A DNA stretch of 64,000 bases from Fimicolochytrium jonesii (GCF_025526975.1 NW_026515700.1:248001-312000), one strand, 5' to 3'. Counted from the stretch's first letter, positions 1 to 64,000 are shown. Notes: a model not told the origin generated them from the letters alone. A program made the numbers and translations.

Positions 1-11
1 GGCCCATCCGC

Positions 12-63
12 CTCTGCGCCAGCTCTGCGCAGTCTCTGCAAAGTCTCCGCCCCAGCTCTGCGC
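12..63 (+). repeat. Subterminal repeat array, 5 x CTCYGCNN with exact 11-bp period
   Basis: ctctgcgc at 12, ctctgcgc at 23, ctctgcaa at 34, ctccgccc at 45, ctctgcgc at 56. Confidence 0.85.
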
Positions 64-211
64 TTCCCCATCCCGGGCACCCCCCCCCCCCCCCCCCCCC
101 GCGGCGGACAGCCATTGCCCCTGGGAAATAGATAGGGGTGAGTGGAAGAGGGGGGATGGGGAGGAGACGGGGAGGGACGAACCTCATCTTCGGATATACT
201 GGTAGTTTCGT

Positions 212-1709
212 TCAACCACTTTGCGTGGAAGTTGAGGAGCCGTATGGTTTCGCCCAGTTCGAGGCGCACGACGATGTTGGTGCAGGGTTCGTGGTCGTTT
301 CGTGGTGGTGGTGTGGGTACGGATTGTCCTCATCATCAGGGAGGCCGTATTTCCGGATGGCCGCGGCCGTCGCCAGGGGCAGTGTCACAACAGCCGTGTG
401 GCGACTGCGGCCAGACGTGTCAAGCACCGCCGTTCCGTGGAGCTTGTGAGGCATCCACGTCCACATGCAGTCCGGCTGCAGCACCAAGTAGAAGCCTTGC
501 TCTGGCAGCGCAAATACCCACTCGCCGACGACGGTTGGCGGAGCGGCGGCGTAGCCTGCCGCCCATTGCCTGCATAGCTTGCGGGCTTGAAGCTCCTCCG
601 GAAGCTCCTCCTTGGGGGTCGGCTTCCATTTGGCGCGGCCTGTGTTCGGGTTCAGCTCGCCGGCTACGCCGTCGTCCGACGGGTCGGAGTGAACGACCAC
701 TTGATAGTTGGTGGTGGCAAACATCGGGGGGAACTCATCGGAATGTGGCCCGTACACCTCTGGCATGGCCATCATCAGGTGGGCCGCCGCGGTGGGGTTG
801 GTTTGGCGAGCTCCTGCAGCAATCGCTTGGGGAAGGCCTTTTCCAAGGCGACCAGGAACTTCTTTGCCGACATGTCTGCCCCTCCTTTCATTGAATAGTG
901 CGACGTCCCCCTGGCATATCCCGAGTTCTTGTTGCCACGACGAAGCCCAGCGGCGTGCATTGTGCCCCTTGAGGCCTTCCATCGAACCACAGCCGGCCGG
1001 GATCCACACGACTCGACGATGAGCCCCAGCCGCAGGTTGTGTTCGCGACGGCCCGCACTGTTGTACGAGATTGTGGCCACAAGGGCGCCGTGCTTGTCGC
1101 GGATGTAGATGTCGCCCCCCCCCCCCCCCCCTCGGGGTTTAATTCGCTCAAGCCCATCCAGGCCGCTCGTCTCTCCCCAAACCCCGCATAGACCATCTCA
1201 CCATCCCAGGCATTGCACGAGGCGGGCGTTGGCACCACGATGTGAGCAGCCGGGCGGCTAGCGGAGGGCTGGGGGTCCACCGAGAAGTCGGCCGTGGTAA
1301 GACTGCCATCGCTGATCGCGGTGATGATGCCGCACTGGAGCCCAATGTGGTGCTTGGCGCGCTTCTTCTGGTGACGGGACCGCGTTGGCCTATTGATCCA
1401 CCAGCCCCAAAGGGTGGGGTTGTCTTGCTTGATCTTCTTTGAAAAAAGGCCAATCGCCTTGGCCTTGTCTTCTAGGCTGGCGTCCCGGGCGGCAAGGCCG
1501 GCGTCTACCAGCAGGGGATACAAAAAGGCCACCGTGTCGCCGAAGATAGCTGTGGCATGGCTCTGGCCCATGCCCATCAGAAGAGCCTTGACCGCGGTGG
1601 GTGCGACGGGGGGCGTGGCCTGTGGCGCGGTAGAGGGGAAGGGGGGGAGGGAAGGTGTTAGCAGCTCAGCCCGCGAGATCAGCGTATAGCAAACACGCTC
1701 AGGCAGCAT
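212..1709 (-). CDS. TET/JBP-family 2OG-Fe(II) dioxygenase, split by two 1-nt frameshifts (error or pseudogene)
   Basis: Joining ORFs 888-1709, 775-1080 and 212-1009 gives ...DIYIRDKHGALVATISY...RGTMHAAGLRRG...FATTNYQVVVHSDPSD...GEWVFALPEQGFYLVLQPDCMWTWMPHKLHGT...SRHTAVVTL. The HxD (683-691), distal His (437-439) and 2OG-binding Arg (401-403) occur in the order and context typical of TET/JBP. The frameshifts fall at the C17 tract (1115-1131) and at a short A run near 802-804. Confidence 0.72.
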
Positions 1710-1710
1710 G

Positions 1711-1884
1711 GCCCATGCAGGTCAACCTCCCGCAAGCGGCGGTCGTGCTCAACATGGACCGCGAGCCCAGGCGGCCAACACCCAGCGGAGACGCCCAGAC
1801 AGCACAGCCCATGCAGGTCGACCTCCCGCAAGCGGCGGTCGTGCTCAACATGGACCGCGAGCCCAGGCGGTCAACACCCAGCGG
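1711..1884 (+). repeat. 78-bp direct repeat, 2 copies, 96-bp period
   Basis: 1711-1788 and 1807-1884 differ at 2 positions. Confidence 0.9.
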
Positions 1885-1894
1885 CCACTCACCT

Positions 1895-2073
1895 CGCTTG
1901 ACGTTCCCATGCTCAAATGCGCTTGCTCTGCGTGAGTTGCCGGGCTTGAGCTGGAAGGAGGTGGGCGCTGGCCAGGGGGGTGAGGGGGCCGTTGTCCGCC
2001 GCGAGCGCTTGACGTTTCCATGCTCAGAGTGTGCTCTGCGTGAGTTGCGTGAGCTGCGAGCGCTTGACGTTTC
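1895..2073 (+). repeat. Degenerate repeat CGCTTGACGTTYCCATGCTCA...TGCTCTGCGTGAGTTGC
   Basis: Copies at about 1895-1940 and 2006-2048, with a partial copy (gcgcttgacgtttc) at about 2060-2073. Confidence 0.8.
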
Positions 2074-2267
2074 GTGTGAGAGGAGGAGACCGTGGTCTTG
2101 GAGATGCGGCGACAAGCCACGACTGCGCCATAACTGCGCCAGGCTGTAAATCCTCCCCGCTATCCGCAATCATTACCACAGCACTGACGCGCCTTCTTTG
2201 ACACACAGCCATCAGCAGCCATCACGGCAATCACCTGCAACACCTGTCTCGGCACAGCACAGCCAAC

Positions 2268-5140
2268 ATGTCATCACACCAGGCGCTCCAGGGGCACCTG
2301 TGGTGTGGCATCTTTACTGGAGCAACCACACCACGGCGGAAGAGGAGGAAGGTTGCTCCGGTTACCCCGCGATTGCCCATACGTCTGCCAGCCACACCAT
2401 TGCAACCCCCACGATTCGAGCTCCCGCCCTCTGTCCATCGCCACTTGCCCGAAGCAATTGCAGACATGGTTGGCGAGAGCTCCAGCGATGAAGACGGGCA
2501 ACAGCAGCAGCAGTGAGGGCTTTCACCCATGGACAGGGGTCTGCAGCGTCCGTTGAACCTCCCTGCTCCCATCCCTTTCCTTTTTCCCAGCACACCGGGT
2601 GGACCCCTGGTGTATGAACCCCCGCCACCACCACCCCTGCCACCACCACCAGCTCAACGACCCCGCCCGCAGACACACGCCAGCATGAAGGTTTCCCTTC
2701 ACCGAATCCAAAATCACAATCAAGTCCAAAGGGAGCGCCTGACAACGTTCATCGCCGATGTTCACGTCCTTGCGCGCCACACCACCTTCTTTATCAAGTA
2801 CTACCTTGGTGAGTTTTTGAGGTACACTATACTGTATATTTCCCATAAAACAATGTCCTGACTGCTACATCTGCCCACCCCACCACAGCTGACCATCCTC
2901 TACATGATTTCCCGGACATCAGCAACAAGCGCGTCAGTGTGATGTTTGACCTGCTCAACAATCCAGGCTACAATGGCAATCCGCTCATCGCGCAAGAGTT
3001 GCGTCCATGGGTTCAAGACTACTGTGATGTTCACGGATTCGCCCCCATCCGCATGCGAAATTGCCAACAGACCGCAGCGTACACGGCTACGAGCATCCTC
3101 ACAAACCTCAAAGTTAACGTGCAAGAGCATTTCATGCAAATGTTTCTGCGCTACGTCAATGAAAGGCTTGGTTTGAAGCAAGTCGAACGGCATCTCCGGA
3201 GAGCGCAGCGGCGATGCTATTATCATCGTGTCCGTCAATTTACAAAGTACGCGACGTTTGAAGAGTACCCAACCAAAGAGGAGCTTGCGCGCCTCACACG
3301 ACTTGAGTGGACCATCCTCGACGAGTTATGGGCTTTGTTTCCTCTTCAGGATGAGCCGCTTGCGTACAGCCTTGCGGTGGAAGCAATGCCATATTTAGGT
3401 GAGCTATGTCCCGTACATTTACCCCCCCCCCCCCCCCCGCGGCTTCCTCTTTTGTCTAATCATGGTCCGCACCTGCCCTCGTCATAGGCGCCTACTGTGA
3501 GCTCTCACGTCTCTATGAGCGCTGTGGAATGCGGCTGTTTTCAGCTATCCCGCTGCGCAAATCTCGAATCCAGTCATCTGTTCGGATCGACAAGAGGATC
3601 CTAGGCACTCATATCCTGGGCTTGAGCCAAAGTCGCATGGGGAAATTCACCGATGAACGCAAGCGGGAGCTGTGGGGGCAGTTTCTCAACGTGAAGGTAA
3701 GTCTCTATCCCTCTGCGCTTATTTCACTCACCTCCCCTCGCTGAATGACAGATTGCAGGAGAAGGTCTTCAAGGATTGAAAGAAGCTTGGTCTCAAATTT
3801 GATGGGTCAATCAGCACAAACGCGTATTCCGCTACTATCCACTTCAAGAAGCCAGGGCTCAAGTATGGGCATCGGGCCCGGAAGCGCAGCAAGGCCCAAA
3901 TGCAGGAAGAAGTCAAGCAGCTGTACTTTGAGCACCACATTGCCAAACTACGGGAGGCTCCAAACATCGTCAGCATTGATCCGGGCAAGCGTGACCTCTT
4001 GTTCTGTCGAGACATCAAGAAGGAGCGGCCATTTAGGTACGTTTCAGCTCTTGCGGAATGTCGAACGAAGGGGATCGTGGGGACAGGGATGGGGAGGGTT
4101 GAGGAGGGCGCCGATGGGGATGGCGACAGCAGGGACAGCGGCAACAGCGGGTATAGCGGCAACAGCGGGGATAGCGGTGACAGTGGGGATAGCGGCGACA
4201 GCGGGGATAGCGGCGACAGCGGGGATAGCGGGAACAGCAGGGCAGTAGTAATCTCACAATGCACCACCCCATACCAGATACACATCCAATCAAAGGGCGG
4301 TCGAGACAAAGTCTCGGTACTTTCAAAGAGACATGACAGAGTGAAAGATCAATGCCGGCATCGCTGAGATGGAATCACATATTCCGTCGCACGAGAGCAT
4401 GAACATCGAGGCGTTCTCAGCGTTCATCGTGGATTACGAACATGCGGGTATGATGTTCTACTTCACTTTTCATTTTCAACCTTGGTAACACATGGGCTGA
4501 CATCCATCCATATCCCAGATCCCGCCCTGGATGAGTTTTACCAGGATGAGATTCATGTAGCTCCCAGATTCAAGGCGTTCTCACTGCGGCAAAAGTCTGA
4601 GAGCAAGCTCATCAAAAACATGCGAAGCCTGTATGGAAAGCATTTTTCGGTCATCTTGGGTGATTGGAGCGACGCTGGAAAAACCATGCGCTTTCAGGAG
4701 TCATCAAAGACCAAAGGGTGAGTGACTATCATTGGTAATATGTATTACAGTATGCCAACTCATCATGGAACAGATTCCGCACACTCTTTGCAAGAAACAG
4801 CATTCCATGCTACTTGCTAGATGAGTATCGAACGTCTTCCGTGTGCCCAGACTGCCACCGGCGTGTGAGGAAAAACATCCGACAGCGGCTGTCATCTCGG
4901 CCGTGGCAAGCTCGAAAGGGAAGAATGGAATTCGTCCATGGATTGGTGGGTTGCCCCAACCCCGAATGTATCAACCAAGACTGGACGCCATTTGAGATTC
5001 CTGGAAGACGACCACTACGACTATGGATGAGAGTGCACAATCGGGACGTCCTAAGCACCAAGAATTTCCTCTTGATTGTGCGTTCGGTGGTGTTTGGCAA
5101 TGGCCGCAGACCAGACGCATTCTCCCGTAACCGTAGGTAG
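2268..5140 (+). pseudogene. Fanzor1 (TnpB/Cas12-related RNA-guided nuclease), 7 exons, three in-frame TGA codons
   Basis: Exons by eye are 2268-2808, 2889-3398, 3488-3696, 3759-4036, 4278-4447, 4519-4717 and 4774-5140, all GT-AG and frame-consistent. Motifs: FSAIPLR..VRID, FDGSISTN, RuvC-I SIDPGKRDLL, RYTSNQRAVET, ILGDWS, RuvC-II LDEYRTS, Zn finger CPDC...CPNPEC, RuvC-III NRDVLSTKNF. In-frame TGA at 2514, 3777 and 4342. ATG 2529 is an alternative start. Confidence 0.9.
4122..4238 (+). repeat. Minisatellite, 13 x 9 bp (GGNGAYAGC-like) in Fanzor intron 4
   Basis: Alternating ggcgacagc / ggggatagc-like units inside the intron 4037-4277. Confidence 0.9.
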
Positions 5141-5280
5141 TCTAGAATCCTCACCCCATCCCATTTTCCGTGGTGGTTATCTGCCATCCACATCATTGTA
5201 CCTCTGCCTGAGGCGTCGCCGGTGATGGCAACTTTTACCTTCGATCAACTCATGATGGGCCATACCACAAATTTTTGTGC
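5141..5280 (+). ncRNA. Putative Fanzor omegaRNA (scaffold to about 5261 plus flank-derived guide)
   Basis: It lies between the Fanzor stop and the right element end. Stem TGCCATC 5182-5188 / GATGGCA 5224-5230, inner hairpin CCTC 5201-5204 / GAGG 5210-5213, and possible pseudoknot CATCAT 5191-5196 / ATGATG 5252-5257. Boundaries are inferred. Confidence 0.6.
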
Positions 5281-5417
5281 TGTTCTTCCTACGTCGGATC
5301 AAACTAAAGCCTTGCCACTATTTCACTCTATGTGGTCAACACTGCATACACTACATACGTCTCTCTATCTCTCGCCCACTGCGAAATGATCATATCGAAT
5401 ATCTGCACCTCATCCTA

Positions 5418-8400
5418 TCACCTTCTACGCCGCCATGCATCCCAGTTAACCTTCCCCATCGCCCGTCTCCTCTGTTGCGAGCGATCAGCTGAGCGAGCGA
5501 CCGCGTCCATGTGAGCAATGGGGACCATGCTTGGACGTCCGTGGGCTGACAATTGATACCAAAAAAAAATTTAGTTTTATGTGCGTGGGTGATGGTGGAT
5601 GGAAAGAGGGAGGAAGCGAGGGAAAAGGGAACGAGGGTCGTACCACATTGGAAGGGGAACTTGCATCGTTTAAGTTTCTCGATGAGGGCTGTGCATTCGT
5701 CCGCCGATAACGGGTCTCCGAACATGATCGCCGAGCTATATTCAAAGAGAGGAATTTTGCAATCAAGAAGAGAACAACAAACAGTACAACGACGAAGGGA
5801 CACCTTACCGGCACGCCTTCGACCACAATATCTCCAAGATCCCCCTCGGACACCTATCCTTAACACCAGTCCCGCTAGATTCTTCAAGCCAGTACAGATG
5901 CTGCCTGATCAGATCCCTCGCCACGCCGGGATCCACTGCGCATCTATCTGCGATCAGCCGCGGGAGACTAGTCAACATCAAGCTCGTGGGGGCGTCCGGG
6001 TTCGAAAGGATCTGGGTGTTGGCGGAAGGCTGGATGGCGGTATTGGACGTCGACGGAAGGGAGAATACTATGCCCCAGGATGTGAAGGCGGCGGCGTGAC
6101 GGAGGGCGGCTTGTGCTTCGCGCGACGGGAGACTGACGCGGAGAGGCGGATCGAGGGTGATTTTATCCACGCAACGTTGCGGATGAGGGACCGCGCCTTC
6201 AATAGGCTGCTCGGCCGCCGCCTTTGAATTTGGTTTAAGTTCTTCATCGGGAATCACAGGGGTGACAACCTCATCCACAATCCACAAGTCCTCCAAAAGC
6301 TTCTCCAACCGCACCCTCTCATCCGCGGCATGCTGATCGACGATGAGCATCATCTCCAGGGCCCCGTCGTCGCCCACAGCGTTGCAAATGATGAATTTCT
6401 TATCCACTTGGGCAATCACCTGCACCCGCTCAAACAGCTCTCGGGTGATGTGCTGCCGTACATTCTCCACCGTGACGCCGTTGAACAGGTGGTTGGCTTT
6501 ATCGGTGAAGCTGCGGGGAGCGGCGTCTGTGATGACGGAGCTGGAGCGGAGCTGCTTTTCGCCGCGTTTAAAGACTGGGTTCTTCCATTTCTGTGACAGC
6601 GGGGAAGTCAGGAAGGTCCATGCATGCCTATATAACTTCCCCGTATTACCCTTAATGCATCACCCAGCTTCAATTGTCCAAGTGCCCCGCCCGTAGAGAG
6701 CCCTTCGCTTCGCGATCTCTTCACTCTGGAGGTGTTGACGAAGGGGTTTCCTGATCCGACTCCCGAACCTTCTTTCTCTCTCGGCTTCGTATTGCCAGGT
6801 AACGCTCGATAGCTATAAGGGAAGAGAATACTTGGAGATATTCTTCAGCTGAGTGAGGCCCCAATCTGTCATGCTTACGAATTGCCAGTCCTGGTATCAA
6901 CATAAAAGCTGGAGTTCTGCTGCATATTCTCCACGATGGCAAACTCATCCCCCGTCTCTGTCCTAACCACCGCATGTTCACCACCTTGGCGAGAGTTGTG
7001 AATCGACTTCGATGTCGAATCGTACAGCATTTGCCCGGCAGGTTTTGCACTTCTTGTCGGAACTGGAAGCGCAATATGTAGTGGGAGTGTCGCCTGTAGC
7101 CGACTGCGCTCCATGTTGGACTCTTGCACACTGTCGGGGTCGGAGTCGATATCGGAGGTTTCCCCTACTAACGAGTTCAGGTCGTTGGCATCTTGTGTGA
7201 AGTCGTTCTCGATCAGGAAGTCAGAGACGATGTCCTCGACCATTTGCGTTATGAAATCCCAGTCCTGATGTCCGACATGTTTTTGAGATACTTCGTGTTG
7301 GCTGAGGTTCGTGACAAAATACTGCTTACCGCAAACTCAACAACGTTTTTTCCGGGATCCAGAAGGATATCGAACGTCCCCGGAGGACACAGAACCTTCA
7401 GAAAGAAGACGGGAAACTTCTCGCTGGTCTTCGCGCTATATTCTGCCAACCGATCAACGATGGTTTGGAAGTCGAAGGAATAAAACCAGTACAGTACGTA
7501 CTCCCTTTCTTTGCCGGCGATCCGTCATCAAATCCCAAAGTCAATCCCTCATCGGGGCCCTGCAAACATCGTAGTATGCCTTTTTAGCAAGCCGTATGCT
7601 TATTGAGACAAGATCTTCTTACATTCCCTCCAAATGAACTCCGCAAGAAGAGGCGATTGATCGTCGAATGTAGAAGATTTGGGGATAGAAAGTGATGGTT
7701 CACATCTGGCGGCAGCGAAAAGTGCGGTTTGAACACTGGACGTGGCAGAACCTTTTTCGGCTTCAAACACCACGGGAACCTACATATGTATTGATGACGC
7801 TGCACACGCTCAGTACAAGTACTCTGCGAGGGAAGTGTCAACGGAATAGCCAAACCTTTGATGGATATCCGCGGAGTGAGATGAACCCAGTAATCTGGAA
7901 TCCTTTCCGCATTTTCGAAACTTCTAATAGGTCCTAGGAATCCAACGTGAGTTTAAGGTAGGAGTGCGCCTGCGATCCCAATGGGAAAATACTTGGGCAA
8001 GCGACATCCCAAACAGCTGTCTGAACGTGGACTGCGGTGAATCCGCCTAAAACCATACATGAGTCAGCTGACATGGCTTACGGCAGGACATCCAGAGACA
8101 AATCACACCTTTCTGGTGGCCAGCACCTTTACGTTGCGGCTTTCGTCAGTCAGCGACAAAGTCAGTTGTGGGTTTGAGAGTGCTATTGGCTCCAAAGCTC
8201 TTTTTGTGCCTTCCATGACGTTTTCTGATTGAAGCATCTTCCGACGAACTGGTTGCTGCATCCGAAATCGTAATCAGCGGACGAGTTCCACCAGGAAGCA
8301 AAGGATATCCCGAGAAAATCAAATCTCACGTTGCAAAAGATGTCGTTCACAATGACCGTCGTTCCGCGTCGTCGCGCTGTCGGTGAAGGGCAAAACTTGC

Positions 8401-8915
8401 GCCGCTTCCCGTTCTATTGAACAAGCTACATCAGGCGACTGCCCACGGATGGATACAAGAGATTAGCTAGCAACTTACATCCATTTGGAGATAGTATGTT
8501 TGCAGGTGGTTGCTTTTGCTCACAACCTCCACAGAAGCAATATCTGCTATGCTTGCCAGCGCCTCGCCACGAAATCCATAAGAAACATCGCTTGCCTCGT
8601 TGCCGGCCTTGGAAGTGACTGGCACATATGAAGGATTGCGTCACGATGGCTGTCAAGGTTTCGAGAAAACATTTCTCTCTCCTTTCGCTTACCGTATCGT
8701 TCCCCTAGAAGCCGCATGCCCTCCGGGTCAATGCCCAAGCCATTGTCCAGCACCTGAACAGAAGGAAGTGTATGGTTGACCACAACTTGGATCAGGGTAG
8801 CTCCTGCGTCCAGGGAGTTTTGGACGAGCTCAACGACGCACTGAGAAACGGAGCTGATCACCACGGCGGAACGGAGCCGAATCACGACATCATCTGGGAG
8901 GCGACGAAGAGACAT
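5418..8915 (-). CDS. MLH3: DNA mismatch repair / meiotic MutL homolog Mlh3 (multi-exon)
   Basis: N-terminal GHKL motif VVELVQNSLDAGAT..DNGLG. C-terminal endonuclease motif DQHAADERVRLE, plus SKACR-SAIMFGD and PFQC-AHGRPS. Stop at 5418-5420. Confidence 0.92.
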
Positions 8916-10343
8916 TGCGGACAGGATTTTCCACAGCGCTCTGCCGAACCACCTCGCTCCCCGCCCATGAACTACGGGTTAGATATTCTTTCAAAAGATG
9001 GTGCGGAAGTCGGTCAGAAGTCGTTGCAATCGCCAATGTTCCCACCACTTTCCCACGGAAAAGTGCAAGGGCCACACTCCGAAGTTTGGAATTCACGAAC
9101 GCGTGAGTAAGGTGTGGCTGGAACGTGGCTGGTGCCCTTGGCTGCGCCTCTTTTCTTGCAAGTCCGCCAAGTATAAAAGAGCCGGAGCTTCGTTCACTCC
9201 TTTTCCTCTTTAGACATTTAGAAACCGGCAGGGCAGGTGCTCGCTCAACAGGGACCGCTGAACGTCGGTGTTTTATCGGCTGATGAGGACGGTCTTTGAG
9301 AGTGCCTAGCAATCGTCCTTGCATCCGGTCAGATAAAGCTGTAAAAGGCTCCCCATTAATCGCGGGGTTGAGGGTTCATTCTTGACCTCACCTCTTCACC
9401 CGTTTCATGCTGGGGGTTCATTTCTTTCTCTCTCTCTCTTGACCAACGTCCATTTCGAGTGCAGAGGTGTTTGCCATTGTCGCGGCCAAAATGGATGGCC
9501 CAGCCCTCGTCCGTTTTCTGTAGGGTCCGTTCAGGAGCTTCCGTCTCCTGGCCAAGATCCGGAAGGCTTTGAAAAGGAGCTCAGCCAACAAGCCCTGAAA
9601 CTCATTTCTACGCATGTTGCTGTACTGTATGTTGTCCATGTTTCTTCTAGTGATGTTTGGGACTCCATTGTCAGGCGAGAATCGAATAGAGCGTCGTCCG
9701 GGGTGGATTTCCATCGTCTCGACCCTGGCCCCCTGCTGTTCCCTCTTTCATTGATTCCAATTCGGGTCTCGCCATGTTAAGCTTATTTGCGGACTTCGAA
9801 GATCGGAGCTTCCAGATCTCAAAGGCCGTCCGTCCTCCCAGATCTCAAAGTTCGTCCTGGTGGCTCCTCTGCTACCGCTGGTATCTGCCCGACGTTCATG
9901 AATGACGTTTATAGCGACAGAGCCGATTTCCAGCACGAAGGTTTCTCATGACAATGATGTGGTTGTCATATGTTCACTCCTCCGTGCTTGAATTTTCGAA
10001 CGCTTCGCAACCTGTAGACAATCGCAGATCGCCCGGCACACCAGTGTCTCACAACAGTGTTTGAACATGTTCTTGAACATGTCCTCCCGCATCGGGTTAT
10101 CACTTTTTGTCTTGCATGGACTGCCCTAGACTTGTGGAGACGACGTCGAACACGAGCAACCAAATCGGATCCGAATCTCAGTTAGCAGCCTTTGGCACTC
10201 GTTGCTCCCGTGTCAAGTGCAAGCGAGGTTTCCGGAGCGCACTGCATTGCATGAACGCCGCACCGAACATCGCTTAGCAAAACGGCATCCGAGGGAAGCA
10301 AACGTGCATAAGTCACGCCTAGCAACGAAACGCAGCACTGTCG

Positions 10344-11258
10344 ATGATGGACCCCGTAGTGGGAATGATGTGCGGCGTCGCAGTGTGCTTTCTCATCACT
10401 ACTGTTGTCGCGGCCATTTTCCATGCACTCGTGGGCTTCAGCGGACCTTCCCATCGGTTACTCTACTTCGTAGGGCTCTTCAGCCTCGGCTACTACATCA
10501 TCAAGTTTCCTCAGCTTTCCTCGCCGTCCGCCGACTGCGATGTCCTGGAAGCCTTCTCCGTGCTTCTGTATCTGGGCGCGCACGTCGTTTTGAGTGTTTT
10601 CTTTGTGATCAGGAACGTAGAGGTGTACGGCTGGGACAACCATTGGATGATCCCCGTTCTGGGGCTAATAGGAGGCCTATGTCTCGCGATCCTGGTCTCG
10701 CTAATGTCAAACACTACGACCTTCATCGACGGGGTCTGCCACGTCAACCACCCGCCCATCTCCGCCTATCTGCCCTCGGCCCTCGTATTCGCCATCTCGA
10801 GCATCACCCTCTACCTTTTTCTCCGCCCGCTGCTACCCAAAACCCGCCCAAAACCCTCCATTAACGCCACGACTATGATCGAGCGCACGGCGGTCGTCAC
10901 CACCCCACCAGACCCGCCAGCCACCATCGAGCTCACGGCGGCCCCAGATCCACCAACCCCATCGATTGTAGACGCCAGAAACGGCCCGACGAAGCGCGCG
11001 ATCGCGGTCCGTCTGTTCGTCACCACCGCGATCGCGGTCACGTTCACGATATTCTTCAACGCAACCCTCAACACCCCCGTCATTGCAGATTATGCTCCAC
11101 TGATAAGCTCGTTGGACCTGATGCTGAATCATACGATGGTGTGCCTGCCGTATCTACTGACGCGGTGGGATCGTCGGAGAGAAAGCCGGGAGTGCGGGGC
11201 TGCTGGAGGAGCGGGGGAGGAGGGGAGAGGAGGGGAATGCGAGAAAACCGCCCTTTGA
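10344..11258 (+). CDS. Intronless 7-TM membrane protein, GPCR-like orphan
   Basis: 304-aa ORF with seven hydrophobic segments, Cys before TM3 (ADCD) and in loop 4-5 (GVCH), and a long Pro/Thr-rich loop 5-6. Confidence 0.65.
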   Translation: MMDPVVGMMCGVAVCFLITTVVAAIFHALVGFSGPSHRLLYFVGLFSLGYYIIKFPQLSSPSADCDVLEAFSVLLYLGAHVVLSVFFVIRNVEVYGWDNHWMIPVLGLIGGLCLAILVSLMSNTTTFIDGVCHVNHPPISAYLPSALVFAISSITLYLFLRPLLPKTRPKPSINATTMIERTAVVTTPPDPPATIELTAAPDPPTPSIVDARNGPTKRAIAVRLFVTTAIAVTFTIFFNATLNTPVIADYAPLISSLDLMLNHTMVCLPYLLTRWDRRRESRECGAAGGAGEEGRGGECEKTAL

Positions 11259-11798
11259 AACAGCAAGACGCCCCAGTGCGCTCTAGGACTGTTGGAAGAC
11301 ACAAGGTACCGGACCGTATACTTTCTCGCATGCCCATCACGGTCAGTTGCGCCGGCAATCAACGGGTCGTCGAGCTGAGTTGGCGCCGTGCCGTCACTCT
11401 ATCATACTTCGACATCTATTCTAGTTGTAAACATTGTCATGTCCTATTCAGTATCCCCACATTTGAAACGGTTTTGCAAAAGCCTGGCTAGAGACGAAGT
11501 TAGACATATAGAGATTGCCGGACGGACACTAGTCGGTCGGTGGACACCAGTCATCGTATTCTGCTCTGTTTTCCGAATTCAAATCCGTGCTTGCTCGATG
11601 TCCAATTCTGCTTGTTTCGAATAGCTCGAATAGGTATAACTTGATGTCTCCCGCCCTTACCTAAGGCGCGTCACGGTCAAAAAGCTGTCAAATGTGAGGC
11701 ATCCTGCGATCTGCCCACGGCCATATTCGCGAGCGCTAGCCTGACTTTAAATCCTGTGTAAAAGTCAAGCGAAGAAAGACTTGACACCCTCCCTCATT

Positions 11799-14528
11799 AT
11801 GTCTCGGGTGCTTCCGTACCGCTCCAAATGCCCAGATGTAAGTGAAGGGAGCCCTTATTATCGGTGTCGCTGTCATTCATCAATGCCATCTTAAATCACC
11901 TCATAACTATGGCACCTCCTAGGCTGTCAAAGCTCTGATACCGCTAGCGCAAACATCTACGCTCTTCGTGGTTCAAGAGATGGGACCTTTGGCCTTCATC
12001 GTCCGGCAAGAGAACGATGATAGGAACTATAGGGTCAAGATCGGGAGTGTGCAAATGTGCACTTGCGAGGAGTACGTCAGTGAGGGCGAGCTGTGGTATG
12101 TTCCGACAAATGCCATTATTCGTTCCTCTCGTTCTGTCGTCAAGCTAATAACGGTGAACACTCAGTTTGCATGTTGTAGGTATAGTGCGGACCGTTGTAC
12201 ATTCTTCAGCGGTAGAGAGATCCCGTGACTGACCCTTCGGGATGATGCGGCAGATATGGATAATGCACAAGAAGTTCCGGGTCGCGGAAACCGATGAGAA
12301 GTTATGGCAACGAGCCTTGGTCGATAGGGAGATTGCAGAGCTGTTGAAGCCCAAAATCACAAGGGTGAGTAAGGGTATATGAACGCTAGCTCTTACGCAT
12401 AGACATTCAAAGATCGATATCGGTTGGCAGGCGGCAAGAAGAGCAGGAAGGCATAAGCCTACTTCAGGTGAACATCCCGATTTGAGCACACCCGCAGCCC
12501 AACGTGGCCCGATCGCACAACGATCCATTAGCGATGACGACGTTTGGTATGTTTCTCATCACTCGCTGCGGCTACTCTCGTTTCTGACCCGGCAACTCAC
12601 GCGAATGAACCCGCCCTCAGCCCCATTTGCCAGGAGACGCTCCAAAACTCTTCCAAGCACCTCACATTTTGCAGCAAGTCATGCGGAAACTCGGTCCATC
12701 TGAAGTGCATGAAGATGGTGATGGAGCATCAGACGGCGTCTGGCACTGCGGACGTCGTCAAATGTCCCGTAAGTTATCGGAAGCCGTCTAAATGCAATAA
12801 GCTCAGATCTGTGATAGCGGTCTCTAATAGTGGTGCGGTGCCGAAGTTATGTAGGAACGTTTTCGCGACGGTGGAAGAACTCACGGCTGAGCTTGCCGGA
12901 CTTCCGGACCGGCAAGCCATTCACTGGGTCACTTGCAAAGAGTGCGACACAAAACCTATCTCCGGGAACTGCTACCGGTGTAAGACCTGTGGGGTAGGCA
13001 CTTCCTCTCCCCCATCCCGTTCCCCCCTCCGCGCAAACATGCTCACCTCGTCTCAACAGGGCAATTACACACTCTGCCAGCCCTGCTTCCGGCACCCCAC
13101 GAACAAGCACACAAACCACACCTTCGAGACTCGGCGATGGCCCCGGGATCTCTGGGCAGGCGTAGTCCTCACGCAGCCCTCCAGCGAGCCTGCAGCCGTT
13201 ATTCCAGAGGGGATGATGCGCGATATGCAAGGGAGAGATTTGACGGATGAGGATTATGAGGTCCTGTTGCGGCTGGATGACGGGGACGGGCGGCGTGCGA
13301 GGGATGGCGTGAGGGAAGAGGTGCTTGTACCGTTGCAGGTGGTGGCGAGGTTTCCGACGAATGTCGTTAAGACGCGGGTGAGTGTCCGACAAGTGAACTC
13401 TTCGAAGACGTTCATACCGTCGCTACGAAGGACTATGGTGACCTGACGAGCCTTCACAACCGCGCGCAGACGGAAGCGAGTTGCAAGATATGCAGCGAAC
13501 AATACCACGTAAACGACGTTTTGCGCAAGTGAGAAGGCCGCTCCTTGCCGCTTTCGTGTTTTAGCCACCTCTAACATTCCATAAAACCTTTGCCCGGCCC
13601 TTCTTTCAGACTCCCTTCGTGCGGCCACGCCTTCCACCGCAACTGCATCGATCGCTGGCTCCTTCAACGCCGCCCGGTGTGCCCCATAGATGGCGTCTTG
13701 GCGTGGAATCCGAATGACGAACCTCCCCCTCTCGCCGCCTTCGATATCACGTCCTCCGGAACGAAGAAGCGGGCTAGAAAGAAGAAAAGGGATAGGGGTA
13801 GGGGCATTGTTGGCGATGCAGGGAGGAATGAAGGCGGGTTGATAGTGCTGGCTGTTACAGGCGCCGCTTCGGCAGCAGAACCGACTTTAGATCCCCCACG
13901 ACATCTTCGGAGGAATCAAGTCAGCAAGGCAAGGTCCAATCATCGCTCAAGCAGCGCCGACACTTCGCCATTACTGTACGTCGGTCATCTACCAGACGCG
14001 ATAGAGCCCGCGTCGCAGACGTTCCTCACGTCTCATCCGGACGCTTCGAACAGGCACACCAGACGAAGCGGACTCCTCCGCGTCCCCTTACGCGCACACA
14101 AAGCGCACCCACATCCCTCGCCTGCGGAACCTTCCCTTTTCGTCGGGCAAGGAATCGAGGCTCCATCCATCTCGATTCCGTTAAGCGTCAGTCTGGGCTT
14201 CACGCCCCGCGCACATCAACCAACGAAACCGCGAAAGCCACCATTGGCACACTCGCTTTCCATGCCTGCGTTACCTGTGTCGCCGGGGTTATTCATAGGG
14301 CGAGAAGACGACGGCGCTTCACGGAGGGTTGTTCCACATTCCCCGCCGACGGCTCTCCAGACGCGGACGCAGTCGTCGGAGTCGCGCGGTGATGTGCGAT
14401 TACCTCGGCTGGTGCGAAATGTTCGGCAAGGAGGGGGAAAGAGAGGCGAGCATTTGGGATGGGGTGGGTTACAGATTGGGACTGTGATGGGGGCTGTTGG
14501 TGCACAGGTTGTGACAGCTCTGCCTTGA
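11799..14528 (+). CDS. ZSWIM2/MEKK1-like E3 ubiquitin ligase (SWIM, RING, ZZ, RING-H2; multi-exon)
   Basis: SWIM (YRVKIGSVQMCTC..ELC), RING (CPICQE..CGNSVHLKCM..KCP), ZZ (CKECDTKPISGNCYRCKTC..YTLCQPCF), DEDYEVLLRLD, RING-H2 (LPSCGHAFHRNCIDRWL..CPID). Confidence 0.85.
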
Positions 14529-15113
14529 GAGCTTCTTTTGTATTTCCATTCACGGGTATATTGACCCTATATCGTTTAATCTATATCGTTTCGCAATCGT
14601 GTGCAGATGACATTTCTTCATATCCTGAGTTTACACATATACATGGTTCTTGACGGGACATCGAACTTTCGCCAGCTGACGTAGTCTTCCGAACTTCGCT
14701 GTCGCTCCCATATCGAAACGACCGTAAAACCGAACTGTTCTTTGATTGCTGCGGCTCGAAATGGGTGATGGACAAGCACCGGTTTTTGACAGCATATTGA
14801 CGGCATCGAGCCGCGTGAAGTCACTCTCCGAAAAACAACAAACTCAAGCGTAATGCTTCTGGATTCTGTCTCGACACTTTGGGAAAGCAGTGGCGTGCAT
14901 TTGCAGTTTCCTTGTTTTTTTCCGTTTTGCTGCATCAATCTCATTGCACTCCCGTCTGTCGCTACAGGTACGATTCTACTGTCGAGGAATGTGTATGATT
15001 AATCGCAGGAGATTTTGCAGCGTATTCGATTGCATGAGATTTATGTAGTTCTTTCGAGTACGCTCATCATCCTTCTTTTGCATCTGAACGTAGCTCGGGA
15101 ATCTATCCAAATC

Positions 15114-17280
15114 ATGATACCAGCACTTTACAAGTCCGGGATTTTGTCGTTGGCTTTGGCTATCCTTGCAGGTAACGCACAGCACAAATGGATTCTGTAG
15201 ACTGAGTACAGAAAGACCCCGAAACGCCGGCGGAGGATCCACGAACCGTGGAAATGAGAGCTTACCTTGCCCTGTCCCCCACAGATACCGCCCAAGCAGC
15301 ACCATACATCCACCGCCGCGCCGCACTAACCACCACCACCCGCCCCCTCCGTCCCTCCCCCGGCAACCGCACTCACTACAGCACAGGCCAACCCCGCCTC
15401 GGCTCCTCAACCGCCGACCCAACCTTCCTCACCACCGCCTCCGGGCCCGTCACGATCCTCACCCCCCACGAGCGAGCCACGGCCGTGCACGCCACCCAGC
15501 TCAAAGAAGCCAACGCGGCATGGGGCGCCTCGCAGAATCTGAGTATTACGTGGAAGCAGTTCCCGGAGGGGAGTGATTATGCGGCGGATTATGTGAACCA
15601 GGTGCTGCAGGCGTGTAGGACTGGACAAAGTTCGTTTGATGTGGTGTGGGTGGAGAGCGCGTATGTTGGGGCGCTGAGCGAGTGTTTGGAGGATGTGTGG
15701 GCGTGGGATGAGGCGGCGGCGGGGGGGCACGCGGAGGTGGTTGCGAGAGGAGGGGTTGTGGCTGAGCGGTTGGGTGAGTTTTTGAATATTCCTTCTCTTT
15801 GGCTGGATGTGGTTCTTTCGCATTTGCATCCGTGCTTGGTTGTCTACCCTCACCTCACAACGGGTCATTAATGGACGCATCTAACTCTCTCTCTATAATG
15901 CTCCACAACACAGTGGCACTACCCGCGGAGCTATCCTTTGGAATCCTTCTATACAACAGCGACCTGCTTGAGCGCTATGGTTACGGGTACCCGCCGGACA
16001 CTCTCAACGAATTCGAAGAAATGGCCACGGCTGTGTTGATGGGCGAACGGATGCTGGAGAATTACAAGATGGCCGGGTGGACTGGACCGTTAAGTTGTAA
16101 GTGTGTGAGAGAACAGGAATCCGTTCAACATGGAATCCTTGTCTGCAGTTTTGTCGAGGATGGAAAGAAAGCTAATCTCTACAACGGCCTCCTTCCGTCA
16201 ATCCCTCTCCCAGCCTCGGAAGACCTGACCTCCACCGTCGCCGAATGGATCCAATCCATCGGCTCCAGTATCATCGACGACAACGGTTCCGTGACCGTCG
16301 GTACAACACAAGTTGCCAATCTCCTCGCCCGTCTAACCCGCTGGCTCGAATCCGGCATCATCGACCCTTCAGACGTAGGCCAATCCACCCTCACCTCCTC
16401 CCTCAATCGCTTCCTCGCGGGACAGGCGCTGTTCGCGCGTACCACCACCGCCCACGTCCCCGGCATCATCTCCTCGGCGTCCTCCGCCGGTTTCGACTGG
16501 GGAATCGCGCCCGTACCCTCCGATCTCGAGAGCGGGCTCGGAGTCGGCACAGCAGAGGGGTGGTTGGTGGGCACGTACCGACACTCCCAAAACAAGGCGG
16601 GGGCGATGAAGGTGGTGGAGTACCTAACCTCGCAGGAATACCAGAAGGCCAAGATCCTGGATCTGGGCGCCGCGATGGTCGGGACGTATCCGTCCTTTTT
16701 GCTGGACCGGTCGATCTGCCAGGCGTACGGAACCGTGCGCTCCACGTCGCTGTGTATGGTGTACTCACAGGTTTCGGTGAATCGAAGGCCCGTGTCGCAG
16801 GCGGGCGCCCGGTATGCCAATGTGACTGCGGCGGTGCAGGCGACGGTGTTGGAGGTGATGACGGGTGCGACGGCGATTGTGCCGGCGTTGAAGGCGTTGG
16901 ATGCGAGGTTGCGGGTGATTATGGGGCAGCCCGCGGTGGAGCTCTCGTTGGAGATTGATGATAGTATTGTTGTGAGGCCTGGGAAGAAGTCCTTGGATCA
17001 GCTGGGGACTCAGCTGGCGGGCTTGTGCGTTGTTCTGGCTGTGACGGCGGTGGTGGTTGTTGGCTTGAGGAGGACGCAACGGAGGGAAATTGAGAAGCAG
17101 TTGATGGCGGGGAATCCCGGCCAGAATCCACCTCAAGGACAAGCGGGTCCGTCGAGCCCAGGCACTGGGGATGGGCAGCCGGAGATGAGGGAAGCTGGAT
17201 CAAGCTCATCAAAGCAAGATAAGGGCAAGGGAGCAGAATACGAGGCGCTGATCGACAAGTCAGAAAAGATCGAGATCTGA
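15114..17280 (+). CDS. Membrane-anchored extracellular solute-binding protein (ABC sugar-binding family-like; multi-exon)
   Basis: Signal-peptide-like MIPALYKSGILSLALAILA, then FDVVWVE, ALPAELSFGILLYNSDLLERYG..PPDTLNEFEEMA, WGIAPVP, AMKVVEYLTSQEYQK, a single C-terminal TM helix and a short tail. Confidence 0.75.
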
Positions 17281-17706
17281 GGGAAAGGGAGGCCAAGTAA
17301 TAGGGAATTCTAGTAGCGATTTTGTTATGAATGATAGCGTAAAACATCTTTCACGCATGCGGGGTATGGGGCTTCCAGCTTCATTACATGGCTCTAGAGT
17401 TATGGGAGCAAACCAGGCTTATTAGCAGGAAGCACGAGAGCACCGCTCTCTCCAAAAGATGTCCAGCTGGATCACCAGCAACCACTATGCCGTTGTTCTC
17501 TCATTTTCCAGCGTCATTTTCTTCCTTCTGCTAGCACGTCCGCCCGCCTCCACGGCAGTCCTCAAGTCGGCCACCCATGAAAACTCCGCCCTATGAGCTC
17601 ACGCGTCTCTGCGTGCGTCCCATCTGATCCGAGCTCCCCTTCCTAGCCTTCCTTTTGCCAAAAGACATCCCAAACCATCATCTGCCCCCGCCATCCCACC
17701 AGAACA

Positions 17707-18428
17707 ATGCCAAAAGCCTACCTCTCCCGCACCGAACACTTCTCCGCCGCCCACCGCCTGCACTCCCCCCAACTCTCCGACCCAGAAAACGTCGAGTTGT
17801 ACGGCAAATGCAACCACAGGCATGGTCATGGGCATAACTATAAAGGTGCGGGTTGGAATAGAGACTTCAACTCCCCCAAAGCGAGCTTTAACGGATCGTT
17901 TTCCTTTTGGTCTTTAGTGGAGGTTACGGTGAAGGGGGAGGTACAGTAGACTCGTTCATGTAGATCATAATGTTCTCCCGCGCAAGCATTCACTGACGTG
18001 TAATATTATTCGACAGATACATCCAATAACGGGGATGGTCATGAACTTATCGGAGCTGAAGGAATGCATGAAGGCCAAGGTGGTGGATATCCTCGACCAT
18101 CGCAATCTCGTAAGCATCGGTATCAACCACGTTTTTTGGTCAAAGCGGGAGGGCTGACTGGGGACCCCACACTCTTCAGGACGTCGATATCGACTATTTC
18201 CATACGAATCCGAGGTAAAGCCCCTCGCTCCACCGCCGAGGGGTTATGGCAAACTATTCCGAAAGCCCGTAATTGACCCCCCCGAATCATTTTCATTTCT
18301 GCAGCACGGCCGAAAACATCGCGGTGTACGTCTGGACGCAACTCGCCGCCGCGCTGACGAAGGCGGAGCTGTTTGAGGTCCGGATACATGAGACGGAGAA
18401 CAATGTCGTGTTTTATCGCGGGGAGTGA
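17707..18428 (+). CDS. PTS: 6-pyruvoyl tetrahydropterin synthase (multi-exon)
   Basis: [61 protein letters not shown]. Confidence 0.92.
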
Positions 18429-18826
18429 GGGAGACCCCTTCCTGTCCATGCACTGTGGGGAAAAAGGGGCTCCTGTGCGCGGTTTGTACAGAGCACCTTT
18501 GGGGGTGCAGGTGGACGCACAAATCAGAGGAACGGGAGCGGGAGCGGAAGCGAGGCGGGGCCATTTGGTCCGAGCTCACGATCACACCGGCGATGGGCTC
18601 GACACCTCGAAGAAACGGGCTTCACAACGGAACCCATCCGCAAGTTTTGGAGCGCTCTGAACCATGTTCATTTTTGGACTCATCTCGTTGATTCGATTCA
18701 ATCACATCCTCCAACATTGGATCACATTATCTCTTTCACGAAAGCACACCATATCAATTATTGCACACCTAATCAGCATTATACACCAAAAAAAAAAAAA
18801 GAATCCCCCTCGGAGAACGACGAAGC

Positions 18827-21800
18827 TCACACAGCCACCATCGACCCGGCCGTCTTGCGTGCCTCATCGCCCGCGTCCGCCGGTACGACCACCTCCCCGG
18901 CCGCCACGGTCACCTCTCCAACACCGGTTGTTTCAGCGCCGTCTTTCGGCCTGAACCCATCAGCAGCGGGTTGTCCACTCACACCCTTCAACAACTCGAC
19001 ATTCCTCCCCGCACCCCCACCGCCCAACCCGACCCTTCCCCAAATCCCCTTCAACCCACCACCCACCTTCCTCTCCTCCCCCTTCACCTCCCCCACCACC
19101 GTCTCATCATCCTCCGCCGCAAACAACACATCATTCCCCCCTCCATCCCCAGTAGCCGTCCCAAGATCCGCTTGACTCGCCCCGCCCAACGCACCGGCCC
19201 CCGCGAGTTTAACCCGACTCAACAACCCACTAAACCCCGTCTTCAACTGCCCCGACATGTTGGTCAGCGCCGCCGAGGCCTGGGATTGTTGCATTGTTGT
19301 TAATATCGATGCTCTCTGCTGCGGTTGTTGGGACGCCGTAGCGGTCGGTGTAGCCGTGGTGGTATACCTCCCACCACCCCCGACACTGATGTTCGGGGTC
19401 CGTGGCGACGATAAACCCGCCTTTAGAGGCGACCCGATATCCGACAGATCCAACGCGCTGCCCTTTTGCGCGGGGGTCTGCCCTAGCCGCGCCCACATCG
19501 GTTCGGGTTTGGTGGTGGCCGAGACGCGGGCGAGGATGTGGCCCCAGAGGAGGTGGGGCGGGTCTTGGCGGTCCGCCTTTGGGTGGGGGGTGTCGATACG
19601 GTGGAGGATTTTGGTGAAGTGGGTGCCTGGGGAAAAGCGCGCGCGTTGCTGTTGTTGGGTGGAGGGTGTGGAAGCGGAGTTGTTGAGGGCTGAGTTGGAT
19701 GTTGTGAGTCCCGAGTCGCGGAATGAGAAGGCGGTTTGGAGGATGAGGGAGGGGTCGGAGATTGGGTAGTTCTGTCGTTGGTGATAATAGTAAATGTATG
19801 ATGAGAAACAAAGCGTATGTGCCAAACAGACGAGGGTGTGTGAGGCGGGAACGAACCTGTAACAGTGCGATATTATCCGAGAAGGAGCCCGCGAGAAGTT
19901 CCGTTCTTATGCATCTATTCAAACAAAAAATCAGCACACACCACTTGGGATCCCCATCGAGAACCCCTCCCACACAAACCGCACTCTACCCACATAATCA
20001 TCGCACAACAAACATCAATCAAAAACTCAAACCTTCCCTCCCTGCCCTCCACCATCTGCTCCCCAGCGCTGCTTCCACCCGCCGCGGCGGAAGGAGACGA
20101 CGCCGCGTTGATGTCAAGGGCGAGGTCAGCGAGGATGGAGTCCCAGAGCTGGATGACGTCTGGGAGGGGGAACTCTTGGGTGAGGAGGCAGGTGAGCCAG
20201 CGGAAGGCGAAGTAGGCTGGGTGGATGCCTTTCAATTGCTTCATAAAAAAAAACAGGAATACGAACGGTGAGGAGGGGGAAGACAAGACGGATTATTTGG
20301 GAGGTGCGACTTACGAAATCCTTCCAGAGCTCCAAATCCCTCTTCTTCAACCGTTTCATCAACCTCGTCATGCTGTTCCCTATCCCGTTGCCCGAGATCT
20401 GTTCCATCGCCAGCTCGCCCAGCGAGTTCTTGCGTGAGAGTGGTGTGGACATCATGCCCCCGCTGTTCATTGAAAGGTCTGAGGGCATGGACGTCAGGGA
20501 CGATCTCGACACTTGATTTTGTTGTTTTTCATTGGCCGTCGGATTGGTAGCAGGCCCACCGACGTTATCAAGGTACCGTATGAAATGATCCCTAAACTCG
20601 GCCATCAGCACCGTGAACGCAAAAAACGAGTCCGCCTCCGCATGCGCGCGGCTCTCCTCATCCGTATCGTTCGCCATGACGTAGTACAGCGGGCCGAGGA
20701 TCTCGTTCATGCCTTGCACGTAGCCGATGCCCGGGTTGAGTTTGGCGTAGATGAAGAGGATCCGCTCGATGGCTTCCCAATGTAGGTCGCCGGATTCGGG
20801 GGTGCGGTCGGGGATTGATATGGTTGAGGGGCGTTTGGTGAGGGCTGAGAGGAGAGGGGTTTGGGTTGGCGTTTGGTCTTGGGATGGTTGCGGGGATGGG
20901 GAGGCGCGGGTGCGGGCGCCGAATTGGTGGTCGGTGCCGTTCATGTGTTCGAGGCGTTTGAAGAGGGCGCGGCGGGATTGGATGGGCGAGAAGGGTTTGA
21001 TGTCGGGTGGTGGGGGTTTCTTTGCCGGTGGGGCGTCGCCTGTGCTGTCCCCGGTATTGCTGTCACCTTTATCTTCCGCAGACTTTGTCGTCGATGGGTT
21101 ATTGTGCAGTGGGGAATACTTTGATTCGGGTACTGGCAGTTGGAAGAACGCGAGATCGGGTAATGTCCGTCTAACATCCTTGTCGATCTGTTCTTTTTGA
21201 TTATTTGATGACCGACGTGAATCATCAGTACATGCGTGAGATCAGCGAACCGTGCTTAACCCTCCCGCTCGCCGATAACACACCTAGTATGTTCAATTCT
21301 TCGTAGTACGTTTGCCATTTCGAACCGCTTGCGTCGTTTAGTGGCTGTACATATCGGATAAGGGAGTGTAAGAGAGTGAGACAAATCAACGCTCGGTTTC
21401 CCGCACCGAACCAAGGCTCGCCTCATGGCTCTCCTTCCTCCAGCATCCGTGCGTCTCGCTTCGCTCGTCGCAGTCTCTCGCGTCCGCATTCCCTTTGCCC
21501 GCCGCAGTACATCCACCACCGCTCGCTTCGCTCGTGGCTCGCTGTCACAACTTACGTGATCAACATCCGCAGCCCCTGGCGCACCATCACCACATCCTGA
21601 TCCACCACCTCCTCGCTTCACCATCTCCAGCTCCTCCTCACTGGGATTCCTAATCAACTCCTTAACGAACGCATAGTACGTCGCCCGCTGTTCCCTCAAT
21701 GTCTGAGGCCATTTTGTTTTCCTGTCAGTCGAGTCAAAGGGTAGGTAGTGGAGAAGGAGTTTCCAGGCTTGTGGGCGGATGTGGGGCGTGTCAGGGATGC

Positions 21801-22089
21801 CTGGTGGAAGATGATAGGATGAGGATGGTGCAATAAAAACAACTGGGATTCTTAGGGTGTACATTACCTCTGAAACAAAGCTGGCGAAATGCTTCTCCAT
21901 CGTAGTCGGCCGGTGTCTCTGGCCCGACCAGACGTTCAAATAAGGCCAGCCTATGGAGAATGGAGGGCGCCAACAATGCATTTCGCATAAGAAAAGGAGA
22001 ATCTTCCGAGGGCATCCCCCCCCGGGCTCGTGTGTACTGTATATAGTACGCAATCCAAGGCTCTCATACCTTTCTTTGAAGGTTGACAT
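18827..22089 (-). CDS. TBC-domain Rab GTPase-activating protein, TBC1D13-like (multi-exon)
   Basis: GIPD..IRPQAWKLLLHYLP, IDKDVRRT, ERILFIYAKLNPGIGYVQGMNEILGPLYY, FAFRWLTCLLTQEFPLPDVIQLWD. Confidence 0.88.
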
Positions 22090-23478
22090 TGTTTCGTTTG
22101 GGAGGGACTCCGTGGGAGAGGGACTGTCGCAGAGAGGAGCAGCGCGTTATAGAGAATTCCAGTCTCTCACGCGACACCAAGAGGCCAACTGAGTTGAACA
22201 GCTGCTGCAGCTGCGGTGTGTGTGGCTCACGCTCGTTGAGAGGGCCTGCCTGCTGCCACTGCCGGTATATGATCTGTGTACATACAGCAGAATAAGGATG
22301 AGGGGTCGGAACCGTCTGACTCCCCACTCGAACACCGCCGACGCGTTTTCCGCCTGCATTATTCCCCCTCTGCTTCCCACTGACTGGACTGCATATGTGC
22401 CCGCCTCGATTATTCATACTGACGTATCTGATGTGGTGTCTGACAACTGGAAATGCAGTCCAGCGCCAAGAAGATAGTATATATACTATGCACAGACAGT
22501 GCAAGGAGGGGTTTCTGGCGAGAAATATACTGTATCTGCCAAGGCTATGCTACGACTCTTCGGCAGCAGAGAGCGTCTATGGAGATGCGGACTGTGGCGC
22601 CGGTTTTGCCGCGACGCAGTAGGTTCTTCAGACTGTTTATATTTAGGCCAGTCAGAATCATCAAGCTGTTCTGCGACGGTGGTCCTCTGCTTTGATTCTC
22701 CCGTCCGCGGCAGAGTGGCCGAGTATACACTAAAGGGATATGCGAGGCTGGTATGCCTGCCTTGACTTGGAAGTCTGGCCCGTTTCCGTTTACACGTTCA
22801 AAAAATCTTCTTGTGCTTTCAACCCGAAAGCGTTCGTCTCGTCCGGTAGATAGTTGCCAGAATTCTTCGTTGGGCGGCTCTCATAGGGCTTGGCTTAATT
22901 AAGGTGGTCCTCGCTCGCCAGCTAGAACGCGAGAGATTAAATCCGAGGGAACCATGTCACGTGGATGTATGAGAGCAGTTATCCGACACGCAGCGACCTG
23001 CAAACAGCCAATCAGTGTGTGCAAACGCGTCCCATTTCCAACGCTTTCTGCCGCTTCCCAGATGGAGCGCGGCTAATCAGAAGACGCATCAAGCAGCCTC
23101 CCTGGCTAATCAACTCCTTATCTGATTGCGCGGTCTTTGCAACGCTCAGCTGTTGCATTTATTAGAGACGTGTTGGTGGTGGAAAACATCATAAAGCAAG
23201 AAGCTCCCGTCGCCGCCACAGCTTCCTTACCCCACCCCCCCAACAGGCAAATAGAGATCACTGAGCGGACTTTGCTTCAACTCCCAAGCCTACTCAGCAC
23301 CGCTACATCGGAGGTATCCCTCCCTCACCGTCCATCTCCATAACCGGTTGCAGGTTGTTCACTCGCTCCCTCCGGTCTTGACATCCGCGCTTTACCCCCC
23401 AAGCGCGACTTTTGGCATCTCGAGGACCGCTTGCAACGTCTCCGACTCAGAATTGCGAACTTTGGAACCTAGGACAAT

Positions 23479-27445
<3,967 letters not shown>

Positions 27446-27878
27446 AATATGGAAGAAGGGACTTTGTAGAGAGAAAGCTTCACGGCAGCCGCTGACTACC
27501 CACCCAACGTCGGCTTTGAGATCAGGACCAGACCAGGACGCGGGGTTTCCTTTGGCGGGAAAACAATGAATGGCCCGTATGCCGCGTTCAAACACCAATT
27601 CCTCCAAAATCCCGCTGTCTGCACCCCCCCCCCAAAACACACTTTCCTGACCTCTTCCCTGTGTGGGAACGAGAATAGGGATTTACTTTTTTCTTTCGCT
27701 TATTATTATATTGTGTTCGAAATGAAACATGTACACATGGACCTGAAAAAACCCTCTCGAGCCCAGCTGGAGCGTGGAAAAGTGTGATCCTGATGTTAGC
27801 GCATCTGGGACTTTCGAAATCGCCAAACGAGCTCCCCCGACGCGGTATTCGCTAGACCAACCAACCTACGACCCGGCC

Positions 27879-29084
27879 ATGACATCAACACTGGGCAAGC
27901 CAGACCGTGTCCTCGAGCAAGACCACGTCCACGACGTCTACAACGTCATTGCCGAGCATTTCAGCGCCACGCGATACAAGCCCTGGCCCGTTGTTGACGA
28001 TTTTCTAAAGTGGGTGGTTTCGAGTCCACATGGCGAGGCCTCAAAGGGATCAGAGAGACAATAGGCTGGGAGACTAATGATCGTGGGCTTTGGCCTTTAG
28101 ACACCTGCAGCTAGGAGCCCTCGGGGCCGATGTCGGATGCGGGAATGGGAAATACCTCGCTGTCAACCCGCAGGTGTTCACTGTGGGGTCCGACAGGTAC
28201 AGTACATACTCCCCCCCCGTCCTACTTCCCCCATATCCCCTATCCCTTGCCCTAACGACATATGATATTCACGTAGGAGCATAAAGCTGATAGAAATATG
28301 CCGCGCCCGCGGCTTCGAAGCCATGGTGTGCGACAACCTGCGGCTGCCGTACCGGGACGCCTCGTTTGTAAGATAACGATGTACACAAGCTGTTTTTCGA
28401 TTGGGGGGGGCTGATCTGGGGGTGGGAGGGGCTGATGAATTCTGGCTGTAGGATTTCGTCACGTCGATTGCGGTGATACATCATATGTCGAGCCCGGAGC
28501 GGAGGTTTGGGGCTGTTGAGGTGTGTGTGTGGTGGAGACGGGGAGTATGTACATACAGTATGCCGGACGGGCTCAAGCTAAGCGGCGGTTTTCGACTCTA
28601 GGAGCTGTTCCGGATTCTCCGGCCAGGCGGATCCATGCTTATATTCGTATGGGCGTTTGAGCAGGAGGTGAGGATCTGGACTATTATCATGTGCCCCTTT
28701 TTCTACCGCCCCTCCGCCCCCCCTGACATGCAACGCATTAGGGCAAGCGGAAGTTCCAGGAACAGGATGTCTTCGTCCCGTGGCATATGCCCAAGCAACG
28801 ATACAACCCCGACAAGTCGCAACAGACCGCGCCTTCCCCAGATACGACAGCACCAGCACCTGCGTTCAAAGAGGAAGGAGAGGACCGTGTGTACCAAAGG
28901 TGAGCTAGGATTTGCAGTCACAATCGCGCAGTGTGCTAAAATGTCCAATTGCAGATACTACCACATGTTCAAAGCTGGCGAACTCGATGCGCTCGTGGGA
29001 CAGCTGGAAGGTGCAACAACGGTTAAGGCGGGGTATGATAGGGATAATTGGTATGTGGTAGTCAGGAAGGATGAGAGGGGTTGA
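27879..29084 (+). CDS. TRM9: tRNA wobble-uridine methyltransferase Trm9/ALKBH8-MTase-like (multi-exon)
   Basis: HVHDVYNVIAEHFSATRYKPWP, DVGCGNGKYL, SIAVIHH, LIFVWAFEQ, RYYHMFKAGEL, YDRDNWY. Confidence 0.9.
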
Positions 29085-29119
29085 GGCTAGAAAGCTGTAT
29101 ATACAGCCAGGGAATTCAG

Positions 29120-29470
29120 TTATATGAGACGCGCTGTCAGGGGCAGCCCTATGTTTTTCTTCCTGGTTTGCTCCCAGTCGATCGTCACATACGCACTATC
29201 AGCGGTGAATCGGATCCCCCATACACAGAAACCCTCTCTCTTCATCAATATTTTGATGTTCCTCTTGAAGGCCTGCAATGTTGTCGGATTGGGACGTATC
29301 TGATCTGGGAAGAGGATAACGAACACTTTCGTGTCCAAAGCAAGGCTCCCTAACGACCGTTCCAAACTATCTTCGAGCAATTCGAGAACATCGTAATTGA
29401 TTATGGGTGGCCCTCGCAGCAGGGTTTGAGCTAACGGCGCTCTCATCGCTATCAGACGCTCAGACGTCAC
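29120..29470 (-). CDS. Hypothetical small protein
   Basis: 116-aa intronless ORF with globular-looking composition and no recognised motif. Confidence 0.3.
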   Translation of the reverse strand: MTSERLIAMRAPLAQTLLRGPPIINYDVLELLEDSLERSLGSLALDTKVFVILFPDQIRPNPTTLQAFKRNIKILMKREGFCVWGIRFTADSAYVTIDWEQTRKKNIGLPLTARLI

Positions 29471-29726
29471 GTACTTGGATTCGCCGAGGCGGTCGCTACG
29501 CCTATATATAGCAATCTTAACACACGAAACTACTTAGATGAAAGAAGAAGAAAGGAACTCGACCATGTTGTGCCCCACTCTGTTCAGTCTTCCACCGACC
29601 CGGGCGACCCGGATCACCGTCATCAGTCGGTCAAGAGGAATCTCGTCTCCGGAAAGGACCTGCAGTTCAACTGCCTAGTCGTCGTGCGACAGGCGTCGGA
29701 GAAGGAGAAGGAACCACTGATTCATT

Positions 29727-30594
29727 TCAAGACGCAATGATCCGATAGTTGTCGTCGACATCCTGCAATGCAGGGCTCCGACGACGTCGGTCGAAACGCC
29801 GATTGATTGCTCCTATGGCTTCATGTGGCCAGGAGTACATCCAATGTCCGCCAAAGTATTTGTCGCCATCATCTAGACGCCCATCCGCACTATACAAAAA
29901 GTTGTCAGCGGTGAGGTAGATATTCTTGCGCGGTTTCACCGTCTGCAATACAAACGTCATGTAACGCTCGATGATGTTCAACATCTCCTCCGGGTTGCGA
30001 TCCATCAAATAGTCCATCAACTCATTCCTACCCGTGTGAGGGTTGGCAAGCACCAAATGCACCCATAGAAACGTCCAGACCACACAGTAGCCTTCCTCCA
30101 GACGGAATCGCGCTTGCAGACTTTGCGGACCTGCCCGATGTCTGCGACCAGGTGTGACAAGCGATCGCTGTAAAGACATTTTCCAGCGACCATCAAGCCG
30201 CAACGAAGCGTTGTTCACTACTCTCTCAATAGCGGTATACCCGTCCTTCCCAAATCCATGAGGATCAAAAAGCTGATACACGTTGTGATGAAAGTCAAGA
30301 ATCAGCACGTTCGCATGACCCCATCTTTGCCCTTGCCTCGAGAGAAATACGCCAACCACCATGAACCGCGTTGTACAGTTCTTCAAAAGCGTCCCATAGT
30401 CGCTCCCTACCGATAGCCTGTTCCACATACAGGCTCGCTCCAGGGGAATGTGTCACAAGCTTGGGATCGATGAATGAACCTTCTTCCAGAGCTTCCAGGA
30501 AAGAATGGAGACCCCTGAAATCGCCTCCGTAAGTACGACTCGGCGGGTACTTGTCGATATCAATGAAACTTATGTATGCGGGATAGATGGGCAT
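29727..30594 (-). CDS. Intronless putative cysteine protease (His-Asp-Gln-Cys order), probable frameshift near 30430-30455
   Basis: GHANVLILD..YQLFDPHG...GPQ..EGYCVVWTFLWVHL. The N-terminal ~50 codons from ATG 30594 are in a different frame. Confidence 0.55.
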
Positions 30595-30660
30595 TCTGGC
30601 GTTAGACCCTGCTTAGACCCTGCCTACTTCTGACATTAAACTTTGTGACTTCCCAAAAGA

Positions 30661-31644
30661 TTACAATACAGTGATAGACCTAAAATTACGCGCCTCACGC
30701 ATAAACATCCCTGTAGGATCGTCTTCGCTCATGGTGATATCGCTGAGGTCATCTGAGAACATAACGCGGACCTGCTCAATCCGATCCTCCCGAGCTGCAA
30801 GGAGGTCCTGTGGGCTGAAACCACTGACTTCGGACCAGTTGTCGCTATCTCGTACAGCAGCTACAGCAGCGTCATTCTCCGCGAGTGAGTCGATATCGAT
30901 TCCGGCCACCTCGTATGCCCATCTTTGCACAGACGAAGTGCAAGAATACCTTGGTGGAGGGCGTGTGCTATCGAAGGCCACCAATCCGCCGCTGGGGAAA
31001 TCCTTATCATACGATTCAGTTTCCGGCAAGTGACCTTTCGGCTCGTCCGAACTCCGACCATCTTCCTTGTCCTCCCTGTCTTGATCTCCATCCTCCTCAT
31101 CCTCATCCTCATCCTTGTCGTCCCTATCTTCATCTCCACCCTCCTCATCCGCATCAGGAAGATCCATCATGGCTAACGTATCTATCAGAACATCCAGTCG
31201 ATCCCGTTCCTCCGTTGGGACAACTGGTACGGGGTGCTTAGCCTTCTTTGTCCTAGCCATGGTGACTTGTATAGCAGGTTTGAGGCAAATATACGCGGGA
31301 CTGCGATCCCATCCGTCCACAGTCTTCAAAGCTCCATGTTGGTTATGTGAAGGAGTTGGCGCGAGAGCGAGAAACCGGTCTCTCTTCTCCGAATGATCGT
31401 TAAACTGTGTTCTGATGTCTCTCCCACCAAAACCGGTACAGAAGTGTACGGAAAACGTGTTCCCTAGGCGACCCCGTACGTAGCAAAGGCGGGACCCCGG
31501 AACCACACTATCGCTTTGACCGGACTGGCGCGAGTGTTGAGAATACGCGGCCGTCGACACCTCGCTAGGGATGACAACGATTGCGCAGAAGGTCCCCGCT
31601 TGTGGGATGAAAGTTTTGTTCTTGTTCTTGTTTTGTTTTGGCAT
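30661..31644 (-). CDS. Intronless hypothetical protein, globular N-domain plus acidic tract
   Basis: 327-aa ORF with a beta-rich N-terminal ~150 aa followed by a D/E-rich segment. Confidence 0.6.
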   Translation of the reverse strand: MPKQNKNKNKTFIPQAGTFCAIVVIPSEVSTAAYSQHSRQSGQSDSVVPGSRLCYVRGRLGNTFSVHFCTGFGGRDIRTQFNDHSEKRDRFLALAPTPSHNQHGALKTVDGWDRSPAYICLKPAIQVTMARTKKAKHPVPVVPTEERDRLDVLIDTLAMMDLPDADEEGGDEDRDDKDEDEDEEDGDQDREDKEDGRSSDEPKGHLPETESYDKDFPSGGLVAFDSTRPPPRYSCTSSVQRWAYEVAGIDIDSLAENDAAVAAVRDSDNWSEVSGFSPQDLLAAREDRIEQVRVMFSDDLSDITMSEDDPTGMFMREARNFRSITVL

Positions 31645-32039
31645 CGTGTGCTGATAGGTTTTCTCAATGCATCTGCCGATCTGTTACGCAAAGTCAATAA
31701 GGTAGACGCAGATGGGAAGGCGTTAGAATGGTGCCAGTACGAGGTAGAGATCCGTCGTGACCCCTCAAGCAGAAAAAAATACGGTTCATCTTGGAATCGA
31801 ACTCGAGATGCTTTCAAAACATACACATCTTGCCCCAAATACACGAAAAATGGGAAAAGTTAGGATTGACTGACTCGGGGACACAAACAGCGGTCTGCAT
31901 CAGTCATCGGCGAAAACTTGTTGAAGACCTACGTATGAACGCGCGGACGTGGGAGAATGACTTGTGAACCGCATAGCCTACTAATATCATACACAGACCG
32001 TCAACACTCAACCACCTATCCGCAGAGTCCTTGTCCGTC

Positions 32040-33542
32040 ATGTCCGCCGGTCAGGTATGGGGGCATCCCTCTTCGCCCGAGTCGCGACACTCACCTCCTA
32101 ACCTTGAGTTCGACCTTCAAATTCTCACCGCCGATGACCACACCCCATTTCACGCCAACAGCATCATCAAAGGAAGTCCAAAATCTCCGAGGAGGTTCTA
32201 GAAGCACAACGGGAAAAGTCCCGAAAGAAGCTGGGAGAGTATCGCAAACTTACAGACGCTCTTTCAAAAAAGGTGCGCCTGGTTCTCAGTATTATGCATT
32301 ATGCCAATGCTGCCAACGCATATTGATCTCCGAACGACCGAACAGCGACGAGATGATATATACGATAACGAGGCGTTTGACCTCACGACAAAGATCCTGG
32401 CCATGTGTCCTGAATACTACACCATGTGGAATTATCGCCGGAAAATCATGCTGGACCGGCGGAAAACACTGTATGTGGAAAATGATCCACTTCCATCTAA
32501 CGACTTTTCCCATAATGCTAACCCCACTGGGACGCACAGATCAGACGAAGCCTACCAATCCCTCTGCCTCTCGGAACTCAAACTGGCTGACGAAGCTCTC
32601 AAAGCTAACCCTAAATCGTACTGGGTCTGGAACCACCGCCGCTGGCTGCTCGAAAACATGCCGGAGCCGACATGGGCGCGGGAGCTGAAGCTGCTGGGCG
32701 GGTTGTTGGATATGGATGCGCGAAACTGTACGTGTGCGGGGACCTATTTTCGCCCCCAAGTTCCCCGCATCGCTGATTGATGTCCATGAATTGCTTAGTC
32801 CACGGATGGGGCCACCGCCGCTACGTAATCGCAGCCTCGCATGCACGAACCCCACTCGAGGAGTTCAACTACACGTCGGAGAAGATTGCGCAGAACTTCT
32901 CCAATTATTCGGCGTGGCATTATCGGAGTAAAGTGCTGCTGCTGGCGTTCGACGATGAAAAGGAGCGGGAGGGGGTGTTGGATAAAGGTGCGCGAAAACC
33001 ACACATGCATAGCCGAGAGAGAGCATAGGTCCTCAATGGATTTTGGATTTGAATATGGGGCAGAATTCGAACTAGTCCGAAACGCAATCTACACGGAACC
33101 CGCAGACCAGAGCGCGTGGCTGTACCAGCGGTGGCTGCTAAGGTAATCATAGCACCTACCTGCATGCCAGATACACGCCCTTCTTCGTGGACGAACTCAG
33201 ATCCCTGCCCCTTTCAGCCTCGTTGAAAACGACACAACCCGCTGGGAATCCGAGCTTCAGTCCGTGCGCGAACTCGTCGATCTTGAGCCGGATAGTAAAT
33301 GTACGTTTCAACGTAACGCCCTTCCTCGTCCTCGTTTCCGCCCAACCACCCCCCCACTCCAGACAACCACTTAACAGTCTCCTATTTTCAAAACAGGGGC
33401 CCTCCTAACAATGGTCCACATGCTCACCAAACTCTCCAACCCCGAAAGCCTGACCGAAGCCCGCGAGATCCTGCAGAGGCTGGAGGTGATTGACCCGGAT
33501 CGGAGGGAGTATCATCGGGATTTGGCGAGGGCGCTTTCTTGA
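32040..33542 (+). CDS. BET4: Rab geranylgeranyltransferase type II alpha subunit (multi-exon)
   Basis: PPTA repeats PEYYTMWNYRR, NPKSYWVWNHRRW, NFSNYSAWHYRS, EPADQSAWLYQRWL. Confidence 0.9.
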
Positions 33543-33779
33543 GGGATTTATAGTGCGTTTTGGTGTGCGCTTGGGGGTTTTGGCGTAAATGCATATCGAT
33601 CAGGCAGGACCAGCTATCCAAGAGGTTTCCTGTCGATTGTAGAAAAGACGAATCCGCATGATGTGTATGAACTATAGACAGTATATGTAGATAAGCGAGC
33701 AACCCTCGCCGTTCTCAGTACCATAGGAATTTCACCATACTGATGCTGTCAACTCAAACCATCTACCGCGTTCTAAACC

Positions 33780-35776
33780 CTACTCTACAACCTGCCTAGT
33801 CTGCCTCTCCACCGCCGTCTTCCCCGGCGCCTCCGTAATCCCCTCCCCCTCCTCCTGCTTCGGAAAGTACTTATAAGGATTCAACACCCCCCTCGGATCA
33901 AACACCCCCTTAACGCTCCTCATCAACGCCACAAATTCTTCGCTCTTGCTGTATCCCAAATACGGCGCCTTCATCAACCCAAGCCCGTGTTCCGCGGATA
34001 TGGACCCCTCGTGGCGCTGGATGAGCTTGTAGAGGTAGGGCTCGATGGCGGTGTCGAGGGTGGGGTGGTACCCCGTGGAAGTGAGGTTGAGATGTAGGTT
34101 GCCGTCGCCCATGTGGCCGAAGCCGGCGATGTGGGTGAATCTCGGCTGCCCTTCTGCGGTCGTCTCTGCCCCCGTCTCACCGGCGTACACACCGACCTTG
34201 GTGAGATACGCCCGCACGTCCGTGACGATGTCCCATAACCGCTCCACAGGCACGCTCAGATCGTACTTGTAGTTCCCGCCCTCCTTCGCCAGCGCCTCGG
34301 TGATGCTCTCGCGGATACTCCACATCGCCTTCGCCTGCGCCTCGTCCTGGGCCACAGCTCCGTCCTCCACAATGTCGTTCTCAAACACGCGTTCGAAGAA
34401 GGCGTCGAGTTTCGCGGTGTCGTGGTCGGAGTGGGAGCCGGCGGTTTCGATGAGGACGTAGAAGGGGGATGAGGAGGAGGTGGAAGTGGAGAAGGGGTCA
34501 CGGATACCGTGGATGTGGTGCTTGACGAGGGTGAAGGAGGTAGCGTCGAAGAATTCAAAGGCGGAGAGGATCTCGGTGAGGTCGGTGCGGGCGGCGCGAA
34601 AGAGTTTGACGACGTGCGAGAAGGATGGGACTGCGAAGAGGGCTGTTTTCGTGAGGGGTGACATAGCATTAGTAACAGGTCTCCAGCGGCCTTGCGTGTA
34701 CGGATCGAAGGAGTGATTTCTCTGACACTCACCAACATGAACACTCGACGGCCTAACCGGCGTCAAAATCGACACCTTCGTAATCACACCCAACGTCCCC
34801 TCCGACCCAATAAACAGCTGCTTCAGGTCGTAACCCGTGTTATCCTTCCGCAGCGGCTTGCCCAGCTCGACTATCCGGCCGTCGGCCAACACCACCTCCA
34901 TCGACAGCACGGTGCCGTGGAGAGACCCGTAGCGGAGCAGACGGAGCCCGCCGGCGTTGGTGGCTACGTTTCCGCCGATTTGGCAGGATCCTTTGGCGCC
35001 TAGGTCTATCATTCACAGTACGTTAGTTGTAGGAATCCATCACACGGTAAGGAAACGAGTACTTACCCAAAGGCATCATATACCCCCTCTCCCCCACAAC
35101 CTTATCCAGCACCTCCAAGACACACCCCGCCTCACACGTCAGCACCCCCGCAACCTCATCAAACTCCACCACCTTATTCATATTCCCCAAGCTCAGCACC
35201 ACCTCATCGTGTACGGGCACGCTCCCGCCCACTAGACCCGTGTTGCCCCCTTGCGGCACGACGGCGATGCGGTGCGTGTTGCAGTAGGATAGGATTTCTG
35301 AGACTTGCGCGGTGCTGGTGGGACGTAGGACGAGGGATGAGGAGCCTTTGTAGCGGCGCATCCAATCCTGTGGGGGTTCGGGAGGGGGGGCGGGCGGTGA
35401 GCATGGTTCCGTCCGACCGCCTTCTGTGGTAAGCAAGCGGGCTTGGGGGCCTCACCTGGTTAAACGGCTCAAGCTCGTCCGGCTCCTCCGCTGTAATCAC
35501 GCTCTTCGACCCTACCACTGTTCTGAAAAACTCCACATCGGCGGCGTCAATCTTCTTGAACCGCGGGTCCCGCTTAAGGTGCGGGTATCGTTCGACTGTT
35601 AGTTTGACGGCGCCGCCTGTGGAATGAGTCGGTGGGGTTGTGCTGATCTGGCGGGAGGCGGGATGCCGTGGACGAATGGGGGTGGGTAGACATGATAATG
35701 GTAGCGGACGGACGGAGGGTGAGAGGCAAAGTGGCTTTAGTTGTGCGCGAGAGAGGACCCGCCGAGTGCAGAGCAT
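33780..35776 (-). CDS. Mitochondrial D-2-hydroxyglutarate / D-lactate dehydrogenase (Dld2/D2HGDH family)
   Basis: [71 protein letters not shown], with a presequence-like N-terminus. Confidence 0.93.
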
Positions 35777-36258
35777 TATGAAGGGGACAGGTGGGGGGTA
35801 TATAGGTGCGGGATGGTACGCCGGAAACGTGAGGCGAGGAATGTCTCTGTTGCGTCAGACGCTGGAGTTCACGCGAGCGTCTTTACGCAGGCGCAGATGG
35901 ATGATTCATCCCACACACAAACCGCTCCCTCATCGCTCTGACCGCCGGAATCTGAACAACTCTCCACCGGAATCATCCCTGCTCGTATGGCCTCCCACAT
36001 GTCATCGCTATTGCCTTCTGAGCGTTACAAAGCATAACCACCGTGCTCACGCTTTCCCCAATGTAAGTTCCCTCTCACCCCCGACATAGGTCCAATCTCC
36101 CCCTTCCATCTCCTACAGCACCCCGACGGCTGATTCCACCTCCAACGAAAGGAGCAACGGCAGCCAAATTTCAGTGGCGAACCAAAAGGACGTTCTTTTA
36201 GGATTTTTTACATTTGGTGTAGAACGACGAGGACAGATCGAGACTAATCGTAACCAAA

Positions 36259-36649
36259 TTACACGCGGGAAGGGTACAACATCTAGGAAAAAGAGAAAGA
36301 AATGGGAAAAGAGAAGTTAGCATACTGCATTGAAGGGCAAAAAAGTGTGCAAAGAATGAAACTCACAATCCTGATGCTGGCACCGAAGCTGCGGGGGGGA
36401 AGGTTGGACCTGAACTTGGCCCTCACAACGCCGGATGTTCCGTGGGAGCGGGTGACACGGCCCCAGATGACGCGGATCCTGCTGCCATCGATGACCCTCT
36501 TGGCCTTGTAAACGTAGGCGACACGCTTGCCGAGGTAGAACTCAGTGTCCTCGGTGGTGCGGACACCCTCGACTTGGAGCAACGAGGTGTGTTCCTTGGT
36601 GTTGCGCTTTGAGCGGCGGAAACCGAGCACGCGGCCCTTGGCGTAGAGT
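36259..36649 (-). CDS. RPL35A: 60S ribosomal protein eL33 (L35a); short first exon lies upstream and was not located
   Basis: [54 protein letters not shown], last exon MLYPSRV*. Confidence 0.93.
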
Positions 36650-37451
36650 CTGAATTTGAAGGAAGACACCCCCGAGTCAGTCGTTCGTTCGTAAACTCAG
36701 TGGGAATTGCATCCATTCGCCGGACAAAACTCCAAGCAGACTTCCTCATTTCTCACACCCTTCCCAGAAAACCCCTCCCGCTCCGCTCCAAATAACGCCC
36801 TCCCTTCTTTCCGATCGTTCGACTCTCGGAGCATCCTCTAGGGCCCCGCAGAATAGCATCGAGAGTGCATTTCGTATTCAAAAGCTGAAAATTGCATGGC
36901 CTCCACCCCAAAGTTGTCGAAATTCCCAAAGTGGGAGCAGCAACGCTCAGCCTTGGTGCATGGCGTCTATTTTGTCCGTAGGCGGCCTTCGGTATGTTGC
37001 GGTTTCGTTCGGAATGTCGTCGTCCAAATGTCTCTTCGCCATTCCACCACCCATCCATCCCAACTCATCCATCCCAACTCATCCATCCATCCATCTGCCG
37101 TGTCCATCCATCGAATCGATCCTGCCGGGAGCGTGTCTGTCGTAGCTGCGTTCTCTCTCTACCCACCTGTGAGGCCGTGCGTTCGCCATTGCTATCTTCG
37201 TTACTGTGAAAACGAGACCAAAATGGAATGGGTGTAATGGAGCGCCCCGTTGATCGCTCCAACCTCATCACTCGGAGTTTATACTGCTCATGTGACTTGC
37301 CTCTGAATTAAAGTGGGCTGGAGAACAACTCACGCGTCTGACTTGGGAGTTTGGGCCGCGGTTCAAACCATGTGGGACTAAGCAGGAGAAGCTGGGACTG
37401 ACGGTGGTGGGGCGATCTTCCCACGCTTTCCCACCACTCATCAGACAGACG

Positions 37452-39026
37452 ATGATAGTGCGACATCCCAATATCAAGCGGCTGCAAAGATATCATACGA
37501 GGCTTCCAGCACATGGTCGGAGTCATGCTCTAGGCAGCTGCTGTCTGACGGTTCGGGCGGAACCTCATGTGGACGCGACGGTAGACAATCTCGTGATCGG
37601 TGAGTTCGTTGTCGGAGTTTTCGCAGGGAGGCAAAGAGGCGCTCAACCTAATTCGCTCCTATGTAGGTGCTGGTGTGGTAGGTAGGATGACAAGTGCATG
37701 ACTTCCGAGACGACGCGGAGTTCACCGCCGGGCACTTTCGCAGGACTGGCCATAGCTGCGCGTCTCAGTCGACATGGCTCCACGTTAGTACTCGAACGCA
37801 ACCCGGCATTTGGAATGGAGACGAGTTCACGGAACTCAGAGGTCATTCATGGTGCGTTCGATCGAGCGGAACCGTCACATTCTAAATGAGAACCGCTCAC
37901 TCCCACTTCGCACAGCTGGAATATATTACCCACCGACCTCCTTGAAAACCCAGCTCTGCATCCGCGGCAACCGTCTCCTCTATTCCCTCTGCGCGCAACA
38001 CAACATCTCACATAGACGGACCGGCAAATGGATCGTCGCCACCAACGTAGACCAGGCAGCTTATCTGTACGACATGAAGCAACGCGTGGACGACCTAGGC
38101 GTTCCCGTCCGCTTCCTGTCCCGAAAAAATGTCACGGAGGCTGAGCCGAATGTGATTGCACATACGGTGCTGGAGAGTCCAACGACGGGGATAGTGGATT
38201 CACATGCGTTGATGGCGTGTTTGGAGGTGCGTTGAGGGTGCGGCTCACAGTTGAGACAATGTATCTCAAAGCATGACCGTTACAGGGCCTGATAACCACC
38301 CACGGCGGCGACATCGCGTACCGCACATTAGTCGCCTCAATCACACCCTCTTCAAAGGGCGGCTACCTAATCCGCACCTCCGACCCAACACCCTTCCTCG
38401 TTCACGCCCGTCACGTCATCAACGCCGCAGGACTCTACGCCGACGACATCGCATCCACGCTCCTCCCTGCTTCCCAAGTACCCAAGATCTACCCCTGCAA
38501 GGGGACATACTACACCTTTGCGCGGAATCCTCAACCCGTTAAACGACTGGTGTATCCCGTCCCTGAGAAGAACCTGAAAGGTCTGGGCGTGCATGCCACT
38601 GTGGATATGGCGGGACAGGTTAAGTTTGGTCCCAATGCGGTTTATGTCGGCTGTAAAGATGATGTAACGGCCGTAGAAGATAATGAGTTACGAGAATCGT
38701 TCGCGTTCGCTATTGGGAAGTATCTCAGAGGTGTGACAAAGGAGGATCTGAGGGTGGATTACGCGGGCGTTAGGTATGTACATGTTCAACCAATCCATTC
38801 CTGCCCTCCTCTGGCCCACGAAATCCCACCGATTTCATCTCCTTCACAAAGACCGAAACTCTCATCCCCCACCGACCCCTTCCACGACTTCCACATCGAA
38901 TCGCCTCTATCCTTCCGGGGGTTCGTCAACCTGATGGGCATCGAATCGCCCGGACTGACAGCATCGTTGGCTATAGCTGAACGAGTAGAGGGGATGTTGG
39001 GGTACCGTGATGCGAGGAATTTGTGA
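37452..39026 (+). CDS. L2HGDH: L-2-hydroxyglutarate dehydrogenase (FAD-dependent; multi-exon)
   Basis: [73 protein letters not shown]. Confidence 0.9.
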
Positions 39027-39592
39027 GAACAGTCACTAGGGCCTTGTGAGCGTTTGAGGGGTTTTTGGATTTCTCGTCATAGGCGTATTTGTGTTGGTAG
39101 CTTGAGTGACGGAGAGACTTGAGGTAGCAGTAGGATCCAAGTGGATTCCGGCCAGTGTTTGCGTCCGAAAGAGTGACGTCGGGTTGGGTTCCCCCATTCA
39201 TCGTGGCCGCATCGCCACCCTGTATATGTAGAAGAGGCAAGAGGTAGAAAAGACAAAAAAAGGGTTTCAGTTGAAAGAAATGAAGGTCTGGTTTGAGGAT
39301 TCCACAGAGTGGGCTTCTCAGAAAGTGCGCAGGACGCAGCTCATCACCTTCGAGCAGGACACGGCTCTCGAAGGCTGCACTGCTCTTTTCAGCCTACGCT
39401 GTCTATTCCGGCCTAAAACGAGGAGCGCAGGACGCTAGAACGCAGCTCTCGAAGGCTGCTCCTCGTTCACTGCCGAACGGAACAGTCGAATCCTCTCACC
39501 AGGAGAGGGTATGCAGAAGCAGCAGATGGATGTACCTTAAAGCGTGTCCTGGTCGGTGCTGTAATTTCAATCCCTCTGTCGGGCACAAAGCA

Positions 39593-42201
39593 TCACTTGA
39601 CAACCAGATGCTGAACCGCCGCCAGCACGGCCCGATAGAACCGCTTGAACTCGATAGGATCGCCCTAAAGTAGCACAAGTATGTAACGTAGTGAGCGGTG
39701 TCGTTCACTTTTGTGCATCAAACCAAAAACTTCTCCGCTCTGTCGAATCCTTTCGCGTACCTTGCTCTTCTTGAACGCAATCAAATGCATGCCCCCACTG
39801 ACCGGCTGCACATGTATCTCGCCGTGCATCGGGCACTTCCTTCGGTCGACCGTCGTGAACGTTATCTGCCGCACCAGTCAAAGAGACGTTAAGCCAACCT
39901 CTGGCTCATCGCGTGAGACAAACCGCAGGACGACCACCACATACCCGCTTAGAAACCGGCGTCATTTTATGAGGCACAAGCAACCCCTCCAGCGCCCCCT
40001 GCAACCCCTCACTGATCGCATCCAACCCAGCATCGCTGAAGAACCGCGTGAGACGGACCGAGGGGAAGAGGTCCATGAAGCCGCCGCGTTCGATTTGCGT
40101 CTGAACAAAAATCATCCGGACGTAATATTACCGTTAGGTTCAGATGTGAAAAACAGCAATGATCCACATTTGAGAGCAGTGTGATAGACTTACCCCCTGC
40201 GTAGCCCCCTGCGTCGCACCATACCGATCCATAACCGTCATCGGCTGCGAAAAGCTCACCAACCCCGCCCGGGCGCCGTCTGCTGCGTCGGAGCCGTTGG
40301 CGTAGGCGTCGGCGCGGAGGTCTGAGGGTTGTGAGTAGGATGTTCTGTAAGGCCGGGGAAGAATCGGCGGATCAGATGAAGAGATGAAGACTGGGCGTGG
40401 ATAATTCAACTGGAAAGAGTGGAAAGGGGCGAGGAGGGGTCCGTGACACTTACAACGCCATTGGATCAACCATATCCTCTGCTGCGGGCCCGAGGTTGGA
40501 TATCAGTCGCTCGGCTAGTTGGGCTGGGTCGTTGGATTTGCCTGGAGGAGGGGTTTGTGTTAGCTTATGTGAACGTCCATAACCCACTCGTTCCCAATGC
40601 ATACCGTCGGTGAGTAATGGGTTTGGTCTGCGTCCGAGAAAGCAAGCGGTCAATTAGTCTCGCGACAATGCCTAACATATATACACCCCGCCCAAGTTTC
40701 CTGTATCCAGGAACTCACTGGCTACTCCACGCGTTATTCTTGATATCCTCCATCCGATAGCGCTTCGTCTCGTCCACCGACAGCATCCCCATGATCAACT
40801 CTATGTGTAAAAGTTATCACCCAAATGCCCTGTTCATAAGTATCCCCGCTCCGTGCCCCACTCCATAGCCTCATTTCCGATCCCTTACCAAGCGCATCCC
40901 CCGGAAACCCGTCCCAAGGCATATAACGCAACCCCTCCGTATAATGCCGACAAAAGAACATGAAGCTGTCGTCGTGCTTCGTTGGTTCGCCCCATGGTGT
41001 GTCTAAAGTCAGAACTCGGATAGTCAGTTGTGAGGGGAGGGGGGGAGGAGGGGCGAGAGGGGGAAAGGAGGGGACGCACTTCCTGCCAGCAGGACGTAGA
41101 GGATGATCCCGACGGCCCAGATGTCAACTTGGTCGCCTTGGTAGTTTAGACGGTGGATCTGGGGTTGAGATTTGTTGGTCAGTTTGCTTGTTTTATTATG
41201 AAGTGGACTAACGAGACGAGATCAGGGAGGTACCTCTGGTGCCTGGTTGGAAGAGTGTGATTGGTACAAGCGGCAAAGTATGGAAGGAGATGCATGAAAC
41301 TTACGACGTACGGCGGCGTACCGCATGGGGTAGTGAGCACGCGGCGCTGTCCTTTGTGAGCGAACACGGTCGCCAAGCCAAAATCGCTGATCTTCAAATT
41401 GCCTACGTGCCCCGGATTGCTGTTAGTTTAGCACTGGAATTCTCCCCACAACATCGATATTATGGGCGCTCCTCACCATCTTGATCTAGTAAGATGTTCT
41501 ACGAGTGGGATCGTTAGATAGAGCTGCGGTGTTTCTCATGTGGAGATGGAAACAATCTCACCTCCGGTTTAAGATCACGATGCGCTATTCCTCGCCCATG
41601 GAGGTACTCCTATCAACCCCCATAGATTTCAGTTTGAAATATTCTCCACTCACCCGCCTACTAAACATCGTCACCTCACCAGACCGGCCAGTAGTTGTTG
41701 GAGATACATATGAGCAACGACCTCGTCCACGCCCACATCCGGTTCTAGAAGTCCCAAGAATCGTCAGCCACGCCAGTCCTGTCCCGCCCTCCGTGTCTTA
41801 GCCCCATCCACCAAATCCAACCCCCTACCTATCCGATCAAACAACTCCCCGGCAGCCGCATACTCCAAAACAATATACACATACGCATCGTCCTCCGCCG
41901 CATTCACCATCGCGATAATATTCTCATTCCGCACCGACGCGTGGATTTTGATCTCCTTCTGCAGTTGAGCGAGTGCTGTTGCGCCGTTCGGACCGCGGTG
42001 TTTGCGGACGAGTTTGACGGCTAGCGCTTGCCGGGAGACGGGGTCGATTGCGAGTTTTACTCTGGTGGGGGGAGTGGGAGGTCAGTGGAGGGTGGGCGAG
42101 GTAGGAGTGGTGGAAGAGACTGACTTTGCATGGGCGCCCTCGCCAATCGTTTCTAGTAGCTCGTAGCCGAGGATAGTGCCTGGCTGGCTTGCTTGCAGCA
42201 T
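39593..42201 (-). CDS. CHK1: Checkpoint kinase Chk1 (multi-exon)
   Basis: [35 protein letters not shown], and the Chk1-type C-terminal motifs RLTRFFS and [15 protein letters not shown]. Start is approximate. Confidence 0.85.
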
Positions 42202-42667
42202 GCTTCTGTGACACCAGTTTGCAAGAATGCGAGAGGGTGGAGGTGCGTGCTGAGCGGCGGATGGTGGACAAACGAGGCTTCTTCTAGGCGGGGCTTCCAG
42301 ATGAGGGGAAAACGAGGAAGCAAGGGGGGGTGTGAATTTGCGGAAGGGAGCCCTGATGTCCGAACGCGATCGACATGTCCGGAACACTTACTTTAACGCG
42401 TCGTGCTCTCACAACGCGTGAAGAAGGGCTGGACTGGGGACGTTGGACGTGATGCTCTAAAAATCTGTGGATGGCGGAAGGGCAGAGATGGGCAGACCAA
42501 CGGAGGCAGGGAGCGGAGCAAGCACAGCAAATGCATGTTTTGAAATATGGACAAAATCCCAGAAACCAAAAAAAAAGATGAACCCAAAAGAAAAACCCGA
42601 ATGTCCACATCAAGTCGAGGACCATGACTCGCCTCGATTCGATTCGTAACCTGGCAGCAGGCTTTCC

Positions 42668-45600
42668 TCACTGCGCCAGCTTCACCTTTCTCTTCGCCTT
42701 CGCGGAGGATAGGCGCTGAGCACTGGAATTCCTGCCGCTCGATTCGCCTGCAGCTTTCGCTCCGTTTGTCTTGCTCCAACCCATGAGCCAGAAACTGCGC
42801 ATCTTGAGACCGCCTTCAAGCGTCACCTCGCCGGCCGGCTGGAACTCGTAGTCGCCGCCTTTGACGAGATTGTACGTTGTTTCGCTGACGTGGATGCGGG
42901 TGGGTTGTGATTTTTGTTCCATCTACGTGTGGGAGAGAGATGAAGCTTGAATACGATGAAATTTGACGGATGTTAAACGGCATCGAGGGGTAACATACCT
43001 GACCAGCAATGTTGACAGTATCACCAAACAAAGCGAACTTGGGCATAAGCGACCCAGCAACACCTCCAACCGCGGGGCCACTATGCACTCCAATCCTAAT
43101 CTGCAACTCCTTTTTAACCTGGTCCGACATATCCAGATTGAACACGGCATCCATAAACCTGATCGCGCACTCCACGACCTCGCGGGCCGCCAGACGTGCA
43201 GAGTGGCTACTCGTACCCGCATCGGACCCGGCATCGGAGCCTCCATCCGATCCACTGGTGATGGGTGCAGGAACGTTGGCGCCGCTTTGGCCGTCGAGCC
43301 CGCCGACGATCTGGTAGGCGTCGCCGATGGTTTCGGTCTTGTAGACGTCCGAGTAGTCGTCGAGGATGGTGTCGAACGCGGTGTAGAGCCGGTTTAGGAG
43401 GTTGACGATTTGGGAGGATGTGGATTGCGATGTAAGGTTTGTGAATTGGACAATGTCCGAATACTGAAGGAACGATGCGATGGAGAAGGATGACGTTGGT
43501 CAGTAATGCTAGACCGCGCACCGCGCACTGAAACAGTAGTCCTGAAGGCAGCGTTCCAAGAGCCTGACCACTCACCAAGATGGTAACACAGTCGAAATCC
43601 CTGGGCTCACTCTTCCTCCCCATCTTCAAGTCATCCGCTACATACTTCGGCAACATCTCGTACAACAGATTGTTCGACACCTTGTTGTCAGCCTCAAGCT
43701 GGTCCGCGACGCTCTGAACTTTCAGCAACGCAGCCATCTCCTTCGCGTGCTGGGCCTTGAGCGCCTTGTACTCGTCTTCGAGCTCGGCTTGCAGCGCCGA
43801 GGCGAGCTCGCGGTGCTCCTTGCCCACGCTAGCACGGACTTCGCGTTGCTGGGCTTGAAGCTCTTGTAGGGCGCGGTCGTGCTTTTTGCTGAGGTTAGCC
43901 ATGGCCTGGTGATTCTTGCGGATTTGCTCTTCGATCTGATGAAGCAGCCCGACACATGAAGGTTGATGTTTGTCATGTATGAAGGGAGAACCATCTTCGG
44001 AGATCCGAGGTGGAGATTGCCACCTACCTCTGAACCCTGTTGGGCGGCATCTTTAGCATGCTCCTCATCATCAGCCGCATTCTCAGCATTCGTCCCGGAC
44101 GTCATCTCCGACGCATCCGAGAAGTCCGTCCCAGTCCCACTATAATCGCTCCTATCAGCAACCGACCCGCTTCCATTCTTGCGACGCTCATCGCCACCGC
44201 CGCTGACGCCGCTGTACTCGCTGCCCATCTCGCTGTCACGGCGGTGGGCCGAGTAGGCCTCTTCGGCATCAATGTCGCCGCTGACTTCCAGTTGGCGACG
44301 CTCTTCCGCGAGCTCTTCTTCGGCTTCGATGAAGAGGCGTTCGCGCTGCTTGGCGGCGACTTTGTGCGCTCTGTTCAGAGGTTGCCGGAATGGGATGACA
44401 GATGCAATCAGTGGGATGGTCACGAACGGCAATTTTGGAATTTTGGAATGAGGGTCGAGGGAACATGTGTTGTATGGCAAATGGCAACGGTTGGCGTGTA
44501 TCTATGTACCTGACGAGCTGACGGGCTTCCTGACGTTGACTGTGCACCACTCGCTGAGCCTTCATCTGGAGTTGGCGTTGGACCTGTGAACAGGGGGCAT
44601 GCATCAGCGTTACCATTCTACTAAACTGATCATCACCAGAAGAATACAAGCACTACAAACCTGGAAAGACTTAATCTGCCCCAACTGCGTATCCAAACTC
44701 TCCTCCAACTCCTCCCCTTCCTTCTTCTGCTCCGCCTCCTTCGCCAACTCCTCGACCATATGCTCAGCAGCCAGCGTCTCCATCTCCTCCACACAGTTAA
44801 GTTCAAGCTCGCTGGTCTTGAGCATATGTTTCAAGCGGAGGAGATGCTCTTCACGTAGCTGCTCGACCTCCTTTTGCATACGCAGTTTTAGCTGGAGCAT
44901 TTTGCTTTCGTGCACTTTGTCAGAGTCGAGACGGTCTTGCTGGAGCTCGTTGAGGCGGTCGCTTGAGCCGGAGGAATTGATGATTAGGCCTTTGAGCTCG
45001 GAGTCTTCGTATTCCTGGAGATTGATGAACGGTGAGTCCCTAACATTTCTAGGGACAACAGTTTCAAACAAGAACAAACGCACCTGCAACAGAAGGTTCC
45101 GGTACAAACTCGTATTCTTGATGATCCTGGCATGCGATTCCTGCAACGCTTGGCGTTCTCGCTGCTGTCGAACTTCCAGAGCTTGCATGCGAATCTACAT
45201 AACGTAAACAAACGTCAGTCGCATTATATCGTGCATCGCAGCGCGACTACCTAGACACATTGAAGTACCTGTTGAGTAGCTCTACGTTCCTGCAAGCGGC
45301 GCTTAACAGAAATCACCCGCTGTCGGGCCTCCTCGCGTTGTCGCACGCCGAGTTTGAGGGCACGCAGTTCTTGGGTGACTTTGTTGAGCATGCGTTGCGT
45401 CTATATTTGTCGACGGCAAATCTCCCTGTTAGACGTCAGCAAGACAATTTCGAGCCTGTGGAAGCGTACACACCTCTTCTTCCTCTTTGAGGTCCGCTGC
45501 CTCCTCTTCCTGGCGCCGGGCGATCCACTTGCGCTCCAGATCCTGCATGTCGGCGAGAAATTGGGCTTCGGCGATGTTGGCTTCGCGGATGTGGGCCTCA

Positions 45601-45999
45601 TCGATGCCTATACCGGTGAGGATCCATCAGTCAAGGGTTAGGGAATCAATAGTACATGAGGATTGTTGACTAGGGGATACACACGGAAGTTGTTGGCACG
45701 ATGGATCCGCTCGATGGTCGCATCTGCTTCACGCCGTTCCTACATTTCGACGGGAAGACCATTCCGGGTCAGTACATGCAGCAAGCCACTTGCGAAAGAC
45801 CTCTATCGGATGAGATACTCACCACCGCCAGCGCCTGAGCAAGCGCCTCATCCTCGAGCCTCATCAACTTCAAATGGGACAGCAGCTCCGCATCCTTCGA
45901 GGCATCGTGCATCTGCGACAGCGACGCCAACTGCTTCTTCCCATCTGGCACGTTCGTCACGGCCATGTCGGCGTGCTCGGAGCCGGCTGGAGGACACAT
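42668..45999 (-). CDS. Class III nucleotide cyclase (guanylyl-cyclase-like) with long N-terminal coiled coil (multi-exon)
   Basis: LLYEMLPKYVADDL, FSDIVQFT, VYKTETIGDAYQIV, IRIGVHSGPAVGGVAG..PKFALFGDTVNIA, MEQKSQPTRIHVSE. The upstream exons are E/Q/K/R-rich. Start is approximate. Confidence 0.85.
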
Positions 46000-48160
46000 T
46001 GTTATGCCGGATATTTCTTTCTGCTTGTACTATCGTGTCTATTGGAGTTTCGAGTGCTGGGTTCGTAGATACGTCCAGCGGGAACGCCCTGGACGAAGCG
46101 ATTCTGATTCTTCAAGCACAACTTATATTCGTCGGGGTTGAAGCCGAGTGCTAGTTCTCGTCTCCGAATGGGGTCAACCCGTTTGAGTTGAACCTGCATG
46201 CAAGTACAAACTTGGAGAGGCAGGGGTGGGCCGCCGTCCTGCTCCAGCTTTTATACCTGTCCGGAATTGCAAATCCCTATTGCACTATTCCGCGGGCTGT
46301 GACGCCTCTGAATGGAACTCACCTCGGAGGGCGGGCTGGGTTTGAAAGAGTGTCTGGGAAGTTTCCCCGCTCCCCCAAACCCCGACGTTGCATACTCCCT
46401 GGCTATCTGGACCCCTCCGTGCAAGGAGGCGGGGCTGAACCTAAGTTCAACCCTGGCGCAGCCACCTGACGGAATGGATTTCTGGCCCTAGATGTGCAGT
46501 GCAACACAATTGCATTTTGTTTGGTTTAGGGTGTGCGGAGTGTGGGCGTGGATGGGGATGAAAAACGATGGATCAACTGAGCTGAAAGAAATACTGATTC
46601 CAGGTTTCTGGACCATCAACTGAAAGGGAGATGAAAAGGGGGATCCTTGTAAGGAAGTTCACCGCCCTGGATCGGCGTTTGTTAAGATAGGTTCGGCGCT
46701 AGATAGTTTTTCTGCATTGTGTCGACTGACAGGGGCGCGCGCGCTGTCGCTTGTGCTGTGCGATTACATAAGCCCGGTAATAGGCGGCATGATCATTGGT
46801 GGTTCGCACACATGGAAAGGCAGCTTCGAGTAACCAACCCTTAGACCCGTAATGAATTCTATGCAGGAGGGGGGAGGAGTAGGTGTCGACGGGGCCAAGG
46901 AACCCTATCCACCGCTCAAAACGTAAGCCTCCACAACTCGTCAAGATCCATATCTCCTCCCCATCGTGACAAACTGCACCTTGATCAAATCGTCGGGAAC
47001 GTCTTTATTCGCTACCTCCAAATTGTGTTCTAAGAGTTTGCTTCCCACAGAATGGAATTGATACGCTCATAGTTTCATTGAATTCCCACAGCAGCCCTTG
47101 AGAAGCACTGTCGCAGTTAGCAAAAATGAGATCGGTGGTATCATTCGAGCTGTATCGGGCTTTCGGGAGTGAATGCGACGCTGTTTGATTGGTGGAGGAA
47201 CTTTCGAGTTGGACCGGACTTTCGAGGGTGAAGGGGATGTTGGTCGGTCGAGGATGACATCATTCAAACTGAAAAGTGTTGCTCTGTTACTTGTCGAGGA
47301 TGTTCGTCCAGTAGCGGTCCCGAGTGTGCGTGCGGTCATTCTCCGTACGATCCCTTTTGATCTTGACGCCAGAGGTGCCAGTGAAGTCACCGTCATTCGA
47401 CGGGCTGGCATCTTGTCCTCGTGGCGCATTTTGCATTCTCGACGCCTACGACGACATCTCCAAGCTGCCTAAACTCGTGCTCCTTCAGAACTACCTTCGC
47501 CCGTCCCAGATAGTCCTTCAATCTTGCTATGTATATTGTGAAAGTGCTTAGTGCCAATGGGTCACCGTCTTTCTTCTTCAGCCCACTCACACTCGCACAA
47601 AAGTGCTTACTGAGTTCTTTGGGTGAAAGGTCTTCAAGGACAAGAGGTTGCGGGGGGTTGAGCGATTCTCGGTTTCCTTGAAAGCAGAGGTCCAGTAGAC
47701 GCGGCCCTTTCTAGCATTGAACTTGGACTCGTCGTCAGAGGTCGAGTCGTCGTCCTCAGACTCGGGAGGTGGCAAGTATTGCTGTTCCGACTTGGCGAGT
47801 GGGAGGCTCTCAGAGCTGTGTTGATACAGCTTTCGAGACAGGCTGCAGTTCTTGAATATAACCTTTCTGAAGCACCGTTGAGGTGAAAAATCACAAGCAG
47901 ACTCTTCTGCATCGTTATGTATATATATAGTTTCGTACGTGGCTGTTATTGCCAGTGGGGGAGGCCAGTCGTGCGAGACTGTTATTGCCAACGTTGTTGA
48001 CCTGACATGCCTCTTGGCACTGTCAGTTGACGTCAATCCGTCAAAAGGAAGCTGCAGAACGCATCACGATTATAATAGTCAATTCCATACATGCGATCAT
48101 ACAGCGCTCATAGGAATGCATCCTGCGTGATGTGAAGATTCGAAGGGCGTCCATCCGTTC

Positions 48161-51100
48161 CTAAGCGTATTTCTCCTTCAACCGATATTTCCTCCAACGA
48201 TATTCTACATTTCGTGTCTCTCGGTGTGATCGAATTTCCCTCCAAACCCAGCAACAGATGCAGGAAAAGTCTGAGCGTGTCCCGGTAGAGGAAATGGGCG
48301 CCTTTTTGTGAAGGCTTTTGGAAGGGTATGGAGGGGTCAAAGATAATCCTTCGATTCTATGTACATTTATTGCGGTCCAGCAACCTCTAATTGTGTCCAT
48401 CTCATGCGGGACATACAGTACGCCGTTGCTGCCGGGCCAAAACTTCCGTCTCCGATATCGTAATCGGTGAACGCGAGGGTCCAGCACAAACTACATATCA
48501 CAAAATGTCGACGCTTTCGTCCTCTAGAACTCTACGCGTAAGTGAAAAAGTCCTACGGCTTCTCGGCTGTCAATAACCACGACCGTGGCGTTATCAAACG
48601 GGCTACACGTGAATGGAAAGTCGTCTGAGTGTACGGGTATAGAGACGAATCCTATTCAAGGGCCGCGACGGTGGCGTGTGCGCATCAGTACAAAGCCCAT
48701 TGATAGATCGCATGCGAATCGTTCCCGGGCAAACCGTTATCCACGCAGCCCTCGGACCCGACATAAGTGTACAGGTACGGGGCGCCACGAGGTTGAAGGA
48801 AAAAGCTAACAGGACACGAATGGTTGAAAGTTCCCTTGAACTCGCCTTGCTTGGCGTCCCACTGTCCAAAGACGCGACGGGTGTCGTCCATGGCAGTGAA
48901 GATATTTTGGCCATCGTCACTGATATCGACGTAATTCTTGTTGGGGGACGTTGAAGGAACCTTGAGAAGTATGTGGGCGTCGCGGACTAATTGGGAGTTG
49001 TGTTGAAGATCGGGTTTCAAATTGGGCGCCACCTATCAGTAATAAAGGGAAGGTGAGTACACAAACATGCAGAATGCTATTTCGAAGTGAGAGGTATCGC
49101 TTACCATGATTGTCGAATTCCAGATGATGTAAATAAGGTCCGAAGACGGGGACCATCGGAACCCGATGGTGGAAGGATCATTCATGGCTGCCTCGTAGTC
49201 CCATATCCCTATGGGCAAGTCTCGACGGCCAGAGTAGATGTTAAGCGTCTCGGTGTCGCTTGGTATGTGACTCAGACTGTAGTTGCTGGCCAACAGGGTA
49301 ACCTGGGCTTGGTGCATTGAGACATTGGCCCCATACGTGAAAGCGATAGCGTCTCCGTCGGGGGAAAGACCGAAGTATTTATCAGCCCCGGCCCTAAGCA
49401 CTATCGGTTTTTCGCCTGGTTTCGAAATCGTCGTTGTCCCGGCTTCGAAATCGTAGGATAAATGAGTCCCGTTCTTGGCGTCCGAAATGCACGCGGTGCT
49501 ATCTAACGACTCGACGCGCCTCGTACGAGTGTTTAGGACCCGAGTTTCCTCGCGAGCGTCTCCATCCTTCCTCTGGGTGCATACAAATAAAGACTCTCCC
49601 TCAGGGTCCTTTATAGGATCGAAGCTGAGTGAGATCATATTCGTAAAAGGGATGAAATCCACCGTAGGAGTCTTATTGACATTTGGAGCTTGCTCAACGC
49701 TCCAGCTTAGGATGTTATAGTCGAAAATTTGATTCCCGTTGGAGGGATCAGCTCTTGACGCGATAGAGTAGAGTCGGTCGCCCTTTGGAGAGGCAATCAT
49801 ACCGAAAACCGGCTGAGTATGGCCTCTCAACACTCTGACCATGGTACCCGGCACAATTGGCTGTGAGGTCGGCTGTGGAGTCGGCGTACTCAGACTGGTG
49901 CTGGGATCGCTGCGATCCGCGGTGCCGCCGGATGTATCCCGTTTTCCAAATCCGATCTTCAGTCCCACCGCAACGGACCCGGCAAGGACCACCAAAAGCA
50001 AGATGAGCATGCCAATCCGGATGCGTCGTTGGCGAGACCCCTTTGCTCCAAGGTAGGTTGTCCTCTTGCCCGACTCGTCAAAGGGAGGAGTAGTACTCCG
50101 CTTCACGTAATGCGGGGTCTCCACGGCGCCTAGTTCGCTGTCGTCCCCGAAAACGGTATAAGCCGGAGGCGAACTGTAGGAGAGCGGCCGTTCTCGCCAA
50201 TCTGCTATTGCTGCTGCTGCTGCGATGGTAGGGACCATCGGTTCGCGGAATGGAGGTTGTGATGTCTCTTGAGCCATCAAGCCCGCTGAGGGCCCGACAA
50301 CACGGGATTTTTCGCCGCCCCTAGCGACGAGCTCAAGTTCCTCCGGCCGCAGCAACTCCACAAGAAAGTCGATCTGCGAATGGCGCGACGCTTGATCTTG
50401 ACGACGCTCGGGAAAGAGCCAAACCCGAAGAGGATCAGACCCAAAAGTAATCTCTGCGGCCATGAAATGGTCCTGCACGGGAGTCTTTCGCAGCTCGCTT
50501 GGGTAGCGACAACCCGTCTGGTAAGCGGCATTTAGTCTGGAGTCGGAGCTTCCCAGACCATTCGGCTCGTCGATTCGCCATAACCGAAAGTGCTGTTGAC
50601 GTGGCGACGTCGGACTTTTTCTATCGCTCGAAGGGAAAAACAAAGAGGGGTTGCTGGTGATAAAGGGTAAGCCGAGTAAATTAGCGATCGAGTCGACAAA
50701 AGAGGTGACCGGCTGCTCGAGGTCGTTCTTAGTGAGGCGTACGAGAAATGCTTCCGCAGCGGGGTCGAGGCCGTAGACGAGTCCAACCGCTTCCATCACG
50801 TCCTATTGCTGCCGATCGTCTTTCTCGTCTCGGATTGTCTGGGAGGATTTCTCGGCCGCGCCGGACGATGCTGGAGAGTGCCAGAGATTATCGAGGACAC
50901 TGGAGCTTCCGACCAGGCCCTCTTCCTCACAGTTCCAAGTTCCCGCCGACCATTCTCTTGGGTCTTGTCGGAGTTGTCGGCCTTCGTTATCATAATGCAG
51001 TGTAACCGTTAAAAATTGTGTCGCTGTGAACGCCGGGCGGTAGGATTCCCGTACAACTTTTCGTGTCGCCCTGCAGACAAAAACTCCCCAACCGAGCTCG

Positions 51101-51225
51101 GCAAGAGTCCGGGAATCGAGAAGATCAGGATATTCCACTTGCCCCACAGACATGGAGAAAGAGTCGGCGGTAGGGCAAACAGCTAGACATGCCTCCGTAT
51201 TCTCTCCCCATATGCCACTCCGCAC
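48161..51225 (-). CDS. Single-pass membrane protein with C-terminal WD40-like repeats; ends uncertain
   Basis: The 587-aa ORF 49036-50799 has a TM segment (IGMLILLLVVLAGSVAVGL), LRGHTQPV and LSPDGD. Further WD-like pieces lie in 48685-49032. Upstream ORF 50803-51225 is in frame across one TAG. Confidence 0.55.
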
Positions 51226-53563
51226 TTGAGGGTTGTGGGCGAGTCCAGCGATTTGACTATTGCCGAGCTACGTTTCCACCGCCACCGACCTGCCCGACCG
51301 GTAGAATGGTACCCGCAAACCCTTGGGCGAGATGGAGCTGCCCCGAATTCTCCGTCAGAGGATGCGACAAATGGAGCAGAAGTTGACTGAAGTGGAGAGG
51401 CAGCTTCAAGAAACGCGACGATTGTGGGAGGACGCAGCGGTGCGCCGGCAGATTGGAATAAACGTAGAAACCGAGTACAAGCGGCAGTTGCTTGAGGCGG
51501 CTAGAGGGGTCGGAGTGAATTGCTCAATCCTTGAGAAGGCGAACGGGGAGTGGGATGTAGCGGTGATCTTCCGAACAAGCTGGGCGCGCGTGATGCAGGT
51601 CGTGGATGGAGGTGAAGAAGCAGTGGCTGGGTCTGGACCCTAGCGCATCGACCGCGGAGCTCCTGGTAACCGAGACAGACTTTCGCTATCTTTTCAGAGA
51701 CTTCAATGGTCGAGCTTTGACGGAAGAGGTTGCTTTGGAGTTGGTGGAGGCGGGTTTGTACGATGACGACGATCAGAGAGCGATGGCTGAGAACATGGTG
51801 CGAAAGTTGGGCAGAGTGAGGAATCAGCAAAATCAGCGCAACACTCGTTTCCTTAAACGTACCAGAATTACGCAGCCCCACCGCACGTGCTCGTCAAGCC
51901 CTTATTATTCTGGCGCCCCACCGCACCATCAATGTACCTAATCAACGAGGCTCCAATGACATTGACCGTTGATCGAGAGAATAGGACGCATAGTTTCAAA
52001 ATTTAAATGGAAACGAGACGATGCCGCAGCTTGTTCAGCATTGTTGACTGGGTAGACTACGAGTACCCAAACCACTCGTATGTTGCATTCGAGAGTGAGG
52101 TTATTGGGGAGGGCTCAGTGCCGGAATGGACGGGACCAAATCAGCACATCTGAAAGTACATGTAGGGGGGTTAGGGTTAGGCTGCAAACAGGCAGATCTC
52201 ACGTATGCATGCCGCATGTCCCTTTCGAGAGGATGACGCATTCCAAAGAGCGCCCGTCTCGACAGGTATGTACCGCAAGGACAGACGGCTTGGGCAAGGG
52301 CGCCTGGAATCGAACAGGGGCATGGTGTGTAGGCCTTTGCGGGCACAGCTTTCCCCCGCCTCCGGAGCTCCTATACAAGAGCTGTCGTGCTTAGACGATG
52401 GAATGTCCAGGAACAGATTCAGATGATTACTTTCAATGAAGAAAACTTTCACGAAGAATGAAGCACGCCATTCCAGCGCAGATATTGGTGCTGCTGGAGG
52501 AAAGCTTTGACCGCAGTTTGGTTCTTGCGAGCGCCGCTCCAGAAAGGAACGTCCATCTGATCTCCTCACGCGCTGTAAAGCTCCTTGAAGTTGAGATTTG
52601 GGGAGTTAAGGAACATATCATGGTGTAATGGATATCCTTGTGAACAGCTTCACCGTGAGGCTGTGTGATCTGAAGCTCGGAAGGACAAACCCCATTTGGA
52701 ATCTCCATCCGGGATATCGATTCGGTTGTTGGGAAGCATTGCGGTCCCCTGTCCCGTGAAGAAACAGTCAACATTGTTGCGTGCATCGATAATCTTGAAA
52801 GAATCTATTGATCTGATGCCCGATCAAGGACCTACATAAGATTTGGTGGGTCCGGAAAGAATCAGCGATTTGCAGCATCGATCCTTGAGAAACAGGCTTC
52901 CACGTACTTTCCTGGACTGTTGTCGATAATGCAAAGCTGGAAGAGTGGTAGCGTTTCCCAAGGCGTGACTGCGTACAGTAAGGCAAAAGGTTAAGAAAAG
53001 CTCAATCGTGTAAAACCATGCCCAACCTGGTCATTGAACCGGCTCTTTCAGATTCACTTTGATGCGTATTATGGGCATTTGGGTCATGTAAGCTACAGTG
53101 TCTTACACACAACCACGCCAAACCACGTCAAACCGATTCTAAGAGAGCCAGGACATAGTGCGATCGTAATTCAAGCATAGCCCGACGGAAAAGTACATAC
53201 TTGCGAAGCGCCCCTGCTTGAAAAGATGCGGGGGGGTCATCCGAATCAGGCTTCCCGTTCTATTCAACCAAAAGGGCAGGAAGAAAGCGACCCTTCGATC
53301 ATTGCCGCAACGGAGAAGCGGTGAGAATAGAGGAAGCACAGAGTCCGCCGAAGAGTTCCGTTTATGTCTGTGCGGGTTACCCGTAGTTTCGGAAGTTTTT
53401 TGAGGCTATCTGCATTGGGCGTTACTACGGAGGATGGCCACTCGTGCTACGATATGCAAAGAGAAAAAAGTAGCAAAGAACTTTCTCCACAGAACCGTGC
53501 GTATTAGATTCCTTGCGAATCGGGGTCCTTCCATTTGTGCGTAAGCCAAAAGACGCGCTGTCG

Positions 53564-53792
53564 CTTTCCGCGTTGATCGCCCCGAAATCACAAACGGACC
53601 CTTGGCGGGTCCTTCCGGTATGTGCACAAGCAAATATTTACGTATTGATTTCCGCGTTGATCCAAAACTGACCCATGGCTCAAGTCTTCCGGAATGTGCA
53701 AAAGCAAGCTGACCCATGGCTCGAGTGTTCCGGTATATGCGGGTTGATCCAAAAGACCACGGCTCCGGTCTGACGGCATGTGCAAAAACAAA
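53564..53792 (+). repeat. Modular short-repeat cluster
   Basis: TTTCCGCGTTGATC x2 plus a variant, CTGACCCATGGCTC x2, and a CGGNATRTGC motif x4. Confidence 0.7.
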
Positions 53793-53834
53793 TGAACTTG
53801 ACAGTTTCCAGACAAAATGATATTATATACAGTA

Positions 53835-55242
53835 CAGCCAACGGACATAAACCTGTGCACCCCCTCTCATTGAATTCAATGACCGTTTCACAAGCGGATG
53901 CGCGTTCCATCCAGCCTGCCTCCGGACAAGCCAACCTCCAGCCGGACAAGCCAGGATCTTACCGACATGCCCGCAATTGCGACCTCCATCTTCATGCACT
54001 GCTATGGGCAAACCACTCTCCCCTCAGAAGAGGGCTGCCATAGTGGTGCTGCACAGGTCAGGCAAGAACAAGCGACAAATAGCTGCACAGGAGGGGGTTG
54101 CACTCAGGACTGTTCAGTATACTATCAAGAAGTTTGCTGCTGAATCTGCGGACAGCCCAACGTCCTATCAGTCAAAAAAGCCACCGGGAAGACCAGCTAA
54201 GTATCAACCAGAGGACAGTGACTTGGAGGAGTTCCGCAGACTTGTTCTCTCAGATAGTCAGACACGAGAAAAGACACTAAAACAAATTCGGTTGGAATTC
54301 ATCGCTCTTACAGGTATCACGGCATGCGAAAAGACAGTGCGTCGTTACCTTCACAAACTCCTCCATTTGACCTCCCGCTTCAAAATCCACAAGCCGTTTT
54401 TGTCTGACGAGCACAAAGCAGCACGCCTTGCGTTTGCGTTGGAACATCAGCACTGGACAGTTGCGGATTGGTCACGGGTTGTGTGGACGGATGAGACGTC
54501 TTTTGATATTGGCTGGGTTCCCAAAATGCGATGTTGGCGTCTGCGAACTGAACGTTTTCACCTTGACTGTATCAGAGGCACTCGACGTAGCGGACGCAAA
54601 ACATTTATGTATTTGGGAGCATTTATTGGAAACGCTGTTGGTCCATTGACGCAGGTCCAGCCGGTTCAGCGTGAGGGCCAAGTTCGCGGTAGGGGTATCA
54701 ATTCCACTGCTTACGTTCAGCATTTAACCGCTCATCTTTTGCCAATGTGGCAAAACCTTGAGATTTTTGTTCCCGACCTCCTTTTCATGCAGGACAACGG
54801 CCCTATCCACACTTCTGCCGAAACGCGCCAATTCTTTGCCGAGCATGGCATCAACATCATGCCGTGGCCAGCGCAGAGCCCCGATCTCAACCCAATTGAA
54901 AACCTCTGGGGGATTGTCAAGCGGGAGGTATCGCAGGCTAATGCAAATGCGGTGGGACTGGATGGTGTTGTGCAGCAGGTGTGGCCAACAGTGGAAAGGC
55001 ATTTGGATAACCTAGTTGGATCGATGCCGACAAGGATGCAGGCAGTCATTGTTGCAAACGGAGGAACGACACGGTATTAATAAGGGTATTAGGCAGGAAC
55101 CGAAGTCTAGATTTCATCTAGATTAGGTTCCTTATTGATCCCCGAGACTAAGGATGATGAGTCCGCGTCTAAATCAGTTGCGGCAACGCGACCGGTCACT
55201 GACTTAGTCTCAAGGGGTGCACAGCTTTATGTCCGTTGGCTG
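53835..55242 (+). mobile_element. Complete Tc1/IS630-family DNA transposon, 1408 bp
   Basis: 29-bp TIRs at 53835-53863 and 55214-55242 (CAGCCAACGGACATAAA[C/G]CTGTGCACCCC, 1 mismatch), with TA at 53833-34 and 55243-44. Confidence 0.96.
54004..55080 (+). CDS. Tc1 DD34E transposase, intact ORF
   Basis: N-terminal HTH regions, WTDETSF, FMQDNGPIH and SPDLNPIENLW, with 34 residues between the second D and the E. Confidence 0.96.
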   Translation: MGKPLSPQKRAAIVVLHRSGKNKRQIAAQEGVALRTVQYTIKKFAAESADSPTSYQSKKPPGRPAKYQPEDSDLEEFRRLVLSDSQTREKTLKQIRLEFIALTGITACEKTVRRYLHKLLHLTSRFKIHKPFLSDEHKAARLAFALEHQHWTVADWSRVVWTDETSFDIGWVPKMRCWRLRTERFHLDCIRGTRRSGRKTFMYLGAFIGNAVGPLTQVQPVQREGQVRGRGINSTAYVQHLTAHLLPMWQNLEIFVPDLLFMQDNGPIHTSAETRQFFAEHGINIMPWPAQSPDLNPIENLWGIVKREVSQANANAVGLDGVVQQVWPTVERHLDNLVGSMPTRMQAVIVANGGTTRY

Positions 55243-55286
55243 TACATGTCTTGACCTTCCCCATCCGCTGCCTATGTCCACGCTCT

Positions 55287-56309
55287 CTATACACATCCCG
55301 AAACGCTTTGGCGCGCTGCGTCCTCCGTGCTTGTGCCGGCGGCGAGAGACTCTGCCGAAGATTCTGCGTACGATGAAAGCGGCCGAGATTCGATAATTGC
55401 CGCGTGTGGAGGAGGAAAATGCTTGTTGCGAGTGTCCGTGACCCACTCGGTGACAGGGGAGGTAGATGTAGGCTCTCTAGACCGTGATATGTGGTACTGC
55501 GGAAGGGGTAGGGCGGCGGCGTTCCCCTCGGGCGATTTGACGAGAGAATGTCTCGTCAGGAGGATGTCCATGGCGAAGACGATCCCAAAGTTGTACTTTG
55601 CGATACAGACGAAGTTTTGGATGGCGGTGTTTACTGCGGTCGCTTCCGATGGGATGAACGTGATGGCAAGGATCAACATGATTATGTTCATGTAGAAGAC
55701 GCGGAACAGACTGCCGAGGAAGACGTAGCGAAGGAATGAGCGGACGCAAGTGACGCCGGCTCCTTCGGTCGCGCCAGTCATCTCCCGCGAGTCTTTCAGC
55801 AAGACAGTGGTGAGGATGGTGTCGTTTATCACGATTGCGATAAAGTACAGAGTATGCGCCCTGTATATTCTTTGGTCCCAGATAGTCTTGTCCAGAAGAC
55901 GAGAAACGGATACGGGCAGGCGAGCAAGCAGAAATATTCCGCCGAAGGTGAAAAGAAGCCATCTATTGCGCCTGCGGTGGTCGTTTGAGTACTTCATCAT
56001 GGCAATCTTGCAGTAGGTAGTGGCGGCGGCCAGCAGCTCAGACAACCACCAAACAATCTCGATCGCAACAATCAGCGCGAGAAACCGAGCGTCGGTCATT
56101 TCATTCCGATTGAGGATGCCGTTGTGCACCGCCACAAGAAAGGTTCCTAAACACCCGCAGAGGGAGGACCACAACGCGCAACGCAGATAGTTGTTGCGCT
56201 TGACGAAAAACATGCAATAGCCGCAAATCATCGCGTTGAAGAGATATGCGGTGAACTTGATGTCTGAAAAAAGGCTGAGGAGCTCCTGTCCATCGTTGAC
56301 GGTCGGCAT
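55287..56309 (-). CDS. Intronless 7-TM membrane protein, GPCR-like orphan
   Basis: 340-aa ORF with about seven hydrophobic segments and a Ser/Pro-rich C-terminal tail. Confidence 0.65.
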   Translation of the reverse strand: MPTVNDGQELLSLFSDIKFTAYLFNAMICGYCMFFVKRNNYLRCALWSSLCGCLGTFLVAVHNGILNRNEMTDARFLALIVAIEIVWWLSELLAAATTYCKIAMMKYSNDHRRRNRWLLFTFGGIFLLARLPVSVSRLLDKTIWDQRIYRAHTLYFIAIVINDTILTTVLLKDSREMTGATEGAGVTCVRSFLRYVFLGSLFRVFYMNIIMLILAITFIPSEATAVNTAIQNFVCIAKYNFGIVFAMDILLTRHSLVKSPEGNAAALPLPQYHISRSREPTSTSPVTEWVTDTRNKHFPPPHAAIIESRPLSSYAESSAESLAAGTSTEDAARQSVSGCV

Positions 56310-58935
56310 GGTGGAGACGGAAAGGCAGGTGATGTGGGTGGGAGGTTTTTCGTCGCTAACAGCGAAACGAGACCAAAAAGCAGAAGACTGGGTGAGCGAT
56401 GCATGTCTCCCTGTTTATAGAATTGTTTTTACTTGGGCAGCCTCAGGTTGGTGAGCGCCAATATATTCTTTACAGGTCGGACCGTGATCCCGCTTCTTTT
56501 TAATAGTTTCTAGAACCCGCTAATCCCTTCCGCTTACGCGATACCGACCCGCTTGCCACCTCACAATGAAGTTAACGCCAGTGTCTTCGACAGAAGGATT
56601 GTAAATGGTCTCGGTCAACCAGTCGGGCGCGTTTTTGTCTCGATTTTGGGAGGCAACCACGACCTCCGATCGGGAATCATACTTACTGATGGACAATTAT
56701 CCCTGGAAAGTTAATGTTGAGAAGGCGCTCACAACGTCTCTTTGGCGTACCGCATCCGGCTGACGAGGAGCTCCGGTGAGAAGCTTTACGTCCGGTCCTC
56801 CGGCTTTGCTCTGACTTGACGACTGAGGCAGGAACGCCGACGATATTCCAAGCTGTCTCTCAAGGCGCCTGGAAAACTCATATAGTGCAGCGATCGTGGG
56901 AAAGGCTCTGATGCAGTTGCTGAAGCTGGTATGTCCGTGGCGATGAGGGAACTTTTCAACTCGCAAAACTATGTAAGGCAAACGAAGCGTCGTCCGTCGA
57001 CCCTTCGGTGCTTGACGTGTCGCTTCCTCTTGACTTCGAAGCGACGTGGATGGACCCAACAAAGGCATTCCCAACGATCCGTGAGCATGGCTTCTCGTTG
57101 AAGTCGGTGTCCCTCACGAAGACACAGAGACGTATCTGGTACCTGTGACCCTTTGCGGAACGTCTTCAATGGAGACTAGCGTTGATTGACCGGCCGCATG
57201 CCCTGTCCGTTCTCTTTATACGCCATTCGTGTATTGATATAATAGTAAACGTGTAGGAGAGTGTAACAGACATGTCCCTCCGATCTCTCTTCAATCCCCA
57301 CCCTAAGCACACCACCGCCACAATTCCGCCAATAGCCGCAATCTCTCCTTCTCCGGCCTTCCCTCCTCGCTTGCTCTTTCGGCGCACACCCAAAAGTCGC
57401 AAACAACCCACCGCGTACTAATCATACTGCCTGCGGCTCCTTATCGACCACAGTCCAATCTTGGTCCCAGTCTTCGTCGATATAGAGAACTCTGGCATGG
57501 GCGCGTCGGGGGAGTCTTCCGGTCGGAGTTAAGTGGGAGCGCGTTTGTCACTTCACTGAGGATAGACTTACTGCAACACAAGCTACACAGGCACTCACTG
57601 GAGTCATACTCCATAGCAACAGTTGGTACGGCCTCTGGTTGTCTATCGGCCTCTAGAACATCTTTGAAACGCTGTTTGGTGTTACTCTTACATCAGCACA
57701 TATGTTGGCCGTCCCCGTCGTCAGCGATACTACCTCCCGAACGTCGCAGAGGGCAGAAGTCGACGCAGAGGCTGCGAATCGTTAAGAAAGCGAAGTCTAT
57801 AACTCCGCGGCTACCGCCAGCGAAAGTGAGGCGGTCGTCGGTACGATCCTCATCACTGAAGACGCCGCCGGCACCGCCGGGGACAGCTACCAGAACTCGT
57901 CGGCGCGCCTCCGTCGGAAAACTCACGCCACATGTCTAGGTCGCCTTGACTTAAGCATGAAATCCGATTCATCGTGAGTGCAACGTCATCATATGCAAAA
58001 TACTATTACCGACCGATGGAATCGGCGCTGGACCGCCAACGAAGGATGTCTTGATGGAGAACGAGCTTGCCACCGGTTGAAGCAGGCGGTGGCGGACCCT
58101 TGTTCGGTTAGACCATCATCGAGAAGCGCTTTGCGCTTTGCTGCGAAAATAACATCTAGGGCCTTACGACGACTCGTCCTGTCCATCGGTTGCCAGACCC
58201 TCCCTCATCGTAGCCGCCACCATGGCTTAAACCCTTTTAACCCTTCATCCTTAACCAAAAAAAATCCACGTGCCCGCCCACTGGCCGTCCCCGTCTCAAA
58301 AATGCTTTCAGATCGCTTAATAACGTCTCAACCGACGTCGGCTTCAATATCTCCCCGTTCCGTATGGTCAACCGTTCATCAGCGCCCAGAGGTGGGTGTT
58401 GAGCTTCTGGGGCGGGAGAGCTTCGAGATCAAGGGATCCTGTACGGCCTCACTGGCGGAGTTTCGCGCGCGAGCGACGGCAACGTCGTCAGAGTCTCGTG
58501 CTGCCATGTTGCTGTGCGGAGGTTGCCGACTGGGAGGTTTGGGAGGACGGCCTCTGGAGGGTAATAATTTAGAATTGGGAGCTACGTCAAGTTAGATCGA
58601 CAGGAGCTCGGTTTTTTCTTTGTGAGGATATTGGGCAAGAAGGCTCTCAGTGGCTCCTCGTTTCCGCAAGAGAAGCAAACGAACTGCAATCTGAACGCAG
58701 AGAAAGCAAAAAGTGTCAATTACTGTCAATCTCGCGAAGAAAATCCGACCTTTCCGTTCTTCGGCTACGGACAGCAGCTGCTCCAGGTTGATAGACAAAA
58801 GGGAGGGTATATGTACGGTACGCCGTGACCTCATGTATTCAAAGGTACATGACAAGATGCAAGCGTATTGCCGAGGTGAAGAAGTGAGGGAGAAGTTAAT
58901 CAACCTACATATCCCACCTCTACCTATACGGCATT

Positions 58936-60319
58936 TTAATAAAGCCCCTCAACCAGCTTCCTAACTCCCTCCACCATCTCCCTCTCCTCCCCACTAATCC
59001 CCTCCTTCTTACTCAACCCCCCCGTAGCCCTCTCCACAATAACATCCAACTGATCTCTCCCAACGTTCTTCTTTGTCAACGTCGTCTTGAACCCCAACTG
59101 CCGAACCAACTCCAATATCTTGTCCCCGACCTTCTCCGCATCCTTCACGTCGTCATCGCTGCGAGTGTTGGTGCCGATAAACGGGAGGATTTCTGCGATT
59201 TTAGCGGCGGTGGCGGGTGAGGAGCGCGCTTTCAATTTGACGACGTGGCCGAGGGTCAGGCAGCTCGTGATGCCGTGCGGGATACCGTACGGGGATCCGA
59301 GCGCATACCCCAGCGTATGGGAGAGTCCGAGGCCGCCTTTGATATTGGAGCCAAGGAAGCCGAGGGAGGCGTAGGCGGCGAGGAAGAGGCGGGTGATGGT
59401 ATCTGGGTTCTGCGGGTCCTGTTTGTACTTGGGGAGAAAGGTGAAGAGTTCTTTGATGGCGGAGAGGGCCAGGAGTTGGCATGGCATCCAGGTTGCTGTG
59501 GGGTGGTATTGCAGTTCGATGGCGTGGTCGAGGGCGCGGATGCCTGTGGAGATGAAGAGGTCCGGTGGGGTGTGCGCGCCGAAACGGGGGTCGTAGAAGA
59601 CGTGGGTGGGTAAGGTTCCCGGCTGGGAAATGGCTTGTTTGGTCCCGTCGGGTTGGGTGAATCCGGCGCCGAAGGTGCATTCGGCGGCGGAGAGGGTGGT
59701 GGGGATCGCGATGTGGCGGAGGTAGTGGCCGGTCTTTTCGTAGACGCGGAAAGAGATGGCTTTGGCGGAGTCGATGGGTGAGCCGCCGCCAATGGAGATG
59801 ATGGTATCGATTGGGTGGTCTCCTTGAGCCTGAATGCGAGAACGAAAGGGTATGATGAGTGTTGAGTATGAGTGTGTGAAATTGGGCGATGCATCAAAAC
59901 GACATCCTCCTCGCTGCGCTCGCGACAAGGATGTTGGGCATCGATGCTCAAGAACACGGGCTCGCTATCGCTCGCAGGTATTCGCTGCCGCTCCCTTGCG
60001 CCAAACAACGCTCACTCCTTTCGTTGCTAACCCTCACCTTCAAAACAACCTCTACCGCCTCATCCAGCTCCTTGACAGGCGCATGTTGTTTGATTTTACT
60101 GAAAGTCACGGCATGCCTCTCCTTCCCCAACAACTCCTCCACCTCTTTGACTAAAGGCGTTTTTGTCGCCAGCGAGTTCCCCGTCACAATAAAAGCTCTA
60201 GAATCTTCCTTGGGCAGGGCGGCAAGAAGGTTATCTTTCACGCTGTTTGGGCCGTAGGAGAGTTGTTGGAGGGTTGTTGGCTTGTAGGTGCCCTGCAGGG
60301 GTGAGCGAGAGGATTCCAT
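58936..60319 (-). CDS. Iron-containing alcohol dehydrogenase / maleylacetate reductase-like (2 exons)
   Basis: GGGSPIDSAK, IPTTLSAAE, GIRALDHAIE, GLSHTLGY, IPHGITSC. Intron at about 59829-60037. Confidence 0.9.
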
Positions 60320-62743
60320 CTTGTGCCTTGTTCTTGTTGTTGTGTTGTTATGTTGTTGTGAGGTGTGAGATATGAATGCGATTATTTGAGCGACAGGGCA
60401 GTGAGTACCGGGTCTATGTACTGTACTGTAGGTGCGGGTGCTATGTGAGGGCCATGCCACACTGCGTTCATAATGGCGGGGCGGGATGGGGCTCTCCGCC
60501 GGTCCCGCAGAACACCGGGAGACTCGCCCGTCTGGGGAAGTGTGACATCACGCGCGCGAAAGTCGTCGCGCAAGACGTCGCTGCGAACGTGGACTCCGAC
60601 GACGCAGACGCCACGAGCACACAGGAGAAAAGGCAGAGAAGCATGGGTGGGCTCATTATGCGAGGAAATATGATGGACCGCCGCCGTAGTACATACATAG
60701 GACACAGTTGCGCAATCTATGTATATAGCTAGCTTTCGCAAGTCTTGGTCAGGTCCGCTATCGCCAAATATTGCGGAAGGGCCAGATCATATCTACATGG
60801 CTAGCTCCTCCACTCCCTCCTTTCGCAGTTAGGCGGTGAGAGTAAAGCTCGCGGCATGCGTCTGCTCCTCGAGCTACTGTTAGTGCTGGGAGATCCTCGT
60901 TGGCGAATATAGGATGGTCCAATGTGACATCACCCGGAACACCAATGCCATTAGCCAGCAACGTCCCCTTCTTGGACTTCTTTATCGTTTTCAAGATTTT
61001 TGCGCCATGTCCGGCGTTCGACTCCTGAAAGAAATCAGACATCTGATCTTGAGGATCTGAGGTTTTGATAAAGGCGGCGTTTTGCGTGCTGAACGCGAGC
61101 ACGCCGGGTTCAGACGATGTTCTGAACAGCGCCGAGCCAGACCAGAGACGCTATTCCCCGTCCCATCGGAGGGATCTGTCATGTGGATAGACAGGTCTGG
61201 GATCGCCAACTTCCAGAGCATATGGACTTGCGCCTGACGGGTGTCACGTACTGTACTGCTGGTGCTGGTGGACAGGAAAGAGGGATCGCTTCGTTGTACT
61301 GTACCTCTGTCAAGGTCGCGAAGTGGGGGAGAATGGACATCAGTCGGCAATCCACCGGCGCTGCCTGTCCAAAGAGCGCAATTGCGACAGCTTCTCCGTC
61401 ACGGCGGTTGTACCACGCTGTAGGAATTTGGCAATATGAGAATCGCCATCTGGCAAAGAGATTCCAGTGATCTGAATCGCTACGACGTGCGTTATCTTCA
61501 GCACCCGATGTCCATCTCCCTAGTAATAGATACATCATCGACGGGGAACCCGCTAGCATCTTCCTCATCATATGGCGGCAAAGCAGTCCAAGCTGCGGCG
61601 CCGTCCTCCACGGAATCCGCTCTCCACCCTTCCGGAGTGGTGAAGACGAAAGTGTGGGGTACGCCGTCCCGAATCCAAAATGACCAGGAAAATATGTCTA
61701 GGAGCTGGTGGACGGTGGAGGTCAGCATGAGCTGCGCACGTCATACGCACGCTTGTTGGCAATGGCGTGCGGAGTCTCAAGCCACTGCGCGGCGCGGCGG
61801 TCCTTAAAGCAAGAGAAGGCATCTAGACGTTCGACACGACGTCAGGGCGTGTTGAATGATGGAGATACCGGGACGCCAGGAGTTATGGATGCCCGATTGA
61901 CCAAGTGGCAATACCACGGCATGGCCGCCTTCATCAGATCTTCCCCTCGATCCCTTAAGTAGCTTCAGTAGTGTCCATCGCTTCATCAGATCTTTCCCTT
62001 AATCACCTCGGTCATTATCCTTGGTCAATCGCCATCGCTCAGCATCAGTACCTTCCTTCGATCCGTCCCGATCGCGCAAGGGTCGGTCGATGTAGTCATC
62101 ACAGGGGATGACGAGCATCTGCGATCTATCACAGGGTAGAATGTGCTGCTTGTGCTACACTCAAGGGCTACTTGCTTCCCGTCGTCCATTTGCAGCAAAT
62201 GATCTTGTTCGGATCAATTGTCGAAAGAGTCGTGCAGACGGGGCCGGTGGCGCGCGCTTTCGCCGAAGGCCTCCGATGTGCCTCCGAAGGCCTCTCTCAT
62301 GGGGAAGGGCTCCTTCGAGTGGAAAATGGGTTCGGCTTGCGTGCCTCACGCACTCACGCCCGGCCGTACACTCCTCCTTCCTTCACGCCACCTTGTTCTG
62401 CTTCGGTTGTAGCGGACTTTGGAAGGTAGATGGTAAAGCTGAGGCATTGAACGCACCCCAAAGCCTGTCGGAATCCCGTGCGATTCCTGGTTAAAAAAAC
62501 CGCCACAGATGCGTCCGTGACCGGGAAGACCGATGTTGCAACAACCTCAAACCAGTGTCCGGGTTCCATGGCAGCCCGGAAGACAAAAGCAATTGTCTGC
62601 TTGCTTTGATTCAGTAATCCGATTCTGACCACGGTGCAGATGACGGTGGGTGGAATATGGCAGCGAGAAGGCTTGCTCACACCCGTGGTGGCTATGCTCG
62701 GAATAATGTCTGGGGCGTCGTAACCAGATTTGTGGCCAGTATA

Positions 62744-62816
62744 TACTGTTTGGCGTAGTGGCGAATCTTCCTGGTCTGCAGACGTGCAGGTCACCGGTTC
62801 GATTCCCACGTCCTTC
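62744..62816 (+). pseudogene. Degenerate tRNA-like sequence (possibly Cys-GCA derived)
   Basis: A box TGGCGTAGTGG 62751-62761, CT-GCA-GA loop 62776-62782 and B box GGTTCGATTCC 62796-62806 at tRNA spacing, but the stems do not pair. Confidence 0.35.
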
Positions 62817-63011
62817 AGCTCAGAGTATGACCGCGACAGTTGTATGTTACCTGAATGCACTTTCTTTTTGCTTCTGTAACACTCCCTTTGTAAACACTCG
62901 CGCTTAACCGAGCCTCTCCGCTCTTCATTCAACGTGCGGTGTGGGGAAGCGGGTCGATGCTAGTGAGAAGTGTGGTTTCGCTCCGAAAAAAGACCAAGAG
63001 GAAAAAAGAGA

Positions 63012-63083
63012 AGGTCTCGCCGAGAATCGAACTCGGGTCGTGAGATTCAGAGTCTCAAGTGCTAACCGCTACACCACGAAACC
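63012..63083 (-). tRNA. tRNA-Gln(CTG), no intron
   Basis: GGTTTCG/CGAGACC acceptor stem, TGAGA-CTCTGAA-TCTCA anticodon arm, GTTCGATTC T loop, and a T6 Pol III terminator just downstream. Confidence 0.95.
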
Positions 63084-63342
63084 GCAGATGTTTTGCGATG
63101 ATGTTTAAACTACAGATTCGTAAATACGCGGGAGTCGCAATTCATTTCCCGAAGTTGATGATACGCGGTGTCAAAACTGGTCGGAGAGCTTTGGGCCTCT
63201 CGCCCAACAACCATTTTATTTTCACCTTATATTGGCCATAACTTTATAGATGGGAATTACAGAACAAGCAGATTTTATGCCCAAAAATCGTACATACTGC
63301 CACATTGTTCTTCACCGGCGCTCCCATCACCACTGCAAAAAC

Positions 63343-64000
63343 TTACAGCACATGCAAAACATTATCCGGCACATGAAAACTCTCCAAAATCTCTGCAACC
63401 GCTGTGTTGAACCCCGGTGGTCCACACACCACAATGCACAAACTATCCCACGGGTATTCATTCACCCAGTTGCACCTGCCCAGATTCCCCCCTTCCAGAT
63501 CCGCTGTTCCGTCGACGGACGGCAGCTTCCTGTCGAGCAATGTCTTCAAATCTTCCGGTAATATCTCTTTGATATGCTGCCGGGTGACGCGGCCTTTTGA
63601 TCCAGTCCATGAAGCAGATGGACTGGAGAGGATGTGAGATACGCGTAAGGACCCTTGCTCGGCGCGTTCCATGCATGCGAGCTCGGTGATTAGGAACATC
63701 TCTTCCTCGGAGCGGTTCGACCATAGGAGCCGGAGATGCGATCTGAGGAGACCTTTGCGGGCGCTTGTTGGTGTGGATGCTCGTACTCGCTGCTCGGGTT
63801 GACTGTTGCGTTGGCCAAATTGGCGATAGAAATCTAGGATTTGGAGCATGGGTGTGATTCCTGCTCAGATCATGATTGATTAGTTCGACGTTCAATGATG
63901 TTCAATTGCGAGTGGAGCAAAACACATACCTGTCCCAGCTGCAATCATAACGACGTTAGGGTAACAGCCGTCCTCAGAATCCGGATGGATCAGAGGCGTA
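63343..64000 (-). CDS. NAD(P)H:flavin oxidoreductase, cytochrome b5 reductase/FNR-like (3' part only)
   Basis: VVMIAAGTG-ITPMLQI, LLWSNR..E, CGPPGF. The gene runs off the window end. Confidence 0.82.

What the first reader, a model, noticed from the sequence alone, without database searches (positions are those of the whole stretch)
1..5261. Composite element pairing a Fanzor1 RNA-guided nuclease with a TET/JBP dioxygenase
Seen: a TET/JBP-like gene (minus strand) and a spliced Fanzor1 gene (plus strand) sit head-to-head about 560 bp apart between 8-bp inverted ends, with no transposase. Known: Fanzors ride on many eukaryotic transposons and use a 3'-end omegaRNA, while fungal TET/JBP genes travel with KDZ (Kyakuja-Dileera-Zisupton) and Plavaka elements and oxidise methylated DNA bases. 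I do not know of the two being described in one element. Inference: this could be a two-gene selfish module in which TET counters host methylation silencing or marks self, while Fanzor drives homing. More speculatively, it could be an RNA-guided DNA-modification system.
Basis: partly seen in the sequence, partly recalled or inferred. Interest (0 to 1): 0.92.

Follow-up and report, generated by a model that had tools for sequence, protein, structure and literature searches.

The report
Chytrid transposon pairing Fanzor with TET
A transposon family in a chytrid fungus repeatedly carries, head to head, an RNA-guided DNA cutter (Fanzor) and a likely DNA-demethylating TET-like enzyme, a pairing not found in the papers searched, which would likely let the element both copy itself back into vacated sites and resist the host's methylation silencing; this particular copy is broken.

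Summary
The plus-strand gene is a 7-exon, 757-codon Fanzor1, 43% identical to SpuFz1. The minus-strand gene is a divergent TET/JBP-like 2OG-Fe(II) dioxygenase (HxD..H, RxT). It has no Pfam hit; support comes from ESM Atlas, motif order and a weak profile match. An identical protein is named Fimicolochytrium jonesii by its source. There, 7 of 10 retrieved TET-like gene models sit within 3 accession numbers of a Fanzor model (6 of 9 without this copy, P about 5e-8), so the pair is a mobile unit. This copy is dead: three R>TGA stops in Fanzor and two frameshifts in TET. Both genes show 5-6-fold excess CpG transitions, pointing to host 5mC on the element. Close Fanzor1 relatives elsewhere lack the dioxygenase, and Powellomyces has multi-copy TET-like genes without a detected Fanzor, so the pairing looks lineage-specific. 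Best reading (0.62): a non-autonomous DNA transposon with two independent helpers, Fanzor for homing and TET against silencing. An RNA-guided modification complex is unsupported (about 0.04). New variant of a known kind; interest 0.62.

The parts
1..8 (.). Visible part of the left inverted end, GGCCCATC; three more bases (TAT) are predicted just outside the window
   Evidence: Unique 8-bp inverted match to 5254-5261, chance 0.3%; extension inferred from the right end
12..62 (+). Three subterminal CTCTGCG repeats; two more at 1926 and 2034 between the genes; possible protein-binding sites
   Evidence: motif chosen after seeing the sequence, whole-window count not significant (7 of 100 shuffles reach it)
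212..1709 (-). TET/JBP-like dioxygenase gene, broken by frameshifts near 1160 and 802. GxM..G.R.G at 966, HxD at 745, distal His at 439, RxT at 403; N-terminal helical domain; start codon uncertain (1709 to about 1870)
1688..1879 (.). Two 96-bp tandem units (91% alike) at the 5' end of the TET-like gene; unit number differs among paralog models
1710..2267 (.). Region between the two start codons; inferred shared divergent promoter
   Evidence: sequence; promoter function inferred
2268..5140 (+). Fanzor1 gene, exons 2268-2808, 2889-3398, 3488-3696, 3759-4036, 4278-4447, 4519-4717, 4774-5140. RuvC D 3978, E 4823, D 5045; zinc-finger cysteines from 4844 and 4952; basic NLS-like stretch at 2334; premature TGA at 2514, 3777, 4342
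4104..4247 (.). 9-bp tandem array inside Fanzor intron 4; lies inverted in at least one other copy
5164..5264 (+). Predicted omegaRNA scaffold: TTTTCCG, a short hairpin, a longer stem, then the right end
   Evidence: Same TTTTCCG after the stop in relative L001/L002; two-stem fold not more stable than shuffles (z -0.5); position by analogy to SpuFz1 (PMC10432273)
5254..5264 (.). Right inverted end GATGGGCC plus ATA (likely terminus ...CCATA)
   Evidence: TA-ended like Spu-1 and like L006
5265..5279 (+). Host flank that would supply the guide; about 150 bp downstream of the stop of an MLH3-like (MutL_C) gene on the minus strand
   Evidence: guide role inferred from SpuFz1

Best explanation
This is a decayed copy of a multi-copy, transposase-less DNA transposon that carries a Fanzor1 nuclease and a divergent TET-like dioxygenase head to head, and the two likely work as independent helpers: Fanzor would cut vacated insertion sites so that repair copies the element back, and the dioxygenase would oxidise 5-methylcytosine on the element to keep it transcribed. 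Shown: gene structures, family of the nuclease, recurrence of the pair, CpG-biased decay, breaks in this copy. Inferred: (1) an unidentified transposase moves the element in trans; (2) one divergent promoter drives both genes; (3) an omegaRNA from the right end takes its guide from the host flank, as for SpuFz1; (4) the dioxygenase acts on 5mC, perhaps steered by its N-terminal helical domain; (5) the nuclease reads a TAM other than CATA, because its own right end reads CCATA and two of the SpuFz1 TAM-reading residues are changed; (6) the two genes met in the Fimicolochytrium lineage, by a TET-bearing element capturing a Fanzor with its omegaRNA or the reverse.
For: Recurrence: 7 of 10 TET-like models lie within 3 accession numbers of one of 49 Fanzor models and on contigs of the same length. 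Without this copy 6 of 9, P 5e-8; with one twin pair merged 5 of 8, P 1e-6. TET-linked Fanzors are scattered through one family about 92% identical. Nuclease: catalytic D, E, D kept in 32 of 34, 46 of 46 and 41 of 41 models covering them. Dioxygenase: HxD..H and RxT/S conserved in relatives at 27-36% identity; ESM Atlas hits to clusters carrying PF20515 (15% of members, score 0.95) and PF12851 (16%, 0.91); collinear 196-column profile match to phage TET/JBP, E 0.001, probability 20%, above 40 of 40 shuffles; same motif order as PU-type TETs in the supplement of PMC12730594. Methylation pressure: CpG transitions hit 68 of 155 Fanzor sites against 44 of 387 other C>T/G>A sites, and 33 of 111 against 15 of 251 in TET. 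All three stops are R>TGA. CpG o/e is 0.86-0.87 against 0.97-1.20 in 7 host ORFs. In Spizellomyces 5mC is confined to transposons (PMC12695648, passages). Independence: Spu-1 is a single-ORF element (PMC3627910, PMC10432273); 0 of 10 other Fanzor loci hold the TET-like gene; Powellomyces hirtus has three TET-like copies 92-95% identical and no Fanzor among 46 hits.
Against: No genome, reads or expression data were available, so adjacency rests on accession order and the ends rest on one copy with its left flank missing. 39 of 46 Fanzor loci have no retrieved TET neighbour and 3 of 10 TET-like models have no retrieved Fanzor neighbour; retrieval was incomplete on both sides. The dioxygenase has no Pfam, PHROGs, NCBIfam or PDB sequence hit, and the untrimmed profile match was only 7% probable. 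The copies decayed at CpG despite carrying TET, so any protection was partial or ended. Protein divergence among TET copies (10%) is no lower than among Fanzor copies (6%), so selection on TET within the family is not shown. Only 3 of the 10 other Fanzor loci hold 5 kb or more upstream. Homing by Fanzor is itself a hypothesis in the literature (PMC10530073, passages).
Confidence: 0.62

Rival explanations
1. Passive hitchhiking: a Fanzor with its omegaRNA replaced the transposase of a TET-bearing element (or the reverse), and the pair was amplified in trans without the dioxygenase helping.
For: Star-like burst and neutral-looking CpG decay in both genes; twin copies P0060/P0067 share the same TET frameshift, so a broken TET was duplicated with its Fanzor; Kojima describes TET genes as passively transferred between transposon families (PMC12730594).
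Against: Complete models with triad and RxT remain (P0003, P0019, P0020). Catalytic motifs are conserved against Powellomyces and metagenome relatives at about 30% identity, which shows long past selection.
Confidence: 0.15
2. Coupling at the target DNA without binding: the dioxygenase marks the element's own right junction against cutting, or clears 5mC or 6mA from target sites so that Fanzor can cut them.
For: The right junction reads CATA followed by the guide-matching flank, a perfect self-target under the SpuFz1 TAM (PMC10432273). CATA holds ApT, the 6mA context in Spizellomyces (PMC12695648). CcTET acts on 6mA as well as 5mC (as stated in PMC12730594).
Against: R96 is G in 13 of 17 models (R in 3) against R in 13 of 13 relatives, and N133 is A in 17 of 19, so a changed TAM explains self-avoidance more simply. 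SpuFz1 cuts without a dioxygenase.
Confidence: 0.1
3. The dioxygenase has another substrate (thymine as in JBP, RNA, or a CMD1-type product) and does not relieve silencing.
For: It is too divergent for any curated family hit; TET/JBP proteins have varied chemistry (PMC12730594).
Against: The nearest clusters are fungal TET-like and TET/JBP families; the element shows 5mC-type decay.
Confidence: 0.08
4. RNA-guided DNA modification: the dioxygenase binds the Fanzor-omegaRNA complex and oxidises bases at guide-matched sites.
For: Head-to-head linkage at 7 loci; these Fanzors have a roughly 110-residue longer Pro/Gln-rich N-terminus than SpuFz1; a Fanzor1 is known to bind a partner protein, a cyclophilin (PMC11423790, passages).
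Against: The nuclease triad is intact rather than dead. Both genes have relatives without a detected partner. Pair distances correlate only through one twin (r 0.23, 221 of 720 permutations).
Confidence: 0.04
5. Chance nesting of two unrelated elements at this locus.
For: 39 of 46 Fanzor loci have no retrieved TET neighbour.
Against: Six other loci repeat the adjacency (P 5e-8); no internal ends or duplications were seen between the genes.
Confidence: 0.01

Closest known systems
Spu-1 / SpuFz1 of Spizellomyces punctatus (Bao and Jurka 2013, PMC3627910; Saito et al. 2023, PMC10432273)
   Same: Fanzor1 at 43-44% identity with the same RuvC triad; multi-copy; no transposase inside; TA-ended; omegaRNA position after the stop.
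   Different: 5.3 kb with a second, divergent gene (Spu-1 is 2.1 kb with one ORF); six introns; inverted ends of 8 visible bp (11 at most) against 30-33; TAM-reading R96 and N133 changed, N385 is G; longer N-terminus.
TET+ fungal DNA transposons, PU-type TET/JBP (Kojima 2025, PMC12730594; Iyer et al. 2014, recalled, not held)
   Same: TET/JBP-like gene inside a multi-copy DNA transposon in a host with transposon methylation; motif order matches PU-type proteins.
   Different: Those 11 lineages are from rusts, mushrooms and Pezizomycetes and are classified by their transposases; none is described with Fanzor or from chytrids (0 hits for both words in main text and held supplement). Here a Fanzor stands where a transposase would.
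IS3EU transposons, including TET+ IS3EU (PMC12730594, PMC10045372)
   Same: Right end CCATA fits TAYGG..CCRTA; TA..TA termini; some families carry TET.
   Different: No IS3EU transposase or kinase gene, TIR far below 30 bp, 6-bp TSD not checkable; a possible carrier only.
Mariner elements with Fanzor or methyltransferase passengers (PGv-1, Mariner-2_PGv; PMC3627910) and plant VANDAL anti-silencing elements (cited in PMC12730594)
   Same: Transposons carrying accessory nucleases, DNA-modifying enzymes or anti-silencing factors.
   Different: There a methyltransferase stands in place of Fanzor, not beside it; VANDAL uses a sequence-specific protein, not a dioxygenase or an RNA-guided nuclease.

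Membership tests
Fanzor1 (SpuFz1 clade) | Full-length homology to a solved Fanzor1 | tested here: met
   E 5e-149 to 8gkh, 2e-37 to PpFz1; window model 43% to P0078
Fanzor1 (SpuFz1 clade) | RuvC triad with DPG motif and rearranged glutamate before the zinc finger | tested here: met
   IDPG, DEY, RD at 3975, 4820, 5042; kept in 32 of 34, 46 of 46, 41 of 41 models
Fanzor1 (SpuFz1 clade) | Structured omegaRNA at the right end | tested here: inconclusive
   Shared TTTTCCG with L001/L002 and a two-stem fold, but z -0.5 and no Rfam hit
Fanzor1 (SpuFz1 clade) | omegaRNA expression and TAM-dependent dsDNA cleavage | not testable with these tools
   Needs small-RNA sequencing and a TAM screen; this copy has three stops
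TET/JBP superfamily (filed as TET/JBP-like) | HxD..H iron triad and RxS/T 2-oxoglutarate motif in order | tested here: met
   HSD 745, H 439, RHT 403; conserved in Powellomyces and ENA relatives
TET/JBP superfamily (filed as TET/JBP-like) | Profile-level homology to known TET/JBP across the domain | tested here: inconclusive
   hhalign E 0.001, probability 20%, 196 columns, all catalytic elements in register, above 40 of 40 shuffles; 7% untrimmed; ESM Atlas 0.95 and 0.91
TET/JBP superfamily (filed as TET/JBP-like) | Double-stranded beta-helix fold | tested here: inconclusive
   Both AlphaFold2 models leave the catalytic region under pLDDT 50
TET/JBP superfamily (filed as TET/JBP-like) | Oxidation of 5mC, T or 6mA in nucleic acid | not testable with these tools
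   Needs an enzyme assay
Pfam PF12851 Tet_JBP or PF20515 (not filed as a member) | Score above the curated cut-off | tested here: not met
   No match among 12 members at E up to 10, with HMMER filters;
TET+ DNA transposons (Kojima 2025) | TET gene inside a repeated element with defined ends | tested here: met
   10 TET-like models, 7 beside Fanzor; inverted ends in this copy
TET+ DNA transposons (Kojima 2025) | Transposase of a named superfamily inside the element | tested here: not met
   None in 9 ORFs scanned; the two genes fill the element
IS3EU (not filed) | Termini TAYGG..CCRTA | tested here: inconclusive
   Right end CCATA fits; the left three bases lie outside the window
IS3EU (not filed) | TIRs longer than 30 bp | tested here: not met
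   Match ends after 8 visible bp
IS3EU (not filed) | 6-bp target-site duplication | not testable with these tools
   Left flank not held
Spu-1 elements (not filed) | Single ORF, about 2.1 kb, 30-33-bp inverted repeats | tested here: not met
   Two genes, 5.3 kb, 8-11-bp ends
KDZ (Kyakuja, Dileera, Zisupton) (not filed) | KDZ transposase in the element; 7-8-bp TSD | tested here: not met
   No transposase found; TSD not checkable
PlavakaB (not filed) | Termini CATCA..TGATG with 2-3-bp TSD | tested here: inconclusive
   CATCC at 5-9 and TGATG at 5253-5257 are near matches, but the flanks give no 2-3-bp duplication, only palindromic GGCC (PMC12730594)

The most novel reading that the evidence does not exclude
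A natural eukaryotic system in which an RNA-guided nuclease and a TET-like dioxygenase are functionally coupled: the dioxygenase either rides on the Fanzor-omegaRNA complex to rewrite methylation at guide-chosen sites, or sets the modification state that tells the element's own CATA junction from a vacant target, a restriction-modification-like self/non-self switch in a eukaryotic transposon.
Probability: 0.12. Interest if true: 0.93.

Novelty: new variant of a known kind. Interest (0 to 1): 0.62.

Why it matters
What Fanzors do for their transposons in eukaryotic cells is open, and eukaryotic hosts silence transposons by methylation, which would also shut off the nuclease and its guide RNA. 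A family that carries both a Fanzor and a TET-like enzyme offers a direct test of whether homing depends on escaping 5mC. It extends TET-bearing transposons to chytrids with a very divergent dioxygenase of unknown chemistry, and supplies a SpuFz1 relative predicted to read a different TAM. If the two proteins are coupled, it would be a natural RNA-guided epigenome editor.

Tried and rejected
No whole genome was held, so other copies, ends and TSDs could not be aligned. No sequencing run was listed, which says nothing on expression. AlphaFold2 on the TET-like protein: single sequence pLDDT 36; 12-row alignment pLDDT 40, confident only for helices at about 23-98. Foldseek gave no match at E 0.001; VIA-align gave best Z 5.5 with several winged-helix-like rows, too weak to name. 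The complex predictor was not available, so TET-Fanzor binding is untested. Pfam, PHROGs, NCBIfam and PDB sequence searches gave no dioxygenase hit. ESM Atlas gave nothing for P0003; the hits come from the Powellomyces relative P0062. The TET alignment found nothing in metagenome contigs or phage records. omegaRNA folding was not significant and Rfam was blank. Tree congruence: r 0.55 (66 of 5040) with all 7 pairs but 0.23 (221 of 720) without the twin; the Fanzor tree is star-like with low support. No second copy or short derivative lies in the window. The Tc1/mariner at 53.8-55.2 kb was rejected as the mobiliser because its TIRs differ. An intron at the TET poly-G run was rejected: paralogs read through it. 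Reading TGA as sense was rejected: paralogs have Arg at all three sites. Five look-ups of earlier findings returned nothing.


Full report
Observation. The plus-strand gene has seven exons between 2268 and 5140, all six introns GT-AG, and gives 757 codons with premature TGA stops at codons 83, 427 and 535 (window 2514, 3777, 4342). It is 86% identical to paralog P0054, 53% to a Gaertneriomyces protein (P0076) and 43% to P0078. P0078 carries the residue numbers published for SpuFz1 at all ten TAM and catalytic positions checked (PMC10432273). P0054 matches the SpuFz1 structure 8gkh at E 5e-149. The minus-strand gene runs from about 1709 to 212. Its paralogs have one continuous frame, while this copy shifts frame near 1160 and 802. 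GGCCCATC at 1 and its complement at 5254-5261 are each unique in the window; the chance of such a match in the 160 nt after the stop is 0.3%. The match ends after 8 bp. The next bases on the right are ATA, so the terminus probably reads ...GGGCCATA (5264) and the window probably starts three bases inside the left end. That is an inference: Spu-1 ends in TA (PMC3627910, PMC10432273), as does a short Fanzor1 element in L006.

Host and copy number. No genome or reads were available, so I used annotated proteins. The C-terminal TET exon found 5 proteins among 1500 candidates, all named Fimicolochytrium jonesii by the source, one 100% identical. The last Fanzor exon found 13 among 101, all from the same species. 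Cluster look-ups gave accession numbers for 10 TET-like and 49 Fanzor models, the latter in 46 loci. Seven of the ten TET-like models lie within three accession numbers of a Fanzor model, each pair on a contig of the same listed length. About 2.5-2.9% of accession numbers lie that close to a Fanzor model, so 6 of 9 without this copy has P about 5e-8. Merging the near-identical twins P0060/P0040 and P0067/P0042 gives 5 of 8, P 1e-6. This assumes accession order follows gene order, which is general knowledge and fits the window pair. Against a fixed pairing: 39 of 46 Fanzor loci have no retrieved TET neighbour, and three TET-like models (P0002, P0020, P0061) have none the other way. Retrieval was incomplete: eight more F. 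jonesii models had no accession look-up left, three on a contig of P0020's length, and gene callers often skip broken repeats. In a tree of a 153-column C-terminal region (40 F. jonesii models kept, 9 dropped for gaps) the seven TET-linked Fanzors are scattered through one star-like family about 92% identical, with low support. That fits a composite ancestor but does not prove it.

The dioxygenase. It has no hit in Pfam, PHROGs, NCBIfam or PDB sequences, and two AlphaFold2 runs left the catalytic region under pLDDT 50. A search of 1.84 billion representatives found 8 proteins, among them relatives in Powellomyces hirtus, Geranomyces michiganensis and unnamed ENA records. Across these, at 27-36% identity, HxD, a distal HxT and RxT/S are kept in order with GxM..G.R.G, PP.F.T.NY and F..PE.G. 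The same order is seen by eye in PU-type TET/JBP proteins in the supplement of PMC12730594. ESM Atlas, with the Powellomyces core, returned an unnamed basidiomycete cluster (0.97), a cluster with PF20515 on 15% of members (0.95) and one with PF12851 on 16% (0.91); it returned nothing for P0003. A profile of 9 core sequences against 19 phage TET/JBP proteins (from 102, thinned at 85%) aligned 196 columns with HxD, PEY, HG and RxS in register: E 0.001, probability 20%. Forty column shuffles reached at most 2.5%, the reversed profile 0.5%; the untrimmed comparison gave 7%. I call it TET/JBP-like at about 85% confidence and do not file it under either Pfam family. Its substrate is untested.

Methylation footprint. 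Comparing window codons with 55 Fanzor and 8 TET-like paralog proteins, changes explained by a CpG transition hit 68 of 155 possible Fanzor sites against 44 of 387 for other C>T/G>A changes. In TET the counts are 33 of 111 against 15 of 251. Per cell the excess is 5-6-fold, but cells count sequences, not events. All three stops replace Arg. CpG o/e is 0.83 over the element against at least 0.91 in 107 overlapping windows of that size elsewhere, and 0.86-0.87 in the two genes against 0.97-1.20 in seven host ORFs. In Spizellomyces 5mC is confined to transposons and 6mA marks expressed genes (PMC12695648, passages). So the host most likely methylates this element. That gives TET a purpose but also shows that it did not prevent decay.

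Distribution. Spu-1 is a 2.1-kb single-ORF element. None of 7 metagenome loci with Fanzor1 relatives at 36-46% (two are the same insertion) and none of 3 distant viral loci holds the TET-like gene; only three of the ten hold 5 kb or more upstream. P. hirtus has three TET-like copies 92-95% identical, as expected of transposon cargo, yet no P. hirtus protein is among 46 Fanzor hits of 418-1332 residues; split models would be missed. The pairing therefore looks specific to one lineage.

Mechanism. The best reading is a non-autonomous DNA transposon with two independent helpers. A transposase elsewhere in the genome would move it. Fanzor would take an omegaRNA from the right end (TTTTCCG at 5164, shared with L001/L002; fold not significant), use the flank as guide and cut the vacated site so that repair restores the element, as proposed for Fanzors in PMC10530073. 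The dioxygenase would oxidise 5mC on the element and keep both genes and the RNA transcribed, as proposed for TET+ transposons in PMC12730594. One detail is testable. The right junction reads CATA followed by the guide-matching flank, a self-target under the SpuFz1 TAM. Of the SpuFz1 TAM contacts, Q129, Q130 and Y345 are kept and R291 is R in 11 of 21. R96 is G in 13 of 17 models (R in 3; the loop is shorter, so the register is uncertain) against R in 13 of 13 relatives, and N133 is A in 17 of 19. A changed TAM is the simple solution; protection by a TET-made mark is the bolder one. The complex predictor was not available, so binding is untested. Pair distances correlate only through the twin.

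Comparison with what is known. It works like Spu-1 plus a TET+ transposon, and fails membership of Spu-1, IS3EU and KDZ on tested features. The right end fits the IS3EU terminus CCRTA, but the repeat is far under 30 bp. Searches for the pairing: Fanzor + TET (10 papers, 9 listed, seen as listings, mostly editing reviews), Fanzor + dioxygenase (4 reviews, listings), Fanzor + IS3EU (0), Fanzor + Fimicolochytrium (1, passages unrelated), Fanzor + demethyl + transposon silencing (0), and a looser search with nothing relevant in its listing. PMC12730594: parts 1-4 of 7 read, no 'Fanzor' or 'chytrid' in the main text or the held supplement. PMC10711439 and PMC10530073: passages only, no 'oxygenase' or 'methyl' in the main text; their supplements, including the table of Fanzor-associated ORFs, were not searched and could list such a neighbour. 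PMC3627910, PMC10432273, PMC11423790, PMC10045372: passages. Iyer et al. 2014 was not held and is recalled only. Subscription journals and Repbase were not searched.

Verdict. A real, recurrent Fanzor1 plus TET-like element in a chytrid, here as a dead copy. New variant of a known kind, interest 0.62. Functional coupling of the two enzymes is not excluded (about 0.12; interest 0.93 if true).

Noticed in passing
window 53832-55245: Intact-looking Tc1/mariner element: 32-bp TIRs at 97%, TA at both ends, DDE_3 and HTH_Tnp_Tc3_2 domains; also CpG-depleted (o/e 0.81).
   Followed up: partly
window 4037-4277: Fanzor intron 4 holds a 9-bp tandem array; models P0031 and P0074 translate this stretch from the opposite strand, so it is inverted between copies.
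   Followed up: partly
L006 2845-3417: A roughly 570-bp 5'-truncated Fanzor1 element with Spu-1-like inverted repeats and CATA at its left end, in a contig whose genes look like those of a giant virus (my reading of the ORFs).
   Followed up: partly
L001 6774-7526: This Fanzor1 relative has an N-terminal extension with a PIP-box-like stretch (motif recalled, not tested), which could tie it to PCNA.
   Followed up: no
window 5266-5279: A short palindrome in the flank right after the element's right end; may be a target-site preference or chance.
   Followed up: no
window 5417-7336: MLH3-like mismatch-repair gene (MutL_C) on the minus strand, ending about 150 bp from the element.
   Followed up: partly
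window 15778-17280: ORF with a bacterial-type extracellular solute-binding domain (SBP_bac_1/8) followed by a hydrophobic stretch; possibly a receptor-like protein.
   Followed up: no
window 29727-31683: Two long minus-strand ORFs (241 and 340 aa) with no Pfam match.
   Followed up: no
window 80-100, 1115-1131, 3422-3438: Three poly-C runs of 17-21 bases, all inside the element and none as long elsewhere in the window; the one in the TET gene is longer than in paralogs.
   Followed up: no
P0062, P0068, P0069 (Powellomyces hirtus): Three TET-like genes 92-95% identical: a probable TET-bearing transposon family in a second chytrid.
   Followed up: partly
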